The notes below the pieces were generated by a model. It did not search any database. It was not told the DNA's origin and worked only from the letters and a program-made list of their open reading frames with translations. Positions 1 to 64,000 of a stretch of 64,000 bases of DNA are shown here, one piece after another. The DNA lies in NCBI GenBank assembly GCA_030295235.1, contig AP026124.1, positions 2,046,001 through 2,110,000 on the forward strand, read 5' to 3'. The first letter of the stretch is position 1. Every line of letters starts with the position of its first letter. Position numbers and translations under genes: made by a program. The stretch comes from Fistulifera solaris. Its lineage: Eukaryota.

Positions 1-131
1 GGGACGATCGAAGGAGAAGAGTTCTCGAACAGCAAGAAGAACGATTCGACCAAATGTTGTTAGAAAGGTTGAAAGCTAAAAAATCACTTTGTGGTAACTT
101 CTTTGAATTTAGTAATACGCATGGCAGCTGA
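1..131 (+). CDS. 3' end of an upstream gene (partial, hypothetical)
   Basis: Open frame from the window edge, DDRRRRVLEQQEERFDQMLLERLKAKK...HGS, ending at TGA 129-131; convergent with the Rad9-like gene. Confidence 0.35.
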   Translation, partial: DDRRRRVLEQQEERFDQMLLERLKAKKSLCGNFFEFSNTHGS

Positions 132-137
132 ATCACA

Positions 138-1132
138 TTAGCTGTCCGTTTGAGTTCCATGTAACGGCTTGAGCAACTCATGGTCAAGAGTAGCAAGCAC
201 CAGACGTGCCGAGAGAGAGTCGCCTTGCGCATCCAGCACCAAAGGTCGACCACCCCAGTGAAAGAATAGCGTAGCATCAAGTTCGTGATCCAGATGCGAT
301 TGAGAACAATATTGCAGCATCGATTTGGCTTCTTTGATGGAAAAGACCAAAATGACTTCGGAATTCACATCCTCCGGAATATTCTGATTCTCGTCATCCT
401 CGCGACTTCGATTCTGATGGAAATCAAATTCATAAAACTCGTCACATCCTACCGCTGTTTCCGTTTTCAAAATACTGGCGTGTGTGGCCTGCAAGACCGC
501 GTTTTGACTTGTCGTGGTGGCCGCGTCGGTGTGATGAAACGACGATGCCGAAACACATTGCGCATCGTTCCGAATGACCAATGCCGCTTGATTTGTATTT
601 TTCAACGGCTCTAACAGTCGCAACAACACTTTGGGTGAACTGCGAATTTCCGAAGCATCTTCCGTGGGTGCTACAGGTGTCACTCCCGTTGCGTCGGCCG
701 CTTTCATCCGGTGCACGACAGTCATGACAGCGTCTTGATGTTGAATTTGAAATTCAAACGAAAGAAACAGAGCATCAGCAATGATTTCACTTTTGATGCG
801 CAATCCAGCAACGCCTTTGCGGGGCTTTACTACGGCGGCGAGTGCTCGCAGTGAGGCCCGACACGAGAAACGGTCCTCGTCGGTTTGCGATTCTTGACTG
901 CTCTCACGGCGTCGTTTTTTGACGCGTGATGACAGTGGAGGAGCCGTGCATCTTTCGAAAAAGGAGGATTCAAACCGGAAACAGGCAAAGGCGGACTTGC
1001 CGTCATTGATCGTCCGCAAGGACAGCCCCTCGATGACATCGAACTCCAAATAAAGATCTTTTCCGATTCGACTCAAACATCCGATAGAAGAACAAAAGGA
1101 CGGACCGCGTGACCAGGAATTACGCAGTCCAT
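138..1132 (-). CDS. RAD9: Rad9-like 9-1-1 checkpoint clamp subunit
   Basis: CLSRIGKDLYLE...LSLRTINDGKSAFACFRFESSFF, FSIKEAKSML and FFHWGGRPLVL...LVLATL match the Rad9 fold. The true ATG appears to be at 1132 (MDCVIPGHAVRPF), joined by a 1-bp deletion in the A-run at 1095-1098. Confidence 0.8.
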
Positions 1133-1714
1133 CTCACTTTTTATTGAAAGAGGGCGATTAATAAAAGCGTTCAGAATACTTCAATTGGACCGCCATCGTC
1201 TGCACGGGAAAAGTCGAAAGGACCGAACCACCACAGAAGCAGTCCCGTATTGAGTGAATCATGAGTTGCCAGAACGGGGGAGAATAAAAGAGACGGACCG
1301 AGGAACACGATAGGACAGTAGTCAATGAGGAACGTTACCACAGTCTACTTCATACTCTTTCTCCCCCACCGCTCTACTCCGAATAGAAAACGAAGCGAAG
1401 TGACCGAAACAACCGTGAAAACAAAATGCGAACCGATCCGTCCCTACCAGTACAGGCGTTCTTTCTTTCTTTGATAGCCAATGAATTAAGTTGTGATGAA
1501 TAAAGCACGTTTGTGGTTTGTGTTCCGCTTGAGTCACATGAACGAACGTAAAAAGTCCGCGAAGGAAGTACCTACATTACATTGGATACAAGATACAAGG
1601 CACGACGACGACTCCCCACACTCCGAGAAAAGCGTTTGGCAATTTCTATCGGCGATTGCACGAATACATTCCGTATATAATTATTATATTTCTTCTTCTT
1701 GAAAGACGAAAACA

Positions 1715-2416
1715 ATGGTGATCGAAATAATGAAAGTCGATGAAACAATACCAAGCAACATGGTCAAGCTCTCAGCTGCTCGGGATGATGTAAAATACGT
1801 GGAAGGGGTATGCATCAGCATGTACCCATCATCATCTACGCTATCCGATTTATGGCCCGAGTCCGACGCCGATGATACGTCAAGCTTATCACTATGTGGT
1901 TCACATGGTGCTCTCAGTTGGAAGTCGTCTGCTGACATAGATCCGACAGAGAAGATACCGGCACTCGTACTGGCTCCCGAAAGCCAGGAAATTATCGAGA
2001 ATGAAGTCGCACTTTTGGGCAAAATAATGGAAAGGTCAAGACACCTTCCAGGCACATCTCACTACGCTTCAAACCACATTATGGTCAACAAGGAACGAAC
2101 TAAGAGAGTTACAGCTCCTTTAGTAAGATTACATGAGTTAGACGAGTTAGCGCGAAAGCAGGCGCAGCGCATGGCCGACCAGAGCGAATTGTTTCACTCG
2201 TTCCCCGGAGAGATTCAGATGAACTTTCATCGTCCGTCTCGCCGCTTTGGTGAAAATATTGCTCGAGGAGTGTCGATCCATGACATTCACATTGGCATGA
2301 TGCGAAACCGTGCCGATCGCAACAACATATTAGATCGGCGTTTCACAAACATGGGCATGGGATCCGTCCGTGGCTCAGACGGGAATTTATACCTATGTCA
2401 AATATTTCGAGGATAG
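1715..2416 (+). CDS. CAP/SCP (PR-1-like) domain protein
   Basis: C-terminal VNKER...LDELARKQAQRMA...LFHS...GENIARG...NILDRRFTNMGMG...YLCQIF is a CAP domain. Confidence 0.8.
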   Translation: MVIEIMKVDETIPSNMVKLSAARDDVKYVEGVCISMYPSSSTLSDLWPESDADDTSSLSLCGSHGALSWKSSADIDPTEKIPALVLAPESQEIIENEVALLGKIMERSRHLPGTSHYASNHIMVNKERTKRVTAPLVRLHELDELARKQAQRMADQSELFHSFPGEIQMNFHRPSRRFGENIARGVSIHDIHIGMMRNRADRNNILDRRFTNMGMGSVRGSDGNLYLCQIFRG

Positions 2417-2813
2417 AAAGATAGGCGTCTTTAAAGCATGTATTGTACAAAATGAATAAAGGTAAAACTATTCTTACCGTCCCGTAATTATGAAATTTGA
2501 AATGGTATCAATCTTTGAAATGGTGTCAATCATTTTTTCTCGTCTGTCCATCTTGATAACGAAAGGACACTACATGCCAAAACGACTGAATTTGTTTTCG
2601 TTCGTTTTGTACTGGAACAGGTACGCACCCAAGAACCGCACACAACAATGCCTGATCTTTCGTGAACAGCGTTCTACGGCTCAAGCAATAGTTTAGTTTG
2701 ATTGTATCGAAAGGGACAACCGTTTAGCATTGACTTGTTGCCGCGACACGATTCATTTCAGACATCTAGATTATGAGCACTCGATCACGAAGCATATATT
2801 CATAATCCAGAGC

Positions 2814-4508
2814 TCATGTGAAACAGTGCTCACGGAAATCTGCAACAAATTCATCAAGGTCGTCGCTTGAACTTCTACCGGGAAAGTGTTTCATCAGTTC
2901 GGCAAGAAAATCTCGACTGCGAGCTCGCTTAGCAAAGATGTCACACGCGGTTTCGTTCTTCTCCGTAGAGACTTTCACGAGCGGCTTTGCATTTTCTCCG
3001 TCCTCGGAAAACCCGTCGAGAGATTCCATGCAGACATTTTCTTCAATTTGTTTAGGTAATGCATTGAGATGCTTTTGCAACTCAGCGAGTAGTTTGTTCT
3101 CATAATCTTGATACCGACATCTATCGTCGCGGCTATCAGCGTCCAATCTGGGGGCCATACTGGGCTTCTGAGGTTTAACTTTAACGTCGCCAAGACCTGA
3201 GAAAATCAAAATTTTGTTCGTGTTCGTCGCGTCGCCCTTGTGTTCACGCTCGGTGGTCGAAGGATTGCTCCCATCAACGGTAAAAACTTCTTGTTGATCT
3301 TTTGTGTTGCGAATATTCGAGTCGCCTCTCTCATTGAATGGATGGCTGGGATTGAGGTCAGACGAACCGTCGCGAATGGCAGCACCATCAATAGGAAATG
3401 TATTAACTCCGATCTGGATCTTTTCTACAAGAGCTGTTGTCTCGTCCCAAAACAATTGCCAGTCGCGCGGCTCGCTTCCCGAGCTTACTGTTTCGTAGCT
3501 CGCTTGTAAACATGTTTGCAGTCCCGAGACATCCAAAAGCATTGACTGAATATGTCTAAGAACTTGGCTATCGTCACCGTCGGGGGAGATCGCATCTTCT
3601 GGATCGACAATGGCGGAAAAATAGGCATTGGCTTCAGATAGAACCAAACACAGTGATTCGATTCGTTCAAAAGTACTTTCAATTTGTGAGGAGGCAAAGA
3701 AATGATTCAGCATTCGAGTCACAAGGGATGCGCTTTCCTGCCTCAAGCGCTTGAGCGCTACGAGAGTGACCACGCTTGTCTGATCGATCTCATTCACATC
3801 CTGTTCGCATAATTCCAGCAGCAAAGAGTTGATCTCCATCATTTTTTCCTGCAATCTTGTCCGCAAGGCGAATAGTGATGTATGCGAAAGAGATTGTTTT
3901 CTCAAAAACGCTAACTCCAACCGACTCACGCTCCGCGAGGAGGAACCTAGACCGAGCTGGATGCTCGTCGACGCTTGTAAGAAGCGTAAAAGGCGGTCTA
4001 CCGTGTGTATCCATTCCGCAATTTGGCATGTCAGCAAAGTGAGACGGTGCAAGGATTGGCAAGATGGGATGATTCGGAACAGACGGCGGTCAACCTCTAG
4101 TGGTGGAGCACCTATACTGCAGAGTATTCGAGACGTATCGTTTCTAGTCTCTTGATACATCGTCTGTTGTCGTGCCGTCATTCTCTTGTGAATTACTTGA
4201 ATTGCTGCCATTGCGATCATTGTGATTGCCGAACAGGAACCGATCAACAAAACGTTGAAACGGAGAGTTGTTGGTTGAGCCAAGAGTCCTGCACCGAAAG
4301 CAATTATCCCCGTAGCGCAACCATGACAAATTTCACCAAAATGAAGCACCTTGAACGGCTTGACGTCCGATTCCTCTACAGTTGTAAAATCTGGTGTATC
4401 GTTTTTCCCAATCTCGTCGTGCTCCTCGTCGTCCGCGGAAGAAAAGTTATCCAAATGAAACTGAAGTTGAGGGTTTAACATCACTAGACTGGCGTCAATC
4501 ACCAACAA
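2814..4508 (-). CDS. Hypothetical membrane/coiled-coil protein, weakly vezatin-like
   Basis: 564-aa ORF with two N-terminal hydrophobic segments, followed by LRFLQASTSIQLGLGSSSRSVSRLE, which recalls the vezatin motif. Start codon uncertain. Confidence 0.5.
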   Translation of the reverse strand: MLVIDASLVMLNPQLQFHLDNFSSADDEEHDEIGKNDTPDFTTVEESDVKPFKVLHFGEICHGCATGIIAFGAGLLAQPTTLRFNVLLIGSCSAITMIAMAAIQVIHKRMTARQQTMYQETRNDTSRILCSIGAPPLEVDRRLFRIIPSCQSLHRLTLLTCQIAEWIHTVDRLLRFLQASTSIQLGLGSSSRSVSRLELAFLRKQSLSHTSLFALRTRLQEKMMEINSLLLELCEQDVNEIDQTSVVTLVALKRLRQESASLVTRMLNHFFASSQIESTFERIESLCLVLSEANAYFSAIVDPEDAISPDGDDSQVLRHIQSMLLDVSGLQTCLQASYETVSSGSEPRDWQLFWDETTALVEKIQIGVNTFPIDGAAIRDGSSDLNPSHPFNERGDSNIRNTKDQQEVFTVDGSNPSTTEREHKGDATNTNKILIFSGLGDVKVKPQKPSMAPRLDADSRDDRCRYQDYENKLLAELQKHLNALPKQIEENVCMESLDGFSEDGENAKPLVKVSTEKNETACDIFAKRARSRDFLAELMKHFPGRSSSDDLDEFVADFREHCFT

Positions 4509-4710
4509 AACATCTCCCCCTTCCTACTATTTCCGTCTTGCCTTTGCGAGAGGGGCTTTGAAGGGTTAAAAACAAAAAAAATGTGAAATAAAAAATTAAC
4601 AAATAAAGGGATCGAGGCGATAATAATAAAGCAAAATAAAATGCTTTCGTTCCAGGACTGCCATCCTGTTGAGTCACAACAAATGATCACCCCCACACTT
4701 TGACCCATAG

Positions 4711-4719
4711 TACCTGGTA
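4711..4719. promoter_or_regulatory. TACCWGGTA intergenic palindrome (representative copy)
   Basis: Exact copies at 4711, 9368, 23041, 32000, 47720, 51793, 56340 and 58017, all intergenic. Confidence 0.5.
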
Positions 4720-4904
4720 TTCACGGAATAAAGGAAAATCTTTCGTTTCTCGCATCACACGAAGCCAGAACTCCATTAAAACATTTTTGGAAGGATATCA
4801 TTCATTCAACATCATACTGCGAAGAGCGACGTTCGCGGTAAAGGACAACAAGGTAATACACAACAGCCATCATTCTATTTATGTGAAGGGTTCGTTAAAC
4901 AGGC

Positions 4905-6109
4905 ATGGGTAAATTGAAGAGAAAAAGTTTGTCAAAGTCCAGCAAAGTGGTTTCGGTCGCCGAAACTCCAGCAGTCTATTCGGAAGATCTTGGTACTAAA
5001 GGAATAAAACAACTTCGCAATGGTCAAGGGGCGTCGTTAGAAGGATTCTCTCTTGTTGTGAACTCCACTGAAAAGAAACGGAGGCTGGAAAGAAAGGTAG
5101 GTCTCATTCATGATGATGATTGCAGCGCAGCCATCGCCGACCTTAATCTTTCATCTCTCAGGCACGCTTTAAAGTTACTGGCGACAAGTCAAAGACAATA
5201 GACCTTCTTTATCGCCCTCTTGACGCAGCAAGAAATAGTCACGACAAAGCCGGATCAAAGCAAAGTGATCGGTTAATTGGAGAGAATACCTCCCTCGAAA
5301 AGCCGTACCTCCGTTTGACGGACTTTCCCAAAAAAGAAGACGTTCGACCGCTGAGCGTCTTGGTCAAGTCATTAGCTCACATTAAAAATCGTTACATTAA
5401 AGATGAAGACTTTGAATGGGCAAACGAACAGCTGAAAAGCGTACGACAAGATCTTACGGTGCAACGACTTCGCAATTCTTTCGTGCTAGAGGTTTACGAG
5501 ACGCATGCTCGCATACTGCTCGAAGAGGGCGATCTCGACGAGTTCAATCAGTGTCAGACTGTCATTCGAAGTATTGTAAAAGGTGCTGGGTACGACGATG
5601 GATGCGGGGAGATGCCTTCGGAAGAAATAAGGGACAGCAATACCCCTCTCGCCCAGAACGAGGAAACGGAGGACGAATTCCGGGGTTATGGCATTCTCTA
5701 CGCACTGGTACGAAATGCATGGTCCCAACTCAAGTTGGAGTTGGCTCAAGTCAATGCGAGTAGCTTGGAAGGACGCGAGGGAATCGAACTAAGTTCTGTC
5801 CACGCCATACAAGTTGTCAAGGCGGTGCAGGAATGCGACTACCGCACATTCTTTCGACTTTATGAATGCGCCCCACATTTGTCGGCTTATCTGATGGATT
5901 TTCTGGTCAAGCGGGTGCGCAATGAAGCGTACAATCGTATTATAGCATCACATCGTCCCACTGTTAGCATCGAGTACATTCGCGATGCACTGCATTTGGC
6001 AGATTTGGAAGAGACCAGAAGATTTTTGCGACAACAAGGTGCTTCGTTTATTCATGAAAAGGGAGAGCCGACGTTTTGGATTGATTGTAAATCCAGTCTA
6101 TCAGGCTAA
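4905..6109 (+). CDS. SAC3/GANP/THP3 family protein (LENG8/THP3-like)
   Basis: EKPYLRLT..P....VRPL..L...L...K, EQLKSVRQDLTVQ, VYETHARILLEEGDLDEFNQCQT and IDCK at the C-terminus. N-terminal exon structure uncertain. Confidence 0.85.
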
Positions 6110-6599
6110 ATGTGTCTCTTTCGTGTTCTTTCACAATCACTGTTTAACTACTGTCATTTTTCTGCGAAGAGCTTCCTTATTCGATCTAGTAATGTTGTTG
6201 GCGGAAGAATGTTTACAAGAGGTAGCAGATAGATAAAGTATTAATACGTCGGGGCTTGCTAGGTTGTTTTGCAAGCGTTAGTTTAAGATGGTCTAATCCT
6301 GGGCATTGCAAGTTCGACCAATAGACAATCGACGACGACGACTCGTGAATAATTTCACGTGACTTAAGATATGATCGTGACGTCACAATGTGACCCTCGA
6401 CCTCTAGGTTTTTCTACTGCAGTAGCAAAATGCGTGGCCCTGAACGGCTGTTTCGTCACCGCTCGTTTTTGATGGGGACGAAATTGAGCGATCAACGTCA
6501 CCGCGGCAAGACCGGTCGCTGAAACTTTGGAGCTCGCTCTACATGGTGCAGAAAGGCAACGATTGCCAGTGCATTGACCAATAAGTTTAGTTTTTAACC

Positions 6600-7731
6600 A
6601 TGACAACCGACACCACAAAGGAAAAGGGAGAAGGCAGCGGTGTGCCGTTTTACGATGATCTGGAGAATTTGAAAAATTGTGCGATTTTTTGCGAAGCAAA
6701 AATGGTCCTCCTGTGAGAGAAGCATTGCTGATGGAAAAGCGGGTCCATTACTTGAAAGGTACGCGCTTTCGTTTTCCTTTAGAATGATTTCTAGCCAGTC
6801 TAACAAAGTTTCCAAAATCAGGAGAGAAGCTTGTCAACTTTATGTTCGAGCCGAAAAAGGGTGTCAAATGGCCGAAGAAATTGCCGAAATTTGAGAGTCG
6901 ACAAGATGCGATTGCTGTGTGCAAAGAGCTTTGCAAGCACCAATTCCTTCTTCGATCGGAGAAGCGAGGAAAAGGAGATCTTGGTGTAAGTTATTTGTTT
7001 TCACGTAATCTCTTTTACTCCGCCATCGAAAATAAAAACTAACTTTCCGGATTTATCAGGTCTCCCGAGTCCGCGAATTCGACGAGGCTGGTTACTTCAC
7101 GTGGCTTTATGAAGGGGATAAAACGGTCAGCCATGTTATGACGACTCTTCTCATTGTGGGGTTCTTGTTCTGCGTTTGCTTCCCTATATGGCCTGCTTTC
7201 CTCCGACTTTTTGTCTGGTACATGTCGGTTACTTTCCTCCTATTCACTTTCGGGTTGATTACTCTTCGTGGTTTTGCCTTCTTGTTCATCTGGATGATTG
7301 GCTTCGAATTCTGGTTCCTTCCGAACTTATTTGACGAAAGTCTCGGTTTTGTAGATTCTTTCTCTCCTGTTTACTCTTTCGAATCAACAAAACCCGGTCA
7401 ATTGCCTTACCGAATCGGTGTTGCCGTCGCGTTCTTCTCCTTTTGCTGGTGGGCCATCACGCAACCATCGGAATTTGATGGTTTTGTTGCGGCGCAGGGA
7501 GATTTCTTGAAGGATCTGTACGCCGGTACACTATTGTCGGATATGTCTCAGAGTGACAAAGAAAACATCGACAAACCAAAGGTCCAATCTCTCGAGGATC
7601 TGCTGAAGAGTTTGGAAGATGATATGGAGAATGAAAACTTCCGAAAAGAAGTTGATGAAGAGGAGAAGCTAGAGTCGTTGCTTGATAACCTCGTCGGGAC
7701 GGAAGAAAATGTCGAAGAAGAGGAAGAATAA
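6600..7731 (+). CDS. SEC62: Translocation protein Sec62
   Basis: KRVHYLKGEKL, YFTWLYEG, CFPIWP..LR..VWY.SV and FWFLPNLFDESLGFVDSF.P.YS. Introns at about 6759-6821 and 6985-7059; 1-bp deletion in the A-run at 6672-6676. Confidence 0.9.
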
Positions 7732-7860
7732 AGAAAACTGCTGTAGGTGTATTCTCTAATATCATAAGTTTTATTGTGCCATGCAGAGTCGTAAAAAACT
7801 GCTCGAAAGAATTGTTTTCGCTTTTCCACGCTTACTCATAGATAATCAAAGTGTATTTAT

Positions 7861-9019
7861 CTAAAAGGCGCTTTCGCTTGAAAAAGCATGGGTGCTCCCG
7901 TGAAGGGATGAAAAAGGATAACTGCTCGGCATGGAGGCACAGCGGCATGCCCAGCTCGTGTAATTGTTCCTCGAGATGGAATGAGTCGGCACTGCGTGGT
8001 ATACCGCAGTTGCCTTCTCCTAAGTAGCCGTAAATGTCGTCCCCCAAGATCGGATATCCCAACGCTGCGGTATGAACACGGAGTTGGTGGGTTCGACCCG
8101 TGAAAGGCGTCAACTCGACTCGAGTGACAGGAAGTCGGCTGCCTCCGGGATGATGCAAATATTCGTGTGATCGGACATCGACCACAGTGAAACTCGGCTT
8201 TGGGGCTTGATCAATGAACTTTTGAAATGAAGGATGTACGACCCGATCAGACGAGGAAGATCGTGATTGCGCGACACGCATGAAGGGAGGATGCAACGGA
8301 TCTCGTTCGAGTGCGATATCGACTTCGATCCCAGATAGCAATGGAACATGACCACAAAGTAGCGCTTGATATACTTTCTTCACTTGTCGATTGCGAAAGG
8401 CGTCGTGTAATTTTCGGAGAGCGTCTTCCTGCAATGCGTACACAATGATCCCACTCGTGTCCATATCCAATCGATGAACCACCATTTTGTCAATGTCGAT
8501 AGAGGGGGACAATACTTTGTGGACCAGACCCGCCAAGGACGGATTGCGACGCGGCCCGGGTACACTGAGGATTCCCGATGGCTTGCTAACGACGCAAATG
8601 TGGTCGTCGTAGTAGAGTATGTGCAAATGTTGGGCTGGATCCAGTTTCCGTGAAGCTCTGGTTTCTGCGGCAATTTTCATTTGTAATTTTCGTTTTTCTT
8701 CCGATGAAAGACTGTTATACACATCCAACCGCCGAGCTGCCGAATGGGATAAATGATCCAAATTCATGTTCATCAGATCCAGATCGGTGATAGCGCGAGC
8801 GGGCGGGACGCTGTTAGCGGTATAGGTTTGCAGCGGCATGAGGTTGCTGATCCAGGGAACTAATTGAACGGTAACGGTTCGCTTCATCAAGAAGGAAGAC
8901 GGTGACAATATGTCCGGGGTGCAGACAGTAGTAGACAGATCGAAGGAATGAACCTTTAGAACAAAGAGGGAGATTGCAGCAAGAAAGACTTTAAAAGAGA
9001 CCGCATTGCAAGCTGCCAT
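7861..9019 (-). CDS. RluA-family pseudouridine synthase (organelle-targeted)
   Basis: KPSGILSVPG, HRLDMDTSG, TGRTHQLRVH, PILGDDIYG and LCLHAEQL. Restoring one base in the run at 7911-7915 gives the canonical HPFTG...F*. N-terminal signal peptide. Confidence 0.92.
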
Positions 9020-9399
9020 AAGCTTCTCTAAAATCCTTCGTTATTTAGAAGAAAGCTTGTCTCTGACGCGGATTTCTCTCAGCAAAATCAGTCCATCGAT
9101 ACCTTCTTTCAAAACGGTTCTGTTATTGCTCTACGATTTTGAAAACTGTCGACGTTATTATCACTTAGTGAGCTGAGAATATTGCAACAGCCAGGAGAGT
9201 CGAAAATGTAAGTTATTTGGTGTTCCACTTTGTCATCGTCGCTCCTATTGTCGTTGCTTTTATCATCGTCGTTTCGAGGAGCAAACGGCTAAAGGGGACA
9301 AAAGTTGAACGCCATCAGTTTCATGACTAATCCAGTCTTGGAAAAAAGCGATAGTAATGTTTTACTATACCTGGTAGACCCAAGTGTGAGCGACCTTTT

Positions 9400-9422
9400 C
9401 CACGACTGCATTTCAGTCATGA
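9400..9422 (+). promoter_or_regulatory. Dyad motif CCAYGACT-N5-TCAGTCAYGA (representative copy)
   Basis: ccacgact-gcatt-tcagtcatga; further copies at 9618, 19175, 19389, 34489 and 52105. Confidence 0.55.
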
Positions 9423-9852
9423 GTCATGAGGTGTCATTTACCGGGCCGGACAGTTACATTGTTACATTACCACCGGTCGTTTTGTTAGTTTGGTAAGCAA
9501 AATTGTCATTATTTATACGATCCATTTACCGTCCGCACCATATACAACTCAAGCCTCATCTTTTTGTCGAGCAAATTGTCACCTTTTCTTCAATACCATA
9601 GTGTAAGCGGCCCTTCTCCGCGACTGCATTCAGTCATGAGCCGTCCTTGTGTCGAGCCGCCGAAAAACGTTGTCTATTAAGGTTAATGACAATCGCAGTT
9701 TCGATGGGCATCGGACGCGATCTTCGTACAGCGGCCTACGAACAGAACGACGATGAGCGCAATAGTGCAATTCATTCTATTATTATTTGTGAGACGATCG
9801 GATTGATCCAGCACCTTACTAATATACTGACGACGACTCGAATACCCCCACA

Positions 9853-12743
9853 ATGGCACCCAAGGATAGTGAAGTCGTAGAAATCTCGGCGACTACAGAG
9901 AAAAAGGGCGATGAGAGTGACAAGAAGACGACCGGCAAGAAGGGTGAAGAGGAGGCCAAGGACACCCTGTCCGAGGAAGACAAAGAGCTGAAGGAGCGTC
10001 TCGAAACGTGTGTTTCTACATTATTGAACGAGAATAACGAAGCAGCAGTGACTATTCCGATTCGATTGAAGGCTCTGGACATGATTGTGAATGAACTGCG
10101 CTCGTCGACCAGTAGCATGACGTCCGTCCCGAAACCACTGAAATTCCTCCGTCCTCATTTTTCGGTCTTGAAAAATCTATTTAATTCCATTACCGGTGAA
10201 TCGTCGTCGGTTGAAACTCAAATGCTGGGTTTAAGGGCTCGTTTGGCGGATGTACTCTCGGTACTGGCCATGACCATGGGCAAACCGGAAGATCGAGAAA
10301 GTTTGCATTTCAAACTGGCGGGTGCCAAGGACTATGAACCTTTGGCACAACATGGAGCCGAATACAAGTCTGCTGCCGACAATTTGGGATCTTGGGGTCA
10401 TGAATATGTCCGAAGTTTGGCGGGAGAAATTGGAGAAGAGTATGCGGCTCGTGTCATCGCCGGGAGTAATCCGGAAGAAGATGAACCGTTTGCGGATCTG
10501 TTGCGTATGGTAGATGTCATCGTACCTTTCCATGTCAACCACAATGCCGAGGCGGAAGCTGTTGACTTACTTATTGAAGTGCAGCGTTTGAAGAACTTGT
10601 TGAAAATTGATACTATCGACGAGAAAAATTATCAACGCATCTGTCTTTACCTAGTTAAAACTGCGGATTACATGTCTGATCCAGATGATCTAGTGGTGAG
10701 TGCATCATCGAACTGGTTATTTTTTGCAAAAGTTGGATTAGCTTTCTCACGTAACTCGTTACTTGTCGGTAGGAAATGCTCGAGACGGCATACGAAATTT
10801 ACCGTTCGCAACATCAGTTTTACGATGCATTACGCGTAGCATTGCGCATGGCGAGACCCGAATGCATTACGGACCTGCTGAAAGAATGCGAAGATCCACT
10901 GGAACGCAAACAGATGTGCTTTTTATTGGGTCGGCACCGGGTCAACTATGAAGTGGATGATAGCGAAATTAAAGATGAAGACGCCTGGAAACTGAACGAG
11001 TATGTTGGCAACGAGAAAATTAGTGAATTTTTCCTGAAACTGGCACAAGATCTGGACGTTATGGACCCCAAAACTCCAGAAGACATTTATAAATCACATC
11101 TCGCCGAGACGGGAGGATTTAGCAGGAGGCGCGACATTGGTGGGGCACAGGTCGATTCGGCTCGAGCCAACCTTGCTAGTACCTACGTTAATGCTTTTGT
11201 GAACGCTGGGTTTTGTCAGGATAAATTAATGACACCGGACAGCGAGTGGCTTTACAAAAACAAGGATCACGGAATGTTAGCCGCGGCGGCTTCCTTGGGC
11301 TCGATTCTTCTCTGGAACGTTGATGACGGCTTAACGCAGATTGACAAGTTTCTCTACTCCTCGGAAGACTACGTGAAAGCTGGTGCCGCCCTTGCCATTG
11401 GTATCGTGAGTAGCGGAGTTCGAAATGAAGCTGACCCTGCCTTGGCTCTTCTTGCCCAATATTTAGAAGAGGACTCGGACTCATCGCACGTGATGAAATG
11501 TGCTGCGTGCACAGGACTTGGCATAGCATACGCTGGCAGCGCACGAGAAGATGTCATGGAAATCTTGTTACCCGTCGTTGAAGGAACAAGTGGCGGACCG
11601 ACGAGAATGATGGAGGTTTGCTTGGCTGGTCTTGCGTTGGGTATGATTTACGTCGGATCCTGTGACGACAATGTAGGCGGAACCATTGTACAACGACTTA
11701 TGGAAGCGACGGAAGAAGAACTTAATCACTCTCATGCAAGATTTTTATGTCTTGGTCTTGCACTTCTGTTCCTCGGTCAAATGGAGAAAGCGGATGCAAT
11801 GATTGAAGCGCTTCGCACGATCGAGCATTCTATTTCGAAGTATGCTGTTCTGATGTTAGAGACAGCTGCATATGCTGGAAGTGGCAACGTGTTAAAGGTT
11901 CAGGAGATGCTCCATCAGTGCACGGAGCATCTTACAGAGGATGCTGAACACCAAATGGCGGCTGTCCTTGGTATTGGGCTTATTACGATGGGTGAAGATG
12001 TGGGTTCCGAGATGGCACTGCGAACTTTTGATCACTTGCTCCACTATTGTGAACTTCCTATCAAGCGTGCAGTTCCGCTTTCACTTGCTGCGCTAAATAT
12101 CTCCAATCCAGACTTCACAGTCATCGATCAGCTGTCACGATTGTCGCATGATCCTGACACCGAAATCGCTCAAAATGCTATCATTGCGTTGGGCGTTGTG
12201 AGCGCGGGTACAAATAACTCCCGTGTAGCTGGATTACTCCGCCAGTTGAGCGAATTTTACAGCAAAGAAGCAAGTCACGTGTTTTGTGTCCGAATCGCGC
12301 AGGGCTTACTCCACATGGGTAAGGGTCTCATGACACTGAACCCATTCCATTCCGATGGCATGCTCATGTGTGGCCCTGCACTTGGCGGTATGCTAGTTCT
12401 TCTTCACTCTTGCCTCGACCTGAAAAGTACAATTCTTGACAAAAGCCATTATCTTCTCTATTACCTGACATGTGCAATGACCCCTCGAATGCTGATTACA
12501 GTCGACGAGAACGTCGACATCGCCCCGGTTACGGTTCGTGTAGGACAAGCTGTCGAGACAGTCGGTCAAGCCGGAAAGCCCAAACGAATTACGGGCTTTC
12601 AAACCCACACCACTCCTGTATTACTTGCGACGAAAGAACGAGCGGAGCTTGGCACGGAAGAGTTTCTTTCTGTCAGTAGCGTCCTCGAAGGTGTGGTGAT
12701 CGTGAAGAAGAACCCTGACTACGAAACAGAAGAAAAGAAATAA
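9853..12743 (+). CDS. RPN1: 26S proteasome regulatory subunit RPN1 (PSMD2)
   Basis: SSTSSMTSVPKPLKFLRPH, GSWGHEYVRSLAGEI, HNAEAEAVDLLIEV, PC repeats and VRVGQAVETVGQAGKPKRITGFQTHTTPVLL. Intron at about 10696-10772. Confidence 0.97.
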
Positions 12744-12833
12744 TAAATTTATTAAGAAAGGCAATGTTTATTCGATTGCTTTGGATTGCCTAACGAAGAA
12801 ATGAAAGGTCGAAACGTAGGAACACCATCCAGC

Positions 12834-13851
12834 TCACGCTTTGTCGGTGTAGAATCGAAGGCCCGAAAGAGCTAGAGTTACTCTCATTTCTTTTCCAATT
12901 GCAACGATGCCAGCTCTTCTTAAAGCAGAAACATCAAACGAGTGTTCAGTAGCTCCAGGACCATGTCCCCGAAAAGATGACCATGGGATTCGAACAGTTC
13001 CCCAATCCTCTGTTGGCGCTTGAAATGTGGCGCGATAGGAAGAAAATGGTCGGGGCAATCCTTTGTTTTCAAACTGCATCATGTGGTGTTAGAACTGACA
13101 TTCCCTGCATTGAATAATAAGGCAACAAGTATACTTACTGGACATTGAATTGAGCGTGATCTTCATCTTGGGCTTTGCACACGACATCAAGCTCTAAGCC
13201 GTCGTAGGAAGAAGCATCAACAGTGTCGAGTTCCGCTTGATGTTGCGCCAAATTAGTCGCCATTTGTATAAAACCGCCGTTATTTTCTAGGCTCACATGT
13301 CCCCGAAGTACGTTTGCTTCCCTTCCTCTGTATTGCTCCCGGGCTAGATTCCCATCCGAGCGTCCTCCCATGACTCGATCCGTGAAGCCACTCCACTGTG
13401 TCCCTGAACTTGTCGTAGGGAACGTTTCTGTCATGTCGTCGATAATTCCTGACTTGACGCAGCTCGCGTAAGCACTTTTACTCTTTCGAATGCTCTGTAA
13501 AAATCAGCTCTTTTGAGAACAAATTGAATGATACTCGTAAGACGCAACGACTTTCGCACGTACCGATCCACTTTCGGACGACTTCCCTCCCCCTTCATCG
13601 ATTCCGACCGCCAACGCGAAATCTTTGTTGGCTGCCCCGCCGACTTTTCCAATCTTTTTCAGGAAAGCCATTGCCTTATTGTCTGCTGTTGGTGTTTCAG
13701 TCGATGTTTTTTCGTCACTGACGGATCGCAAAGCAACCTTTTGGAAATGCTGTTGTGTGCTGTGCAGAAACGATGAGCAGCATTCTTGACACTGAAGAAG
13801 AATCATTATCCAAAGACAGTGAATTCGCAACGAAGAGCGCTTCGTGTTCAT
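12834..13851 (-). CDS. CIA30 (complex I intermediate-associated protein 30) domain protein, probably plastid-targeted
   Basis: WSGFTDRVMGGRSDG, GHVSLENNGGFIQM, DASSYDGLELDV and WGTVRIPWSSF. Introns at about 13495-13563 and 13074-13138; N-terminal signal plus SSF motif. Confidence 0.85.
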
Positions 13852-14358
13852 AGTATTGTCACCTTGATTGTTTGGTTCACGTAGTTTCAAATTAACTTGC
13901 TAAGAGATCAACAGCTATGATTTGTTGACCCGAAACCCGAAATGGCGAGAAGATTTCACATCAACGTGGTGTGCAATGGAAAATGCGCCCAACAATTCAG
14001 AAAAGGTAACCTACGTTGTTCTTTTTAATAGACTCAAACCAATACGCTTCTTAAATTCTACAATTATGGTTAGAGTGCAATTGTCATGCGACATCAATCA
14101 TGTCAATGGTGTCATTTCTCCCTAAGATCAGTGATCCGCGCGGTGCGCGGTCGTGTGTGATGAATTCTAGTCTTTAGTTCAATTTATCGAACACTAGCTA
14201 GTATTTATCCACAAACCGAGAAAAAGACTGGATAGAAAACATCATTTGCAAGGCGTTGCTCGATGTTTTCGAGCGTTACGGAATGTCGAGAATTTGGAGA
14301 AAATTACGAGGAGTTGTCATCGGATCGTTACCCACATGAAAATCGGAGCATCAATTCG

Positions 14359-15501
14359 CTAAGGTTTATGTGTCGAAATGATCTCCGCAATGCGTATACC
14401 AGGAAGTCGCTGAAGTTTAATCAGCGTAAAAGCGCGCTTCTTCATGAAATGTTCCTCGAGAACATTGTGTGCCCGTGGAACATGAATCATGCAGCGCATG
14501 CAATAGACAAGTAAGGACATGACGTCAGGGGACAAGGATATATCCAGATCACGTTCTTCTTGGCTATGAGGATATCCTGTAAGCGAGTCCGGTTCGAGAA
14601 GTGCAGAGAGCACGACACGGTTGTGTCGGTGGATAAAACGGAAAAGACAGTCAACTCGCTTTCGTTGACTCTTGACATTCACCAGATTTTCATCAATCAG
14701 CATTTCCTTCACTGTCAACTGTACCTCATGGATGCGTTGCCCGTCGGATATGCTCTCAAGAACCTTGATTGATCAATCGGCAAATGGCGTCGTATGTTGC
14801 AACGATGCCACATTTGACAAGGACAAGGGCAAGTAAAAATGGCATCGGTAGGTCTGGAGAAGTTAGATCCGGGCACTCATCGAAAAAGTCAAGAAAGCGC
14901 CACTTATTCTCGCGCGGGTAGATCCAATCGTCTTCCTGACTTTCAGAGTGCCTGCACAAATATTTGTGCATTTTAATATTGATCAAGAATCGAATCAAGT
15001 CGCAGGTGTCATCGTCATGCTGCAAAAGCAAAGGAATGAACATGGCAACGTATAAAATTGGCGACGGTGGTGGACCAGTAGCATCTAAACGCAACAGTTC
15101 CAAGGCATGAAAACGTGCTTTGTCCCAGACACTCTTGATTTCAACTTGAAGGACTGCGTGCACCTATGAAATCATGAAAGCGAGATGAGCTTCCATTTAC
15201 TCTTGTGTCTTATGCATTTCGCCGAAGAATCCTACTTGCGTTTCAACGGTGTTTCTGCCAAGACCCGCAATTCGTGTCTGGCGAAGACGTACCGTCGCTT
15301 GCTCAAAACGTTCCCAATTTTTCAGCCACCTCGAAGCAGATTTCTTTATGCTCACGATAATCAGCTTTCTGACATTTCTGGCTACAATAACATGCTGTAT
15401 GACAGCGCGAACAGCACAGCAAGCGCGCTTCAGGTTGACTGTGACAAGTAGCGCAAGAGGGTTCTTCCTTGCAAGTGCGGATCGTTCAAGGGATGCTTCA
15501 T
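14359..15501 (-). pseudogene. Degenerate MYND zinc-finger protein gene
   Basis: An unannotated frame reads SCATCHSQPEARLLCCSRCHTACYCSQKCQKADYREHKEIC (about 15335-15460). It continues ETQVGFF...KTQE*MEAHLAFMIS*VHAVLQ...ELLRL...DWIYPRE with in-frame stops and frameshifts. Confidence 0.75.
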
Positions 15502-15903
15502 GGCAAGCGATATACGAGCGGCGAAAAGATTCTCTTTGCGGGAATTTTTCGTGTTGTGTTTGGCAAGAATGATAATGACGGAGGTCCGCTGCGTCGTTTT
15601 GCTTGTTCCCGCCCTTTTGTGATGCCGGTCGTCATTCGTTTCGGTTCGTCGTGGCAAAAGATCATTTTTGTTTTCGTTTGGAGCGCGAGGACGAGCCAGT
15701 TCATAGAGCGACAATTTTACGGATTACAGATAAGGAATACGTCAGTTCGCTTCTCCCCCTTTTCTGAAACAACAAAATACAAAATTCACACCAACTCAGA
15801 ACAAGCATGGCATCATCACTCATCACGTTTCATTCAAAGGAATACTCCGTGTAATATTGTGAGCACTCAACAGGATAAGCTGATTCACAGCATCAACAAT
15901 GAC

Positions 15904-17468
15904 ATGAACCCTTCGAAGGAGTGCCATGAAATACCGCATTGCCCTGGCTTGTACATCGATGCCTTCCGCGGGCCTTACTTACGTAAAACACAACACATGG
16001 AACATGCTTTTATCTTGACCCATTATCACGGCGATCATTATGGCAAGCTTCCTCGTGACAATAAATATCAGGGACCTGCTTTGATTCATTGCACTCCGGT
16101 AACGGCTGCTTTGTTGCGAAAGGTTCATCAGGTTCCGGATATTTTCATTGTAGAACATCCGTACGGAGAGACCTTTTTCTTCCGACCAGTAGGGTCTGCT
16201 TCCCACGAACGTGCGAGAATCACATTGTACGACGCGAATCACTGCCCGGGCGCCGCCATTGTTCTTGTGGAACTACTTAATGGAGACGTGCACCTTCATA
16301 CGGGGGATATGCGGTACCATGATAAGATGAAGTCGTATCCTCTCGTGCAGGCAGCGGCGTTGGCACGAAAAATCGATTTGCTGTTCTTGGACACGACGTA
16401 TGCCAATCCAAAGTACGACTTTCTTTCACAAGAAGAAGCAGTCGATACCATTGCGTCGCAAATTCACGAATTGTTAGGATCCAGTCGCTCCGACGCAAGC
16501 GAAACGTTAATTTTACTCTCCTGCTATTCGATTGGGAAAGAAAAGTGTCTGTGGGAAGCGTCGACTCGTTGCCATCAACTTGTGTATGTGTCGGAACGGA
16601 AACTGGATATGTTGCAATGTATAGAAGGTTACGACGATCATGTATCCAGTCAAATTGGTCGTCGATGTACCCGAGATCCGAGTGCGAGTGATATGCACGT
16701 CATTCCAATGGGTTTGGCCGGTCACATGCATCCCTTTTTTCAACCCAACTTTGAAGCGTGTGCCGATTATGCACGAGAAGTTCCACGCCCAGGAAGGAAG
16801 CCATACACGAAAGTGGTTGCATTCATTCCTACCGGATGGGCCGATGCTAGTAATTGGAACAGAAAGAACTCAGTATCGCAATCGTTGTGTAAGGATATTC
16901 AAGTAGAAGTGCGCTTGGTGTGTTATTCCGAGCATTCGACCTTTTCTGAATTGCAAGCGTTTGTCAGCTTTTTGAAGCCGCGCAAAGTCATTCCCACAGT
17001 GTTCAGTGACAAGAACGATAAGCGACGGATTGAAGCGCGATTTCAGGTTGATGTAAACCGTGCGAAGAAAAGTCTAATTGAATCCATGTTTCGGTCTTCA
17101 TCAGCCAACCCACTTTCTACCGATACGAATAGAAACGATCTATCAGAAACATCGTTTTCGTCGCTTGAGAAAGAGATGGCCCCAAAGCGGCAAAAATGAC
17201 CTCCGGTGAGACCCCACACGGCGTTACTTCACTCGAAGACATGGGGTTCAGCCCTCATCGATCGAAAATTGCTTTAGAATCGTGTCATGGAAATCTTCAA
17301 GCTGCTATCGAATGGTTATTAAGCGATAGAGTTTTAGAAGGAAACGTCACAGATGTTGCTACCAATGACAGGACCATTGTCGAGAAGAAGGGACCGCAAA
17401 AGAAGCTTGCTGACAAGTCAAAAAACGTGTCGTCACAACGTATCACAGACTTCTTTCGACCGAAATAG
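15904..17468 (+). CDS. DNA cross-link repair nuclease SNM1/PSO2 (MBL/beta-CASP) with C-terminal UBA domain
   Basis: IDAF, LTHYHGDHY, DANHCPGA, LHTGDMR, LDTTY, YSIGKEK, PTGW and YSEHSTFSEL...LKPRKVIPTV. The A-run deletion at 17192-17196 joins the UBA segment (LEDMGFS...ALESCHGNLQAAIEWLL). Confidence 0.92.
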
Positions 17469-17504
17469 TGACAGGTTGGATTTTCTTTCCAGTATCGAGG
17501 AAAC

Positions 17505-19047
17505 TTAGCTTTTTTCTAGAGCAACGGCGAGCGATTGGCGACGTCTGTTGCGCTCATTTCGCTTTTGATTCAACACTAGAAGAATCAACATTCGAATTGC
17601 AGGAATCGCAAGAAAGACCATTGCATAATTGTGAAGGATTGGGAATATAAAAGCCAAAACGTAACCAACTGCAGAATTCGTAGCATATAAGCCACTCTCA
17701 TTTGTCCATTGACGTAGCCATTGAACTCCGAAGAAGTTCAAAAGCCTAAGGTTACGCAATGGATTAATTGCGTTGCTGTGAGTGTCGTAAATTTGTAACG
17801 TTCTTCGTGCCAATAGGCCGGTATTTTGTCTAGTACTTTGCGACTTGCGCAATCATTGCGAAATAGAAAAGCGGACAAAGTTTCGTCGTCTTCCCAAACA
17901 GCGTGCTGGTAGTGACCCATGTCACTCTCGGCGATTAACTCGGGAAAGAAAAACTCGGCATCCAATAATTTATCTGTCGCGTCACTTGCCTCTTTCGGAA
18001 TGCCATTGAAATGTGCCACAATCATGATGGTTTGTTCGACAAGTTGAGCCGACTGCTCGCTGCTTCTCGGTGGGTAATCGACATATGGTGTCAAGTCCGC
18101 TAATGATACGCTCTCATCCTTCTGTTTTCTCGAACCATTTAAAATGACCGCAGCACGCAGTCGCCAAGCGGCCGAACGCTCATGAGGTGGTGGCGGATCC
18201 GGACCGAACAAAATTCGACGGCGATGGACAAAAGTCCTTTTTGTCTCTCGCCAGTTGTCGTCCCTTCTCGTTCATTCCATCCTCCTTCTCGAATCAAGTA
18301 GACACCAGGAATTTCGCTCACCACCGCCGTCGAGTCCCTCCATCGCCGCATAGCCTGACGTTGACGGTTCGCTAGTTGTCGTGCACGCCACCAGTAGAAA
18401 AAGCTGGCTGGATTGCCGCAGCAACAGGACAGTACAAGAGAGAGGTCGTAAGCCATTTCCCGCATTACAGGATCTTGTCCCTCCGGAGAAGGACCGAAAA
18501 CAGCGTACAACCAGAGCAGCTCACGGATGGTATAAAAAGGGATCGGATTTGTCTCGTTAAAACGGATCGATGACCCCCATGATCTTGACCAGCTCTCGAT
18601 GCCGCCACCAACATTGCTAACAAAGCCGCCATGGCGATGATACAGAGAATCAGCAACGAGATGATGAGACCAAAAGCGGTAACGACTTTGATAGCACGTA
18701 TCGTCACTTTAGCGGCAGCTTGCAACGACGTTTTCAAGTCATTCAATCGTTGTTTTTGTCGCGCAAGCCGGGCAAAATCGGGCGGAAATTGGAATTCCAT
18801 AATGGCCCCTGGTTGGATGAAGCGAAACGATGCCCCATTGGGTCCTCCACCCACCGCTGCCATTAAAGCACAGAGTTTCCGAACAGGCATCGTTGACACT
18901 GATGCCCAAGACGGCCGCAACTTTTGCTGGCCGGATAGTATGATGGGGTGCGTCTTTGATGATTTGCAATATTTGATCGGCAAGCGACGTCTCCGCGGCA
19001 GTATCGTCGATGCCATCTTGTAGCGCACGACTTTCTTGCGAGTCCAT
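17505..19047 (-). CDS. Conserved membrane protein resembling the At5g03900 family
   Basis: VAAVLGISVNDA...L...GG...FQFPPDF, a TM segment, VFGP, LLSIAVEF.FG, W..RAAVI..., LADLTPY and F.GIP. Split across several ORFs by frameshifts. Confidence 0.55.
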
Positions 19048-19702
19048 TGGATGCTACAGAGTTTTTGTTAAATTAAGGCTGTTTGCATGGATCGCACTAG
19101 AGGTACAGTAACGATGTATTTGAAGGATAATAAAGTCTATTATTTTAGGACGCGGAAATCGAAAATGTCGTGATTCGTGACTGAGGTGCAGTCATGGTTA
19201 CGTTCAGACAACGAGACAAAATACTTTTGCATCTCTACTTTGTATTGAAAATGAAAATGAAAGATCCCCAACGCTTTCGCTGTAAATAATGAAGGCGTGC
19301 ATTGCAAATGCTAGCAAAATGCATCCTATTTCTATTTCTGTAGTTTCAGGTTTACAAAGCAGGTCATTTTCGTTTGGAAATGTTTGTCTCGTGACTGGAC
19401 GCCAATCGTGGGAACGTCAAAACCACACTGCGGACTGCGGACAGAACGAGTACCGCTTTAAGGGTACTAGGATTCAAATCTCCAATTGTTTCGGAAATTC
19501 AATTTTGAACAAAAGCAACCGAGAAAAGGGACGAAACAACGAGAAAGCAATGACATGAAAAGGTTGCTCCATCAACTGGTAAATCTACTTTAAATCATAA
19601 GCTCATTGCCCTCACTAAATGTTTGATTCATTGTTAAAGAATAGGACTGCTGAAAAATAAATAAATGAAAGATTCATCACATAAACCAGCTTTCCGAAAG
19701 CG

Positions 19703-20866
19703 ATGCTCCTTCCGAAACCATCAGGGTGGGCCGTTCGTTTGCTGGGAGTGCTAATCACTACGGCGCTACTTCTCCGATTTACGCCACACGTCGAAAACCC
19801 CGCCCGAGGATACAACATAGGGTTTGTTGGAAACTCCATTCTATTTTTCAATGATCTGCCGCGCGTGTTGGAGGCAATGACGGGTAATGTCATCTATCAG
19901 AACAGCTGTTTGCACGGAAGTTTGAATTTATTGTCTATCTTACAACGAGGAAATGGCATGTACAACAAGTGGAGGACTCCGAATGCCAAAATTCGTCAAA
20001 AGAAATACCCGAATGCGACTCTGTACGATTACGGCTTGTGTAGCTTTCCTCAATTGCTTTTTGGTTACGATGCTAACTTGTTTTCGGGCGCTTACGTGGA
20101 TGACGGTCGTAATCCTTGCTTTCAAGATCCCGATTACCTGGCGTATCTCAATGATACGTACACGGCGCCCGAATGGGACTTTGTGATCATCAACGACCAG
20201 ACGACGTATCCGGGAGTGTATTACAAGCGCAACTCGTGTTTACTGGCTCTGAAAAATGTTTATGCCAGCATGTTATTGGAGACAAGAGTCGACCCGTCTT
20301 TCTTGTGACGCATGGCTACAACAAAACGGATTTTGGCGGTAACAACAACACAGGATCGCCCTTGGGCAGTATTCCCGAGTTTACCAGTCGCATCTACCAT
20401 GGATACGAGATTTACGCTAAAATACTATCAACGTACTTGCCACCGGATCAAGAACCTTTATTGGCTCCAGTGGGATTGGTTTATTTACTGATCTGGGAAA
20501 AGAATTTTGCTTTTTGGGAAAAGTTATTCTATTATGATGGTTTTCATCCTTCGCCGCACGGAACGTATCTCATTGCGTTAACGCTCTACGCGACCATGTT
20601 TCAAAAAATGCCTTCTCACGGATTTCGTATTACACGACAACTTAGAGGAGTTGTGGTCGAGAGCTCGGCGAATGCAAGGATATGACGTTGACTATCCGAA
20701 CCTGCCGTTTCCAACATTTGAGGAGGCTTACTACATCTATCAAGCTGTACGACGAGTTGTTCTTTTAGGGCAGCTTCCATCGACTCTGATCGACGCACAA
20801 ACTATTGAAGAGATGGAAATTGATGCAGGTTACCAAGGATGGTACAATACCGATGGCGACATTTGA
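19703..20866 (+). CDS. SGNH/GDSL-like hydrolase, copy 1 (signal/anchor)
   Basis: IGFVGNSILFFNDLP (block I), WDFVIINDQT, LAPVGL and DGFHPSPHGTYL (DxxH). Two frameshifts join ORFs 19703, 20173 and 20651. Confidence 0.8.
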
Positions 20867-21348
20867 TGTATAATTTTAGACGTTTTTTTCAAATTTTTTC
20901 AAATAAGTCTATTGTGCATGAATACTTTAATGGTCAAGGAAGATTAGTGTCATGTTGGCGGACTTAGTCCTGCGAATGTTCCTAGAGACTTGATTCCATG
21001 GCTCTGACAACTGGCAAGGAACAGAAACCAGCACCCGATCCGTGACTAACCTCGCCCTTCGGCCAACCTAGCACTGATCCGGTAGTCGTTATAAGGGGGA
21101 TTCTCGAAACCTCAACGGTCAAGTTCTGTACGAAAGTAGTCGAGAACTTCATCAACGGAAACATTTCTTGGACCTACATAGGGGATTTGAAACGCCAGCA
21201 TGGCCTGTGCGCAAGAAAAAGAGCAACAAAATGAAGCATGTTGAATTCGATGACGCTCGATGAAACAGAGATTAAGTAAAGGGTAATAACTCTCTCTAGT
21301 CAAGGTCGAAGTATAGACATCTTGTTGTTAATTTGCATCGCTAAAGCA

Positions 21349-22965
21349 ATGTTAGGGAATGGAAAGAAGAGAGCTTTAGATGACAGGTCAGAGCCCTTAA
21401 TCTACCAGATAGAGACGCAGGGCCCTCCTTTCAGTCTTCCATCCAGACACCCATCTGAACACAATGCTGCACTTTCCTTGAGTAGACAGCAACCTGTGCT
21501 TTCAGGGAATACCCAAATGTCACTGCATTCGACCGAAGTTATCGGAACACCGTGGTTCGGTCATATGACAAATCACGGGCACTCATTGAGATCCATTCTT
21601 CAGAGGGACGCTCTGGCATCATGGTCAGGCTCACGGCAATTCTCGTCAGAAAGCGATATTCCCCGTGCGACTTCACGTGACCTGGGCAGTCCTCAAAATC
21701 CGATAGATTTAAGAAATGTAAGAATACCGGAAGAAGGGGGGTGATGAGGGCGTTGGTGGAGGGATTGAAACGAAAATACCATCGGAAGGGGGGTTGGCTG
21801 GCGGTCATGTATAGAATAGGCATGTGGTGTTCCGGTCCTTCGGTACTCGTGGTTATTTTCCTTTTTCCGCATTTGGTCTTATCTATGGTGCGTCAAGAGA
21901 ATTAGGCTACCATTTGAGTTTACGTCATATTTTTGAGCGGGTCGATTGGGAACGCGAAGTTAGTGTCGCTTTCATCGGAAATGCCTACCTATTTGTAAAC
22001 GATATGCCCCGTATCATGCAAGCCATTTCAAAAAATCAAATTCATCAAAACTCTGTTATTCATCCTGGAGGATCTCTTGGTTCGCTTCTTTTAACCGGAA
22101 ATGGAATGTATAGTGCATGGAAAACGGGCACGGCTGATCTTGGACAACAATATATCAAAGACTACGGCAGAAAGGAAGGTGTTTATGATTTTGGGATGTG
22201 TTCCGTCAAACAGCTTTTGCTTGGTGTCGATGAGTACATGGGCTACGGCAATCCCTACGGAGCCTACAAGAATGATGGCCTTAATCCTTGCATCATGGAC
22301 CAATATTACTACAGTTATGTGGCTGGTAATCTCGCTGATGAACCAGTCAAGTGGGACTATGTTGTGCTGGCAGGTCAGACGAAGCGAATGGTTGTTGAAT
22401 CAGCAAGGAATGACACGCTCTTTGAGCTAGTCAATAGTTATGCTCCCATGCTAAACCAGTCCGGGGCGATACCCCTCTTAGTGGATACCCATGCGTTCTG
22501 GTCGGACAGTACCAACATGACCGGCCTAGGAAATGACGTACCATCTTTTACAGCCAATATTCAAAACGGTGTGAAAGTCTACGCCTCGGCTCTTGCGGAA
22601 GCTCTACCGCGCTCTCAGGCTCCCATTATTGCTCCCGTCGGACTTGCTTACCTCACGGTCTGGGAAGAAAATTATGATTTGTGGAGAATGTTGTTTGTGC
22701 GTGACATGGTACATGCATCAGTGTATGGATCCTTTCTTTTGCCTGTGTCTTGTATATGACAATATTTGGACACCGCCTTCCCGATAACGACTTTCAATTT
22801 CCTTCGGAAGTCGCCGACTTATTCGCAACCTCACGAAAGTTAGTGGGCGGAAATCATTACTTTCCCAGCCAGGAAGAGATGGCATACTTGAAGAATGTAG
22901 CCAAAAGAGTGGTGCTGAAAGGATATGTGCCGCCATCATTGCCCAGGCATTCGTCGGGCAGATAG
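21349..22965 (+). CDS. SGNH/GDSL-like hydrolase, copy 2 (type II membrane, block I Ser to Ala)
   Basis: VAFIGNAYLFVNDMP, GNGMY..W, WDYVVLAGQT, IAPVGLAYL.VWEEN and DMVHAS; clear paralog of copy 1. A low-complexity N-terminus and TM segment are joined by frameshifts. Confidence 0.75.
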
Positions 22966-23645
22966 CGTTTCGTTTGGTCGCTATGAAGCTTCTTCGAAAG
23001 CTATCATTCTCTTGTGGAAAGATAACTGTAGAGACACGGATACCTGGTACCCGGTAAATCTTAGACATAATGCACTTCAAGTATAGCAATGTCTGCGAAT
23101 TACGACTAATTCCGATAGCGATTGGATTCGGGATTGGAAAGAAGGGCTGACGTCTCCTGACTGAAGGCCAGGACTCGAGAGAATTGTCGGCTTTCCTCGC
23201 CACTGGATAAATTTTAGGTGTAGCATTGGCCATTGGTGGTCAAACTAGACTGGAAAGGCAAAATAATCATGTGCTGCACGCACAAAATCGATCACGACTC
23301 AAGACTGAAATCCAGTCTGGCACCGGGCATTCAAACATATGACACCACACTGCGACACGTCTTTACCACTTGGTAATAAAGGTAACGAAAACCCACCAAA
23401 AAACCAACCATCGCAATCCATCAGCAACCGAGACCTCGAGGGGTCAGCAAATCGATTGCAGAGAGTTGCAAAAGATATTGTTGCTGTTATTTTTACACAA
23501 TCAAACTTGAAATCATCTCTTGGGTCGAAAGGTGACACAAGGAACGGACTTTTAACGCCCTCTTTGCAGCACACGATCGAACCCGAAGCGCTACTTTTGG
23601 ATAAGCATCGCCGTGGTTTGATTATTATTATTATTCCGTTTCATT

Positions 23646-26618
23646 ATGTCATCCGTTCCTACTATCAAATCAGAAGATGGTGAAGAGCAGCTATTGAGTC
23701 CACAGCCACTACCGGCAAGTAAAACGACTACAAAACTCGCCGGCCGTCAGACATCATCCGGTGAAATTTCTTTTGTGTCCGACCACAAGAAAGGACCCTC
23801 TATTTCAATTGATCCTCCAGATGACCTTGCGCTTAGAGAATCTGTATCCGGCGAGGCTGGTTTATCGACTTCTCCATCTGCGGAAGACGAAGAAATTCAG
23901 CTCGCCAAGGCAATGATTTTAGCCATGCAAAGTAATCCGAACGCGACCCCCGATGAAATTCATGCCATGCTCGCCAAGCAGGGCATGCAAAGGGCGTCAT
24001 TCACAGCTTCGAAAGAGTCCTCCAACTCGCAGCCCTTGATTCCAGGACGTCTTATGGCCAATTTGATGGCGAATCCGTTCTCGTCGTCCATTTCTTCGGC
24101 TGGTAACACGTTGAAAGAAATGAATTGGGACAAGGCTCTCAAAGGATTGGATGACATTCTGACAGAGGGCGTCTCAAAATTGGAAGAAGTTGGTAATTCT
24201 CTCGGGCTACCGAACGCCAAGCCTCCCTCCGTACCACCACCTGTCAAAACAAACTCACCAGAGGAAACGGAAAAACCGAAACCTGCTGGAGGACTCAAGC
24301 GGTCATTTACTAATAAACACAAAGCTCTTCGCACTCCACCAATCAGTCCAGTTGACGGAGATAAACCTGTCTTGACACAAATACTATCAGACGCACCAAG
24401 TCTAGGATCGCTAAAGGATTCGAAGTCCAAGTTCGAATCTCCAATGAAGCCACCCCCGATTCGACTGAGTGGGCTAGCATGGAAAAGACGTGGTGGGATG
24501 GGCAAATTCTCTTCTACGGCGGCATGGGAAAGGCGCCGCATTGAACTACAAGGGAATATTTTGCTCTATTACTTACGTGACGCATCAGAAGAAACCACGA
24601 CGGGAAGTGACTACATTTCTCCTACCAAAAGCTTATCGGCGGATGAAGACCAATCACCTGAGGGAATAGTTGTAACAAAACGAGCTACTTGGTTGGAACA
24701 GGCGGCGCAAAACTGGATTGCCGGCTCTGATGACCCTACGGCTCCGCGAGGCTACATTGATTTGGTCAAGGAAAAGCTACTGTTCAAGCTACAACCGGCG
24801 ATTCCGGGTGTCCATCGCCCTTCGCTATCAGCATCAAAGTCAGAGGGGAGACAAAGTGGAAGCTGTGCTTCGATCACCATCGATCACAGATGGAATGGCT
24901 TGTTGCTATTACCGATATAGTCGTTCAAAATAGCGTTGATCAGTACAACGCCCTGCTATTGCAGGCCGCAGACCCGGCTTACCAAAATGAAACTGCAGTG
25001 TTCCGCCCACCATCGGTCGAAAAGCCTCCGTCCAAGGATAATGATAAATCACATCGGCTTTGGATGACGGAGCCGTACTCAGTATCGAGTTTTAATGGCG
25101 GAAAGAATGACGCTTTTGATAGAGATGGCGCGGAGAAAAGTTCATCTGAAGGAATAGACGACTCGCAAAGGTCAAGGGTGGCAGAGTCGGAAATACTTGT
25201 CACCCCTGAAATTAACGTCGCTTTAGATTCAGCTAATTCGTCGGACAAATGGAAGATTCCGGAGAAGCATCTATTTTACGTGTTCGGGGTTATCAACGTA
25301 TCGCTGATTTACGCACGTGCGTCATCAACAAGTCTAGAAGGCTTCTGGTATCTCGTATCACTCGCAAACCTAGGCATCTATCTATGTTTGTCAAAAGATA
25401 ACAGTAAAGAAGTCCGCCTAATGCATGCGAAAGTTTCGACAATAGCTGCAAAAGGAGGAAATGTTATGCCTTTCGTGGGTGGTCTGGATCGAGAGCTTCC
25501 TTCTAAAGGTGTGGCTCGGGCCGAGAAAACGAAAGGTTTTGTTCCACAGGCAGGCTCGACGACGGTGCGCATTGAAAACCCATCTGATCCTCCTGTAAAC
25601 GAAAAGAATGAGCATTTTGTTGGGTGGAAGGTGGATCGCGGGGATTCTCTTTGGTTCGGTCGCATGGTTATTTGTCGACGAAGAAGAAGATTCCATCTCC
25701 TGGAGAACTGTACGACTGTATTCACATGGACGCTTTCGAATCACCACACCGTTATCCCGACATGGGAGCTCGTGTACAGTTACCAGAAGTGAAACATGAT
25801 GATGGAGACATTAAGAAAACTTGGAGGGCTCCCGACATTTTTATTGTCAGCATAGCGTTGCCAACAGACCCTCCGAAATTGGGCAGCAGCAGTAGTGATG
25901 GTGGTGGCTACACGATCACGGCATACTTTCGAATGAAGCAAGAAACGCGGGATATTTTAAAGCGAGTCACGGCGGAAGGTTACGATGCATCATCAGAGAA
26001 AGTTGATGATCCACAAAAGAGCCAGGTGAACGCTGTGCGATTGTTTGAGGAGTGGTGTAGACGAGCGCCGACCGATGGCAAGTTTCAATCCCGTTTCAAG
26101 ATCGTCCCTAATGCGCATAACCTCAAAGAAATCGGGATGCCGGTACGTATCCGGCAGTATTAACAATTACTTGCCCCGTCCATTCGTTCGTCTCAATTCG
26201 TTGCGCTTATCAAATCTCTACACAGGGGTGGATAGCGAAATACAATGGCACGCCTTTCCTCATCAAGCGCCCAGGTCAAACAGGGTTCTTGTTTTCCCAC
26301 CCTGAACTTTCGTGCATGGAGTTCGACGTGTCGCTACATGTGTTTCCGTATCTTGCAAAGCAAGCGATTTGCTTCATGAAAGAGAGCTTTTTCAGGAAAA
26401 CATTGGTTACGTTTGGCTTTGTTATTGAGGGGCGTACCGACGATGAGGTAAGTTCATTGGTTTGTTCTAATTGCAATCTCGGATGTAAGATACTCACCAT
26501 GTTGTATCTCCAGTTACCTGAGTGCTTGATAGGTCTATTCCAGTTGTGCTATCCAGACCCGAAATACGCTATTCAAGCCGCGGACTTTTTCAGTGGGAAG
26601 GCACAACGATCATTTTAA
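23646..26618 (+). CDS. PH-domain and EDR2 C-terminal (DUF1336) protein
   Basis: PH domain LSGLAWKRRGG...WERRRIEL...LLYY...PRGYIDL...WL.AI; DUF1336 VRSHGYLSTKKKIPS...RFKI...NG.PFLI...EFDVSLH...GFVIEGRTDDELPE. Two 3' introns and two frameshifts. Confidence 0.8.
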
Positions 26619-27050
26619 TGCGGGTGCATTCATGAGTAATTACGAAGCTTCCTAAAGACGGTTAGTTGAGAAAGGATCGGGGCGCTACTACTACTGTTAA
26701 AGGATTTTGTTGACAACTTCTCATTCGTTTCAATTGGTAGTGGCCTTCGATTCAATGGCTTTATACTTTGATCGTGTAATTTTGCGGTCTCCACGCCGGT
26801 CAGGGCCAATTTTCGAATCTGTAATCTTCTAACTCAACTTTGTTAATATTAAATTTTTATCTCAATCCTTTTAAGTAACTTTAAAATATTACTCCGCGCT
26901 ATTTTTTTTGGGTTTGTCGATGGTTCGTCTTCTTTGACTCGAGCATGAATTGAAGGTTTTGGACGACAACCAAGCAGTCCGCTTCCATTGGCAGGCTACT
27001 TCGACTGCAAAGTTCAAATACGAGTTTCCGGGGACTTTCTGAGCAATCGA

Positions 27051-27830
27051 TTATCGCAAGTAATGCAAAGTATGCTTCCTCGTCATATAATGTGATACAC
27101 GCCTGATCCCCTTTTGTCGTAACTCAAATTGAATGTAGCGGTCGGTTTCTTCAACAAGGGACAGGATCCAGTGCTTACATTCGGTCCAAATGAAATGGTT
27201 CCGCTGAAATAATTCTTGGTTACATCGAGGTGCAAGGCGTTCATAAATGCGTTCCAAATGTAACTGTGCTGTCTCATCCGGCGGCACGTCTCGTAGCTCT
27301 TCGTGGTAGACCCGAAAGTCGTTTGTTTCTGTGTCTCGCACAGTCATGTCGTCAGTGTTCTGGAAAAGTTTATACTTGTATTTGTCAGTCAAGGCGCAGT
27401 CATCCACTCTCGATTCCACCCCGACATCGTTTTTACTACGACAAATCTTGTTACTGGCTTGGAAATAAGGCGGTTCTTCTTTCTTTGTAAGTAAGGGGAT
27501 GAAGACTTTCTCCACATTGTTATGATCTACTGACGGAACTAGAAAGAGATCCGATAGACATTCAAAGTCTCCAGCGTAGGAGCGATGGCGATTAAACATG
27601 CTTGGCAATGAAGTGAGTGGTGTGAAGTCCTGATGATCCCATGGGCTGGGGATTTTTGCATGGACCATGCTGTGCTTTTTCCAAAGTTTGCTCGTGCTCA
27701 GGTTTCAAACCTCTGTAGCTTCTCATGCTGTTTTCGAGAAATGAGATGAATTCATTATTGCTTGGTCGATCGATTGTTTCTTGTTTACAAGAAAAACGGG
27801 TCGATCGGAACGGTTTTCTGTCGGTTTCAT
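27051..27830 (-). CDS. Hypothetical protein
   Basis: 205-aa ORF at 27051-27668, probably extended to ATG 27830 through frameshifts. No recognised domain. Confidence 0.45.
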
Positions 27831-28172
27831 TCAAGTTTTTTTAAGATCTGTCCATTATTTTAAAAACGCCTGACATCAACTTTCTATGACCTACTACGTA
27901 TGTTTCGAGTTATAGTTGAAAAATAACGTTTACCGTTTACTGTTTGTATCAATAGAATCCCACCGGTAGTTTCTTACTCTTTTTTAGATTGAGCCGCAAG
28001 TTTCTCCCTCCAAAGTCCGGGTTCTTTTTATTCGATCCATGTCACGCGTCACGCGATCTTTAAACTTTCGCTTTCCCGTAAATAATAGCAAAACTCTCCC
28101 ACCTTGTCGCAACGATAGTTTATTTTATAACCTTACAACTAGATTCTAAATAAATAATCAATCAGCACAAGC

Positions 28173-29393
28173 ATGAGTGAAGAATTGAATACGCCGCTTC
28201 CTCCTCCGCTCGACGATCCGACGGTTGCTCATCCCTTGGAATGTCCGCCATTACGCTGGGGCTTGATCGGTTGCGGACGCGTGTCACACGACTTTGCGCA
28301 AGCGCTGAAGCACATCCCGACGGCTTCGGTGGTCGCCTGTGCGGCTCGCGAAATGGACCGTGCACAAGAATTTGCCACCAAACACGGCATTGCGAAAGCC
28401 TACGGTAATTACGATGAAATGTTACAAGATCCGGCCATTGATGTGGTGTATGTGGGAAATCTTCACGCGTTTCGCCGTTCGATCGGAGAAAAGTGCTTAC
28501 TGGCGAATAAGCACGTTCTCTTGGAAAAGCCTTTTGCGTGCAAATTGGATGATGCCGAATATTTGTGTGGCTTGGCGAAGGAGCGCAACTTGTTTCTCAT
28601 GGAAGGGATGTGGACGAGATTCTTTCCAGCTGTGGAACAGGCCCGCCGGCTGGTTTTGGGGGGATCCGATGGTACAAAAGGCGTTCTCGGAGAAGTTTCA
28701 ATGGTTCAAAGTGACTTCAATTTCAATGCAAGCGATTCGGACCCCTATCCAACTTCATTCTTTTACAATCGAAAATTGGGTGGAGGAGCCAGTTTGCTGG
28801 TTGGTCCATATCCTATTGCAGCAGCTCTACTCTTCTTTCCTGGCAATGGTCCTGATCTAGTGAAAGTAACTGGACTCGTGGATCCTCAAACAGGCGTTGA
28901 TTTACAGGCGGCAGTTGCCATGTCATTCCCTGCGACAAGTGATATTCAGCCCGCACTGGACGAGTCGAATACGGAAGAGAATACGCCCAAGCTACCAGGC
29001 GCCGGTGTGGCTACTCTGACCTACGGATTTCTGGGTGAAAGTGAGGAAAAGACTACTGTAGTTGGCTCGAAAGGGAGACTAACGATCGAAACACCTGGAC
29101 ATTGTCCTACGAAACTTTCGGTGACTATTAAAGGAGAGGGGCGAGGCAATGCAGTTGGTTCTCATACTTATCACTTTCCCCTGCCGGAAGATACTGAGGA
29201 AATCATTCAGGCGGGTGGTTATTTTTACCCGAACAGTGCTGGCTTTTGCTATGAAGCGGCGGCGGTTGCACGTTGCATTGCATCTGGGAAAACAGAAGCT
29301 CCGCAATGTCCCTTAGCAGACACTTTATCCCAAATCAAAATTTTAGATCAAGTACGAATTCAGCTGGGTTACAAAGCCATTGACGAAGATTAA
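28173..29393 (+). CDS. Gfo/Idh/MocA oxidoreductase (DHDH / D-xylose dehydrogenase-like)
   Basis: LRWGLIGCGRVSHDF, DPAIDVVYVG, KHVLLEKPF, LFLMEGMWTRFFPA, LGGGA and FYPNSAGFCYEA. Confidence 0.93.
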   Translation: MSEELNTPLPPPLDDPTVAHPLECPPLRWGLIGCGRVSHDFAQALKHIPTASVVACAAREMDRAQEFATKHGIAKAYGNYDEMLQDPAIDVVYVGNLHAFRRSIGEKCLLANKHVLLEKPFACKLDDAEYLCGLAKERNLFLMEGMWTRFFPAVEQARRLVLGGSDGTKGVLGEVSMVQSDFNFNASDSDPYPTSFFYNRKLGGGASLLVGPYPIAAALLFFPGNGPDLVKVTGLVDPQTGVDLQAAVAMSFPATSDIQPALDESNTEENTPKLPGAGVATLTYGFLGESEEKTTVVGSKGRLTIETPGHCPTKLSVTIKGEGRGNAVGSHTYHFPLPEDTEEIIQAGGYFYPNSAGFCYEAAAVARCIASGKTEAPQCPLADTLSQIKILDQVRIQLGYKAIDED

Positions 29394-29428
29394 GCGCTTT
29401 AAAGGCTTTATTTTATATTGCTTACTCT

Positions 29429-31756
29429 CTACATTTTGTACTTCGCAGAACTTCTGGGCACTCTCTCTGTTACTGAAGTCTTCGCGGCAGCTTTTGAACC
29501 GCTAGCAACAGTCTCGTGCGCTTCTTGCTGAAGTCGTTTGAAAAATGTCGTACTGCTTGAATACTCGTTCGAATCCTGCTTTCCGGTCGTGACAGTGCCA
29601 CGAGATCGAGCCGCCTGAAGCTCTTCACGCATCTTTCGCTTCTCGTATGGATTATTGAGTCCCAAACCAGGTTGTAAACGAGAGATCAACTTCTCATCAG
29701 CCTCTTTCTGCTTACGGATCTTACGTCGAGCAGCTTTCTTAGAGGATCTCAACCGCTTACGTTCTTGTTGTTCAAGTTCTGAATCGGCGCGCAGTACACT
29801 ATCGCGACCATGCTTTCGGCCGTACACTTCTTCCGGTGCCACGCCACGGGCATCACTTACATGCAATGGAAGTACTTCCTCCATAGCGATTGCAGGTTTC
29901 GTGATAGTTCTCACTTCAGCCTCGTCCTCAATCGGCCGAGGAGCAAATTGATAGTTGGACAATGCATCGAGTTTACTGCACAAATTAGCGAACAACGCTT
30001 TCATTTCGTTAATTGCCTTTTCCTCCTCAGTCTCCTTCTCTGCGGCGTCGACATCATACCCGGTTGCCTTTTTCAAGTATTCGCGCTCGTAGAGCTCTCC
30101 TAAACTCAGTTTTGACTTCTCCTGACTAACCTCTGGGAGCTCACCCCGCTTTTTATGCCAGCCGACATCTGGGAGCTCTCTAGGGACGACGTCATCCCAA
30201 TCTTCTTCAAGTATTCGCTTCTTTATCATCTCTTCAATACTCGCCGTATGCTCTACGGTGACTATAGGAGCCATTTTTGTTGCAATCTCGAACTCTGGAG
30301 TAGAATCGAGAAGCGAATTAACTGGACGATCTGACGATGTAGTTTCACCTTTCATTTGCCATGGCTTTTCGGCAAGCATATCTTTCTCTAGCTGTTGAAT
30401 CTGTGCTTCAAGTTTCGAGGCAATTTTGGATTTCTTGTCTTTTCGCGGTATAATCGATTCAGCTTCGTCCTCCATTACTCCTCCCTCATCGTCACTTCCA
30501 TCACTTTCCTTTTCTCCATCCTCATCGTCGATATCCTCATCGTCTTCTTCGTTCCATTGTACTTTTCCCTTTTCAGACGCTGAGTTTCCAAACTCAAATT
30601 CATTCCAAGAATCGTCGTCATCATTTTTTCTCCTATTCTTATCGTTATGAGGTTTCCATTTATGAAAATATTTTTTATCAGGTTTGCCGAAGAAATCAGC
30701 GGCTGTCATGTTAATGACATCATCGTATTCATCGTCATCCTCGTCATCATCTTTGACGACATCATCGTACAAACCGTAGAGAGCTTCAACTTCATCATCT
30801 TCGCGATAATTCTTTCTTCTTTGCAAAGTTGTCTTTTGAAACAAGCCCGCACCAACATCAACATCTTCTTCGCTATCTTCCTCATCGCTATCATTATCTT
30901 TGGATTCCTCGCCGAAATCACCATCTCGTTGCTTTTGATGAAAAGTCCTTTTGTCAATATCTTCCGTTGTGCTTTCTGGGCGCTCTTCTCCATACGCTGA
31001 GTCGGGAAGATAGCCTTCTTCATCATCCGCGAATCCTTCCATTTCATTTATATCAAAGAACCCATTGTTAAGCTCTTCGGCTGCAGGATCTACTAACTCA
31101 GGCTCATCGTAATCGGCATCGGACTTGTTACTTGGATGTTCTCTCTGATTGACACCTTCAATACTTTCTTCGTCCTCCTCATCATCATCGTCGTCCATGT
31201 CATTCATCGCACGCTCCATTCGCTCTCGCATCCTTCTTGCTTCATCATCTTTCGGTTCATCTTCATCGTTATCTTCGTCCTCGGACGTTTGTTCTTCGTC
31301 GTCCTGCAATGGCTCCTCCTCGTCGAGTTCAGATGACGAGTCGACTTCGTCCGAGTCCATATCTTCCAATAACCGAACAGACTTGGGTCCAGATTGCTTA
31401 TTTGTCGCCTTTGAAACACGTTTAATGGCCTGCTTTAGAAGAGTCTGCAGGGCGACGTTCTGTAAATCCACTTGTCCCCATAGGGTTTCGGTATCGACTT
31501 TTTCTTCTTCGTCACCCATGTAAAGTTCATCCAAACCAGACAAGCCAGACTCAGTTTCTTTACCGATCGATTGATAAATCTTTGACAATACTTCGATTCG
31601 GCGGAATAACTGATCCGCTGTTTGTATCAAAAGAGCGAATTGCGTAGAAGCACGCTCTTGCGAGTTGTTGTAAAGAAGTGAAAACGCAGCATCTTCCGGT
31701 TTTGACAGTAGAGCGACAAAATCACGTGTCGATTGCAACTCGTTCTGATCAGACAT
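29429..31756 (-). CDS. MPP10: U3 snoRNP protein Mpp10
   Basis: Acidic N-terminal half, FFDINEMEGF, EKPWQMKGE...RPVNSLL, IEEMIKKRI...WDDV, QEKSKLSLGELYE, KLDALSNYQF.P and PAIAMEEV.P...APEE. Confidence 0.95.
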   Translation of the reverse strand: MSDQNELQSTRDFVALLSKPEDAAFSLLYNNSQERASTQFALLIQTADQLFRRIEVLSKIYQSIGKETESGLSGLDELYMGDEEEKVDTETLWGQVDLQNVALQTLLKQAIKRVSKATNKQSGPKSVRLLEDMDSDEVDSSSELDEEEPLQDDEEQTSEDEDNDEDEPKDDEARRMRERMERAMNDMDDDDDEEDEESIEGVNQREHPSNKSDADYDEPELVDPAAEELNNGFFDINEMEGFADDEEGYLPDSAYGEERPESTTEDIDKRTFHQKQRDGDFGEESKDNDSDEEDSEEDVDVGAGLFQKTTLQRRKNYREDDEVEALYGLYDDVVKDDDEDDDEYDDVINMTAADFFGKPDKKYFHKWKPHNDKNRRKNDDDDSWNEFEFGNSASEKGKVQWNEEDDEDIDDEDGEKESDGSDDEGGVMEDEAESIIPRKDKKSKIASKLEAQIQQLEKDMLAEKPWQMKGETTSSDRPVNSLLDSTPEFEIATKMAPIVTVEHTASIEEMIKKRILEEDWDDVVPRELPDVGWHKKRGELPEVSQEKSKLSLGELYEREYLKKATGYDVDAAEKETEEEKAINEMKALFANLCSKLDALSNYQFAPRPIEDEAEVRTITKPAIAMEEVLPLHVSDARGVAPEEVYGRKHGRDSVLRADSELEQQERKRLRSSKKAARRKIRKQKEADEKLISRLQPGLGLNNPYEKRKMREELQAARSRGTVTTGKQDSNEYSSSTTFFKRLQQEAHETVASGSKAAAKTSVTERVPRSSAKYKM

Positions 31757-32186
31757 GGTTGTTGTGTTGTTTGTGCGGCTGATAGGTTGATAGGTTGATC
31801 AAAAGCACTAAGGCAACTTGCTCTCATCTATTATGATCTGTGCGTGCATTATTTGTTGATGCTTTTACGTTTTTCTTCGTTGGGTCACGGTTTGTTTTAT
31901 TCGTGGATGATGGTTGGCTAATAGGCATAGGCCGCTATGGCGTCGAATCCGGTTGACTTACTGACGCGCTGAAAGGTTTCGCTCTTCGCTCCATACCAAT
32001 ACCAGGTACAGGTACATCTTTTTGCGCAAACGAGCTCAAACCTTTGAAGGTAAAGCTATAAGTCGATCGCGAGGCTATCAACTACAGAAGCTGCTGCTAG
32101 GAACAAATATTGAACAACAACATAGCGCTTATTTATAGTGTTATGAACAAAAAGAACTCTTATGTGGACGGAGCCATCGGTGATGT

Positions 32187-33905
32187 TTAAAACTCAGCGG
32201 CACGTCGCAGATACTTCCAGATTTCATTTCTCCCTAACTTTGTTTGGGCGGAGGATAGAATCACAGGAGCTTTCGCGACGCCATTTTCTTCCATGGTCTT
32301 TTGAACTTTCTTCATCACATCCCTGGATACCTTTCCTGTGTTTGTCGCCGCAGCACCCTTGACATTCTTGTCCGCCTTGGTCAAAACTATAACATAATGT
32401 ACATGTGGCGGTTTGTCCACACTAATTTGTTTCATAATGGCTGCATCTTCATCCGTAGGTCCATGTCGAGCGTCAACTAGATGGAAAAGCACCCGCAAGT
32501 TCGGACGTTCTGTGATATACAAGTGCATGAACGCTTTCCATTTCTGCTTTTGAGAGTCGGGGACTTTGGCATAACCAAAACCCGGCAAATCCACCATGTA
32601 GAACGAATCAGCGTCTTTTTCGCCTTCCACCAAGTCACCGTACTTGATCTCTTTCTCGACGCCAGCTTTATCATTCACGGCAAAAAGTTAAACTGCTGCG
32701 TTTTCCCCGGTCGTTTGCTGACAAAGGCGAGAGACTTTCGATTTGTCACCATATTCACCAAGCTCGATTTGCCCACATTTGAACGTCCAATAAAAGCCAC
32801 TTCTCCCCTGTCGGCAGGTGGGCACTTTTGCATGTCAACGGCACCCGTGACGAAAACGACACGACGGATCAAAGCGTTGGATAGCTGCTCGTAAACAGTA
32901 TCCGAATTCATCGGAGGAAAGGCGTTGATGGCATTCAATACCGCATAAACGAGATTGCACGGCATAAAATCAATTTCGACGCCGACACAAGGTTGTACCG
33001 ATCCATCCCTTCGTCCTGCCTCGCATTGAGCCGCACCCTTTAGTATACGACTCCACGGAATACCAATTTCCTCATCTGTCATACCGGCTTGCACCACCAT
33101 CGGTCCCATTTCAACTAATTTCCGGCACCCCAGGACAGCAAGGGAAGGTTCATTTTCAAAGAAATGCCGGGAAGCGAACGATGCCAGGGACAGTGCCCGA
33201 TGTTTCAATACATCACGGACGGCCGGCTGGTCAATCTCATCGGCGGTGGGCAGCGGCAATTCATCGTCCAATAAAAATTGAGCATCCGACACATTATGAA
33301 CACGCAACAAACCGCGGACGATTGCCGCTGATTCCAAGGGCAAGATCGATTGTCGGTGATGTCGATAGCGTTCCTCCAAGGCCAAGCGCGCCAAACGGTG
33401 ATTGTTCATGTGCAGGGCCGCCACGGCCAGTCTCGCTAACAGAGAACCTCGATATCCGTAGGCATATGTCTCATCCGTCTGTTCCAGTAAAAATCGTTCA
33501 ATGGTCGCCAAGTCTTGCGCGTCGTGCCGATTTTGTGCCCGTTTGATAAGCTCGTATCACATCGTCCGGAGTGGACGATGCCGTCAGAGCGCGAATGGCT
33601 TGAGAATTCAGTTCATATGTTGTACTATTCTTGATGGGTTGTTTACTCTCTGCATACTTTTGTTTTCTTCTTTGATTGTTGGACTTTGACGCGTCATCAT
33701 TATTCTTTTGCTTCTTTTGTCGTTCGAGGGCTTTTCGTTCCGGTCGAGTGAGTTTGTTGCTACCGCTGCTGGAAGTGACTTGGAGTATTGATTGCCTTGA
33801 TAGGCGATGATGAGGTGCAAATGCGCGACAATTTGTGCATAGAATAAGAAGGATCCAGGTGACAAGCAGATAGCATCGAAGGGTGCTTCGACAGACCGTA
33901 TTCAT
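32187..33905 (-). CDS. EngB/YihA-family GTPase with long N-terminal extension, plastid-targeted
   Basis: [49 protein letters not shown] and SS.TK.GR. Presequence CRAF; frameshifts near 33540 and in the A-run at 32682-32686. Confidence 0.9.
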
Positions 33906-34248
33906 GGGTAATATTTGAAGGTAGCACCGGCCAGCGAAAGCTGTATTGCTGCGTTCGATAAGCTAATGAAGGTCTAGTTCGGTGCTTTGATTGTGAGGCC
34001 ACTGATAAGCACGAGCGACGACCTAATGGGCATGACTTTCAAGACATGTGAGAAACAGAAACAGAAAGCCAAAAGCAACTTGAACCATTATTTTTTTCCT
34101 TGCGATGATGAACGGTGACAGCGTCGTGTCACATGGAGTAGAACTCTCTACTTTAGAGATCACTGTCATCTCACTCACGTCCAGTTGTGACGGACGCCGG
34201 AGAGGCGGATAAGTGCGATGCCATTGATTAGGGACGAAGATGATTACT

Positions 34249-34329
34249 GGGAACGGCGTTAAAATTCTGCCTCGTCGTAGACGCTACGTAGAATCTTGTA
34301 CTGGGAGGCAGAATTTTAACGTCCTTCCC
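34249..34329. mobile_element. 81-bp hairpin (MITE-like) element, copy 1
   Basis: 25-bp inverted arms at 34249-34273 and 34305-34329 (2 mismatches) around a 31-nt core. Flanked by CTGG at 34247-34250 and 34329-34332. Confidence 0.7.
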
Positions 34330-35076
34330 TGGACTCGATCACACGTAGTAATTTTTAAATAGACTTCCACATATTCCAACAAGACGTACGCTCATAGCTC
34401 CATGAGAAAAGTTCTTAAAGGATCAGATGTAAAATGTAAACGAAGAAAGCTAGACCATCTCATGGAGAGAGTATAAGAGAATTTTGATTCATGACTGAAA
34501 ATCAGTCGTGGTGTCGTCGAATTCACACTTTGGGCTATAGTAATTAGGAACACCTTAATGAGCAATGAATTTCGACATACCACGAAAGGCGATGTGGGTG
34601 AAAATTCATTCCGACAGCGTTATCATTCAAAAAAAACATTGATTTTAAATATTAATGTTATTAATCCTTCGTCAAAGACAGCATTAAATACGTTGCAATT
34701 CCTTTTTGGAATGCCAGCGATCGTTCCCGGGACTGAAAACCAATTGAGTCGGACCCGTCAACCACCAACACCTTATAAGATAGTTAGTACTTGTAGTTAT
34801 TTTTTTCTTGGGAAGAAATCAAAGTAATTTATTCGAATTATTTGAACGACAACATCAACAACACGATCAATGGTACGCCAAAAATAGGATGAACTGATGT
34901 CTCGTTAAACCTTGGTCAAAGACAATGCCAATGAAGATGTTGTTCATCTGCGAGTAATCGGATTTTAGTTTTAGACAAGACTACATTTTAGTGGATAGTA
35001 AACGCCCATCAGGGTTCTTTCGGCAACGGAGAACCATTCAGAGAACCAAATGTTCATCAAATAATATTGTTCCATC

Positions 35077-36706
35077 ATGAAAGATCAAAATGCAGAGAAT
35101 ACATCGTCGTTTGTCCTGTATTCACTCGATCAATTTCAAGTTTCCATATCCGATGAGGTGAAGAGCATTTGACGCGTCCGCTGCAGAATTTGTATGCGAT
35201 CCACGAAGAGGCCGTCGAACATTTTCAACGAATGATGGATGCCATGAAACGACCTCCGTTACAATCGGTTTGTCGTGTGAATTTGATACAGTCTTCTCGA
35301 GACCAAGTTATGGAAGGAATACGAGAAAGTCTTCAAAATGGATCGTATCACGCGGTGGTGATCCAGAACAGATGAAAGTTCGAGTGCGACCACACCCTCA
35401 GCTACACGATACCATTGTTGTAGATGTCATCCCCAAAGACACCAGCGCTACTCTTGGCAAATTAATTATGCCCCCAAATCACACTGATATGACACTCTTT
35501 CCTCATTGGCCGACGCGAGAACAACTGGGTTGGCCCATGTCACATAGAGCCATTTTGTGCGATCGACTGTGTGGAGAAGCCGTGTTGCGAGGATCGGATA
35601 TCTTTGTCCGCGGGATACTGATGGCCGATGCCGGAATTGTGACAGGAGAAGTCGTGGCAGTGTATGCACATCTTGGGGATGTCCGGAAAATTGCGCGTGG
35701 GAGAAAAATGGAGGAATATCGAGGCGAATGTCTATTTTTGGGATTGGGGACGGCCTGTTGTTCTCGTGTCGACATGTTTCGTTTGGAATCGGGACTGGGC
35801 GTTACCATGTCTCCTTTTCCGTGGGATCGGGCCGGACCGAGCATGCCACCCTTGTCGGGGATTTTACCGCATGTCATGATGCCGCAGAATTTGCCTTCCA
35901 TAGTGGTCACGCATGCTCTGCAACCCGAACAAAACGATACAATCCTTGATATGTGTTCCGCACCAGGTGGCAAATCCTTGCACTTGGCGAGCTGGACGAA
36001 AGATCAAGCAACCATTGTGGCCTGCGATAGGAGCCGTAGTAAAATGATTGCGGCTGATGAAACATTTCGACAGGCCGGTGCAACTTGTATAACTCCCCCT
36101 GGCGCTTGACACAACATCGTGCGTCCTCCAACTATCGCAAGATGTTGAAAGAAAAACCGTTCAACAGGTAAGTTAAAATTAGTAGTCGATCGTAGAGAAG
36201 GTGTTATTGTCATCTCTGACTTTTCAGTCCCAATCATTATTCAGATCCTTTCCTCCGCCAAGCCATCGACGAAAGACTCTCTTCTGCATGTGAAAGGATT
36301 TTACCCCGGATCGTTTGATCGAATACTGTTGGATCCCCCGTGTAGTGCACTGAGGTTGCGACCCAAACTAGAGGTTCCCCTTCAAACGGTTCAGGACCTG
36401 GAGTCTTACGCAAAGTATCAGCGACGATTTATCCAACAAGCTGTAGCTTTATTAAAACCTGGAGGAATTATGACGTATAGTACATGCACGTTCCACACTA
36501 TGGAAAATGAAGAAATGGTTGCTTACATTTTAAGCAAATACACGCAGATGAAATTGATGCCGATTGATCTCGATATCGGACTCCCGGGTCTTCCTGGTTT
36601 GGGTTTAAATGAAGTCCAGCGACATAGTGTGAGACGCTTTGATCCATCGGACGCGCAAGATACCATTGGTTTCTTTGTTGCAAAATTTCAGAAAAGAAAA
36701 GACTAA
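35077..36706 (+). CDS. NSUN6-like RNA m5C methyltransferase (PUA + RsmB/NOL1 domain)
   Basis: CGEAVLRGSDIFVRGI, QNLPSIVV.HAL.P, ILDMCSAPGGK, FDRILLDPPCSA, YSTCT...ENE, VRRFDP and DTIGFFVAKF. Intron at about 36168-36245; several frameshifts. Confidence 0.9.
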
Positions 36707-36749
36707 TAACAAAGATTTTATTTTTCAGAAAATAGGCAAGTTACACGTA

Positions 36750-38534
36750 TCACTTCTCCCACCAATTAAATCCACTACTTGCTTGGCCTTGGCCTCCATA
36801 ACCATAGTACGCAGAAGGATCCCAGCTGCTAGTCTCTTCTCCGGGTCGAACTTGTTGTGCCTGCTGTTGATGCCCGTGTTGGTATGAAGCCTGCGCACCA
36901 CCGTAAGGAGGTTGTGCCGCCGGCTGTGCTCCGTAATAACTTTGATTCACTGCGGGAACTGGGGGCGGTGGAAGCGTTACTTGCTGTGGTGGCGGCGGCA
37001 GGTGTCCGGCAGGAGCCATGGATGGCGGTGGCGGCGGGGAAGCTGTTCGAATGGTGGAGGAGGTGGACTAGCAGCAGTATTTCCACCAGCAGTCACTGGG
37101 TTTGTTGTCGGATGCGGCAAGCCGGAAGGAGGCTGTGCAGTCGGCTCGTTCGCTTTCTTCCCATCAAGTTCCGCCATGAAAGACAAATATTCCGAGTCAA
37201 TTTGCTGCTGCTCTTGTGGATTGGATGGATCAACGATAGAGGGTTGGCGAGTACAATCCCTCGTTGGATGGCTTGTGTCCCCGCAGATGGCACACTTCAC
37301 TAAAGGTCGATTGTTGTTCATCGCGAATCGCTTCGGACATTCAAAAGCTCGATGTCCTTTCTCTCCACAAATGTCACAGAACTCATCCTCTTTAAGCGTT
37401 CCGTTGAGTAGAGCAAGTTCGCGAAGCTGTTGCTGTTTGTGAACATTCTTCTCGTCATCAATGACAACCAGCATTTGCTCAATCATATCCGTTGCGGCAT
37501 CGACAGCACGCTGATCATCGCCAGTAATCACAACATGAAGCGGCTCGTTGTCCCCCTCCATCACCTTTCCATCTCGACGTCCTCGCGCTCCCTCCTTGAC
37601 GGACCCTTTTCCACGAATGGCAATTTTGCAGCCCGTTTTCGCTTCCAACTCCTTCTGTGTCTTACCGCGAGGCCCGATAATCAGGCCAATAAAGTTATAG
37701 TTCGGGTGTTTCTCAATGGGAATAGGAACTTTATTAACACGCTTGCGCACCAATAAATGGCTCATCGTTTTTCTGGCTTGAACGTTAGGATTCAAATTCA
37801 TGATCCGCTCTAGAATATCTTGGCGTTCTGCACTATAACGTTCTCTCCATCTTACTGCGCGTGTGTTTTTACGCATACCATCGGGCCCGTAGACTGTAAT
37901 GAGAAAGAAAAAGAAGAGCAAAGCGTTGAGACGATTCTATAGTCTTCAGTGAAAATGAGCGTTATCCAATGAGATACTTACTTGGCGGAGGAGACGGCGA
38001 GCGCTCCCGATGACCCCGCGGTAAGGCGTCCACTCGAGCCGCTTCTCGCTCCAAGCTCTCTAATTTATCATTGATATCGCGCAATTGGGCCTGAAGATGC
38101 CTCATCTGCTCTTGCTTGTCGGGAGGCAAATTCAAGGGCATGTTGACGCCGGGCAGGACAAGTTGAGGAACAATCGGAGCGACAGGTGGCGGAGGCAAAT
38201 TCGTTCCGTTATTATTGTCTCCCCAGCGCGATCTTCGTTTCGAAGGATCATCATCGTTGCTGTTGTTATTGTTGGCGGATCCCCAACGCGATTTGCGTTT
38301 GCGGGGTACTTCAGATCCTTCGGATTGCTGCTGATGCTTCAAATATTCCTTTCTAGCTTCCTTCCAACCACGCCAGTTCAAAACTTCTTTCCATAAACCA
38401 GGGTACTCGCCGTACTTTTCTTTCAGTTCCTTTGCCGCGGATGATTGACCCTCATTGTACCACGTCTTCATCGCGACGTGTTCACGTCGAACCGTGTCGA
38501 CAAATTCGGCTGCGGACTCGCTGTCTTGACCCAT
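36750..38534 (-). CDS. SF1: Splicing factor 1 / branchpoint-bridging protein
   Basis: RKRKSRW ULM, RSPSPPPIYG across intron 37894-37981, KH-QUA2 NFIGLIIGPRGKTQKELE...KIAIRGKGSVKEG...QLRELALLNGTL, two zinc knuckles and a Pro-rich tail. Confidence 0.95.
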
Positions 38535-38773
38535 TTTAAGATTTTCCGCCTATTAGAGGTAGTAAACTTTAACCTCAAATTACAAAGTACCAAGACTGGT
38601 TGCCACACACTATTCGTATTGATATGTTTGTTACGAATTTGATTTTGTTTGCCATCTTCGCATGTTGCGGCGGCTGTCGAATCAATCCGTACAACAAGAC
38701 CGCAAACGAAGCGCAACAACGTAGCGCAACCAATTGCCGACGGTAAACGGATAGACGTTGGTCGTAGAGGCCG

Positions 38774-38932
38774 GGGAAGGACGTTAAGATTCTGCCTCTC
38801 AGTACAAGATTCTACGTAGCGTCTACGACGAGGCAGAATTTTAACGCCGTTACCGGGAAGGTTAAAATTCTGCCTCCCGGTACAATATTCTACGTAGCGT
38901 CTACGAGGAGGCAGAATTTTAACGCCGTTCCC
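38774..38932. mobile_element. 81-bp hairpin element, copies 2 and 3 in tandem (inverted relative to copy 1)
   Basis: 38774-38854 differs from the reverse complement of copy 1 at 3 positions; 38855-38932 is a 78-bp copy. CCGG at 38771, 38853 and 38931. Confidence 0.7.
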
Positions 38933-39107
38933 GGAGGGATGCACGTAGCGGTAGCGGAGTCGTCAAACACACGACCTCGCTTGAGAGTCAAGATGATGCC
39001 AGTCGACTATATTTATTATCTTTCTCTGTTCGTACTGGAACTATTTAAGCCATAACTTAGACTTACAATTAATCGAAAGAACAAGCTTTAATTCAACAAT
39101 CAGCAAG

Positions 39108-42100
39108 CTAACGACGAGGCGCTCCGAAGGGGCTCGATGCTCCGAATGTCGCAGTGGGTTGGGGCGACCCCAACGAGCCAAAGCCTTGACCAGCAGATGA
39201 CTGAGCTAGACTGCCAAAGCCTGAAGCTCCAAACGATGTGGATCCAGCTGCGGCGCCAAAAACAGAACCGGACGGGGTAGTCGACGCAGTGACTGGTGCA
39301 CTCCCGAAGACACTACTCTGACCTAGAGGCGATGCCGATCCGAATCCACTTGAACCGAACGGTGTTGGAGTTGAAGTTACTCCACCAAACACAGTACTTC
39401 CGCCCAACCCACCTGTTCCCAGCGACGAGTGAGAGCCAAAGCCTCCAGGTGCAAGAGCAGGAGCCGAAGTGAGCCCAAATATCGAAGGGTCAAGATTGTA
39501 CTTTTTAGCCAGGTTTCGAAATAGTGCCTCTTCGTTTCCGTGATACTTCTCTAGAAGACGATCGGCTTCGTCCACTTTTGCAGGATTGTGGTTTCGATAA
39601 AACTCAACTAATAATTCGCGAGCGCTCTTGCCGTTGAACATTGGTGCACTTGTCGATTGTGTTTGGATGGCGTTAGCGGAACCGAAGGGTGTATTGCTTG
39701 ATGGAGCTGAAAAAGGAGATTGAGAGGCAGAAAATACAGTATTCCCACCGAATGAAAGTGAAGAAGTTGTTGACAACCCAAAATTCGAAGCCGAAGTGTT
39801 TCCAAAGCCACCGAACACAGGCTTGCTGTCTTGAATTGACGAGCCGGAGAGCCCTGGTGAACCAAATGAGCTCGCGGAAGATGCCACCTTAGTATTCCCA
39901 AACGGTGACTGTGACATTGGTGGTTTCTGCTGAAGCGGCATCTGGGCGTTTGGTGCTTGTTCGGAAGAGAAAAGTGGATTACTCTTAGTAGCTGATTTTG
40001 AGACATCAGTTTGTTTTTCAAGTGGATTTGCAACACCGTATCTCTTTGCTAGCTTGGCAAACATTTCGCCTTCCCTTCCCTGATAACCACAAATATAGGG
40101 TAAGTTGTAAGTCCTTGTTGTGCATAGGTCACGAAAAAGTATTCAAAAACATACCTTGTATTTCGATAAAACAAAAGGCACCTCACTCAATTTCGAAGCA
40201 TTGTGTTCTGTATAAAACTCGGTCAGTAACTTGTGGAAGTCGACTTGATCGTCGGATCCAGATGGCTGAATTTCAAAAAGGGATGACTTCGACCCGGAGT
40301 TTTTGCTGTCTGTAAACAACATCGTACCTAGACCATGCATACTATTAAGCCCAAAGGTTTTTTCTTCCGACGTTTCTGCAGGAGCATCTTTTGGGAGAGA
40401 GAATGAAAGAGGAGGATCGGCATCATTCTTTAGCGTGAATGTGGCCTTGAATGATTCTTTCGGAGAGTCTATGATTTTCGATGGTTTCGAGCCATCTTTC
40501 TTCAACGGTGACTCAGACAGTTTACTCTGTGGGGACTTGGACGCAAGGTCTCCAATGGGTAACTTTGAAGACAACGACTCATTTCTTGCTTCTAATGACC
40601 CTGTACGATTCGAAAGCGCGAAGGAATCTCTTACTCGCTCCGGCGTAGTTCCGAAATCAGATAGCGCTCCACGAGCCGCACTGTCAATAGCAAAGCTCTT
40701 CAACTGAGAAGGTGCGGAATACGTGAGAGCCTGCATTTTGGCCTGGTCGACTGTGGACGGCTCGTCCCATCCTGCTCGGGGATGGAGACTGAGCGGTGGG
40801 GAAAATAGCTGGAGCTGTTTCTGGTGCTGCTTTCCTGTACTCGAAAGACGTGGCTGGCGCTCGTCAACACTTTTCTTACGGACTATTTGGGTTTCGAGCG
40901 ACATTTCAAGTTTGGTTCTTCTTGGCAGCCCAGAAAAGGTACTCAAGTGATTTTCAACGTCCTTCCAGTTCACTTCGTTTCTGTAATTTCCTTTTCCCGC
41001 TTGTATACTGCGATCTTTGGTCGTTCGATGTGACGGCAATCTAATTCTAATATCTTGCCCACAGTCAACTGCATTACGAATCCCGCGCTCGACACGGGTA
41101 GCATCTTCTTCAACTCCTTGTAACTTCTTTCTTGTTTCGTTTATAGACACTAGTAAACGCATATCACCGTCAACGTCCTGTAGTTCGTGCATGAGCTTCG
41201 CTCTTGATTTCAAGGCTATAATTGAACGCTGGAAAGTCATCACGGCAGACGATATCTCTCGTCGCCGCGACTCAGATTCTATATCCAGTGGCTGAACTTT
41301 CAAAAGACTTGCCGAATCAGTTTCTGATGTGAGGAAAGAAGCAAGATATTTCTCGCACTCGTTTGCCCGCATCGAGGCAGTAACCTTGTGACTTAGCATT
41401 TTGATCCCTCTTTGCTTTTGCTGCAAGAGAGAAGATTGAATATCAGAGAATGATACAAGCAATTCGTGATTGTTTTTCGCCAACGTAGAAATTGCGGCCT
41501 TGAGTTCGGAGTCATCGTTTTTCGATTTCATTTGCAAAAGAACTTCCAATCGTTCTTCCATTCTTTTAACAGCAGCGGCATACTGAGCAGCGACCTCGCT
41601 CAACCTATCTTGCATACTCAAAGGCACTCGCCCTGTCCCTAGTTGTGCTTGTGAAAGCGATGCTAATCTTCTTGTTTCGCCGGATGCTGAAAAGTGAGTG
41701 GGGGTCTTGCTAGGCAAAGACGGAAAAGCCGATGACGACGAAGTAGAACCCGTTTTCGTTCCTTCACTTGAAGCAGAAAAGGTGTTGGCGTCTTGCTCGA
41801 CATCGGCGGAAAAGCAGACGAAGAAGTAGCACTTTTAGAATCGGAAGAACCGAAAGCACTAGTGCCAGCAGAAGAAAAAGGCGTTGGGGTCTTACTCGAC
41901 ATTGGCGGAAAGGCCGATGACGACGAAGTAGAACCCGTTTTCGTTCCTTCACTTGAAGCAGAAAAAGGTGTTGGCGTCTTGCTCGACATCGGCGGAAAAG
42001 CAGACGAAGAAGTAGCACTTTTAGGTTCGGAAGAACCGAAAGCACTAGTGCCAGCAGAAGAAAAAGGCGTTGGGGTCTTACTCGACATTGGCGGAAAGGC

Positions 42101-45100
42101 CGATGACGACGAAGTAGAACCCGTTTTCGTTCCTTCACTTGAAGCAGAAAAAGGTGTTGGCGTCTTGCTCGACATCGGCGGAAAAGCAGACGAAGAAGTA
42201 GCACTTTTAGGTTCGGAGGAACCGAAAGCACTAGTGCCAGCAGAAGAAAAAGGCGTTGGGGCCTTACTCGACATTGGCGGAAAGGCCGATGACGACGAAG
42301 TAGAACCCGTTTTCGTTCCTTCACTTGAAGCAGAAAAGGTGTTGGCGTCTTGCTCGACATCGGCGGAAAAGCAGACGAAGAAGTAGCACTTTTAGGTTCG
42401 GAGGAACCGAAAGCACTAGTGCCAGCAGAAGAAAAAGGCGTTGGGGCCTTACTCGACATTGGCGGAAAGGCCGATGACGACGAAGTAGGACCCGTTTTCG
42501 TTCCTTCACTTGAAGCAGAAAAAGGTGTTGGCGTCTTGCTCGACATCGGCGGAAAAGCAGACGAAGAAGTAGCACTTTTAGGTTCGGAAGAACCGAAAGC
42601 ACTAGTGCCAGCAGAAGAAAAAGGCGTTGGGGTCTTACTCGACATTGGCGGAAAGGCCGATGACGACGAAGTAGAACCCGTTTTCGTTCCTTCACTTGAA
42701 GCAGAAAAAGGTGTTGGCGTCTTGCTCGACATCGGCGGAAAAGCAGACGAAGAAGTAGCACTTTTAGGTTCGGAGGAACCGAAAGCACTAGTGCCAGCAG
42801 AAGAAAAAGGCGTTGGGGCCTTACTCGACATTGGCGGAAAGGCCGATGACGACGAAGTAGAACCCGTTTTCGTTCCTTCACTTGAAGCAGAAAAGGTGTT
42901 GGCGTCTTGCTCGACATCGGCGGAAAAGCAGACGAAGAAGTAGCACTTTTAGGTTCGGAGGAACCGAAAGCACTAGTGCCAGCAGAAGAAAAAGGCGTTG
43001 GGGCCTTACTCGACATTGGCGGAAAGGCCGATGACGACGAAGTAGGACCCGTTTTCGTTCCTTCACTTGAAGTAGAAAAAGGTGTTGGCGTCTTGCTCGA
43101 CATCGGCGGAAAAGCAGACGAAGTCGAACTTGAAGCCGTTTCCGTCTCTCTATTTGTTGCAGAGAAAGGCGTCGGCGCCTGGCTCGACATTGGTGAAAAT
43201 GCGGAGGACAGTGATGTTGTTTTTGTTTCTTTGTTGACGGATTCAAGAGCGTGACTCGAGGAAGCATCAGAAGATCCACTCGGTTTAAAGTTGAAGCCAG
43301 ATGAAACTCCAGCTAGGGCGTGGGCGGGCGATGATGAAGCACCGCCGCTTGCAATGGAGAAACCACTCGAACTAATTGCACCTCCACCGAACGAAAAACC
43401 GTTCGCACCAATTGATGAACCAGAGCTTTCTTGAGTCCCACCACCAGTACCCATTGACGCCGTGGTAGCATCATTTTTAGTGCCAGGACGTACAGCCTCG
43501 CATGCTTTGCATTTTCCTGTCTCTCCAGGATTCAACACCATACAAACGCTGCATTTCCAACTACCTTCCTCAGCCTTGAAAATGTTTCCCCAGCCGGTAC
43601 CAGTGGCGACCAACTCATTGGTGACAACGCCGTCAACCTCATCCTCTTCTTCTTCGCTGTCCTCGACATCGCTTTCGTCACCTCCAAACAGCCAGTCAAT
43701 GTACCAGCTGACAAAGGCATTCTCGGTTATTATGCCGCTAGAGTCCTTTAGCTTTCGTATCGTCCTTCTGTGTTCTTCTTCACAATACGTTGTGCCTAGC
43801 GATTCAATCAACTTCGGGAAATCCATTTCCGAGATGCTTCGAACACCGTTTCGTATGCTGCTAAGCTCTTGGAACTTTGCCTGAGCACGCTCGCGCTCTT
43901 CTCGTTGGTCAGATTCTTCAGACCCGCCAGAACTTCCGCCGTCGTCACCTCCACTAAGCAATTGAACGTACCAGTCGATAAAAGCCTGACGCTCTAAATG
44001 GCCCTTGTCATCCTTGTCGACAAGCTTAGTCTGTTTCGCTAACTCATCTCCGTAGAATCCTTCTCCAAGATTTTCAATCAGATCTTCCATCTTATTTAAA
44101 GGTAAAATTCCTTTCTTGTCGCTATCAATCGTGTCAAAGGCCTCGGCAGCTTTCTTGGCCTCCGGTGTGCTCGCACTTTCGTCTCTATCCGATTTTGAAT
44201 CTTGTCTAAGTTCCGCACTATTCACTGCCGGCTCTATGGGTAGAACTTGAGAAGGTGCTTCCATCGTCGCTGAGCTAAGTTCAGGCTGCTCTTCTGGTTT
44301 GATTTCTTCCGTAGTGGTGCCAAATAGTGGCTTTGTTATGCTGGACAAGCCAAAAGCAGAGCTAGCAGGCTTCTTGAAAGTGTTGAATGGATCGGCGGAT
44401 TGCGCGAAACCAGCCGGCGAGCTAGCCAAAGCTCCAAAACTGAACGGCTTACTTGAGAGTACGCTAGAACCGAATACATTTTTCGCGTCGCCTGAACCAA
44501 ACGATAGACTGGCGCTCCCTGACCCAAAAGTTACTTCTGATCCTGACCCGAACGGTGCCGACTGAGGTCCCAATAGAGATGACGTCTGACCGAATACTGG
44601 CTGCGTTGAGGAAGGGACATTTGCACCAAACGCCGACCCGGTGCCAAAAGATAGCGATGAAGTCGATGCAATAGTTGCGCTTATTGTCTGATCAAACGTA
44701 GATCTGCCAAATACGGACTGCTGTGCTCCTGATGCTTCCAACGATGACTTTGGAGGAGTCGAAGCAAGGGAGAGACCGCCAAATCCAAAGGAGGCCTTGG
44801 TTTCCTGGCCAAAAGATTCGCCTTGACGTCCGCAACAGGCAGTGACGCGTCTTCCCTGACTAATTCTGGCGCAGCTTCCGATCGCATGCTTTTTGGAAGA
44901 GGTACTGCTTGGAGTTGATTGAAGCCCGACGCTAAAGGAAGCTGGAAAAAGGATTCATTGGCCCCATGCACCAACTGGAAGCAGGATAGGGACCCATCGG
45001 TCGAAAGGAGCAGCACCAACGGTCGGCAACCCTCTTCTTGTATAACATTTGCAACAGCCAAGCCGGTGGGGTAGGTAAATTCGTAATCTTCGTCGGTCGG

Positions 45101-46209
45101 GGTCGAAGCATTATCACCTTCTGGAAGCTCCACTTCCACCCATGACGAGGGATCTTCACCCGATAAAACGTGTACATCACTTCCCACATTACTTGCCACC
45201 AGCATAATATTGCATTGGGAGTTGTTGGCGACAGTAGTGGTAAAAAATACATGGCGACCATCTTTAGCAGGAGCAAAGAAAGGAACGACATCGCCCATAT
45301 TCTGCGGTGGTTTCTCGTCTGACGGAAAACTGGATATGTAAAAACAGACTTGATGCTGAGCGGCATCATCTGGATCGTCTTCGTCCTCCTTGACATCCTC
45401 CTCCGGAGGCAGGACGCGGCAGTATCCACAACCCAACGAGCTACCATCCGCAACCCACTCAATGTGAGTACACGACCACAAAGGACCATCATCTGCCTCA
45501 CCAGGAAACGGGAGAACGCCCACTGGAGATAAGCGGGATGTTGCGGTATTGTAATTGAAAACGTGAATGCCGTTACCGTCGATCGTTCCCACCGCAATGG
45601 TGCATTCATCACTGTCACAGGAAGGGGACCAGGCCGCACAGGCCAGATTGAGATAAGCGAGCTGTCTTTGTACGCTCTCCACAGGTGTACCGCAATCATC
45701 TGCGTGATAGATCGTCAGTCCTTGTTGACCGTCGTCAACCAATGCAAGTGCGTAGCCTTGGGGACTGAACTGCAACGATCGTGCCGGTCCAGCCGCACCA
45801 GCGGCGTTTTCTCTCGATGTCGAAACACTTTGATTCAAATCTATTTCCGTATGTGAATGAGCTCCTTCTACTTTCCACCGTAATTGAAATGACTCGTTGG
45901 TAACATCAAAACAGCACAACGATCCGTCGGCCAAGCAAACCGCCACGAGGCGACCATCGGTGACGCTGCTACATTCACTGCCGGAATACCCAGTGATGTA
46001 GAGAAAAGGATGCTTGCTCCAATCTCCGACGACAAAGCCAATATCTCGAGAGTTTCGTTGCAGACGCGAAAGGCGTACCCTAGGCAATTTGTGGGTACGG
46101 CGAGGAGTTTCACTCCGGATTTGGTGGGTCGGGAGGATTGCGTAAGCGCTGTGGCTCCAGACAGTGGCGATGCCACGGGTTCAAACTTTAGAAAGTCTTT
46201 CAGAGACAT
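39108..46209 (-). CDS. Giant FG nucleoporin, Nup214/Nup159-like
   Basis: N-terminal beta-propeller-like region, FG repeats, EF-hand-like segment, RanBP2 zinc finger (WKCSVCMVLN...CKAC), Ser/Pro/Thr tandem repeats, coiled coil and an FG-rich C-terminus ending FGAPRR. One intron near 40083-40154; multiple frameshifts. Confidence 0.75.
41715..43125. repeat. Coding tandem repeat, about 7.5 x 186 bp (62 aa, two SAFPPMSSK[TA]PTPF motifs per unit)
   Basis: gccgatgacgacgaagtag recurs at a 185-186-bp period, with near-identical units. Confidence 0.97.
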
Positions 46210-46757
46210 GTTGCGGAAAATGTATTATAAAGGAATTCAATTACAATGACCTGAGTTTAATTGCTCTACATTCTTCTTCTGGCTGCAAATGTAATGATGC
46301 GAGCACCAGAGGCACGACCTTGATCCGCTATGATTTCAGACACGGTACGACGCAATTTATGTTTGCAAATTGACCAAGTGAAACAGTACAACAAAATTTC
46401 GTTGCGACATGGTCACGTTCCCATCTTTCTTCGGCGAAAGGCGAAACGATTTCAAGATCATCGATCATCGCAAGACGAGACGCTTCGAGGCAAAGAGACA
46501 CATATCTAGTTCCACGCTCCTCGCTGTTTTGAGATAAGGTGTAATTTTCAGGACTTCCGTAAACATTGGAATGGTTGAGAAGAAATTGTTGCGAAGGATA
46601 TCGTCGAATTATGGAGGGTCCAACGATCAGACTGTTACAGCGAACTAAACTTGTAGCTTTATCAAATAAGCCGCGTAAACAAAATAATTTTCAATCCATC
46701 ATCACCTCCATTGAGTATTTGATTATCAAAGAAACTAATCCGGAACAGCCAATCTTT

Positions 46758-47542
46758 TTACTCGCTTGAATTCCACCGTTCATTCATTTGACTTATGTAG
46801 TCGTCGATATCAAATGTGTTAGGATTCTCGTTGAACATTTTGACCGATTGGAAATTTTCATCCACACGATAGTTATCCAGGAGGGCCTGTACTACTTTTC
46901 TCCCTTCCGTTGTGTCTACGCCTTTGTTCCATACATCACAGCGGACCAGGGAAAGATTCTTGCTCGTGGCATAATCATTGAACACCGAAAACGTGAGCAG
47001 CGGAGTAGCCGAGTGAGGATCCATTTTGTAATCTTCTAGATATGCCAACAGAAAATAGGCAGGGGCCTGGAACTGGGAAACCATCATAAAGAAACCATTG
47101 TCACGGAAAATAGGTTGCACGAAAAATGGTCTAGTTTGAGCAATCTTGCCGGTTAGTCACACCGACAACGAAGAATGCGTGTACAGCGAAACTCAAGTGC
47201 TTACTGTTGATTGGCTCTTGATGTTACGTTTTTCCCATCCTCTCCCGAAAGAACGAGGGCTACTGTATCTTGCTACCATAATCAATCGGAGAGTCAGCTC
47301 TTGCTAGGAACAGAGCCCAAGCAATACGCACGAACCGTAGTACTCACCTTTTCCTCGTGATAGCTCTTCCAAATATCTTCCAACTCTGACTTTGTTTTGT
47401 CTTCCACAAGCTCTTTCTTCAAGATTTCGTCCAAAGATCGGGGCCCGGCGAAGCTAAAGCTTAGATGGCGCACGGACGATAAAATCGCTGATTGCTTCCG
47501 CATTACCATAGAGCAGACTCGGTTGGATACTAACGCTGCCAT
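46758..47542 (-). CDS. ATP11: Mitochondrial F1-ATPase assembly chaperone ATP11
   Basis: GPRSLDEILKKEL...IWKSYH, PFFVQPIFRDNGFFMMVSQFQ, YLEDYK...P.LT.SVF..Y and V..FNENPNTFD. Two introns. Confidence 0.88.
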
Positions 47543-47944
47543 TAGTGAACGTATCTGAATAAAAATTATGATGGATACAAAATAAAGAGGTCCTACTGCG
47601 GATTGCAGCCGAACCCAAACTTGATTTTATGTTCATGATGTTGTGTCGAACATGGATGTCAGTATCAACGCAAAACAAGCATTTAATCTGACCGGCACTC
47701 GCGCTACAACCTCTATCCCTACCAGGTACTGTGTACTGGTACTGTAGCGTCAACTCCAACAGAAACAAAACTCCGCCGCCATCCATACAATGAGAAAGTC
47801 TAAGGTGTTCTTGTCCATACAACACAACGATTTTTAATGTTTATAAAGTATCCAAGCTTACAGCTCAACATCCAAACTCCAGCTAAAGTGTAGTTGCTAC
47901 AATATGCTTTAATGTAAACTTGACTGAGCTACTGTTAAATAGGC

Positions 47945-48430
47945 TTACTTCTCCGAGACCTCCTCAAAGTTTCCTTCAACAAGGTCAGGAACATCATCGT
48001 CATCTTCTTCTTCACCTTCCGGGATCGATGCAGCAGCAGATCCTCCAACTTGAGCTGCCATGTTCTGAAGAGCAGCGAAGTTGTCCATACCGAGCTGCGA
48101 CACGATGCTGGGGAGCAGATCCTGAAGCGGCTTCGTCTCATGCTGACCCGAGATGATGTACGTGTTAGCAGCAATGGCTGCTTGTACTTTTGGGTTCTTG
48201 AAATGAATGACCTTTCCATCATCCTTGAAGAAGTTCACCTCCTCGATTCCCGGTATGTTGGTGGCACCGAGCTTTTTCAGTGTGGTGCTGAGCTTTGCGT
48301 CGGTTTGTGCGTTCGATGATCGGTTGGTGACCACCTTCTTACGTCGAATACTTCCCTTTCCGCCCGTGGAAGTAGAAGCGCCACCAAATCGCTTGGCGAT
48401 CATTTTAGCCCGTGCATCATCCATTGCCAT
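47945..48430 (-). CDS. BTF3: Nascent polypeptide-associated complex beta subunit (BTF3/EGD1)
   Basis: GGKGSIRRKK, IPGIEEVNFFKDDGKVIHFKNPKVQAAIAANTY and DDVPDLVEGNFE. Confidence 0.97.
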   Translation of the reverse strand: MAMDDARAKMIAKRFGGASTSTGGKGSIRRKKVVTNRSSNAQTDAKLSTTLKKLGATNIPGIEEVNFFKDDGKVIHFKNPKVQAAIAANTYIISGQHETKPLQDLLPSIVSQLGMDNFAALQNMAAQVGGSAAASIPEGEEEDDDDVPDLVEGNFEEVSEK

Positions 48431-49307
48431 AAATTAATATTGTAAAATAAAACAAGAACAACGCCAAGAGGCCGAAATAATTTAGAACTGATTTCAGCAG
48501 AGCATCAAAACGCAGAAAAGGTTAGAAACACAATTTCAAACGCAATACTCTGAAGAAAAACATCTCAACTGAGGGGGCGTCACGTTGGATACGGTGACAA
48601 GTTTTGCCTCGAAAAGATCATTTCGCTGCATTTGACCCATTTCCGCCCCCAGGAATGCCCCTCTACATAAATTTACTTCATACACAAGCTCAAAAGCCGC
48701 AATACGAGACTCAGTCAACAAAAAGACACCATGGTGTCCTCACCTTGCTTTTTAGGGAGAGTGCTTGGTTGCGGCGATTCGCCTGTCGTTGCAACCGGCC
48801 GTAGTAAAGACGGTAAACGCGAGTTCTGGTAAGAATTTCGCGTAAAACCCATCGTGTGGTCGGTATCATTTTTTATTGGAAACATTACACAGCCAGACTT
48901 ATAAACCGGGCGATAACAGACCATTGGAGTAGAAAATGAGACAATCTCAACGGCACTTAAGACTATTCCCTTTCATGTAGTCTTGACATCCATGGAAACT
49001 GAAGGCAGAAGGACGATGACGACGAACGTCTGTTGACTGGGCACATCCCGGGAATCATATGTTGAAGTAAAGATCATGCCGTTCAAACGCGAGAACTTTA
49101 TGCCGGAGGCTTGCTTGACTCAGCAATCGGGTTGGCTTTTGCGTTGTTATAACGTTCAAGCACTCCTATCCTCGAAGCCAACTGCTGCTTACTGTCAATC
49201 GACTCCTCTGCATATAAAGCAAGTTGCGGCTTTTATAACTCTCGCATTGACTATCCGCTCTCGAAAAAATACTGCTATCTTTTTCGTTTCTCATCCTTCC
49301 ATACAAA

Positions 49308-51632
49308 ATGTCCGGAAGTTCAACACAATCTACAGTGCAATCCTTTTCAGTATTCCTGACAATACTGCTAGCATGTTGGACACCAAGCTCTTCGTTCGTT
49401 CCTAAGCATGATGGTTCAAGACGAAGTTCAGAGACTAGCTGCGTGGAAGGCCCTATAACGCCACTGCATTCTTCTTTCGCTCGGTCGATTGACGATAATT
49501 TTAATCAGGGAAACTGGGAGAATACCAAACAAAAGTTCAAACGGAAAAGAATACCGAAAACGGAAGTAGATGCACGACAACTTCGACAGCAGCGTGAACA
49601 AGAATACGAACGTTTAGTTACAAATGCGGATAGCGTGCCGAGTATATGGAATTTCGAGAGTCTCTTTCCTTCACCAATCATCGACGAAGAGTCCGTTGAT
49701 CGTGACTTGTTTGAAATTCAACGGCGAGATCGCAAGAAGGAAGAAGAGAGAAATGTTGGTGGTCGCACGAAAGTGCCGTCGAATCCCTACGCGGGAGAAA
49801 CAACGAATCCGTTTCTCCGTTTGATGTGGAGTGAACCAACAATTAAGACTCGTGAAACGTCTTCGTCCGCTTTGACCTCCTTAGCGAACGAAACCGCCAC
49901 AGCGGCGCTGATCTCTAGCAAAATAGCCAATGCGACAAGCGCACGGATTGATCGAAGTCTGACGCGGATGGTCGAAGACCGAATTTATGGCTTTCGTAGA
50001 GGTGCATCCGGAGATATTCGATACCAAACGTCACTGATGGGTGACGGCGCAGTTCAATATCGTGAAGGAGTGCGACTAGGAAATGCTTTACCAATTAATG
50101 CAGACCGTCTAAACTACATGGCAAAGAAAGAGATGAAGAAAGGGCGTGTGGAAGAGGCAGAAGAGCTGTACGAAAGAGCTGTGGAAATCGATCCTCGGGA
50201 TGGCCGAGCATATCTTGGACTTAGTCGGTGCGCACAGCGTCGACAGGACTTCAAGCTTGCCCGCGAGTGGTTGAATCTAGGCATCGCCAACTCAGCCTCT
50301 ACCTTCAACGGAAATCCAGATCGTGGGGCAAATCCGTTTTTGCTTCAGGCACTAGGTTGCTTGGAAGAAAAGGCAGGACAACTGTCGCAAGCTGAATCCT
50401 TGTATGCATCAGCTGTTAGATCGAGGCCGTCCCACGCCGCTGGTTGGGTAGCCCTCGCTCAAATTCGCACACGCAAGTTGGGTCAGAGCGTTGGGGCAGG
50501 TCGATCTTGCTTTGAAGCCGCCGAGCGTGAACTGAAGGCATCAGGACTTCCTCAGTCTTCGCATGTCTACACGGCATGGGCCGACCTGGAACTAAAGAAA
50601 GCCGGCGATCCCCGAAGAGCTAAAAAACTCCTCAAATTGGCGTTGGAAATCGACCCAAAATGCTCTGTTGGCTGGTTGCAATTGGGTATGCTTGAAAGTG
50701 ATTTACAAAATTGGGATAAAGCGGAAGAATGCTTTGAAAACGTTTTAACGTTTGATCAACGCAATTCGCGTGTATTGCAAGCATATGCAATAATGGAAAC
50801 CAAACGACCTGATGGGAACAGTAGGAAAGCTATCGGACTTTTTGAGCGTGCTTTGAAAGCCAATCCTCGCGATGCTGGTGTATTGCAAGCCTATGGTTTG
50901 TACGTTGCGAAGTTGGGCGACATCAAGTCAGCAAGAGAATTGCTTTGGAGGGGCACAGAAGTTGATAAACGTCATGCGCCCATTTGGCAAGCATTGGGTG
51001 TACTAGAAACTCGAAGCGGAAATCCCGAGGAAGCTCGTAACATATTTCAACAGGGCATCTGGTCTTGCGCCCAATTGACAGGTTGTAAATCAGGTGGGCA
51101 CAATTGTGCTCGATTGTGGCAGGCATGGGGTGTACTAGAAGCTGAAGAAGGAAACCATGCTGCTGCGAGACGCTGTTTCAATCGTGCTTTGGATGCTGAT
51201 AGTAGGAATGTCCCTGCCATTACAGCCTGGTCGTCTATGGAAGAGAAGTTAGGCAATCGCCAAGATGCTCGTGCAATCTACGAAAGGGCTTTGCCTCGCT
51301 TTTCAGCCGGATCCGAAAGCAAGAAAGCGCTTTGGAGGAACTACGAGCTAATGGAACAACGTGCCGGCGATACTGCGGCCGCCCAACGCGTTTATCAAAG
51401 AGCTATACGAGAGGTGATTAGCTTCGAAGAAACTTCCGTTGCCGATGAGAAACTCGATGCCAAGAGCAGCCCTCCACCGGAAACTACGACATCTTCACGA
51501 AACAAGAGAGAAAAAGAAGTTGTTCGGTGGAACGGCGGGGGCGGAGAGGTTTGGTTAAACGATAGAGCTATAGAGGCCAGGATTCCTTTAGAGAAGAGGA
51601 AAAGCCGTCACGAAAAAACAATGAAGTCATAA
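49308..51632 (+). CDS. HAT/TPR-repeat plastid RNA-binding protein (HCF107/Mbb1-like)
   Basis: Signal peptide plus SSFVP; DPRDGRAYLGL, NPFLLQALGCLE, HAAGWVA, HAPIWQALGVLE and LWQAWGVLEAEEGN HAT repeats. Confidence 0.8.
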   Translation: MSGSSTQSTVQSFSVFLTILLACWTPSSSFVPKHDGSRRSSETSCVEGPITPLHSSFARSIDDNFNQGNWENTKQKFKRKRIPKTEVDARQLRQQREQEYERLVTNADSVPSIWNFESLFPSPIIDEESVDRDLFEIQRRDRKKEEERNVGGRTKVPSNPYAGETTNPFLRLMWSEPTIKTRETSSSALTSLANETATAALISSKIANATSARIDRSLTRMVEDRIYGFRRGASGDIRYQTSLMGDGAVQYREGVRLGNALPINADRLNYMAKKEMKKGRVEEAEELYERAVEIDPRDGRAYLGLSRCAQRRQDFKLAREWLNLGIANSASTFNGNPDRGANPFLLQALGCLEEKAGQLSQAESLYASAVRSRPSHAAGWVALAQIRTRKLGQSVGAGRSCFEAAERELKASGLPQSSHVYTAWADLELKKAGDPRRAKKLLKLALEIDPKCSVGWLQLGMLESDLQNWDKAEECFENVLTFDQRNSRVLQAYAIMETKRPDGNSRKAIGLFERALKANPRDAGVLQAYGLYVAKLGDIKSARELLWRGTEVDKRHAPIWQALGVLETRSGNPEEARNIFQQGIWSCAQLTGCKSGGHNCARLWQAWGVLEAEEGNHAAARRCFNRALDADSRNVPAITAWSSMEEKLGNRQDARAIYERALPRFSAGSESKKALWRNYELMEQRAGDTAAAQRVYQRAIREVISFEETSVADEKLDAKSSPPPETTTSSRNKREKEVVRWNGGGGEVWLNDRAIEARIPLEKRKSRHEKTMKS

Positions 51633-52518
51633 ATACTTTCAATAAAATTGAATACAGGTTTCTTCTGAAAAGCTCCTGTTAGAAGTCGCATCGATTTTTC
51701 ATGGCGATTCTTGGGGGTCGCTTTTAAAAGAAGTCTAGTTTTAGATACGAACGGTCGTAAAAACCGATACCAGAAAGCCATTAAATTGCGCTTACCTGGT
51801 ATGCTCGTAAAATTTCTTTCTGCTTATTCTATAAACTTCAAATCAAGCCCTTATCAAGGCTAAAAAGCAGCGAATGAAATACACGCATCAATTATTTAAG
51901 GCTGAAATGCGGATCGTCCTTTCTCGTAAAGTACTGAATCAAACCATTTCCCGAGTCAAAGTACGAGCACATGCTCACCAACGCCCATCCTTTCTGTTTC
52001 TTTGTCAGCTATGCACGCAACCAAAATTTACAGCGGAAAAAGTTGCGGATCGTTGTCTTACGTAATAATTAATACTGTAGTCGTAGAGTGTAGACGTAAC
52101 GTTACCACGACTTCCGTTCAGTCATGAATTAAAACGTTGCCTAAGCGAAAGCATGCCAACCAATTAGCATCTTTTTTACTCTGACTTTTAAAAAATGAAT
52201 TGACTTTAAGGCCATTAACAATATTTGCAACGCTTATCATGAATTACTTACTCTTACTGGAGGGCTGAAACGTATTCAACGTTCGACTCAAAGTTTACCA
52301 TGACTGGATAATCGCACCGCGTCTCGATCTTTCGTTTCCCGCGCGCCTCGCAGTTTTGTTCGAGCGTTTATGTTCATCGTCCTCTTCCTTCAAGGCATCA
52401 TTGGTCGCAACCCGACGCATTTTCGTCAATGCTCAGATGAATACACAGTCTTTTCAATAAATTGAAATTTAGACGATTCAAGAGCTATAGTTCCTTAGCC
52501 AGCAATTGTGTCGATACA

Positions 52519-54705
52519 ATGCCTCTTACCATCGAGCCACCGAAAAGACGAAAGGCCGCGGATCTGCTCCGGGAACAAGCAGACGACGAAGCCATAGCCG
52601 ACGGCCTCAACCAAGCCATGAAATCAGTTCTAACGATCGTATGAACTCACAATCTTTTATCGGTCAAGAGCTGGTTGAATTGCAGCTGCCACGAAGAAAC
52701 CCGAGCGAAACAATGACGAAACAAAGCAGTGCGAAAAGCACAAAGAGCGACCCTCTGCTCGCAACGTTCGCTAACAATAGAGGCAGCACGCAAACAAGTC
52801 ACCACACATTGTGCTTAGACACTCGTCACATTGATACAGAAACGGGAAGAGACGCGGGAAATGAAATCGTTCATGGATTTCAATCCTTGGTGAAATACTT
52901 GGACGCCCGAGGGGACCACTGTAACATCATTGCTACAACGAGAACTCCGAATGAAAGGCAAGGGAAATCTATGATAAATCCTGCTACGGTTCGTAACTCT
53001 CAAGTGTCGCAATTAAGTATTCCCATTCAAGGAGTTGCTTTGCATGAAATTTCACTTCCCTTGGAAAACGACGCGTCGGTCCCGGATGTAATATCCGCTG
53101 ACACATCCTGGAATTTGTTCGCGCGAATGAGTAAGTCTTTGTCACCTGACCTATTTCTCTCAGTTTTTTTTACAAGACTCAACATTTTGTACTAGTTGGG
53201 AAAATGCTTTCTGATCTAGACCAGCGATCGAAAGAGAATCAGAGCCTGCCTCTCGAGTTTACGATTCTGACTTCCGACATGGCTTTGTTTTCCGAGACAT
53301 GCCCCACAAAACACGTCGATTGCTTCAAACGATTTACACACAACATTAAGAATTTTTCTCCAACAAACCGAATATCTATCATTCGACTGATTGTAGCGGA
53401 AACGCACATGCTTGCCATCGGAACTGACCAATCGCCCACGGTAGAATCCGGTAGAGACGCCTATATGATGGCAATTGCAGATTGCATATCTGCGGTCAAA
53501 GGGGTCATGGATGAAACTGAAATCAATGGTTCACCAGCCTCGTCTACTTGTCAGCGTGTACAGTACAGCCTCACCTTGATAGATGGAAGCATTCCCAGCT
53601 TTAAAGCCTTGTCCTGCAAAATCTTCCGGGAGAGTATTGGCGTTTACGATTTACGCCGCCAAATTTCTTTCAACCTGCCGGAAACACCCGACGGGACACA
53701 CTGTCTCATGTACTTCGATATTTTCTTCCAAGTCTTTCCCTATAAGCTTGGTAGTCAGGAGGCTAAGGTTCTCGTCGATGACTTGCATCGACTTTCCCTC
53801 AGTACACTTGAGATCATCCAACTTTTGCCTATGTCTTGCGTGGACGCTAGCCTTCTCTACGGCGTGCCGTTCTCTGTCAATCCTGTCCTCGAGCAAAATT
53901 TTGATCGCAATGAAGAGACAGAGTGCTTGACAACTGTTTTCTTCCGATATTTGCAAGAACGAGACCTGTCGGTTATCTTGAGAGCTTCCAGTTCGGTGGG
54001 ACAGCCTGGCGGAATCGATCGACCTTACGGCGTTCAAAACTTTCTACTCATGCCACAAGAGTTCCCTGAAGCTATGAATACGCCTCCTCGTTCTGGACTT
54101 CTTTTCATTACGCCGAGGCAAACCAGCTCATAAGTGAAGCTGTCCAGATGAAATCAAATAAGAGTCTTGAAACCAACATGGCGGTACAGTATACGGAGTA
54201 CATCGAAAGCGCAATGTCAACACTGGATTGCAAGCCATTCAATCCACTCATCAGCGAGATAGAGCCACCCTCTGATGAAAACGCTGCCTCGATTGGCCTT
54301 AATACTGGCGTTCTCAAGAAATTTTTTGACTCATTCAACAATCTGGAAACGTTTGACTCTACTCGCTCCACTTCCCAAATCCAAATGAGCTTTGCTGAAA
54401 TAGATCAGCTGGACGCGAAACAAAACCCAACGGAGGTACTCAGCGTCAAGGAACTTGATAAAAGCCATAAGATGAAAAAGCGAATGCAAGCGACAAGAGC
54501 ACCATTTAATTCGCCACCGATTACGTGTCAAGTCGCAGAACATCCAATGGAAAGTGAAAACTCACCCCCAGCCACGAGCCAAGTCGCAGATCAGCCGATG
54601 AAAAGCGACAACTCTCCACCGTCCACAAGCCAAGTCGCAGATCATCTGATGGAAAGCGACAATGAGCAAGAGTTTTTGGAACGTGAATCACGAAGCAAAC
54701 TCTGA
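52519..54705 (+). CDS. Hypothetical protein, M1AP (meiosis 1 arrest protein)-like
   Basis: LEIIQLLPMSCVDASLLYGVPFSV.P...FFRYLQERDLSVILR...FLLMP...YIESAMSTLDCKPFNPL resembles the M1AP C-terminal half as I recall it. Intron 53131-53195; frameshifts near 52620 and 54100. Confidence 0.5.
54510..54663. repeat. Three 51-bp coding repeats (SPPxTxQVAxxxMxSxN)
   Basis: caagtcgcaga recurs at a 51-bp period in the C-terminus of the M1AP-like ORF. Confidence 0.8.
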
Positions 54706-54865
54706 TATAGAGCTCGTCAAGCCCACTTTCGAGTGCCATGTGTGACTTCTAGACCCAGGCTCAGCAATTAGTCAGCCCGTATAATCTTCTCATAAAGATA
54801 TGCTGCATTTCAGTTTTTGATATTCTTGTGATGAATGTTTTCAATTATGAGTAAACGAGTTGAAT

Positions 54866-56038
54866 TCAGACCTCGGAAGAGTCACTTGAGTCTTGCGTTG
54901 CAATCGTGCTAGCGACAGAATCATTATCACCACGAAACGAAAAATGCGCTTTTACGGCAACCCCAACTCCACACTGATCAATATTCAAAAAAAGCCTTCT
55001 TATTGAAGGTAGCCAAGGCCAAAAGGAACCAGATGCCGTGTCAAGGAACGCTCTTTCCTTACTTGAAGTGTATTGGTGAGGTACCATCACATCCATCGCA
55101 CGCTTTTGTGTTTCTAGCAACTCCAGTGCCTCCTTTTCATTTTTCTCGATGATGTTCAATAAAGAGGATATTTTGGCATGTGCTGCACGAGAAGATAAGT
55201 CCGTGGCGTAGTTTTGGTGAGAGGCCGGAAGATACAAAGGAGATAATGCCGACGTATAGTCCATTGTTTGCGGAATGAGTTGCACATTCACCACTAAGCG
55301 GGCATCTTTTAAGAGACCAACTTCTTTCTGAGCATCCAAGGAGTTCTCTGGTACCCGAACAGGCAGATTCAATAAAAAGCTCCCGGTCTCTTGATGTCCA
55401 AAGATAACCAGAAATGCAACACCATGGATTTCTCTGCTGTCTTCTTCCTCGGTGACTCTTAGTTTGATCGTCATTTCAATGATCTCCGGAAGAAGAGCCT
55501 TAGAACTTGACCACATCGCACCGTTACTTTGGTACGGCGAGTCATCAGGACACGGATGTGTGCTCTTTGCGCTACAAGTGTCGCAAGCTCTCGAAGCGTT
55601 TAAAGCATTTTCGTCATATGTTTCCTCCAACACAAAACGGTTTGATCTCGACAAAGATATGATTTGTGCTTGTTGCGACACTGGCACTGTCAAAGACACG
55701 TGCGGAAGATAATCTTTCGGAGATGACCGATTCTTGTCGAACCACGATGCCGAAAGGGGTGAAGTTTCATTGCCACCAACCATGTTCATGGGCTGCGATT
55801 CAACCATCAATCGTCCTGAAGTGCTACACAGTGTAGACGATGCCACTTCCATATCAGTAGCAGAGCTTGTAAAGGCAACTGCTGCAGTTACGTCCCGATT
55901 GTTCAAAATATCTCGATTCACTTGGATGCCATGAAGTGTGTGCACCGTCAGCTCGACTTTCATGATGCCACATTCATTTTGCGATAATGAAGTCGTCATC
56001 TTTTCAAGGCATCCCAATAAGTTGAGGTACGATATCAA
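54866..56038 (-). CDS. Hypothetical protein (C2-like beta-rich N-terminal region)
   Basis: 390-aa intact ORF with VELTVHTLHGI, IIEMTIKL and HGVAFLVIFG...LNLPV. First ATG probably near 55999. Confidence 0.6.
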   Translation of the reverse strand: MISYLNLLGCLEKMTTSLSQNECGIMKVELTVHTLHGIQVNRDILNNRDVTAAVAFTSSATDMEVASSTLCSTSGRLMVESQPMNMVGGNETSPLSASWFDKNRSSPKDYLPHVSLTVPVSQQAQIISLSRSNRFVLEETYDENALNASRACDTCSAKSTHPCPDDSPYQSNGAMWSSSKALLPEIIEMTIKLRVTEEEDSREIHGVAFLVIFGHQETGSFLLNLPVRVPENSLDAQKEVGLLKDARLVVNVQLIPQTMDYTSALSPLYLPASHQNYATDLSSRAAHAKISSLLNIIEKNEKEALELLETQKRAMDVMVPHQYTSSKERAFLDTASGSFWPWLPSIRRLFLNIDQCGVGVAVKAHFSFRGDNDSVASTIATQDSSDSSEV

Positions 56039-56422
56039 TAATAATCAGAGATGACAGATGAGCGATGAATTCTAAGAAAGATCCACTGACTAGATTTTGC
56101 AACGGATGGAATAAATCTTCCAAAAAATGAGCCTTGGATCAACCAAACGTCCTCAATACACTGGAACAACATTAAGGCTAAGGTGTTTTCAAAAGTATGG
56201 TCTATTATGTACAATCCATGTAATATCCGACACGAAGCACAAAATTGCTATTAAATCAGTACTGTCGCATCCGTTGAATTTTTGTCCATCTGGTTCAAGC
56301 GAGAGGATGAAAGGCTAAGGGGGAGAAGTAGACTACCGGTACCAGGTAATTAACTTAGACATAAGAAAACTTTCAAATAGGAACGGAGAAGGTAAACAAA
56401 GTCAGCTGACGCTTGTAACTAT

Positions 56423-57802
56423 TTAGCTGCACCGTACTTGGAATATCCCCGACTTCGCTATGTTTCGGACGCCCTTGTAAGGATGATAACTTTCTCTGGT
56501 GACCGAAAGGCCACTTACGGTTAACCCTGACACAGAGGCTAATGGGATTTTCCAATGCAAAGATAAATGTGGTGGATCGAGTGCTTCTTCTTCACCAGCC
56601 TTGGGCGATACGAACGAGAAGGAACATGTCAAAGATGCCTTTTTGCTGGCATCCATTTTCCCTAAATTCCAACGAAGCACTTTGGCGGCTTCGTTGTACA
56701 CCGCCGTTCCAAAATCGACTCGTAAATTTGATGTAGATCTAGTTTGTCGCGGAAAAGGAATGTTAACGCAAAAGTCTTCCACCACAACCGGGCCTTTGTG
56801 ACTCGGCGAGAAGACGAGACTGCTGAGTGTCGTGACACCGGCATGAAGTGTTACTCGACCCATCCGCATATCTCCCGACGTAGTTGACCGATCTCCGTAG
56901 TTCCATTTCGGATGACAAAAGACAGGAGGGTTGAGCGAACGAACTTTTTCGGGCACAATGCGGTAGCTCATGAGCTCGAAATTTCCATCCGGCGGAACAA
57001 ATGAAACAACGGAATCCTCCTCATACCGTGAGTATCGCACACACGGATGAAAGCTCCAGTCATCAATGATAGTAGGATCTTTGAAGGTGAGTAGTAAATC
57101 GGGAACACCCGAAAGTTGGCATTGACATTGAATACTCCCACTGACATCCGACGAAATGACGGCACCCGAGGCATCGACAATCGCATCGACTTCTTCACAA
57201 ATGTCTACATATATCTCATTCTGACTGTAAGAAACATCCGCCGTCCGCCAAGGCATATTGCTGACAGTCCCGCTCGGTAATTCATCGCTCACCACCGTCG
57301 TGCTCTGGAGCAATTTGCTCATGACCGTGGGAGGACGAATCATGGCTTTGAGGGCGTTTGGTTCGGTCGTGAGCGGCCAGCCGTAATCCACCATTTCTTC
57401 CAGTAACTGATACACCGTAGAGAAGTTGTCCTTAATGGCCGACTCATCGGCCGGAAATCCAAAGTAGTCGACAAAAATGTCGGCGACCCGATGCAAGAAC
57501 TCCAAAATAAGAAGGGGACTGACTTCCGCCGGACACACCGCCAGATAGCTAAGACCGTCCCGTAAACAGCTAATGACGTACAAGGTCCCTTGATCGGATC
57601 CGGGAACCTCCATCACGGGAGGCACACTGTCGTAGAGTTCTTCATGGTCGGAAATGGCCGAGACTCCGCCGTGATGATTGATCGATGCGGAAGCGCGGTC
57701 CCAAAACGTGTCACAAACACTTCGAGATGTCACGACACCTCGAAAGTGTCGCTCAATCAAGACTTCTCCCGTGGGAGAGAGAATGAAGAGAGACTGAATC
57801 AT
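56423..57802 (-). CDS. AP3M: AP-3 adaptor complex mu subunit
   Basis: MIQSLFIL...GEVLIERHFR, IKDNFSTVYQLLEEMVDYGWPLTTEPNALK, MPWR..V.YSQNEIYVD, SFHPCVRY, SFVPPDGNF.L and YKGVR. Confidence 0.93.
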   Translation of the reverse strand: MIQSLFILSPTGEVLIERHFRGVVTSRSVCDTFWDRASASINHHGGVSAISDHEELYDSVPPVMEVPGSDQGTLYVISCLRDGLSYLAVCPAEVSPLLILEFLHRVADIFVDYFGFPADESAIKDNFSTVYQLLEEMVDYGWPLTTEPNALKAMIRPPTVMSKLLQSTTVVSDELPSGTVSNMPWRTADVSYSQNEIYVDICEEVDAIVDASGAVISSDVSGSIQCQCQLSGVPDLLLTFKDPTIIDDWSFHPCVRYSRYEEDSVVSFVPPDGNFELMSYRIVPEKVRSLNPPVFCHPKWNYGDRSTTSGDMRMGRVTLHAGVTTLSSLVFSPSHKGPVVVEDFCVNIPFPRQTRSTSNLRVDFGTAVYNEAAKVLRWNLGKMDASKKASLTCSFSFVSPKAGEEEALDPPHLSLHWKIPLASVSGLTVSGLSVTRESYHPYKGVRNIAKSGIFQVRCS

Positions 57803-58223
57803 TCTTTACTTTATAAACAGACACCTCTTTGTAATGTGCTTGTCAATAAGAACGTACCAGTTAGATACGCAAAACGTAGTTGGCGGATGAAAAAGGCGAA
57901 AATACGTAGTAAGGTTATGCGAAATCCCCGTCCGCAGCGTACAGCGTACAGTACCTGAAGCATCAAAAACTGATAGTGTGAAGTTTCACTGTACCTGAAA
58001 TAGCAGATCAATGTCGTACCAGGTACTGTGCGACTTGGCATCACGACGAAAAAATGAGCATCGCGACGGCAATGCTGGGCAATATAACCAGAAATTCATT
58101 CTCCAATTGGAACAAGCAGCGAAAAAGGCTCGTTTTACTGCAAGAACGACATTCTTACGGCTGCCGAGCTAGCGATTGCCTTTTCGGCGCAATTCCTTTT
58201 AAAAATCACGTGTTCTCGCCGTC

Positions 58224-58976
58224 ATGCACCAAATTTCGCACTTCTTTGCTATTCTTTCTTCCTGCGCTTTCACAACCGGGTTTGTAACACCACTAACGAC
58301 TCGACAATCAACACAATCCACGGCTTTGTTTGGCATTCCGATCCCTGTCTTTCCCTTGCGGAGAACCGTACGTTTGCCGACCGAGTCTTTGACACTGAAT
58401 TTGTACGAAGAGCGCTACTTGAAGTTGGCGGAGTATGTCTTGCAGCAAGAACATCCTTACTTTGGAGCCATTTACAGTTCGAATAAACCGCAAATTGTGC
58501 GCAACGGAACAGGTCCGATCGTTCCTTTGTTCGAGCGTGGGGATGTGGGGGTACTTTTCTTGGTGCTGGATTCCGAAGAAAGTATGATTCCGACGCGTGG
58601 CGGTATTCCGCGTCGTCGTATCCGATTGGTAGCTCGAGGCTCGGTTCGCTTTCAAATTGAGAAAATCTTGGAAAATGGATACGATGATTCGTCCTTTATT
58701 TTGGTGGAGGGGAATGTATTCACGGACCAGTCGACAGCTGACGAAGAAAATTGCTCGCCAGATTTCGTAGACTTGGCCAGGACCACTCAAGCAGCCTTGA
58801 ACATAGATGCGATCCTTGAGCAGTCGCTCTCTTTGGAACTTGCATCATTTGATACAGTTTCACAACAACTTCCTGACGGACGCTTCCGAGAGCGCCTGCA
58901 AGCAATTCATTGTCGAAACACCCAGGAACGATTGAGCGAGCCAGCGGAAAAGTTGGTGTTCAGGTGGTGGCGATGA
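58224..58976 (+). CDS. LON peptidase N-terminal (substrate-binding) domain protein, probably plastid-targeted
   Basis: IPVFPL...LPTESLTLNLYEERY, ARGSVRFQI and RLQAI...TQERL; signal peptide plus GFVTP. Confidence 0.8.
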   Translation: MHQISHFFAILSSCAFTTGFVTPLTTRQSTQSTALFGIPIPVFPLRRTVRLPTESLTLNLYEERYLKLAEYVLQQEHPYFGAIYSSNKPQIVRNGTGPIVPLFERGDVGVLFLVLDSEESMIPTRGGIPRRRIRLVARGSVRFQIEKILENGYDDSSFILVEGNVFTDQSTADEENCSPDFVDLARTTQAALNIDAILEQSLSLELASFDTVSQQLPDGRFRERLQAIHCRNTQERLSEPAEKLVFRWWR

Positions 58977-59476
58977 CACGTCCTTTCATTCAAGTTCAAA
59001 ATCATAGCTTCATCAACGCTGTCAGATTCTGGATCATTCAAAACTACGAGAGATTGGCAAAATTTATCCGCTCTCAAGCGAACGAGTTGTTTGAAAGGCT
59101 TATCACATTTCAGGAAGCATGCATGATTAATCAATTCATGGCAGTATGCTCTCAATCATCTGTTGAGCTTTAGCTTGAGTTCATAAAGGTTTGAAGTAGT
59201 ATATCCACAACTAAAAATGTATCAATAAGTCTATTTGCTCACCTGGTACAGTGCGGTACGGTACGGGTACCGGGTACCTTAGTCTTCTATCTTCTCCTCT
59301 AGGCACAGTCCCACCGTCGTCCGTACTGACATCGATCCAACATCCAACCGTTTGCTTTTTCTTTTTTTTTCTTTTTTTATTGACCCTTTTGTCACGGGGA
59401 AGTCCTCTTTCCTTTATTATCTCATCCCATTTCGTTTACTTGCCCATAGTATTCATTTAGTATCGATTTCCGCATC

Positions 59477-61719
59477 ATGCCAAAGACGAAAGCCAAAGAA
59501 GAAATCACGAAAGAGACTCAACAATCTTCTGCCGATGATTCATTTCAAAGACTGCCTCTCTCGAGTGGCGTTCTCGAATACATCCAGGAACAAAATTTTA
59601 CTCGCATGACACCGGTACAAGCTGCTACCATTCCGCTTTTCCTTGCCTCAAAAGATGTCGCCGTTCAAGCTGTTACAGGCTCCGGCAAAACTCTAGCTTT
59701 TCTTATTCCTGTCGTTGAAGCGATTTTGCGCAAAAAGTTCAAAAAACACCAAGCGGGTGCTTTGATTTTGTCGCCGACCCGCGAGTTGGCGCAACAGACC
59801 CACGCTGTAGCTGCAGCACTGTGCAGACATTGTCAATTAAAGGAACCGCTGCTGCTGGTGGGTGGCTCTTCGGCGGCCAGTAGTTCGGCTTCCACGAGAC
59901 CGGTGACGGCCGACTTGCAATCCTTTCAAGAGATCGGTCACGACATTTTGATCGGAACACCGGGCCGTGTAGAGGACATTTTGACCAAGTATAGCGTCAT
60001 TGATACCTCTGAACTTGAGTATTTGATTTTGGATGAGGCAGATGTCTTATTGAATTTGGGATTTGCCATTACGCTGCAAAGTATTCTGAAGAGGCTTCCG
60101 AAAATGAGACGGACGGGTCTTTTCAGTGCAACCACCTCTTGTACAAATACAAGTCTGAAGGAATGGATGGGGCGAGCTGGTTTGCGTAACCCAGTGTGGA
60201 TTGATGTAGCAGTAACGACCAATGTTGCTGAGACGCGAACGGCCCAGGCGACTCCTACATCACTCACCAACTACTTTTTGGTGTGCCCGTTGGACGAGAA
60301 GCTATCAAGATTGGCTGTTTTCCTGCAAGACCATAGCTCCGAAAAAAATCATCGTGTTTTGTCTCACTTGTGCATGTGTCGATTTTTATGGCAATGCTTT
60401 GAAAGTTTTGCTCCCAACCGTATCGATCGAGCCATTGCACGGGAAAATGGTCCAAAAGCGCCGTGAGAAATCCATGGAACGATTTCGAAGTGACGCGGAA
60501 GGAGGAACTTTACTGTGTACTGATGTGGCAGCTCGGGGGCTGGATGTATCAAACGTGAACTGGGTGGTGCAGTTCGATGCCCCACAGGATCCGGCCTTTT
60601 ACGTTCACCGTGTAGGTCGATCGGCACGAGCTGGAAAATCCGGAAATAGTCTATTGTTTTTGACGAGGAAAGAAGAAGCGTATGTGGACTTGTTAAAAAT
60701 GAGAAAGGTGCCTCTTTCTCCCTTGCCTTCATCGGAACGATGCAGTCCCTTATCCTTGAAAATAATGTAGAAGAGGGGACTGAGAAGGAGGCAACAAAAC
60801 GCAAGGCAGACAAATCAAAAGAAGAGGAACCCACAAAAGGCACTATCCGTTGCGCTGATGGAAGTGAAATCGAAGACATTCTTCCCAAAGTAAAGGATCT
60901 TGTGCTGACCGATCGTGATTTTCTGGAAAAGGTACGAAGGCCTTCACCTCGTACATTCGAGCCTATAAGGAACATCATTGTTCTTTCATTTTCAGGTAAG
61001 CCATTATTTCTTGATTCTTTTCACGCATGGGCGTGCCATTGTGCATTCACTGAACGCCTCCTAAAATGGGAGACGATGTAGTGTTTGGGCTGTGCCGTAG
61101 AGTGCAAAACGATGTTGGACCTGCCGATGATCATCAGTCATTGCTTGTTCCGGGTAGATATCCCTATGTGTGACGTTCTCAGACTCATGAAGGAACCCAA
61201 TGCCCCAACACACCTTATGCTTACCAATACCTTTGTCTTGTATTGGTTCACAGATTCGCTTCCTTGGATTTAGGCTTACTGGCGACAGCGTTCTGTCTGT
61301 TACGATTGCCCAAAATGCCGGAGCTGCAAGACGTTTTACAGAAACACAAGGGTAAACTGCCACGTTTTCAACCCGCGGGTCGTGAAGTTGATATTTTCGC
61401 CATTCCGTATCGTGATAAGGTTCGCGAAACCGCCCGCCAAAAGCGTTTACTGCAGGAGCAGGAAGCCGGAGGTAAGAACGCGAAGCAGTTGCAAGCCGAA
61501 CAGAAAAAGGCCGAAAAAGAGCGCAAATTGCAAGAGAGACGCCAAAAGGCCATGGAAAAGGGTCGAAATCCAGATAAGAAGCGTGGTCGTAATGCTCGTA
61601 TTGTAGATGAGTGGGACGATTTGGCCAAGGAGGAAAGATTGTACAAAAAGTTACGTAAAGGCAAAATCACCAAGGAGGATTTGGAAAAGAGCTTAATGAA
61701 GAATAAGCGTATAAATTAA
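59477..61719 (+). CDS. DDX55: DEAD-box RNA helicase DDX55/SPB4
   Basis: [78 protein letters not shown] and [13 protein letters not shown]. Intron 60996-61253; frameshifts. Confidence 0.95.
61023..61213 (+). ncRNA. Intronic H/ACA RNA, U17/snR30-like
   Basis: 5' hairpin, H box AAACGA (61107-61112), internal hairpin (61117-61151), 3' hairpin carrying m1-like ATATCCCTA (61158-61166) and m2-like AACCCAAT (61194-61201), and ACA (61208-61210). Confidence 0.6.
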
Positions 61720-61843
61720 AACTCCAGGCAATAGTTTTACTAATTATGAAGTTAATAAGTAGAAAGTGTACAGTCTGCTGGTGGATTAAGGAGATAGAAA
61801 GGAAAAAATATTTTTTTAAAAGAGATTTCAATCGGTTTTCAAG

Positions 61844-62947
61844 TTATGAAGTTTCTACAACGCTTAAAATCTGCGGATGGGACCGGAGGATCGAGAAAAT
61901 AGCATTGACATCATCTCGAATCGTCAATCCTACAATTTGCAGCAAACCGTTTCTTGTAAGTTTTTCGTCTCGAAGGATTCGCTTTCGATCCGCAACATTT
62001 AGTTTTGTGAATGAGTCGATTCCAAACTGTACCCGATCTCGGATTTCGAGGTCAAACATATTGACACATTCATCACTCAACGAAATAACATTACCGTAAG
62101 ATGGTGATTCGTCTTCGGTAATCATATTAAAATACTTGACATAATACTGATGCTCCATGGCCCGCAAGATACTGTCGTAACCCCGCATGGAGCGGGTCCG
62201 ATGCCGTCCACCCAAATCGATTGATTCTAGAGTACAATTGCGTGTCAATTCTTCCGCGACAACCTCGAAATCATCGTCCGACAAAGCCATATTCCGCAAG
62301 ACGAGATGTTGCAGTGATTTGTAGCGAAAAATCGTTTGCAAGTGGTCAGCACGAATTATAGAAGAATTCTCACGCCAAGGTTTCGACCTTTGGATCACAA
62401 GTCGTTTCAAGTTGGGCAGTTGTGTCAGAATTCTGGCGAACCGATCTGCGACAATTGTGTCGGATTCATGTCTGCCCTGTCTTCGAAAGGTGACATCGGT
62501 AAGAACAACTTCTTCGATGGAAGGAGGGATGCTCAGTTGAAGTAAAGGAAAAAGTATAGGCGACATGAACCCAAATTGGACATGCCGGGAAACACAGAAA
62601 AATTTCAAGTTTTTCATCGATGGACTCATCCATTGTAAAACATCTTCCAGCATGACCGTAAAGACTCCCGTCAACGATGCGGTGATTTCTATGGCTTCTA
62701 GATTCGTCATACGATGCACTAGTTGTATGACGTCACTCCAAGCGCACTGTTCTCGGTTCGCAATCACCACCGCATACAAATGGTTGAGAGCTTCTCCGTT
62801 GACTTTGAGCATTTTAATGCCTCGCACATCTTCCATGCGGACCCACGCCTGGAACCCCTCGACATCGATCCTTGTATTCGAAGGTATAGAGAAGTTGGCT
62901 GTTGGTTGAGTGATGAAATTCGTTACAATCGATAGTAGCGTTGTCAT
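61844..62947 (-). CDS. RNI-like leucine-rich repeat protein
   Basis: LPNLKRLVIQ, SLQHLVLRNMALSDDDF..VAEELTRNCTLESIDL, and a C-terminal KLNVADRKRIL...AIFSILRSHP. Confidence 0.75.
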   Translation of the reverse strand: MTTLLSIVTNFITQPTANFSIPSNTRIDVEGFQAWVRMEDVRGIKMLKVNGEALNHLYAVVIANREQCAWSDVIQLVHRMTNLEAIEITASLTGVFTVMLEDVLQWMSPSMKNLKFFCVSRHVQFGFMSPILFPLLQLSIPPSIEEVVLTDVTFRRQGRHESDTIVADRFARILTQLPNLKRLVIQRSKPWRENSSIIRADHLQTIFRYKSLQHLVLRNMALSDDDFEVVAEELTRNCTLESIDLGGRHRTRSMRGYDSILRAMEHQYYVKYFNMITEDESPSYGNVISLSDECVNMFDLEIRDRVQFGIDSFTKLNVADRKRILRDEKLTRNGLLQIVGLTIRDDVNAIFSILRSHPQILSVVETS

Positions 62948-63793
62948 TGTGAAAAATGAAAAACAAAAACAAAAACAAATTGGCGGAAATCATCGGGTTG
63001 TAGCTCCGACTGGATTCAATCACGAGTCGTCACTTTGACTATTTAATTTCACTTTCACCGCAACAGTGAAATTTCGCCGCAACAATGAAACAGCAACAAA
63101 CGTTTTTTTCAGGAAAGTTGAAATACCTGGAATAACCGCTCCTCGATACGACAAGCCACAGATAGATTATCCAGTCATCGATATTGTTGCCGCTGACGAT
63201 GTAGTTGGGAAGGCTTTCGTCCGTCTTGTATGGGATTGCATCGCCGTTGTTTGCAAGCAAACAAGAAAAAACAATCGAAATCATGCAAGGTTACTCAATA
63301 AATGAACATCCACGAGACGAAATCATTATGTTTTCGTTTGCAATATTACCGATTACTTTCCACTTCTACGGTCAGAAAATAAGTGAAGAGCACAGCAGCA
63401 AACACAACAATAGAGAACAGAACAAAATAAACTTGTCTATCAAGTGTACTATATCGCGTCAATCTACTTGGTCTTCTCCTAAATCAAGAATAGACGACCG
63501 AAGCAGCAATCGCGGTGGCTTTCATGAAAAATGAAGGACTCATCATCATGGAAGCCGAGCTAATTTCCTGCTTCTGAACCAAGCCGTTCCGACATCCTCC
63601 CAGATTTTTTTCTGGTGAGACGATACCAGTACTGGTACCTCAGTCTTCTCTAGAATGGAATTCGTGACTGATTTTGCGCTGAGAGCCATACATTTTCTGG
63701 AAGCGGCGATTTTTTTTTTCCTTCATGATTATTGTGTTCTTTTGTCCATCGCAATACTGGCAGTAGTTGAACCGATAGCTGCACAATAATAGT

Positions 63794-64000
63794 ATGCCCA
63801 AGAAATCGAAAGCACAAATAAAGCGTTTAGCCAAGCGAGCAGAAGCGCGGGGTGAAGTCTACGAAGCTCCAGTAACACCAGTTACCACAGAGGAATCATC
63901 GTCTTCCGCCCAACTGACGAATGTCAAATTACTCGCCGCAAGGCGATTGCAGCAAGAGCTTCTAGACATTGAAAAAGATGAATCGATGAAAGCCAAAGAT
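63794..64000 (+). CDS. 5' end of a hypothetical basic protein (partial)
   Basis: ATG at 63794 stays open to the window end: MPKKSKAQIKRLAKRAEARGEVYEAP... Confidence 0.6.
   Translation, partial: MPKKSKAQIKRLAKRAEARGEVYEAPVTPVTTEESSSSAQLTNVKLLAARRLQQELLDIEKDESMKAKD

What the first reader, a model, noticed from the sequence alone, without database searches (positions are those of the whole stretch)
34247..38934. Undescribed ~80-bp hairpin mobile element with locus-specific CCRG direct repeats
Seen: three near-identical copies (34249-34329, 38774-38854, 38855-38932). Each has ~25-bp inverted arms GGGAA..CGTTAAAATTCTGCCTC / GAGGCAGAATTTTAACG..TTCCC around a conserved 31-nt core with a mini-hairpin (CGTAG-ACG-CTACG). 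Read in one orientation, copy 1 is flanked CCAG...CCAG, while the tandem pair is punctuated CCGG...CCGG...CCGG. The variable base therefore matches on both sides at each locus, as expected for a target-site duplication or recombination core. Inference: a recently active non-autonomous element (MITE- or REP-like) that targets CCRG and can form head-to-tail arrays. No transposase is encoded in the window.
Basis: partly seen in the sequence, partly recalled or inferred. Interest (0 to 1): 0.75.

Follow-up and report, generated by a model that had tools for sequence, protein, structure and literature searches.

The report
Tiny jumping element marking hybrid subgenomes
This is a real 81-base parasitic jumping element, present in hundreds of copies in a hybrid algal genome, whose two variants mark the two parental chromosome sets and which seems to duplicate only one base of its target, a length that the reviews I read do not list for its transposon superfamily.

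Summary
The three hairpin copies are real. They belong to an 81-bp MITE with at least 273 copies in the genome. The flanks are not CCRG. The target is C-N-G; the terminal G and C behave as part of the element, and only the middle base is repeated (54 of 70 copies). Clean paralogous empty sites show a net gain of 82 bases. The MITE end matches the end of a decayed element on C7 that carries a PF13359 (IS5/Harbinger-like) transposase (20 of 21 nt), and of 2.4-kb and 273-bp derivatives. Two intact relatives have the same C-N|G..C|N-G junctions. Two subfamilies, 8 of 81 bases apart, sort almost perfectly between the paired, 84-89% identical chromosome sets (94 of 100 rows), so they spread separately in two parents before hybridisation. 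Verdict: new variant of a known kind. The apparent 1-bp duplication is inferred from genome sequence only. Earlier scan notes describe the long elements; a sequence look-up found no note on this MITE.

The parts
34249..34329 (-). MITE copy 1, 81 bp, subfamily A, identical to the subfamily consensus. Arms 34249-34273 and 34305-34329; core 34274-34304.
   Evidence: both junctions lie in contigs of run X1 with no substitutions (records 1 and 2)
34247..34248 (+). Left flank C-T of copy 1; T34248 is one copy of the repeated base.
34330..34331 (+). Right flank T-G of copy 1; T34330 is the second copy of the repeated base (target C-T-G on +, C-A-G on -).
34276..34288 (+). Core mini-hairpin (5-bp stem, 3-nt loop). 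The stem is the same in both subfamily consensuses; 2 of the 8 A/B differences fall in the loop. It weakly resembles a subterminal motif of the C7 element.
   Evidence: resemblance: 2 of 300 shuffles with the adjoining arm, 17 of 300 for the core alone
38772..38773 (+). Left flank C-G of the tandem pair.
38774..38854 (+). MITE copy 2, 81 bp, subfamily A, 3 substitutions (element positions 15, 26, 79).
38855..38855 (+). Single G shared between copies 2 and 3.
38856..38932 (+). MITE copy 3, 77 bp: 4 bases lost in the left end, 3 substitutions (positions 28, 35, 56), none shared with copy 2.
38933..38934 (+). Right flank G-G of the tandem pair (target C-G-G).
35270..36706 (+). Context, not part of the element: RsmB/NSUN-type RNA methyltransferase gene with a PUA domain.
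   Evidence: intron joint 36164-36242
36977..38534 (-). Context, not part of the element: splicing factor 1 (SF1/BBP) gene. The tandem pair lies about 240 bp upstream of the first ATG of its 5' ORF.

Best explanation
The element is an 81-bp MITE, moved by cut-and-paste in trans by a small (about 300-aa) IS5/Harbinger-like DDE transposase of a clade that is separate from the canonical Harbingers of the same genome. The transposase, probably with a helper protein of tandem three-helix domains, recognises the roughly 22-bp terminus that the MITE shares with a series of longer elements: C7 (transposase plus helper, decayed), C11, C13 (2,423 bp), C24 and C26 (273 bp). It inserts at C-N-G, weakly within TAC-N-GTA-like sequence, and the filled site reads C-N[G...C]N-G, so one base is repeated. 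Each end recreates a C-N-G, which explains tandem and nested copies. The element was present in the ancestor of two parental species, spread in each as its own subfamily, and the two sets met in the hybrid. Shown: structure, copy number, junction statistics, empty sites, shared ends, subgenome sorting. Inferred: which transposase moved it, the stagger of the cut, the role of the helper, the timing relative to hybridisation.
For: Copy number: 273 matches to an inner 24-mer, control 0; 421 first-look candidates. Youth: subfamily A is 3.3% and B 2.4% from consensus (51 and 23 copies). Junctions, 70 copies with intact subterminal sequence and the terminal bases left free: outer C/G deviates at 39 of 140 positions, terminal G/C at 16 of 140; discordant 34 vs 11, p=0.0008; a non-canonical base is repeated on both sides, as a 3-bp duplication predicts, at only 4 positions, and at 0 among the 28 youngest copies. 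The middle base matches in 54 of 70 (chance 28%). Empty sites with a net gain of 82 bases: L137 (4 paralogues), L212, L145; the long C13 element gains its own length plus one base. Shared end: 20 of 21 nt with the C7 element and 21 of 23 nt with the C13 element, score 38, 0 of 300 shuffles; the other 19 PF13359 stretches score at most 28. The C13 and C11 elements carry a decayed helper ORF 80-87% identical in DNA to that of C7. The C7 ORF is PF13359, E 3.5e-11, 58% identical to the intact C15 transposase. C15 (5,570 bp) and three young 7.1-kb copies have the same junction form. Subgenomes: C1/C2, C23/C24 and C30/C31 are 85-89% and C7/C8 about 84% identical; position 26 sorts 53 T and 2 C on odd against 4 T and 41 C on even contigs C1-C14 (100 listed rows of 273; Fisher p 6e-21); position 74 sorts 53 B and 4 A against 6 B and 32 A (95 of 100 listed rows of 147; p 6e-15).
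Against: No intact transposase with this exact terminus was found. The C7 element is frameshifted, has a MITE inserted just upstream of the transposase ORF and showed only one end. The intact C15 element has unrelated ends (score 14, 288 of 300 shuffles as good). The middle base mismatches more often than mutation explains: 9 of 57 against 2.2 expected, p=0.0003, and 1 of 3 young 7.1-kb copies; a plain 1-bp duplication does not account for this. Three paralogous empty sites fit no duplication as well or better (L127, L138, L207). The fresh sample alone gave no support for 1 bp over 3 bp (14 scorable of 41 copies, 5 vs 5); several of these look like one-base shifts of the end. The likelihood gain of 1 bp over 3 bp is modest (-196.4 vs -199.7; a mixture scores -192.0). 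Many copies were collected with queries that contained the left terminal G. The homoeologous sites of the window's copies lack the element but are too diverged to read at one base; the same holds for L021 and L019. The assembly carries one-base indels against run X1 (6 listed in 6 kb). Pairing was shown for 4 contig pairs only; the rest is inferred from size and order.
Confidence: 0.8

Rival explanations
1. Same transposase clade, but an ordinary 3-nt staggered cut at C-N-G (NuwaI-like, 79-bp element). The excised element carries 5' overhangs from the donor's duplication, as proposed for mPing, and repair often keeps the donor base next to the element and sometimes the donor's middle base. The filled sites would then look like a 1-bp duplication with noise.
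For: Clean empty sites cannot tell 81+1 from 79+3. It explains the excess of mismatched middle bases (9 of 57). Four positions are 3-bp-concordant, for example L147 and L153, and the mixture fit gives 16% 3-bp. mPing excision by staggered cleavage of the duplication with 5' overhangs is proposed in PMC4561436 (abstract and sections 7-8 read). Canonical Harbingers of this genome show 3-bp T-N-A or TAT duplications.
Against: Among the 28 youngest copies, 12 outer deviations come with 0 copied partners, so carry-over of the inner base would have to be nearly complete. In the mPing assay the donor duplication did not steer target choice (45 of 46); carry-over into the junction was not reported in the sections I read. 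L147 and L153 can also be read as one-base losses in the terminal G/C runs.
Confidence: 0.3
2. Variable stagger: the enzyme reads C...G symmetrically and cuts either C-N-G with a 1-nt stagger or C-N-N-G bluntly (Spy-like, no duplication), which would give the mismatched junctions.
For: Mismatched junctions lean to complementary pairs such as CA|TG, CT|AG and CC|GG: 11 of 19 (p=0.024 against one third), 10 of 17 (p=0.048 against base frequencies), 8 of 16. L138 and L207 fit paralogues with no base added. The homoeologue of L019 keeps both bases in one alignment.
Against: The complement bias is marginal and weaker in the last count. L138 and L207 have matched, not mismatched, junctions and lie in short base runs where one-base slips are common. 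No clean empty site of a mismatched copy was found. Repair on the hairpin stem would give the same bias.
Confidence: 0.2
3. One reading: a REP-like (HUH) or recombinase-mobilised element with a 4-bp CCRG core.
For: Strong single-strand hairpin; tandem pairs; the window's own junctions read CCRG.
Against: A left-flank CCR occurs in 18 of 75 copies only. The ends match PF13359-linked elements far above chance. The host is a eukaryote with spliced introns. I did not search the genome for HUH or tyrosine-recombinase genes.
Confidence: 0.04
4. A structured RNA or regulatory motif kept by selection near genes.
For: MITE sequence occurs in contigs of runs X2-X4, which skip introns and so look like RNA. 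The tandem pair lies near the SF1 start.
Against: The homoeologous region lacks all three copies. No Rfam match at E<=1. Copies sit in repeats, satellites and inside each other. The MITE-bearing contigs of X2-X4 run on into other loci.
Confidence: 0.03

Closest known systems
Tourist-like MITEs of PIF/Harbinger (for example mPing; PMC4561436, abstract and sections 7-8 read)
   Same: Short non-coding element with terminal inverted repeats, high copy number, ends shared with a longer element that encodes a PF13359 transposase and a second protein, and a quasi-palindromic 3-base target with a free middle base.
   Different: The target is C-N-G, not TWA. Only the middle base appears repeated. The transposase falls in a separate clade from this genome's canonical Harbingers, and the helper has no Pfam Myb/SANT match.
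NuwaI group of PHIS (Han et al. 2015, PMC4482050; parts 1-3 of 4 of the text and supplementary file 2 read)
   Same: C-N-G target, G-rich termini, PF13359 transposase.
   Different: NuwaI is given as a 3-bp CWG duplication, found in animals, with a Myb/SANT helper. Here the middle base is C or G in 19 of 54 matched copies. By eye, the catalytic motifs (VDG.D ... KYE ... GP ... D ... AD.GY ... RHE) differ from the NuwaI rows of Figure S3 (DGT.I.I ... NRK..HSINVQ).
PHIS lineages with other duplication lengths: Spy (0 bp), ISL2EU and PHISTA (2 bp), Pangu (ANT) (PMC12730594, passages read; PMC4482050)
   Same: IS5-related DDE enzymes whose stagger differs between lineages. The best NCBIfam match of this clade is IS5 family NF033581, in 24 of 67 members.
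   Different: Kojima 2025 lists 0, 2 or 3 bp for Harbinger relatives; 1 bp is not listed. I could not place the clade among these groups, because no reference sequences were at hand.
Progenitor-specific transposon relics used to phase the Xenopus laevis subgenomes (Session et al. 2016, seen only as cited in PMC5935921, passage read)
   Same: Transposon variants that spread in each parent and mark chromosome sets in the hybrid.
   Different: Here both parents amplified sister subfamilies of one 81-bp element. PMC5935921 phased a diatom allopolyploid by GC ratio and codon use and mentions the transposon method without applying it (passages).

Membership tests
MITE | Short, non-coding, with terminal inverted repeats | tested here: met
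   81 bp; 25-nt arms, 23 of 25 complementary
MITE | High copy number and uniform sequence | tested here: met
   273 matches; 2.4-3.3% from subfamily consensus
MITE | Target duplication and empty sites | tested here: met
   Middle base matches in 54 of 70; clean paralogous empty sites for L137, L212, L145
MITE | Ends shared with a transposase-coding element | tested here: met
   20 of 21 nt with the C7 element, 0 of 300 shuffles; that element is decayed
PHIS superfamily (partner elements) | IS5/Harbinger-like DDE transposase | tested here: met
   PF13359 at E 4.7e-12 (C15) and 3.5e-11 (C7); NF033581 in 24 of 67 relatives
Canonical PIF/Harbinger (Tourist-like) | 3-bp TWA duplication | tested here: not met
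   Target is C-N-G
Canonical PIF/Harbinger (Tourist-like) | [quoted passage not shown] | tested here: inconclusive
   No Pfam Myb hit. The model (pLDDT 86, 8 sequences) matches FF, homeodomain and Myb/GARP three-helix folds at Z 5.2-6.7 (rmsd 2.0-6.3 over 54-74 residues), within the range of chance for helical folds; Foldseek gave no hit at E<=0.001
NuwaI | 3-bp CWG duplication | tested here: not met
   Middle base C or G in 19 of 54; outer bases mostly not copied (34 vs 11 discordant). A 3-nt cut with carry-over is not excluded
NuwaI | Transposase falls in the Nuwa clade | tested here: inconclusive
   Motifs differ by eye from Figure S3; no tree with reference sequences could be built
Spy / ISL2EU / Pangu | AAATTT with no duplication / AT / ANT target | tested here: not met
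   Target C-N-G
REP/REPIN (HUH) or tyrosine-recombinase element | Associated HUH or tyrosine recombinase gene | not tested
   No search for these families was run in the genome
REP/REPIN (HUH) or tyrosine-recombinase element | Fixed 4-bp CCRG core | tested here: not met
   18 of 75 left flanks
Current activity | New insertions or excisions | not testable with these tools
   Only contigs of four runs of one study were laid; no joint removes exactly the element

The most novel reading that the evidence does not exclude
The MITE exposes an unnamed, widespread clade of small IS5/Harbinger-like eukaryotic transposases (2,383 representatives at E<=0.001) that cut their C-N-G target with a 1-nt stagger, perhaps switching to a blunt cut at C-N-N-G. 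This would fill the gap between Spy (0 bp) and ISL2EU (2 bp), and would mean that 'CWG 3-bp' calls for such elements are really 1-bp duplications with a terminal G and C.
Probability: 0.5. Interest if true: 0.68.

Novelty: new variant of a known kind. Interest (0 to 1): 0.47.

Why it matters
First, the length of the target duplication reports the geometry of a transposase's cut and is used to define PHIS groups. A lineage with a 1-bp duplication would be a new point on the 0-2-3 bp series, and it can be tested because intact members exist in this genome (C15, and three 7.1-kb copies). Second, an 81-bp element with diagnostic bases gives an independent way to assign chromosomes of this hybrid genome to parents, to spot exchanges (the few misplaced copies) and to date hybridisation against the two bursts. 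As a MITE alone it is ordinary.

Tried and rejected
CCRG 4-bp core: rejected on the flank table. Homoeologous empty sites: four regions compared (two window sites, L021, L019); the element is absent, but the intergenic DNA is too diverged for single-base reading. Second end of the C7 element: not found in C7:113500-132300 at up to 5 mismatches. Intact transposase with the MITE's terminus: none among 20 stretches covering 22 of the 24 PF13359 hits (the two left out were fetched later and belong to the 7.1-kb family), among 18 matches to a pattern for non-MITE ends (five further stretches followed up), or in a DNA search with the C7 element (5 matches). L008 and L031 as a shared ancestral insertion: the flanks do not align. 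Rfam: no match. Solved structures for the transposase profile: none at E<=10. ESM Atlas for the helper: no usable hit. The single-sequence fold of the helper was poor (pLDDT 43). Sequencing runs: no RNA holder listed on record. In the tree I translated row L063 on the wrong strand; that row is to be ignored. In one search the tandem filter left out 5 of 75 copies; two of them (L138, L149) are not tandem, and they would add one to each side of the discordant count. The third sign test is circular and is not used. Literature searches with no hit: Harbinger + '1-bp TSD'; '1-bp target site' + DNA transposon + terminal inverted repeats; Harbinger3_DR + CWG. Searches that listed nothing on this element: diatom + MITE + Harbinger; Fistulifera + subgenome + transposon. 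Repbase entries and subscription papers were not searchable and may already describe the family.
Full report
Observation. The three copies are in the window as described. Copy 1 (34249-34329, read on the minus strand) is 81 bp with 25-nt arms, 23 of 25 complementary. Copy 2 (38774-38854) differs from it at 3 positions. Copy 3 (38856-38932) has lost 4 bases in its left end and differs at 3 other positions; it shares no change with copy 2, so the pair is not a recent duplication of one copy. All four strands folded give hairpins that 0 of 200 shuffles reach. Copy 1 lies between a GTPase-domain gene and an NSUN-type methyltransferase gene; the pair lies about 240 bp upstream of the SF1 gene.

Host. 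The window is C2:2046001-2110000 of a 51.7-Mb, 62-contig genome with spliced introns. Contigs come in pairs of related sequence: C1/C2 89%, C23/C24 89%, C30/C31 85-88%, C7/C8 about 84%. This is a hybrid genome. Earlier notes of this scan call it the diatom Fistulifera solaris; I did not test the species.

Copy number. An inner 24-mer gives 273 matches at up to one mismatch and 0 in the reversed control; a DNA search had 421 first-look candidates. The family has at least 273 copies.

Junctions. CCRG does not hold: 18 of 75 left flanks read CCR. The filled site is C-N[G...C]N-G. This can be read as a 79-bp element with a 3-bp duplication or an 81-bp element with a 1-bp duplication; the readings differ when the target is not C-N-G. 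In 70 copies with intact subterminal sequence and free terminal bases (5 of 75 left out), the outer C or G deviates at 39 of 140 positions and the terminal G or C at 16 of 140. Outer-only cases number 34 and inner-only 11 (p=0.0008); the odd base is copied to the other side at 4 positions. In the 28 youngest copies it is 12 against 2, with 0 copied. An earlier count on 80 of 93 copies (13 left out as tandem, nested or end-shifted) gave 39 against 15 of 160 and log-likelihoods of -196.4 (1 bp), -199.7 (3 bp) and -192.0 (mixture). Against this: a fresh sample of 41 copies, 14 scorable, gave 5 against 5, several of them one-base shifts at the end, and many copies were found with queries that held the left terminal G. 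On the unselected right end the count is 22 outer against 8 terminal deviations. The middle base matches in 54 of 70, but 9 of 57 copies with intact ends mismatch, against 2.2 expected from their divergence (p=0.0003). This excess is unexplained. The wider target preference is weak: C 0.37 at -3, A 0.43 at -4, T 0.34 at -5.

Empty sites. Copies that landed in other repeats give paralogous empty sites. L137 (four paralogues), L212 and L145 show a net gain of 82 bases, and the long C13 element gains its length plus one base. L127, L138 and L207 fit no duplication as well or better, but lie in short base runs, and the assembly has one-base slips against run X1. The homoeologue lacks all three window copies, but its junctions are not clean.

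The mover. PF13359 has 24 hits in the genome. One, on C7 (L103), lies in a decayed element whose end matches the MITE's right arm at 20 of 21 nt (score 38; 0 of 300 shuffles; at most 28 in the other 19 stretches). Its subterminal region holds six tandem repeats of a motif like the inner MITE arm. The same terminus bounds a 2,423-bp element on C13 with 235-bp inverted repeats and a C-T|..|T-G junction, a 273-bp element on C26, and single ends on C11 and C24. C11 and C13 carry decayed copies of the C7 helper ORF. The C7 transposase is frameshifted and I found only one end. Its closest relative in the genome is an intact 5,570-bp element on C15 (58% identity) with a C-A|..|A-G junction but unrelated ends. 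A third family has three copies of about 7.1 kb, 98-99.9% identical, with junctions CC|CG, CT|TG and CA|GG. These transposases form a clade apart from the genome's canonical Harbingers (support 100/99; row L063 was mis-stranded and is to be ignored), which show 3-bp T-N-A or TAT duplications. The clade is large and unnamed: 2,383 representatives at E<=0.001; of ten looked up, the only name was 'hypothetical protein'. Its best NCBIfam match is an IS5 family (24 of 67). The helper folds as tandem three-helix domains (pLDDT 86) with weak matches to FF, homeodomain and Myb/GARP folds (Z 5.2-6.7), which fits a DNA-binding role but does not show it.

Subgenomes. The consensuses of subfamilies A and B differ at 8 of 81 positions, about the divergence between the chromosome sets. 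Position 26 reads T in 53 of 55 rows on odd contigs and C in 41 of 45 on even contigs (C1-C14; 100 listed of 273; p 6e-21). Position 74 agrees: 53 B and 4 A on odd, 6 B and 32 A on even (C1-C24; 95 of 100 listed rows, 5 set apart as long-element or variant ends). Further down the list the parity flips, as C30/C31 shows. The simplest history is one ancestral element, two separate bursts and then hybridisation, with few later jumps or exchanges. The window's copies are subfamily A on C2.

Mechanism. Cut-and-paste in trans by this clade (about 0.85); a true 1-nt stagger (about 0.5) against a 3-nt stagger with donor carry-over (about 0.3) or a variable 0/1 stagger (about 0.2). Genome sequence alone cannot separate these. 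Because each end recreates C-N-G and the core holds a C-A-G, the element is its own target, which explains tandem pairs (window, L089, L090) and nested copies (L010, L190). In L090 the outer bases match (A, A) while the middle base is C, which suggests that a pair can move as one unit (inference).

Comparison with what is known. It works like a Tourist-type MITE. It is not a canonical Harbinger (no TWA). It resembles NuwaI in its C-N-G target but differs in middle-base freedom, in apparent duplication length and, by eye, in transposase motifs (PMC4482050: parts 1-3 of 4 and supplementary file 2 read). Kojima 2025 (PMC12730594, passages) lists 0, 2 or 3 bp for Harbinger relatives. Two searches for a 1-bp duplication found nothing; Repbase and subscription journals were out of reach. 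Phasing by progenitor-specific transposons is known from Xenopus and is mentioned, not applied, in PMC5935921 (passages). Earlier scan notes describe long elements that appear to be the C15 and 7.1-kb ones and file some near NuwaI; a sequence look-up found no note on this MITE, though one note on abundant MITE-like hairpins may concern it.

Verdict. A real, young MITE; new variant of a known kind; interest 0.47. Its value lies in the junction statistics, which point to an unlisted duplication length in the PHIS superfamily, and in its use as a subgenome marker.

Noticed in passing
G000:C2:2044143-2044519 (L082, L083), about 1.5 kb left of the window: Decayed PF13359 transposase remnant in two frames; no MITE-type end found within that 10-kb stretch.
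   Followed up: partly
window 41688-43209: Tandem array with a period of about 186 bp (two sub-units of about 87 and 99 bp) within long open frames.
   Followed up: no
window 9400-9426, 34482-34517, 52099-52134: A second short dispersed repeat; the homoeologue on C1 holds two versions of it near copy 1.
   Followed up: no
window 35160, 35334, 36095, 37035, 33548: One-base indels against runs X1-X4; those at 35334 and 36095 lie in the methyltransferase gene, so its apparent frame breaks are probably sequencing slips.
   Followed up: partly
L135 (C3:592264-592368): A subfamily B copy with perfectly matched arm ends and flanks that are inverted copies of each other, inside a tandem repeat; it looks like a template switch on the hairpin.
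   Followed up: partly
L104 (C15:1303487-1308591): A canonical Harbinger of 4.0 kb appears nested in an outer element that has the C-A|GGG..CCC|A-G junction form.
   Followed up: no
L099 (C29:317100-327000): Inverted duplication spanning at least 9 kb around a Harbinger copy.
   Followed up: no
L186 (C24:1-4049): Satellite array at the contig start, next to a single end of the long element family.
   Followed up: partly
L031 (C1:1016163-1016243); L017, L011 on even contigs: Copies whose diagnostic bases disagree with their contig; candidates for later jumps, conversion or homoeologous exchange.
   Followed up: no
L032, L209, L221, L222; L207, L211, L212: Two minor variants within subfamily B, one with a changed right end and one with changed left and right ends, seen on odd contigs only among the copies held.
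   Followed up: no
L010 (C31:501201-501362) and L054 (C4:1944400): A copy nested in another copy's core with two extra bases at the left junction, and a copy with a 7-base insert at the same core position that may be its footprint.
   Followed up: partly
L007, L029, L038, L050 flanks: Many subfamily A copies sit in short GTACC-type microsatellites that resemble the preferred target.
   Followed up: no

Follow-up and report, generated by a model that had tools for sequence, protein, structure and literature searches.

Box H/ACA snoRNAs are nucleolar RNAs bound by Cbf5/dyskerin, Nop10, Nhp2 and Gar1. To our knowledge, U17/snR30 is the one member of the class that is essential for making 18S rRNA; the early cleavages from which this molecule arises depend on it. 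Its documented occurrences are confined to animals, fungi and Tetrahymena (table in PMC7601244), to which the available part of PMC2664660 adds Trypanosoma brucei. U17/snR30 has an internal hairpin and a 5′ hairpin devoid of a pseudouridylation pocket (PMC7601244). Its 3′ hairpin carries two motifs: m1, with the consensus AUAUUCCUA, of which only the last base varies among the species compiled, and m2 (AAACCAU), which is invariant across 14 species (PMC7601244, Table 1). The distance from recognition element to ACA is an invariant 7 nt in snR30/U17, and in yeast snR30 the basal stem (G532-U536/A597-C600) is followed by A601, G602 and the ACA (available part of PMC2664660). A literature search found no paper tying U17/snR30 to stramenopiles and no catalogue of diatom H/ACA snoRNAs, the latter including the available part of PMC4247016. 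The author of the preliminary description of the present locus was not aware of a diatom U17/snR30 having been described.

The locus lies in a 64,000-nucleotide stretch of the Fistulifera solaris genome (hereafter, the window; coordinates are those of the window). Its features are as follows.

59477..61719, + strand: host gene, a DDX55/SPB4-type DEAD-box helicase (ATG at 59477, stop codon at 61717-19; from open reading frames and sequence).
60996..61253, + strand: GT-AG intron of 258 nt (GTAAGC...CACAG), splitting an AG-A codon after ...CSFIF.
61031..61213, + strand: predicted mature box H/ACA snoRNA of about 183 nt; ends placed from the conserved block, the RNA contigs and the ACA plus 3 nt.
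61031..61098, + strand: 5′ hairpin, apical part CUCCUA / AAA / UGGGAG (folding).
61107..61112, + strand: H box AAACGA (ANANNA), 8 nt past the 5′ hairpin (sequence).
61117..61150, + strand: internal hairpin between H box and 3′ hairpin, -9.1 kcal/mol (folding).
61152..61205, + strand: 3′ hairpin with basal stem P1, GGGUA (61152-56) / UGCCC (61201-05) (folding).
61157-62 (GAUAUC) and 61194-61200 (AACCCAA), + strand: the two sides of the 3′-hairpin pocket (folding and variants).
Upward from 61163/61193, + strand: P2 of the 3′ hairpin (folding and variants).
61158-66, + strand: sequence on the 5′ side of the 3′-hairpin loop, ATATCCCTA (sequence).
61158..61166, + strand: m1-like motif AUAUCCCUA, 8/9 identical to the consensus.
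61194-61201, + strand: sequence on the 3′ side of the 3′-hairpin loop, AACCCAAT (sequence).
61194..61200, + strand: m2-like motif AACCCAA, 5/7 identical to the consensus.
61208..61210, + strand: ACA box, 14 nt beyond the last P2 pair (G61193).

The assignment of a 258-nt intron to a DDX55/SPB4 gene, first made in the preliminary description, was borne out by the sequence, by the reading frame and by the names DDX55/SPB4 carried by homologs of the encoded protein in a homolog search. The last full codon upstream of the intron ends at 60993 and translation restarts at 61255. The assembled gene contains at least three one-base homopolymer frameshifts, and the one at 60926/7 is corrected by contigs of X1 and X2. 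Fourteen of 15 motif-bearing homologs end 0-14 residues after FIFR, a count obtained with a search window of 158-504 aa that favours truncated forms. With this bias in mind, the protein ends would fit an intron at the same place in those genes.

Sequence inspection and folding confirmed the 5′ hairpin, the AAACGA box, the internal hairpin, the 3′ hairpin, the ACA and both loop motifs where they had been proposed. The layout is that of a box H/ACA RNA, with two hairpins, a single-stranded hinge and a short tail, supplemented by the hairpin at 61117-50. The 5′ hairpin is a long irregular stem whose internal loops measure only 1-3 nt, and no pseudouridylation pocket was seen in it in the minimum free energy fold or in five further suboptimal folds. 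The 3′-hairpin pocket has its top 14 nt from the ACA, within the 14-16 nt rule for H/ACA pockets (PMC7601244). Variants in P2 turn the A61166 x A61190 opposition into G.U and the U61167.G61189 pair into U-A; the G61168.U61188 pair is broken in X1b and X3. Variation also respects the boxes: the change 61108 A>T in X1 and X6 (AUACGA) falls at an N position and leaves ANANNA intact, and the ACA at 61208-10 is kept in all variants, including X1b, in which the change 61212 A>T removes a second, overlapping ACA (61210-12). The ACA of H/ACA snoRNAs precedes the 3′ end by three nucleotides, which predicts an end at 61213.

Comparison with related sequences delimited a conserved block at 61032-61211. 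All 13 differences of the diverged second copy in X1 (record 3) are listed, and 12 of them fall in the 36 nt of 60996-61031, as against one in the 134 nt of 61032-61165 (Fisher p 1.7e-8). Differences start again at 61212, 3′ of the ACA, with nine listed in 61212-61253. Overall, the listed differences number 5 in the 180 nt of the core and 21 in the 78 nt of the two intron flanks (p 2.6e-8); placing the six unlisted differences in the worst possible way still gives p 1.4e-5. No difference in the 5′ hairpin is among those listed for X1, X2, X3 and X6, where 4 of 11 (X2 record) and 1 of 5 (X6) are unlisted. Stretches that X2, X3 and X6 do not cover were not counted as absence.

The same block is represented in RNA libraries. 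Two metatranscriptome contigs from separate studies lie wholly on the core and have no loose ends: X3 (176 nt, 61031-61206, four differences) and X6 (166 nt, 61041-61206, five differences). X1, unlike these, extends into both exons. At the 3′ border, conservation stops at 61211/12 and the RNA contigs end at 61206. Part of the intron was found in 16 of the 19 sequencing runs listed (7 recorded as RNA; 14 studies).

By sequence statistics alone, the candidate does not stand out from chance. Its fold energy equals that of shuffled sequences (z 0.33, with 120/200 shuffles folding as well; z 0.14 and 109/200 in a second run). Twelve places in the window carry the m1 motif with at most one mismatch, where shuffles average 18.3. 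The composite of m1 (at most one mismatch), m2 (at most two), 7 nt and ACA is present a single time; shuffles average 0.18, and 35 of 200 contain it at least once. We judge the candidate real because of its conservation and the RNA contigs, and on these grounds we are confident that it is an H/ACA snoRNA, conserved and present in RNA libraries.

The relationship to U17/snR30 is a separate matter. The m1-like motif occupies the 5′ strand of the 3′-hairpin loop, as m1 does in U17/snR30, and reads AUAUCCCU(A/G) when variants are included, the last base being G in X1b, X3 and X6. The m2-like motif departs from the consensus at 2 of 7 positions and lies 7 nt from the ACA if counted from the 7-mer AACCCAA, 8 nt if counted from the hexamer AACCCA. 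One explanation offered for the deviations in both motifs, run-length errors of the TTCC to TCCC type, was discarded for TCCC and AACCC alike: the short-read contigs of X1, X3 and X6 cover these positions and list no difference there. The deviations are therefore real. The other explanation, co-variation with 18S rRNA, fared no better on diatom-type 18S, where rm1 (GGAAUA) is kept in 23/23 loci and rm2 (UGGUUU) in 22/23, the species' own 18S not being among them; this rules out a compensatory change in diatom-type 18S. In the available part of an OTU table (PMC5739019), CATGGAATAAT appears 72 times and CATGGGATAAT twice, both times in non-diatoms.

Because diatom-type 18S keeps the canonical rm1 and rm2, each of the m1/m2 helices acquires a central mismatch. 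The duplexes of the candidate motifs with rm1 and rm2 were calculated at -2.7 and -4.7 kcal/mol, vs -6.4 and -5.8 for the consensus motifs. The pairing with expansion segment 6 (ES6) that characterizes U17/snR30 was thus not found on diatom-type 18S. The preliminary description had itself made this complementarity decisive, so that U17 function is not demonstrated. Two other searches on 18S gave nothing of use. Inverse docking on UAGGGA(C/U)AGUUGGG, downstream of rm2, yielded 8+5 pairs in locus L110 and 6+5 in most loci and was rejected as weak and variable; a duplex search with the whole RNA returned long spurious duplexes, which shuffles equalled in score. The guide motifs of the candidate, in sum, do not suit the usual 18S docking sites.

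Covariance models did not recognize the candidate. Rfam at the gathering threshold gave no match in the whole window, and the SNORA73 and snR30 models, a check suggested at the outset, gave none at E<=10 on either 60900-61350 or 61140-61216. The Rfam U17/snR30 models are built from animals and yeasts, so this miss counts as weak evidence.

What stands of the original proposal of a diatom U17/snR30 is an intron-hosted H/ACA RNA with the U17/snR30 layout, a conserved core and stand-alone contigs; the Rfam search and the 18S pairing went against it. We regard kinship with U17/snR30 as possible, at somewhat under even chances. The interpretation we tentatively prefer, held with no greater assurance, is that of a diverged U17/snR30 relative that would dock on the pre-18S central domain and serve as a non-modifying folding or processing helper and not as a pseudouridylation guide. 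By analogy with intronic snoRNAs, the RNA would be freed once the DDX55 intron has been spliced out, debranched and trimmed by exonucleases, with Cbf5, Nop10, Nhp2 and Gar1 at the H and ACA boxes protecting it. Its only open pocket is that of the 3′ hairpin, which follows the order of U17/snR30: 5-bp basal stem, 1 nt, m1-like motif, upper stem, m2-like motif, basal stem, 2 nt, ACA. Such a relative could be either an ortholog whose pairing has weakened or a paralog with a new target. If so, it would be the first candidate in stramenopiles and diatoms, and an unusual one, with recognition motifs changed and rRNA sites kept; the universality of the ES6 clamp would become testable.

The best-surviving alternative, which we consider rather unlikely, is an ordinary intron-encoded guide whose pocket, GAUAUC / AACCCAA, selects a uridine in rRNA or snRNA outside the regions searched, the likeness to m1 and m2 being fortuitous. 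Most H/ACA snoRNAs are guides, and the canonical ES6 sites misfit the candidate motifs. The variants support pairing of CCU(A/G)U of the m1-like motif inside P2, that is, in the upper stem, and what stays open below it is a small pocket of normal kind (6+7 nt); the 14-nt spacing from pocket to ACA is canonical (PMC7601244). Against this, the preliminary description having named such a guide as the alternative, no target was found in the rRNA examined (18S, ITS, 5.8S and about 1.6 kb of 28S). Within the first 1225 model positions of 18S, there was no bipartite match of at least 10/13 pairs with a U target, and no bipartite match placing a U at the first unpaired position turned up in full 18S, ITS1, 5.8S, ITS2, 28S positions 1-115 and 2912-3401, or a 28S piece of 1037 nt that comes from an unidentified eukaryote. 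Among loosely placed duplexes, the best reached -19.0 (full 18S, ITS and 5.8S), -13.5 (28S 3′ end) and -13.9 (the 1-kb 28S piece). Motif searches for 28S gave only loci L132 and L133; the target space left to a guide comprises about 2 kb of 28S (about model positions 116-2250) and all snRNAs. Scans of viral contigs for 18S, 28S, the core of the snoRNA and the C-terminus of DDX55 yielded nothing useful: in one, 108 matches were due to chance, a motif check finding no rRNA among them; others gave zero, and 57 pattern matches went unconfirmed. Two further points speak against a plain guide. Given a real H/ACA hairpin, the joint occurrence of m1 next to the basal stem (at most one mismatch) and of m2 at fixed spacing (at most two) is expected at about 1e-5 to 1e-4, as estimated from per-site rates; and a plain guide needs neither the internal hairpin nor a pocket-less 5′ hairpin. 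Were it a guide after all, it would be one more intronic snoRNA, of little wider interest.

Less probable is an orphan H/ACA RNP without U17 descent whose binding site would be the h25-h27 junction in the central domain of 18S, which it would not modify. The 3′ strand, GGAACCCAA, can form nine uninterrupted Watson-Crick pairs with 18S UUGGGUUCC, and the 5′ strand adds eight pairs (with one bulge) on GGGGA(G)UAU, two bases on, for a total of -21.9 kcal/mol. Shuffled guides gave -14.8 +/- 2.1 and none of 200 reached -21.9; the 18S site is identical in all 11 diatom-type loci that extend there, 11 others being too short and one chimeric. Yet this shuffle result is post hoc, because several topologies and targets were tried. 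G61192 and G61193, which contribute two of the nine pairs, are assigned to the upper stem by folds and variants, and without them the remaining 7-mer match is unremarkable. Moreover, an inverse placement scores as well (-24.4), which indicates that a CCC-rich guide easily finds partners in G-rich rRNA. Finally, the two unpaired target bases are GG and not U-N, so no pseudouridine is possible at this site.

The same site could be reconciled with descent from U17/snR30 by supposing that docking moved off ES6 rm1/rm2 and onto the invariant 18S sequence UUGGGUUCC-GG-GGGGA(G)UAU at h25-h27, a combination we find quite doubtful. The topology would be that of a productive guide but with G in place of the target U, so that the RNP would keep the start of helix 27 open as a non-modifying folding chaperone. 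If true, the snR30 principle would have been put to a second use specific to this lineage.

That the core is no snoRNA at all, being instead a conserved structured intron element (for example in splicing or host-gene regulation) or an unrelated transcript, is very improbable: fold energies that equal those of shuffles, the lack of an Rfam family and the inability of metatranscriptome contigs to show RNA ends or strand would allow it, but the conserved block begins where the 5′ hairpin forms its first pair and ends just past the ACA, both ANANNA and ACA survive in the variants, the RNA contigs consist of the core without exons or intron flanks, and one would expect to find a splicing element around the splice sites or branch point, regions that have diverged here.

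Measured against described systems, the candidate shares with canonical intron-encoded guides its intronic position, a ribosome-related host gene, both boxes and the 14-nt distance between pocket and ACA; it differs in offering no U target in the rRNA examined, in having a single pocket and in the internal hairpin between H box and 3′ hairpin. With U17/snR30 it shares the hairpin-hinge-hairpin-tail arrangement with H box and ACA, the internal hairpin and the pocket-less 5′ hairpin, as well as the 5-bp basal stem, an m1-like 9-mer on the 5′ side, an m2-like 7-mer on the 3′ side, and 2 nt before the ACA. It departs from U17/snR30 in escaping the covariance models, in breaking an m2 that does not vary among the 14 species tabulated, in motif changes that diatom-type 18S does not compensate, in a spacing to the ACA of perhaps 8 nt instead of 7, and in a predicted length of 183 nt as compared with 203-606 nt for full-length entries (PMC7601244, Table 1). 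A precedent for an m1 off consensus is snR30 of Trypanosoma brucei, where m2 does not vary and rm1 has undergone compensatory changes that match the one in m1 (available part of PMC2664660); in the candidate, by contrast, the changes affect both motifs but neither rm1 nor rm2.

The candidate RNA lies in a DDX55/SPB4 intron, and the coordinates and motifs given in the preliminary description, which proposed a U17/snR30-like snoRNA at this position, were borne out by the sequence and its folds. The features, all on the + strand, are listed below; the hairpins and hinge come from folding of parts.

59477 (ATG) to 61717-61719 (stop): DDX55/SPB4-type DEAD-box helicase gene, assigned from ORFs and homologs named DDX55/SPB4
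60996-61253: intron GTAAGC...CACAG, 258 nt, splitting codon AG|A (exon frame ends at 60993, translation resumes at 61255)
61031-61098: 5' hairpin, long and irregular, without a large internal loop
61107-61112: AAACGA, in the hinge
61117-61150: internal hairpin
61152-61205: 3' hairpin, with 5-bp basal stem GGGUA/UGCCC, internal loop and upper stem
61158-61166: m1-like motif ATATCCCTA
61194-61201: m2-like motif AACCCAAT
61208-61210: ACA, preceded by CA after the 3' hairpin

Among named relatives of the helicase, in a search limited to proteins of 158-504 aa, the closest come from Thalassiosira sp. (58%, covering 59% of the query) and Triparma laevis (51%), with environmental homologs reaching up to 70%. 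An ochrophyte source, most likely diatom, would be a reasonable interpretation. Fourteen of the 15 DDX55 homologs carrying the motif, from a search that favoured truncated proteins, end 0-14 residues past FIFR, several with YV; the cDNA-derived protein P0076 continues at least 26 residues further. The early ends fit gene models cut off by a GTATGT/GTAA intron in the same position as the one at 60996, and on this ground orthologous DDX55 introns should exist in related diatoms.

When public sequencing runs were searched with just the intron as query, 19 were listed; part of the intron is present in 16 (7 recorded as RNA; 14 studies). Contigs of four runs (X1, X2, X3 and X6) were aligned to 60850-61400. 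X1 contains two versions of the locus, one identical to the window and one diverged, which may represent divergent haplotypes, homeologs or a pair of strains; across the aligned interval the diverged version differs at about 1 site in 10 in the exon and at more in the intron flanks. All 13 differences of one diverged record (record 3) are listed: 12 precede 61032, within a stretch of 36 intron bases, and a single one lies in 61032-61165 (Fisher p 1.7e-8). In a second (record 5), where 6 of the 29 differences are unlisted, those listed comprise 4 in 61166-61211, 9 in 61212-61253 and 10 in the next exon; placing all 6 unlisted ones in the core still separates core from flanks (p 1.4e-5). Judged by the listed differences, 61032-61211 is less changed than the neighbouring coding exon. 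X3 and X6, metatranscriptomes from different studies, each contribute one contig lying wholly within the core (176 nt, 61031-61206, 4 differences; 166 nt, 61041-61206, 5 differences) and without loose ends, unlike X1, which extends into both exons. Neither the ends nor the strand of an RNA can be read from contigs, and a core-only pattern of this kind counts as a weak hint.

The change 61108 A>T affects an N position of ANANNA, and 61212 A>T removes an overlapping second ACA while sparing that at 61208-61210. Within the 3' hairpin, 61166 A>G together with 61190 A>U replaces an A-A mismatch by G.U, 61189 G>A gives U-A in place of U.G, and 61188 U>A, found in two variants, breaks one wobble pair. 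Such a pattern would be expected for an H/ACA RNA, and we regard the intron core as very probably a box H/ACA snoRNA. By the variants at 61166 and 61188-61190, CCU(A/G)U within the m1-like motif belongs to the upper stem, so that the remaining pocket consists of GAUAUC and AACCCAA, its top 14 nt from the ACA. Sequence statistics by themselves are insufficient to carry the finding. Whole-intron fold energy showed no extra stability against shuffles (z 0.33 and 0.14), near-matches to m1 number 12 in the window versus a shuffle mean of 18.3, and the full composite (m1-like motif, m2-like motif, 7 nt, ACA) has an expected count of 0.18 per window.

The proposed U17/snR30 identity held for the H/ACA class and the general build, and failed for the model match and for pairing with rm1 and rm2, the partner sites in diatom-type 18S rRNA. 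The check suggested at the outset, a search with the SNORA73 and snR30 models, found nothing at E<=10, whether on 451 bases around the locus or on the 3' hairpin alone; nor did Rfam at gathering threshold on the window. Compared with the consensus (m1 AUAUUCCUA, m2 AAACCAU; PMC7601244 Table 1), the candidate agrees at 8/9 and 5/7 positions, which speaks for the U17/snR30 reading: given a real H/ACA hairpin, matches like these in such positions would arise by chance at about 1e-5 to 1e-4, as estimated from per-site rates. The deviating letters are real, since X1, X3 and X6 cover them with no difference listed there, which rules out the run-length error that had been suspected as their cause. 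The suspicion was sound for the assembly itself: the DDX55 coding sequence has at least three one-base homopolymer frameshifts (at 60340-60350, about 60700-60770 and 60926-60930). The A-run near 60345 is one base short, as is the run at 60926/7, corrected by an extra base after 60926/60927 in contigs of X1 and X2. Run-length errors thus exist in the assembly, although none in the snoRNA motifs.

Co-variation with 18S, the other explanation offered for these deviations, found no compensation in diatom-type 18S, which is not the species' own. In the part of the PMC5739019 OTU table (supplement file 2) that was available, there are 72 instances of CATGGAATAAT and two of CATGGGATAAT (one in Telonemia, one in an amoebozoan), and an OTU labelled Nitzschia palea has the canonical reading. 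Fishing with a 25-nt motif from these OTUs yielded 2 prokaryote-MAG and 21 metagenome contigs of diatom-type rDNA; rm1 is GGAAUA in 23/23 and rm2 UGGUUU in 22/23 (UGGUUA in contig L121). On such 18S the candidate strands pair only weakly, at -2.7 and -4.7 kcal/mol versus -6.4 and -5.8 for the consensus motifs, with a central C-A or C-U mismatch in each candidate helix. Two of the rDNA contigs, L109 and L110, are eukaryotic sequences binned into bacterial MAGs. The 18S gene of L109 is interrupted at 2872-2992 by an insert of about 120 bases, with ...CACCAG before it and GAGTGGAGCC after it, which starts with GTATGT, ends with ACAG and looks like a spliceosomal-type intron within an rRNA gene; in L110 (1-594), 18S is joined just past the fishing motif to unrelated GC-rich sequence, which indicates a chimeric assembly. 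Several defining features of U17/snR30 were tested and found lacking. Because complementarity and model tests define the family, we do not file the candidate as a member.

An ordinary pseudouridylation guide was sought by a scan placing the target 5' segment on the pocket 3' strand, U-N unpaired, and the target 3' segment on the pocket 5' strand. No site with at least 10/13 pairs was found in the first two thirds of 18S, and no convincing U target in the full 18S, ITS1, 5.8S and ITS2 of four loci, in the 490 model positions at the end of a diatom-type 28S (L132), or in a 1037-nt 28S piece from an unassigned eukaryote (L133). A guide with its target in an snRNA, or in the roughly 2 kb of 28S beyond these stretches, is a plausible though less favoured reading.

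The strongest 18S partner of the candidate is UUGGGUUCC-GG-GGGGA(G)UAU, at what we take, from alignment to the E. coli scheme, to be the junction of helices 25-27. This site is identical in 11/11 loci reaching it. On the candidate's side, 61192-61200 contribute 9 Watson-Crick pairs and 61158-61165 another 8 with one bulge, arranged as in a productive guide; the duplex energy (-21.9 kcal/mol versus -14.8 +/- 2.1 for shuffled guides) was reached by 0/200 shuffles. The result is post hoc, the two unpaired target bases are GG, 2 of the 9 pairs use bases assigned by the variants to the upper stem, and an inverse placement nearby is equally good (-24.4 kcal/mol). This pairing might occur, and we keep it as a remote possibility, not as an explanation of the candidate. 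Consensus m1 on diatom-type 18S (L126) finds its best partner by duplex energy not in rm1 but in the GGGGAGUAUGG stretch about 300 nt after it (best inverse pair there -12.5), the same stretch with which the candidate's 5' strand can pair. An orphan RNP unrelated to U17 is an improbable reading.

Neither U17/snR30 nor any set of H/ACA snoRNAs turned up for diatoms in our literature search, including the accessible portion of PMC4247016; for Arabidopsis, PMC8351944 reports that U17 had not been identified as of 2021. We tentatively consider that the candidate, which has the U17/snR30 build, may be a diverged relative of that family. Spacing to the ACA is 7 nt with the 7-mers aligned and 8 nt from the hexamer; the rule in section 9 of PMC2664660 is 7 nt, and that section describes a one-base insertion at this spacing in yeast as having no detectable effect. 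According to section 10 of the same paper, yeast snR30 has a basal helix (G532-U536/A597-C600), a tail of A601 and G602, and then ACA; the candidate shares this layout of basal helix, 2-nt tail and ACA. Also common to both are the internal hairpin and the pocket-less 5' hairpin that snR30/U17 possess (PMC7601244).
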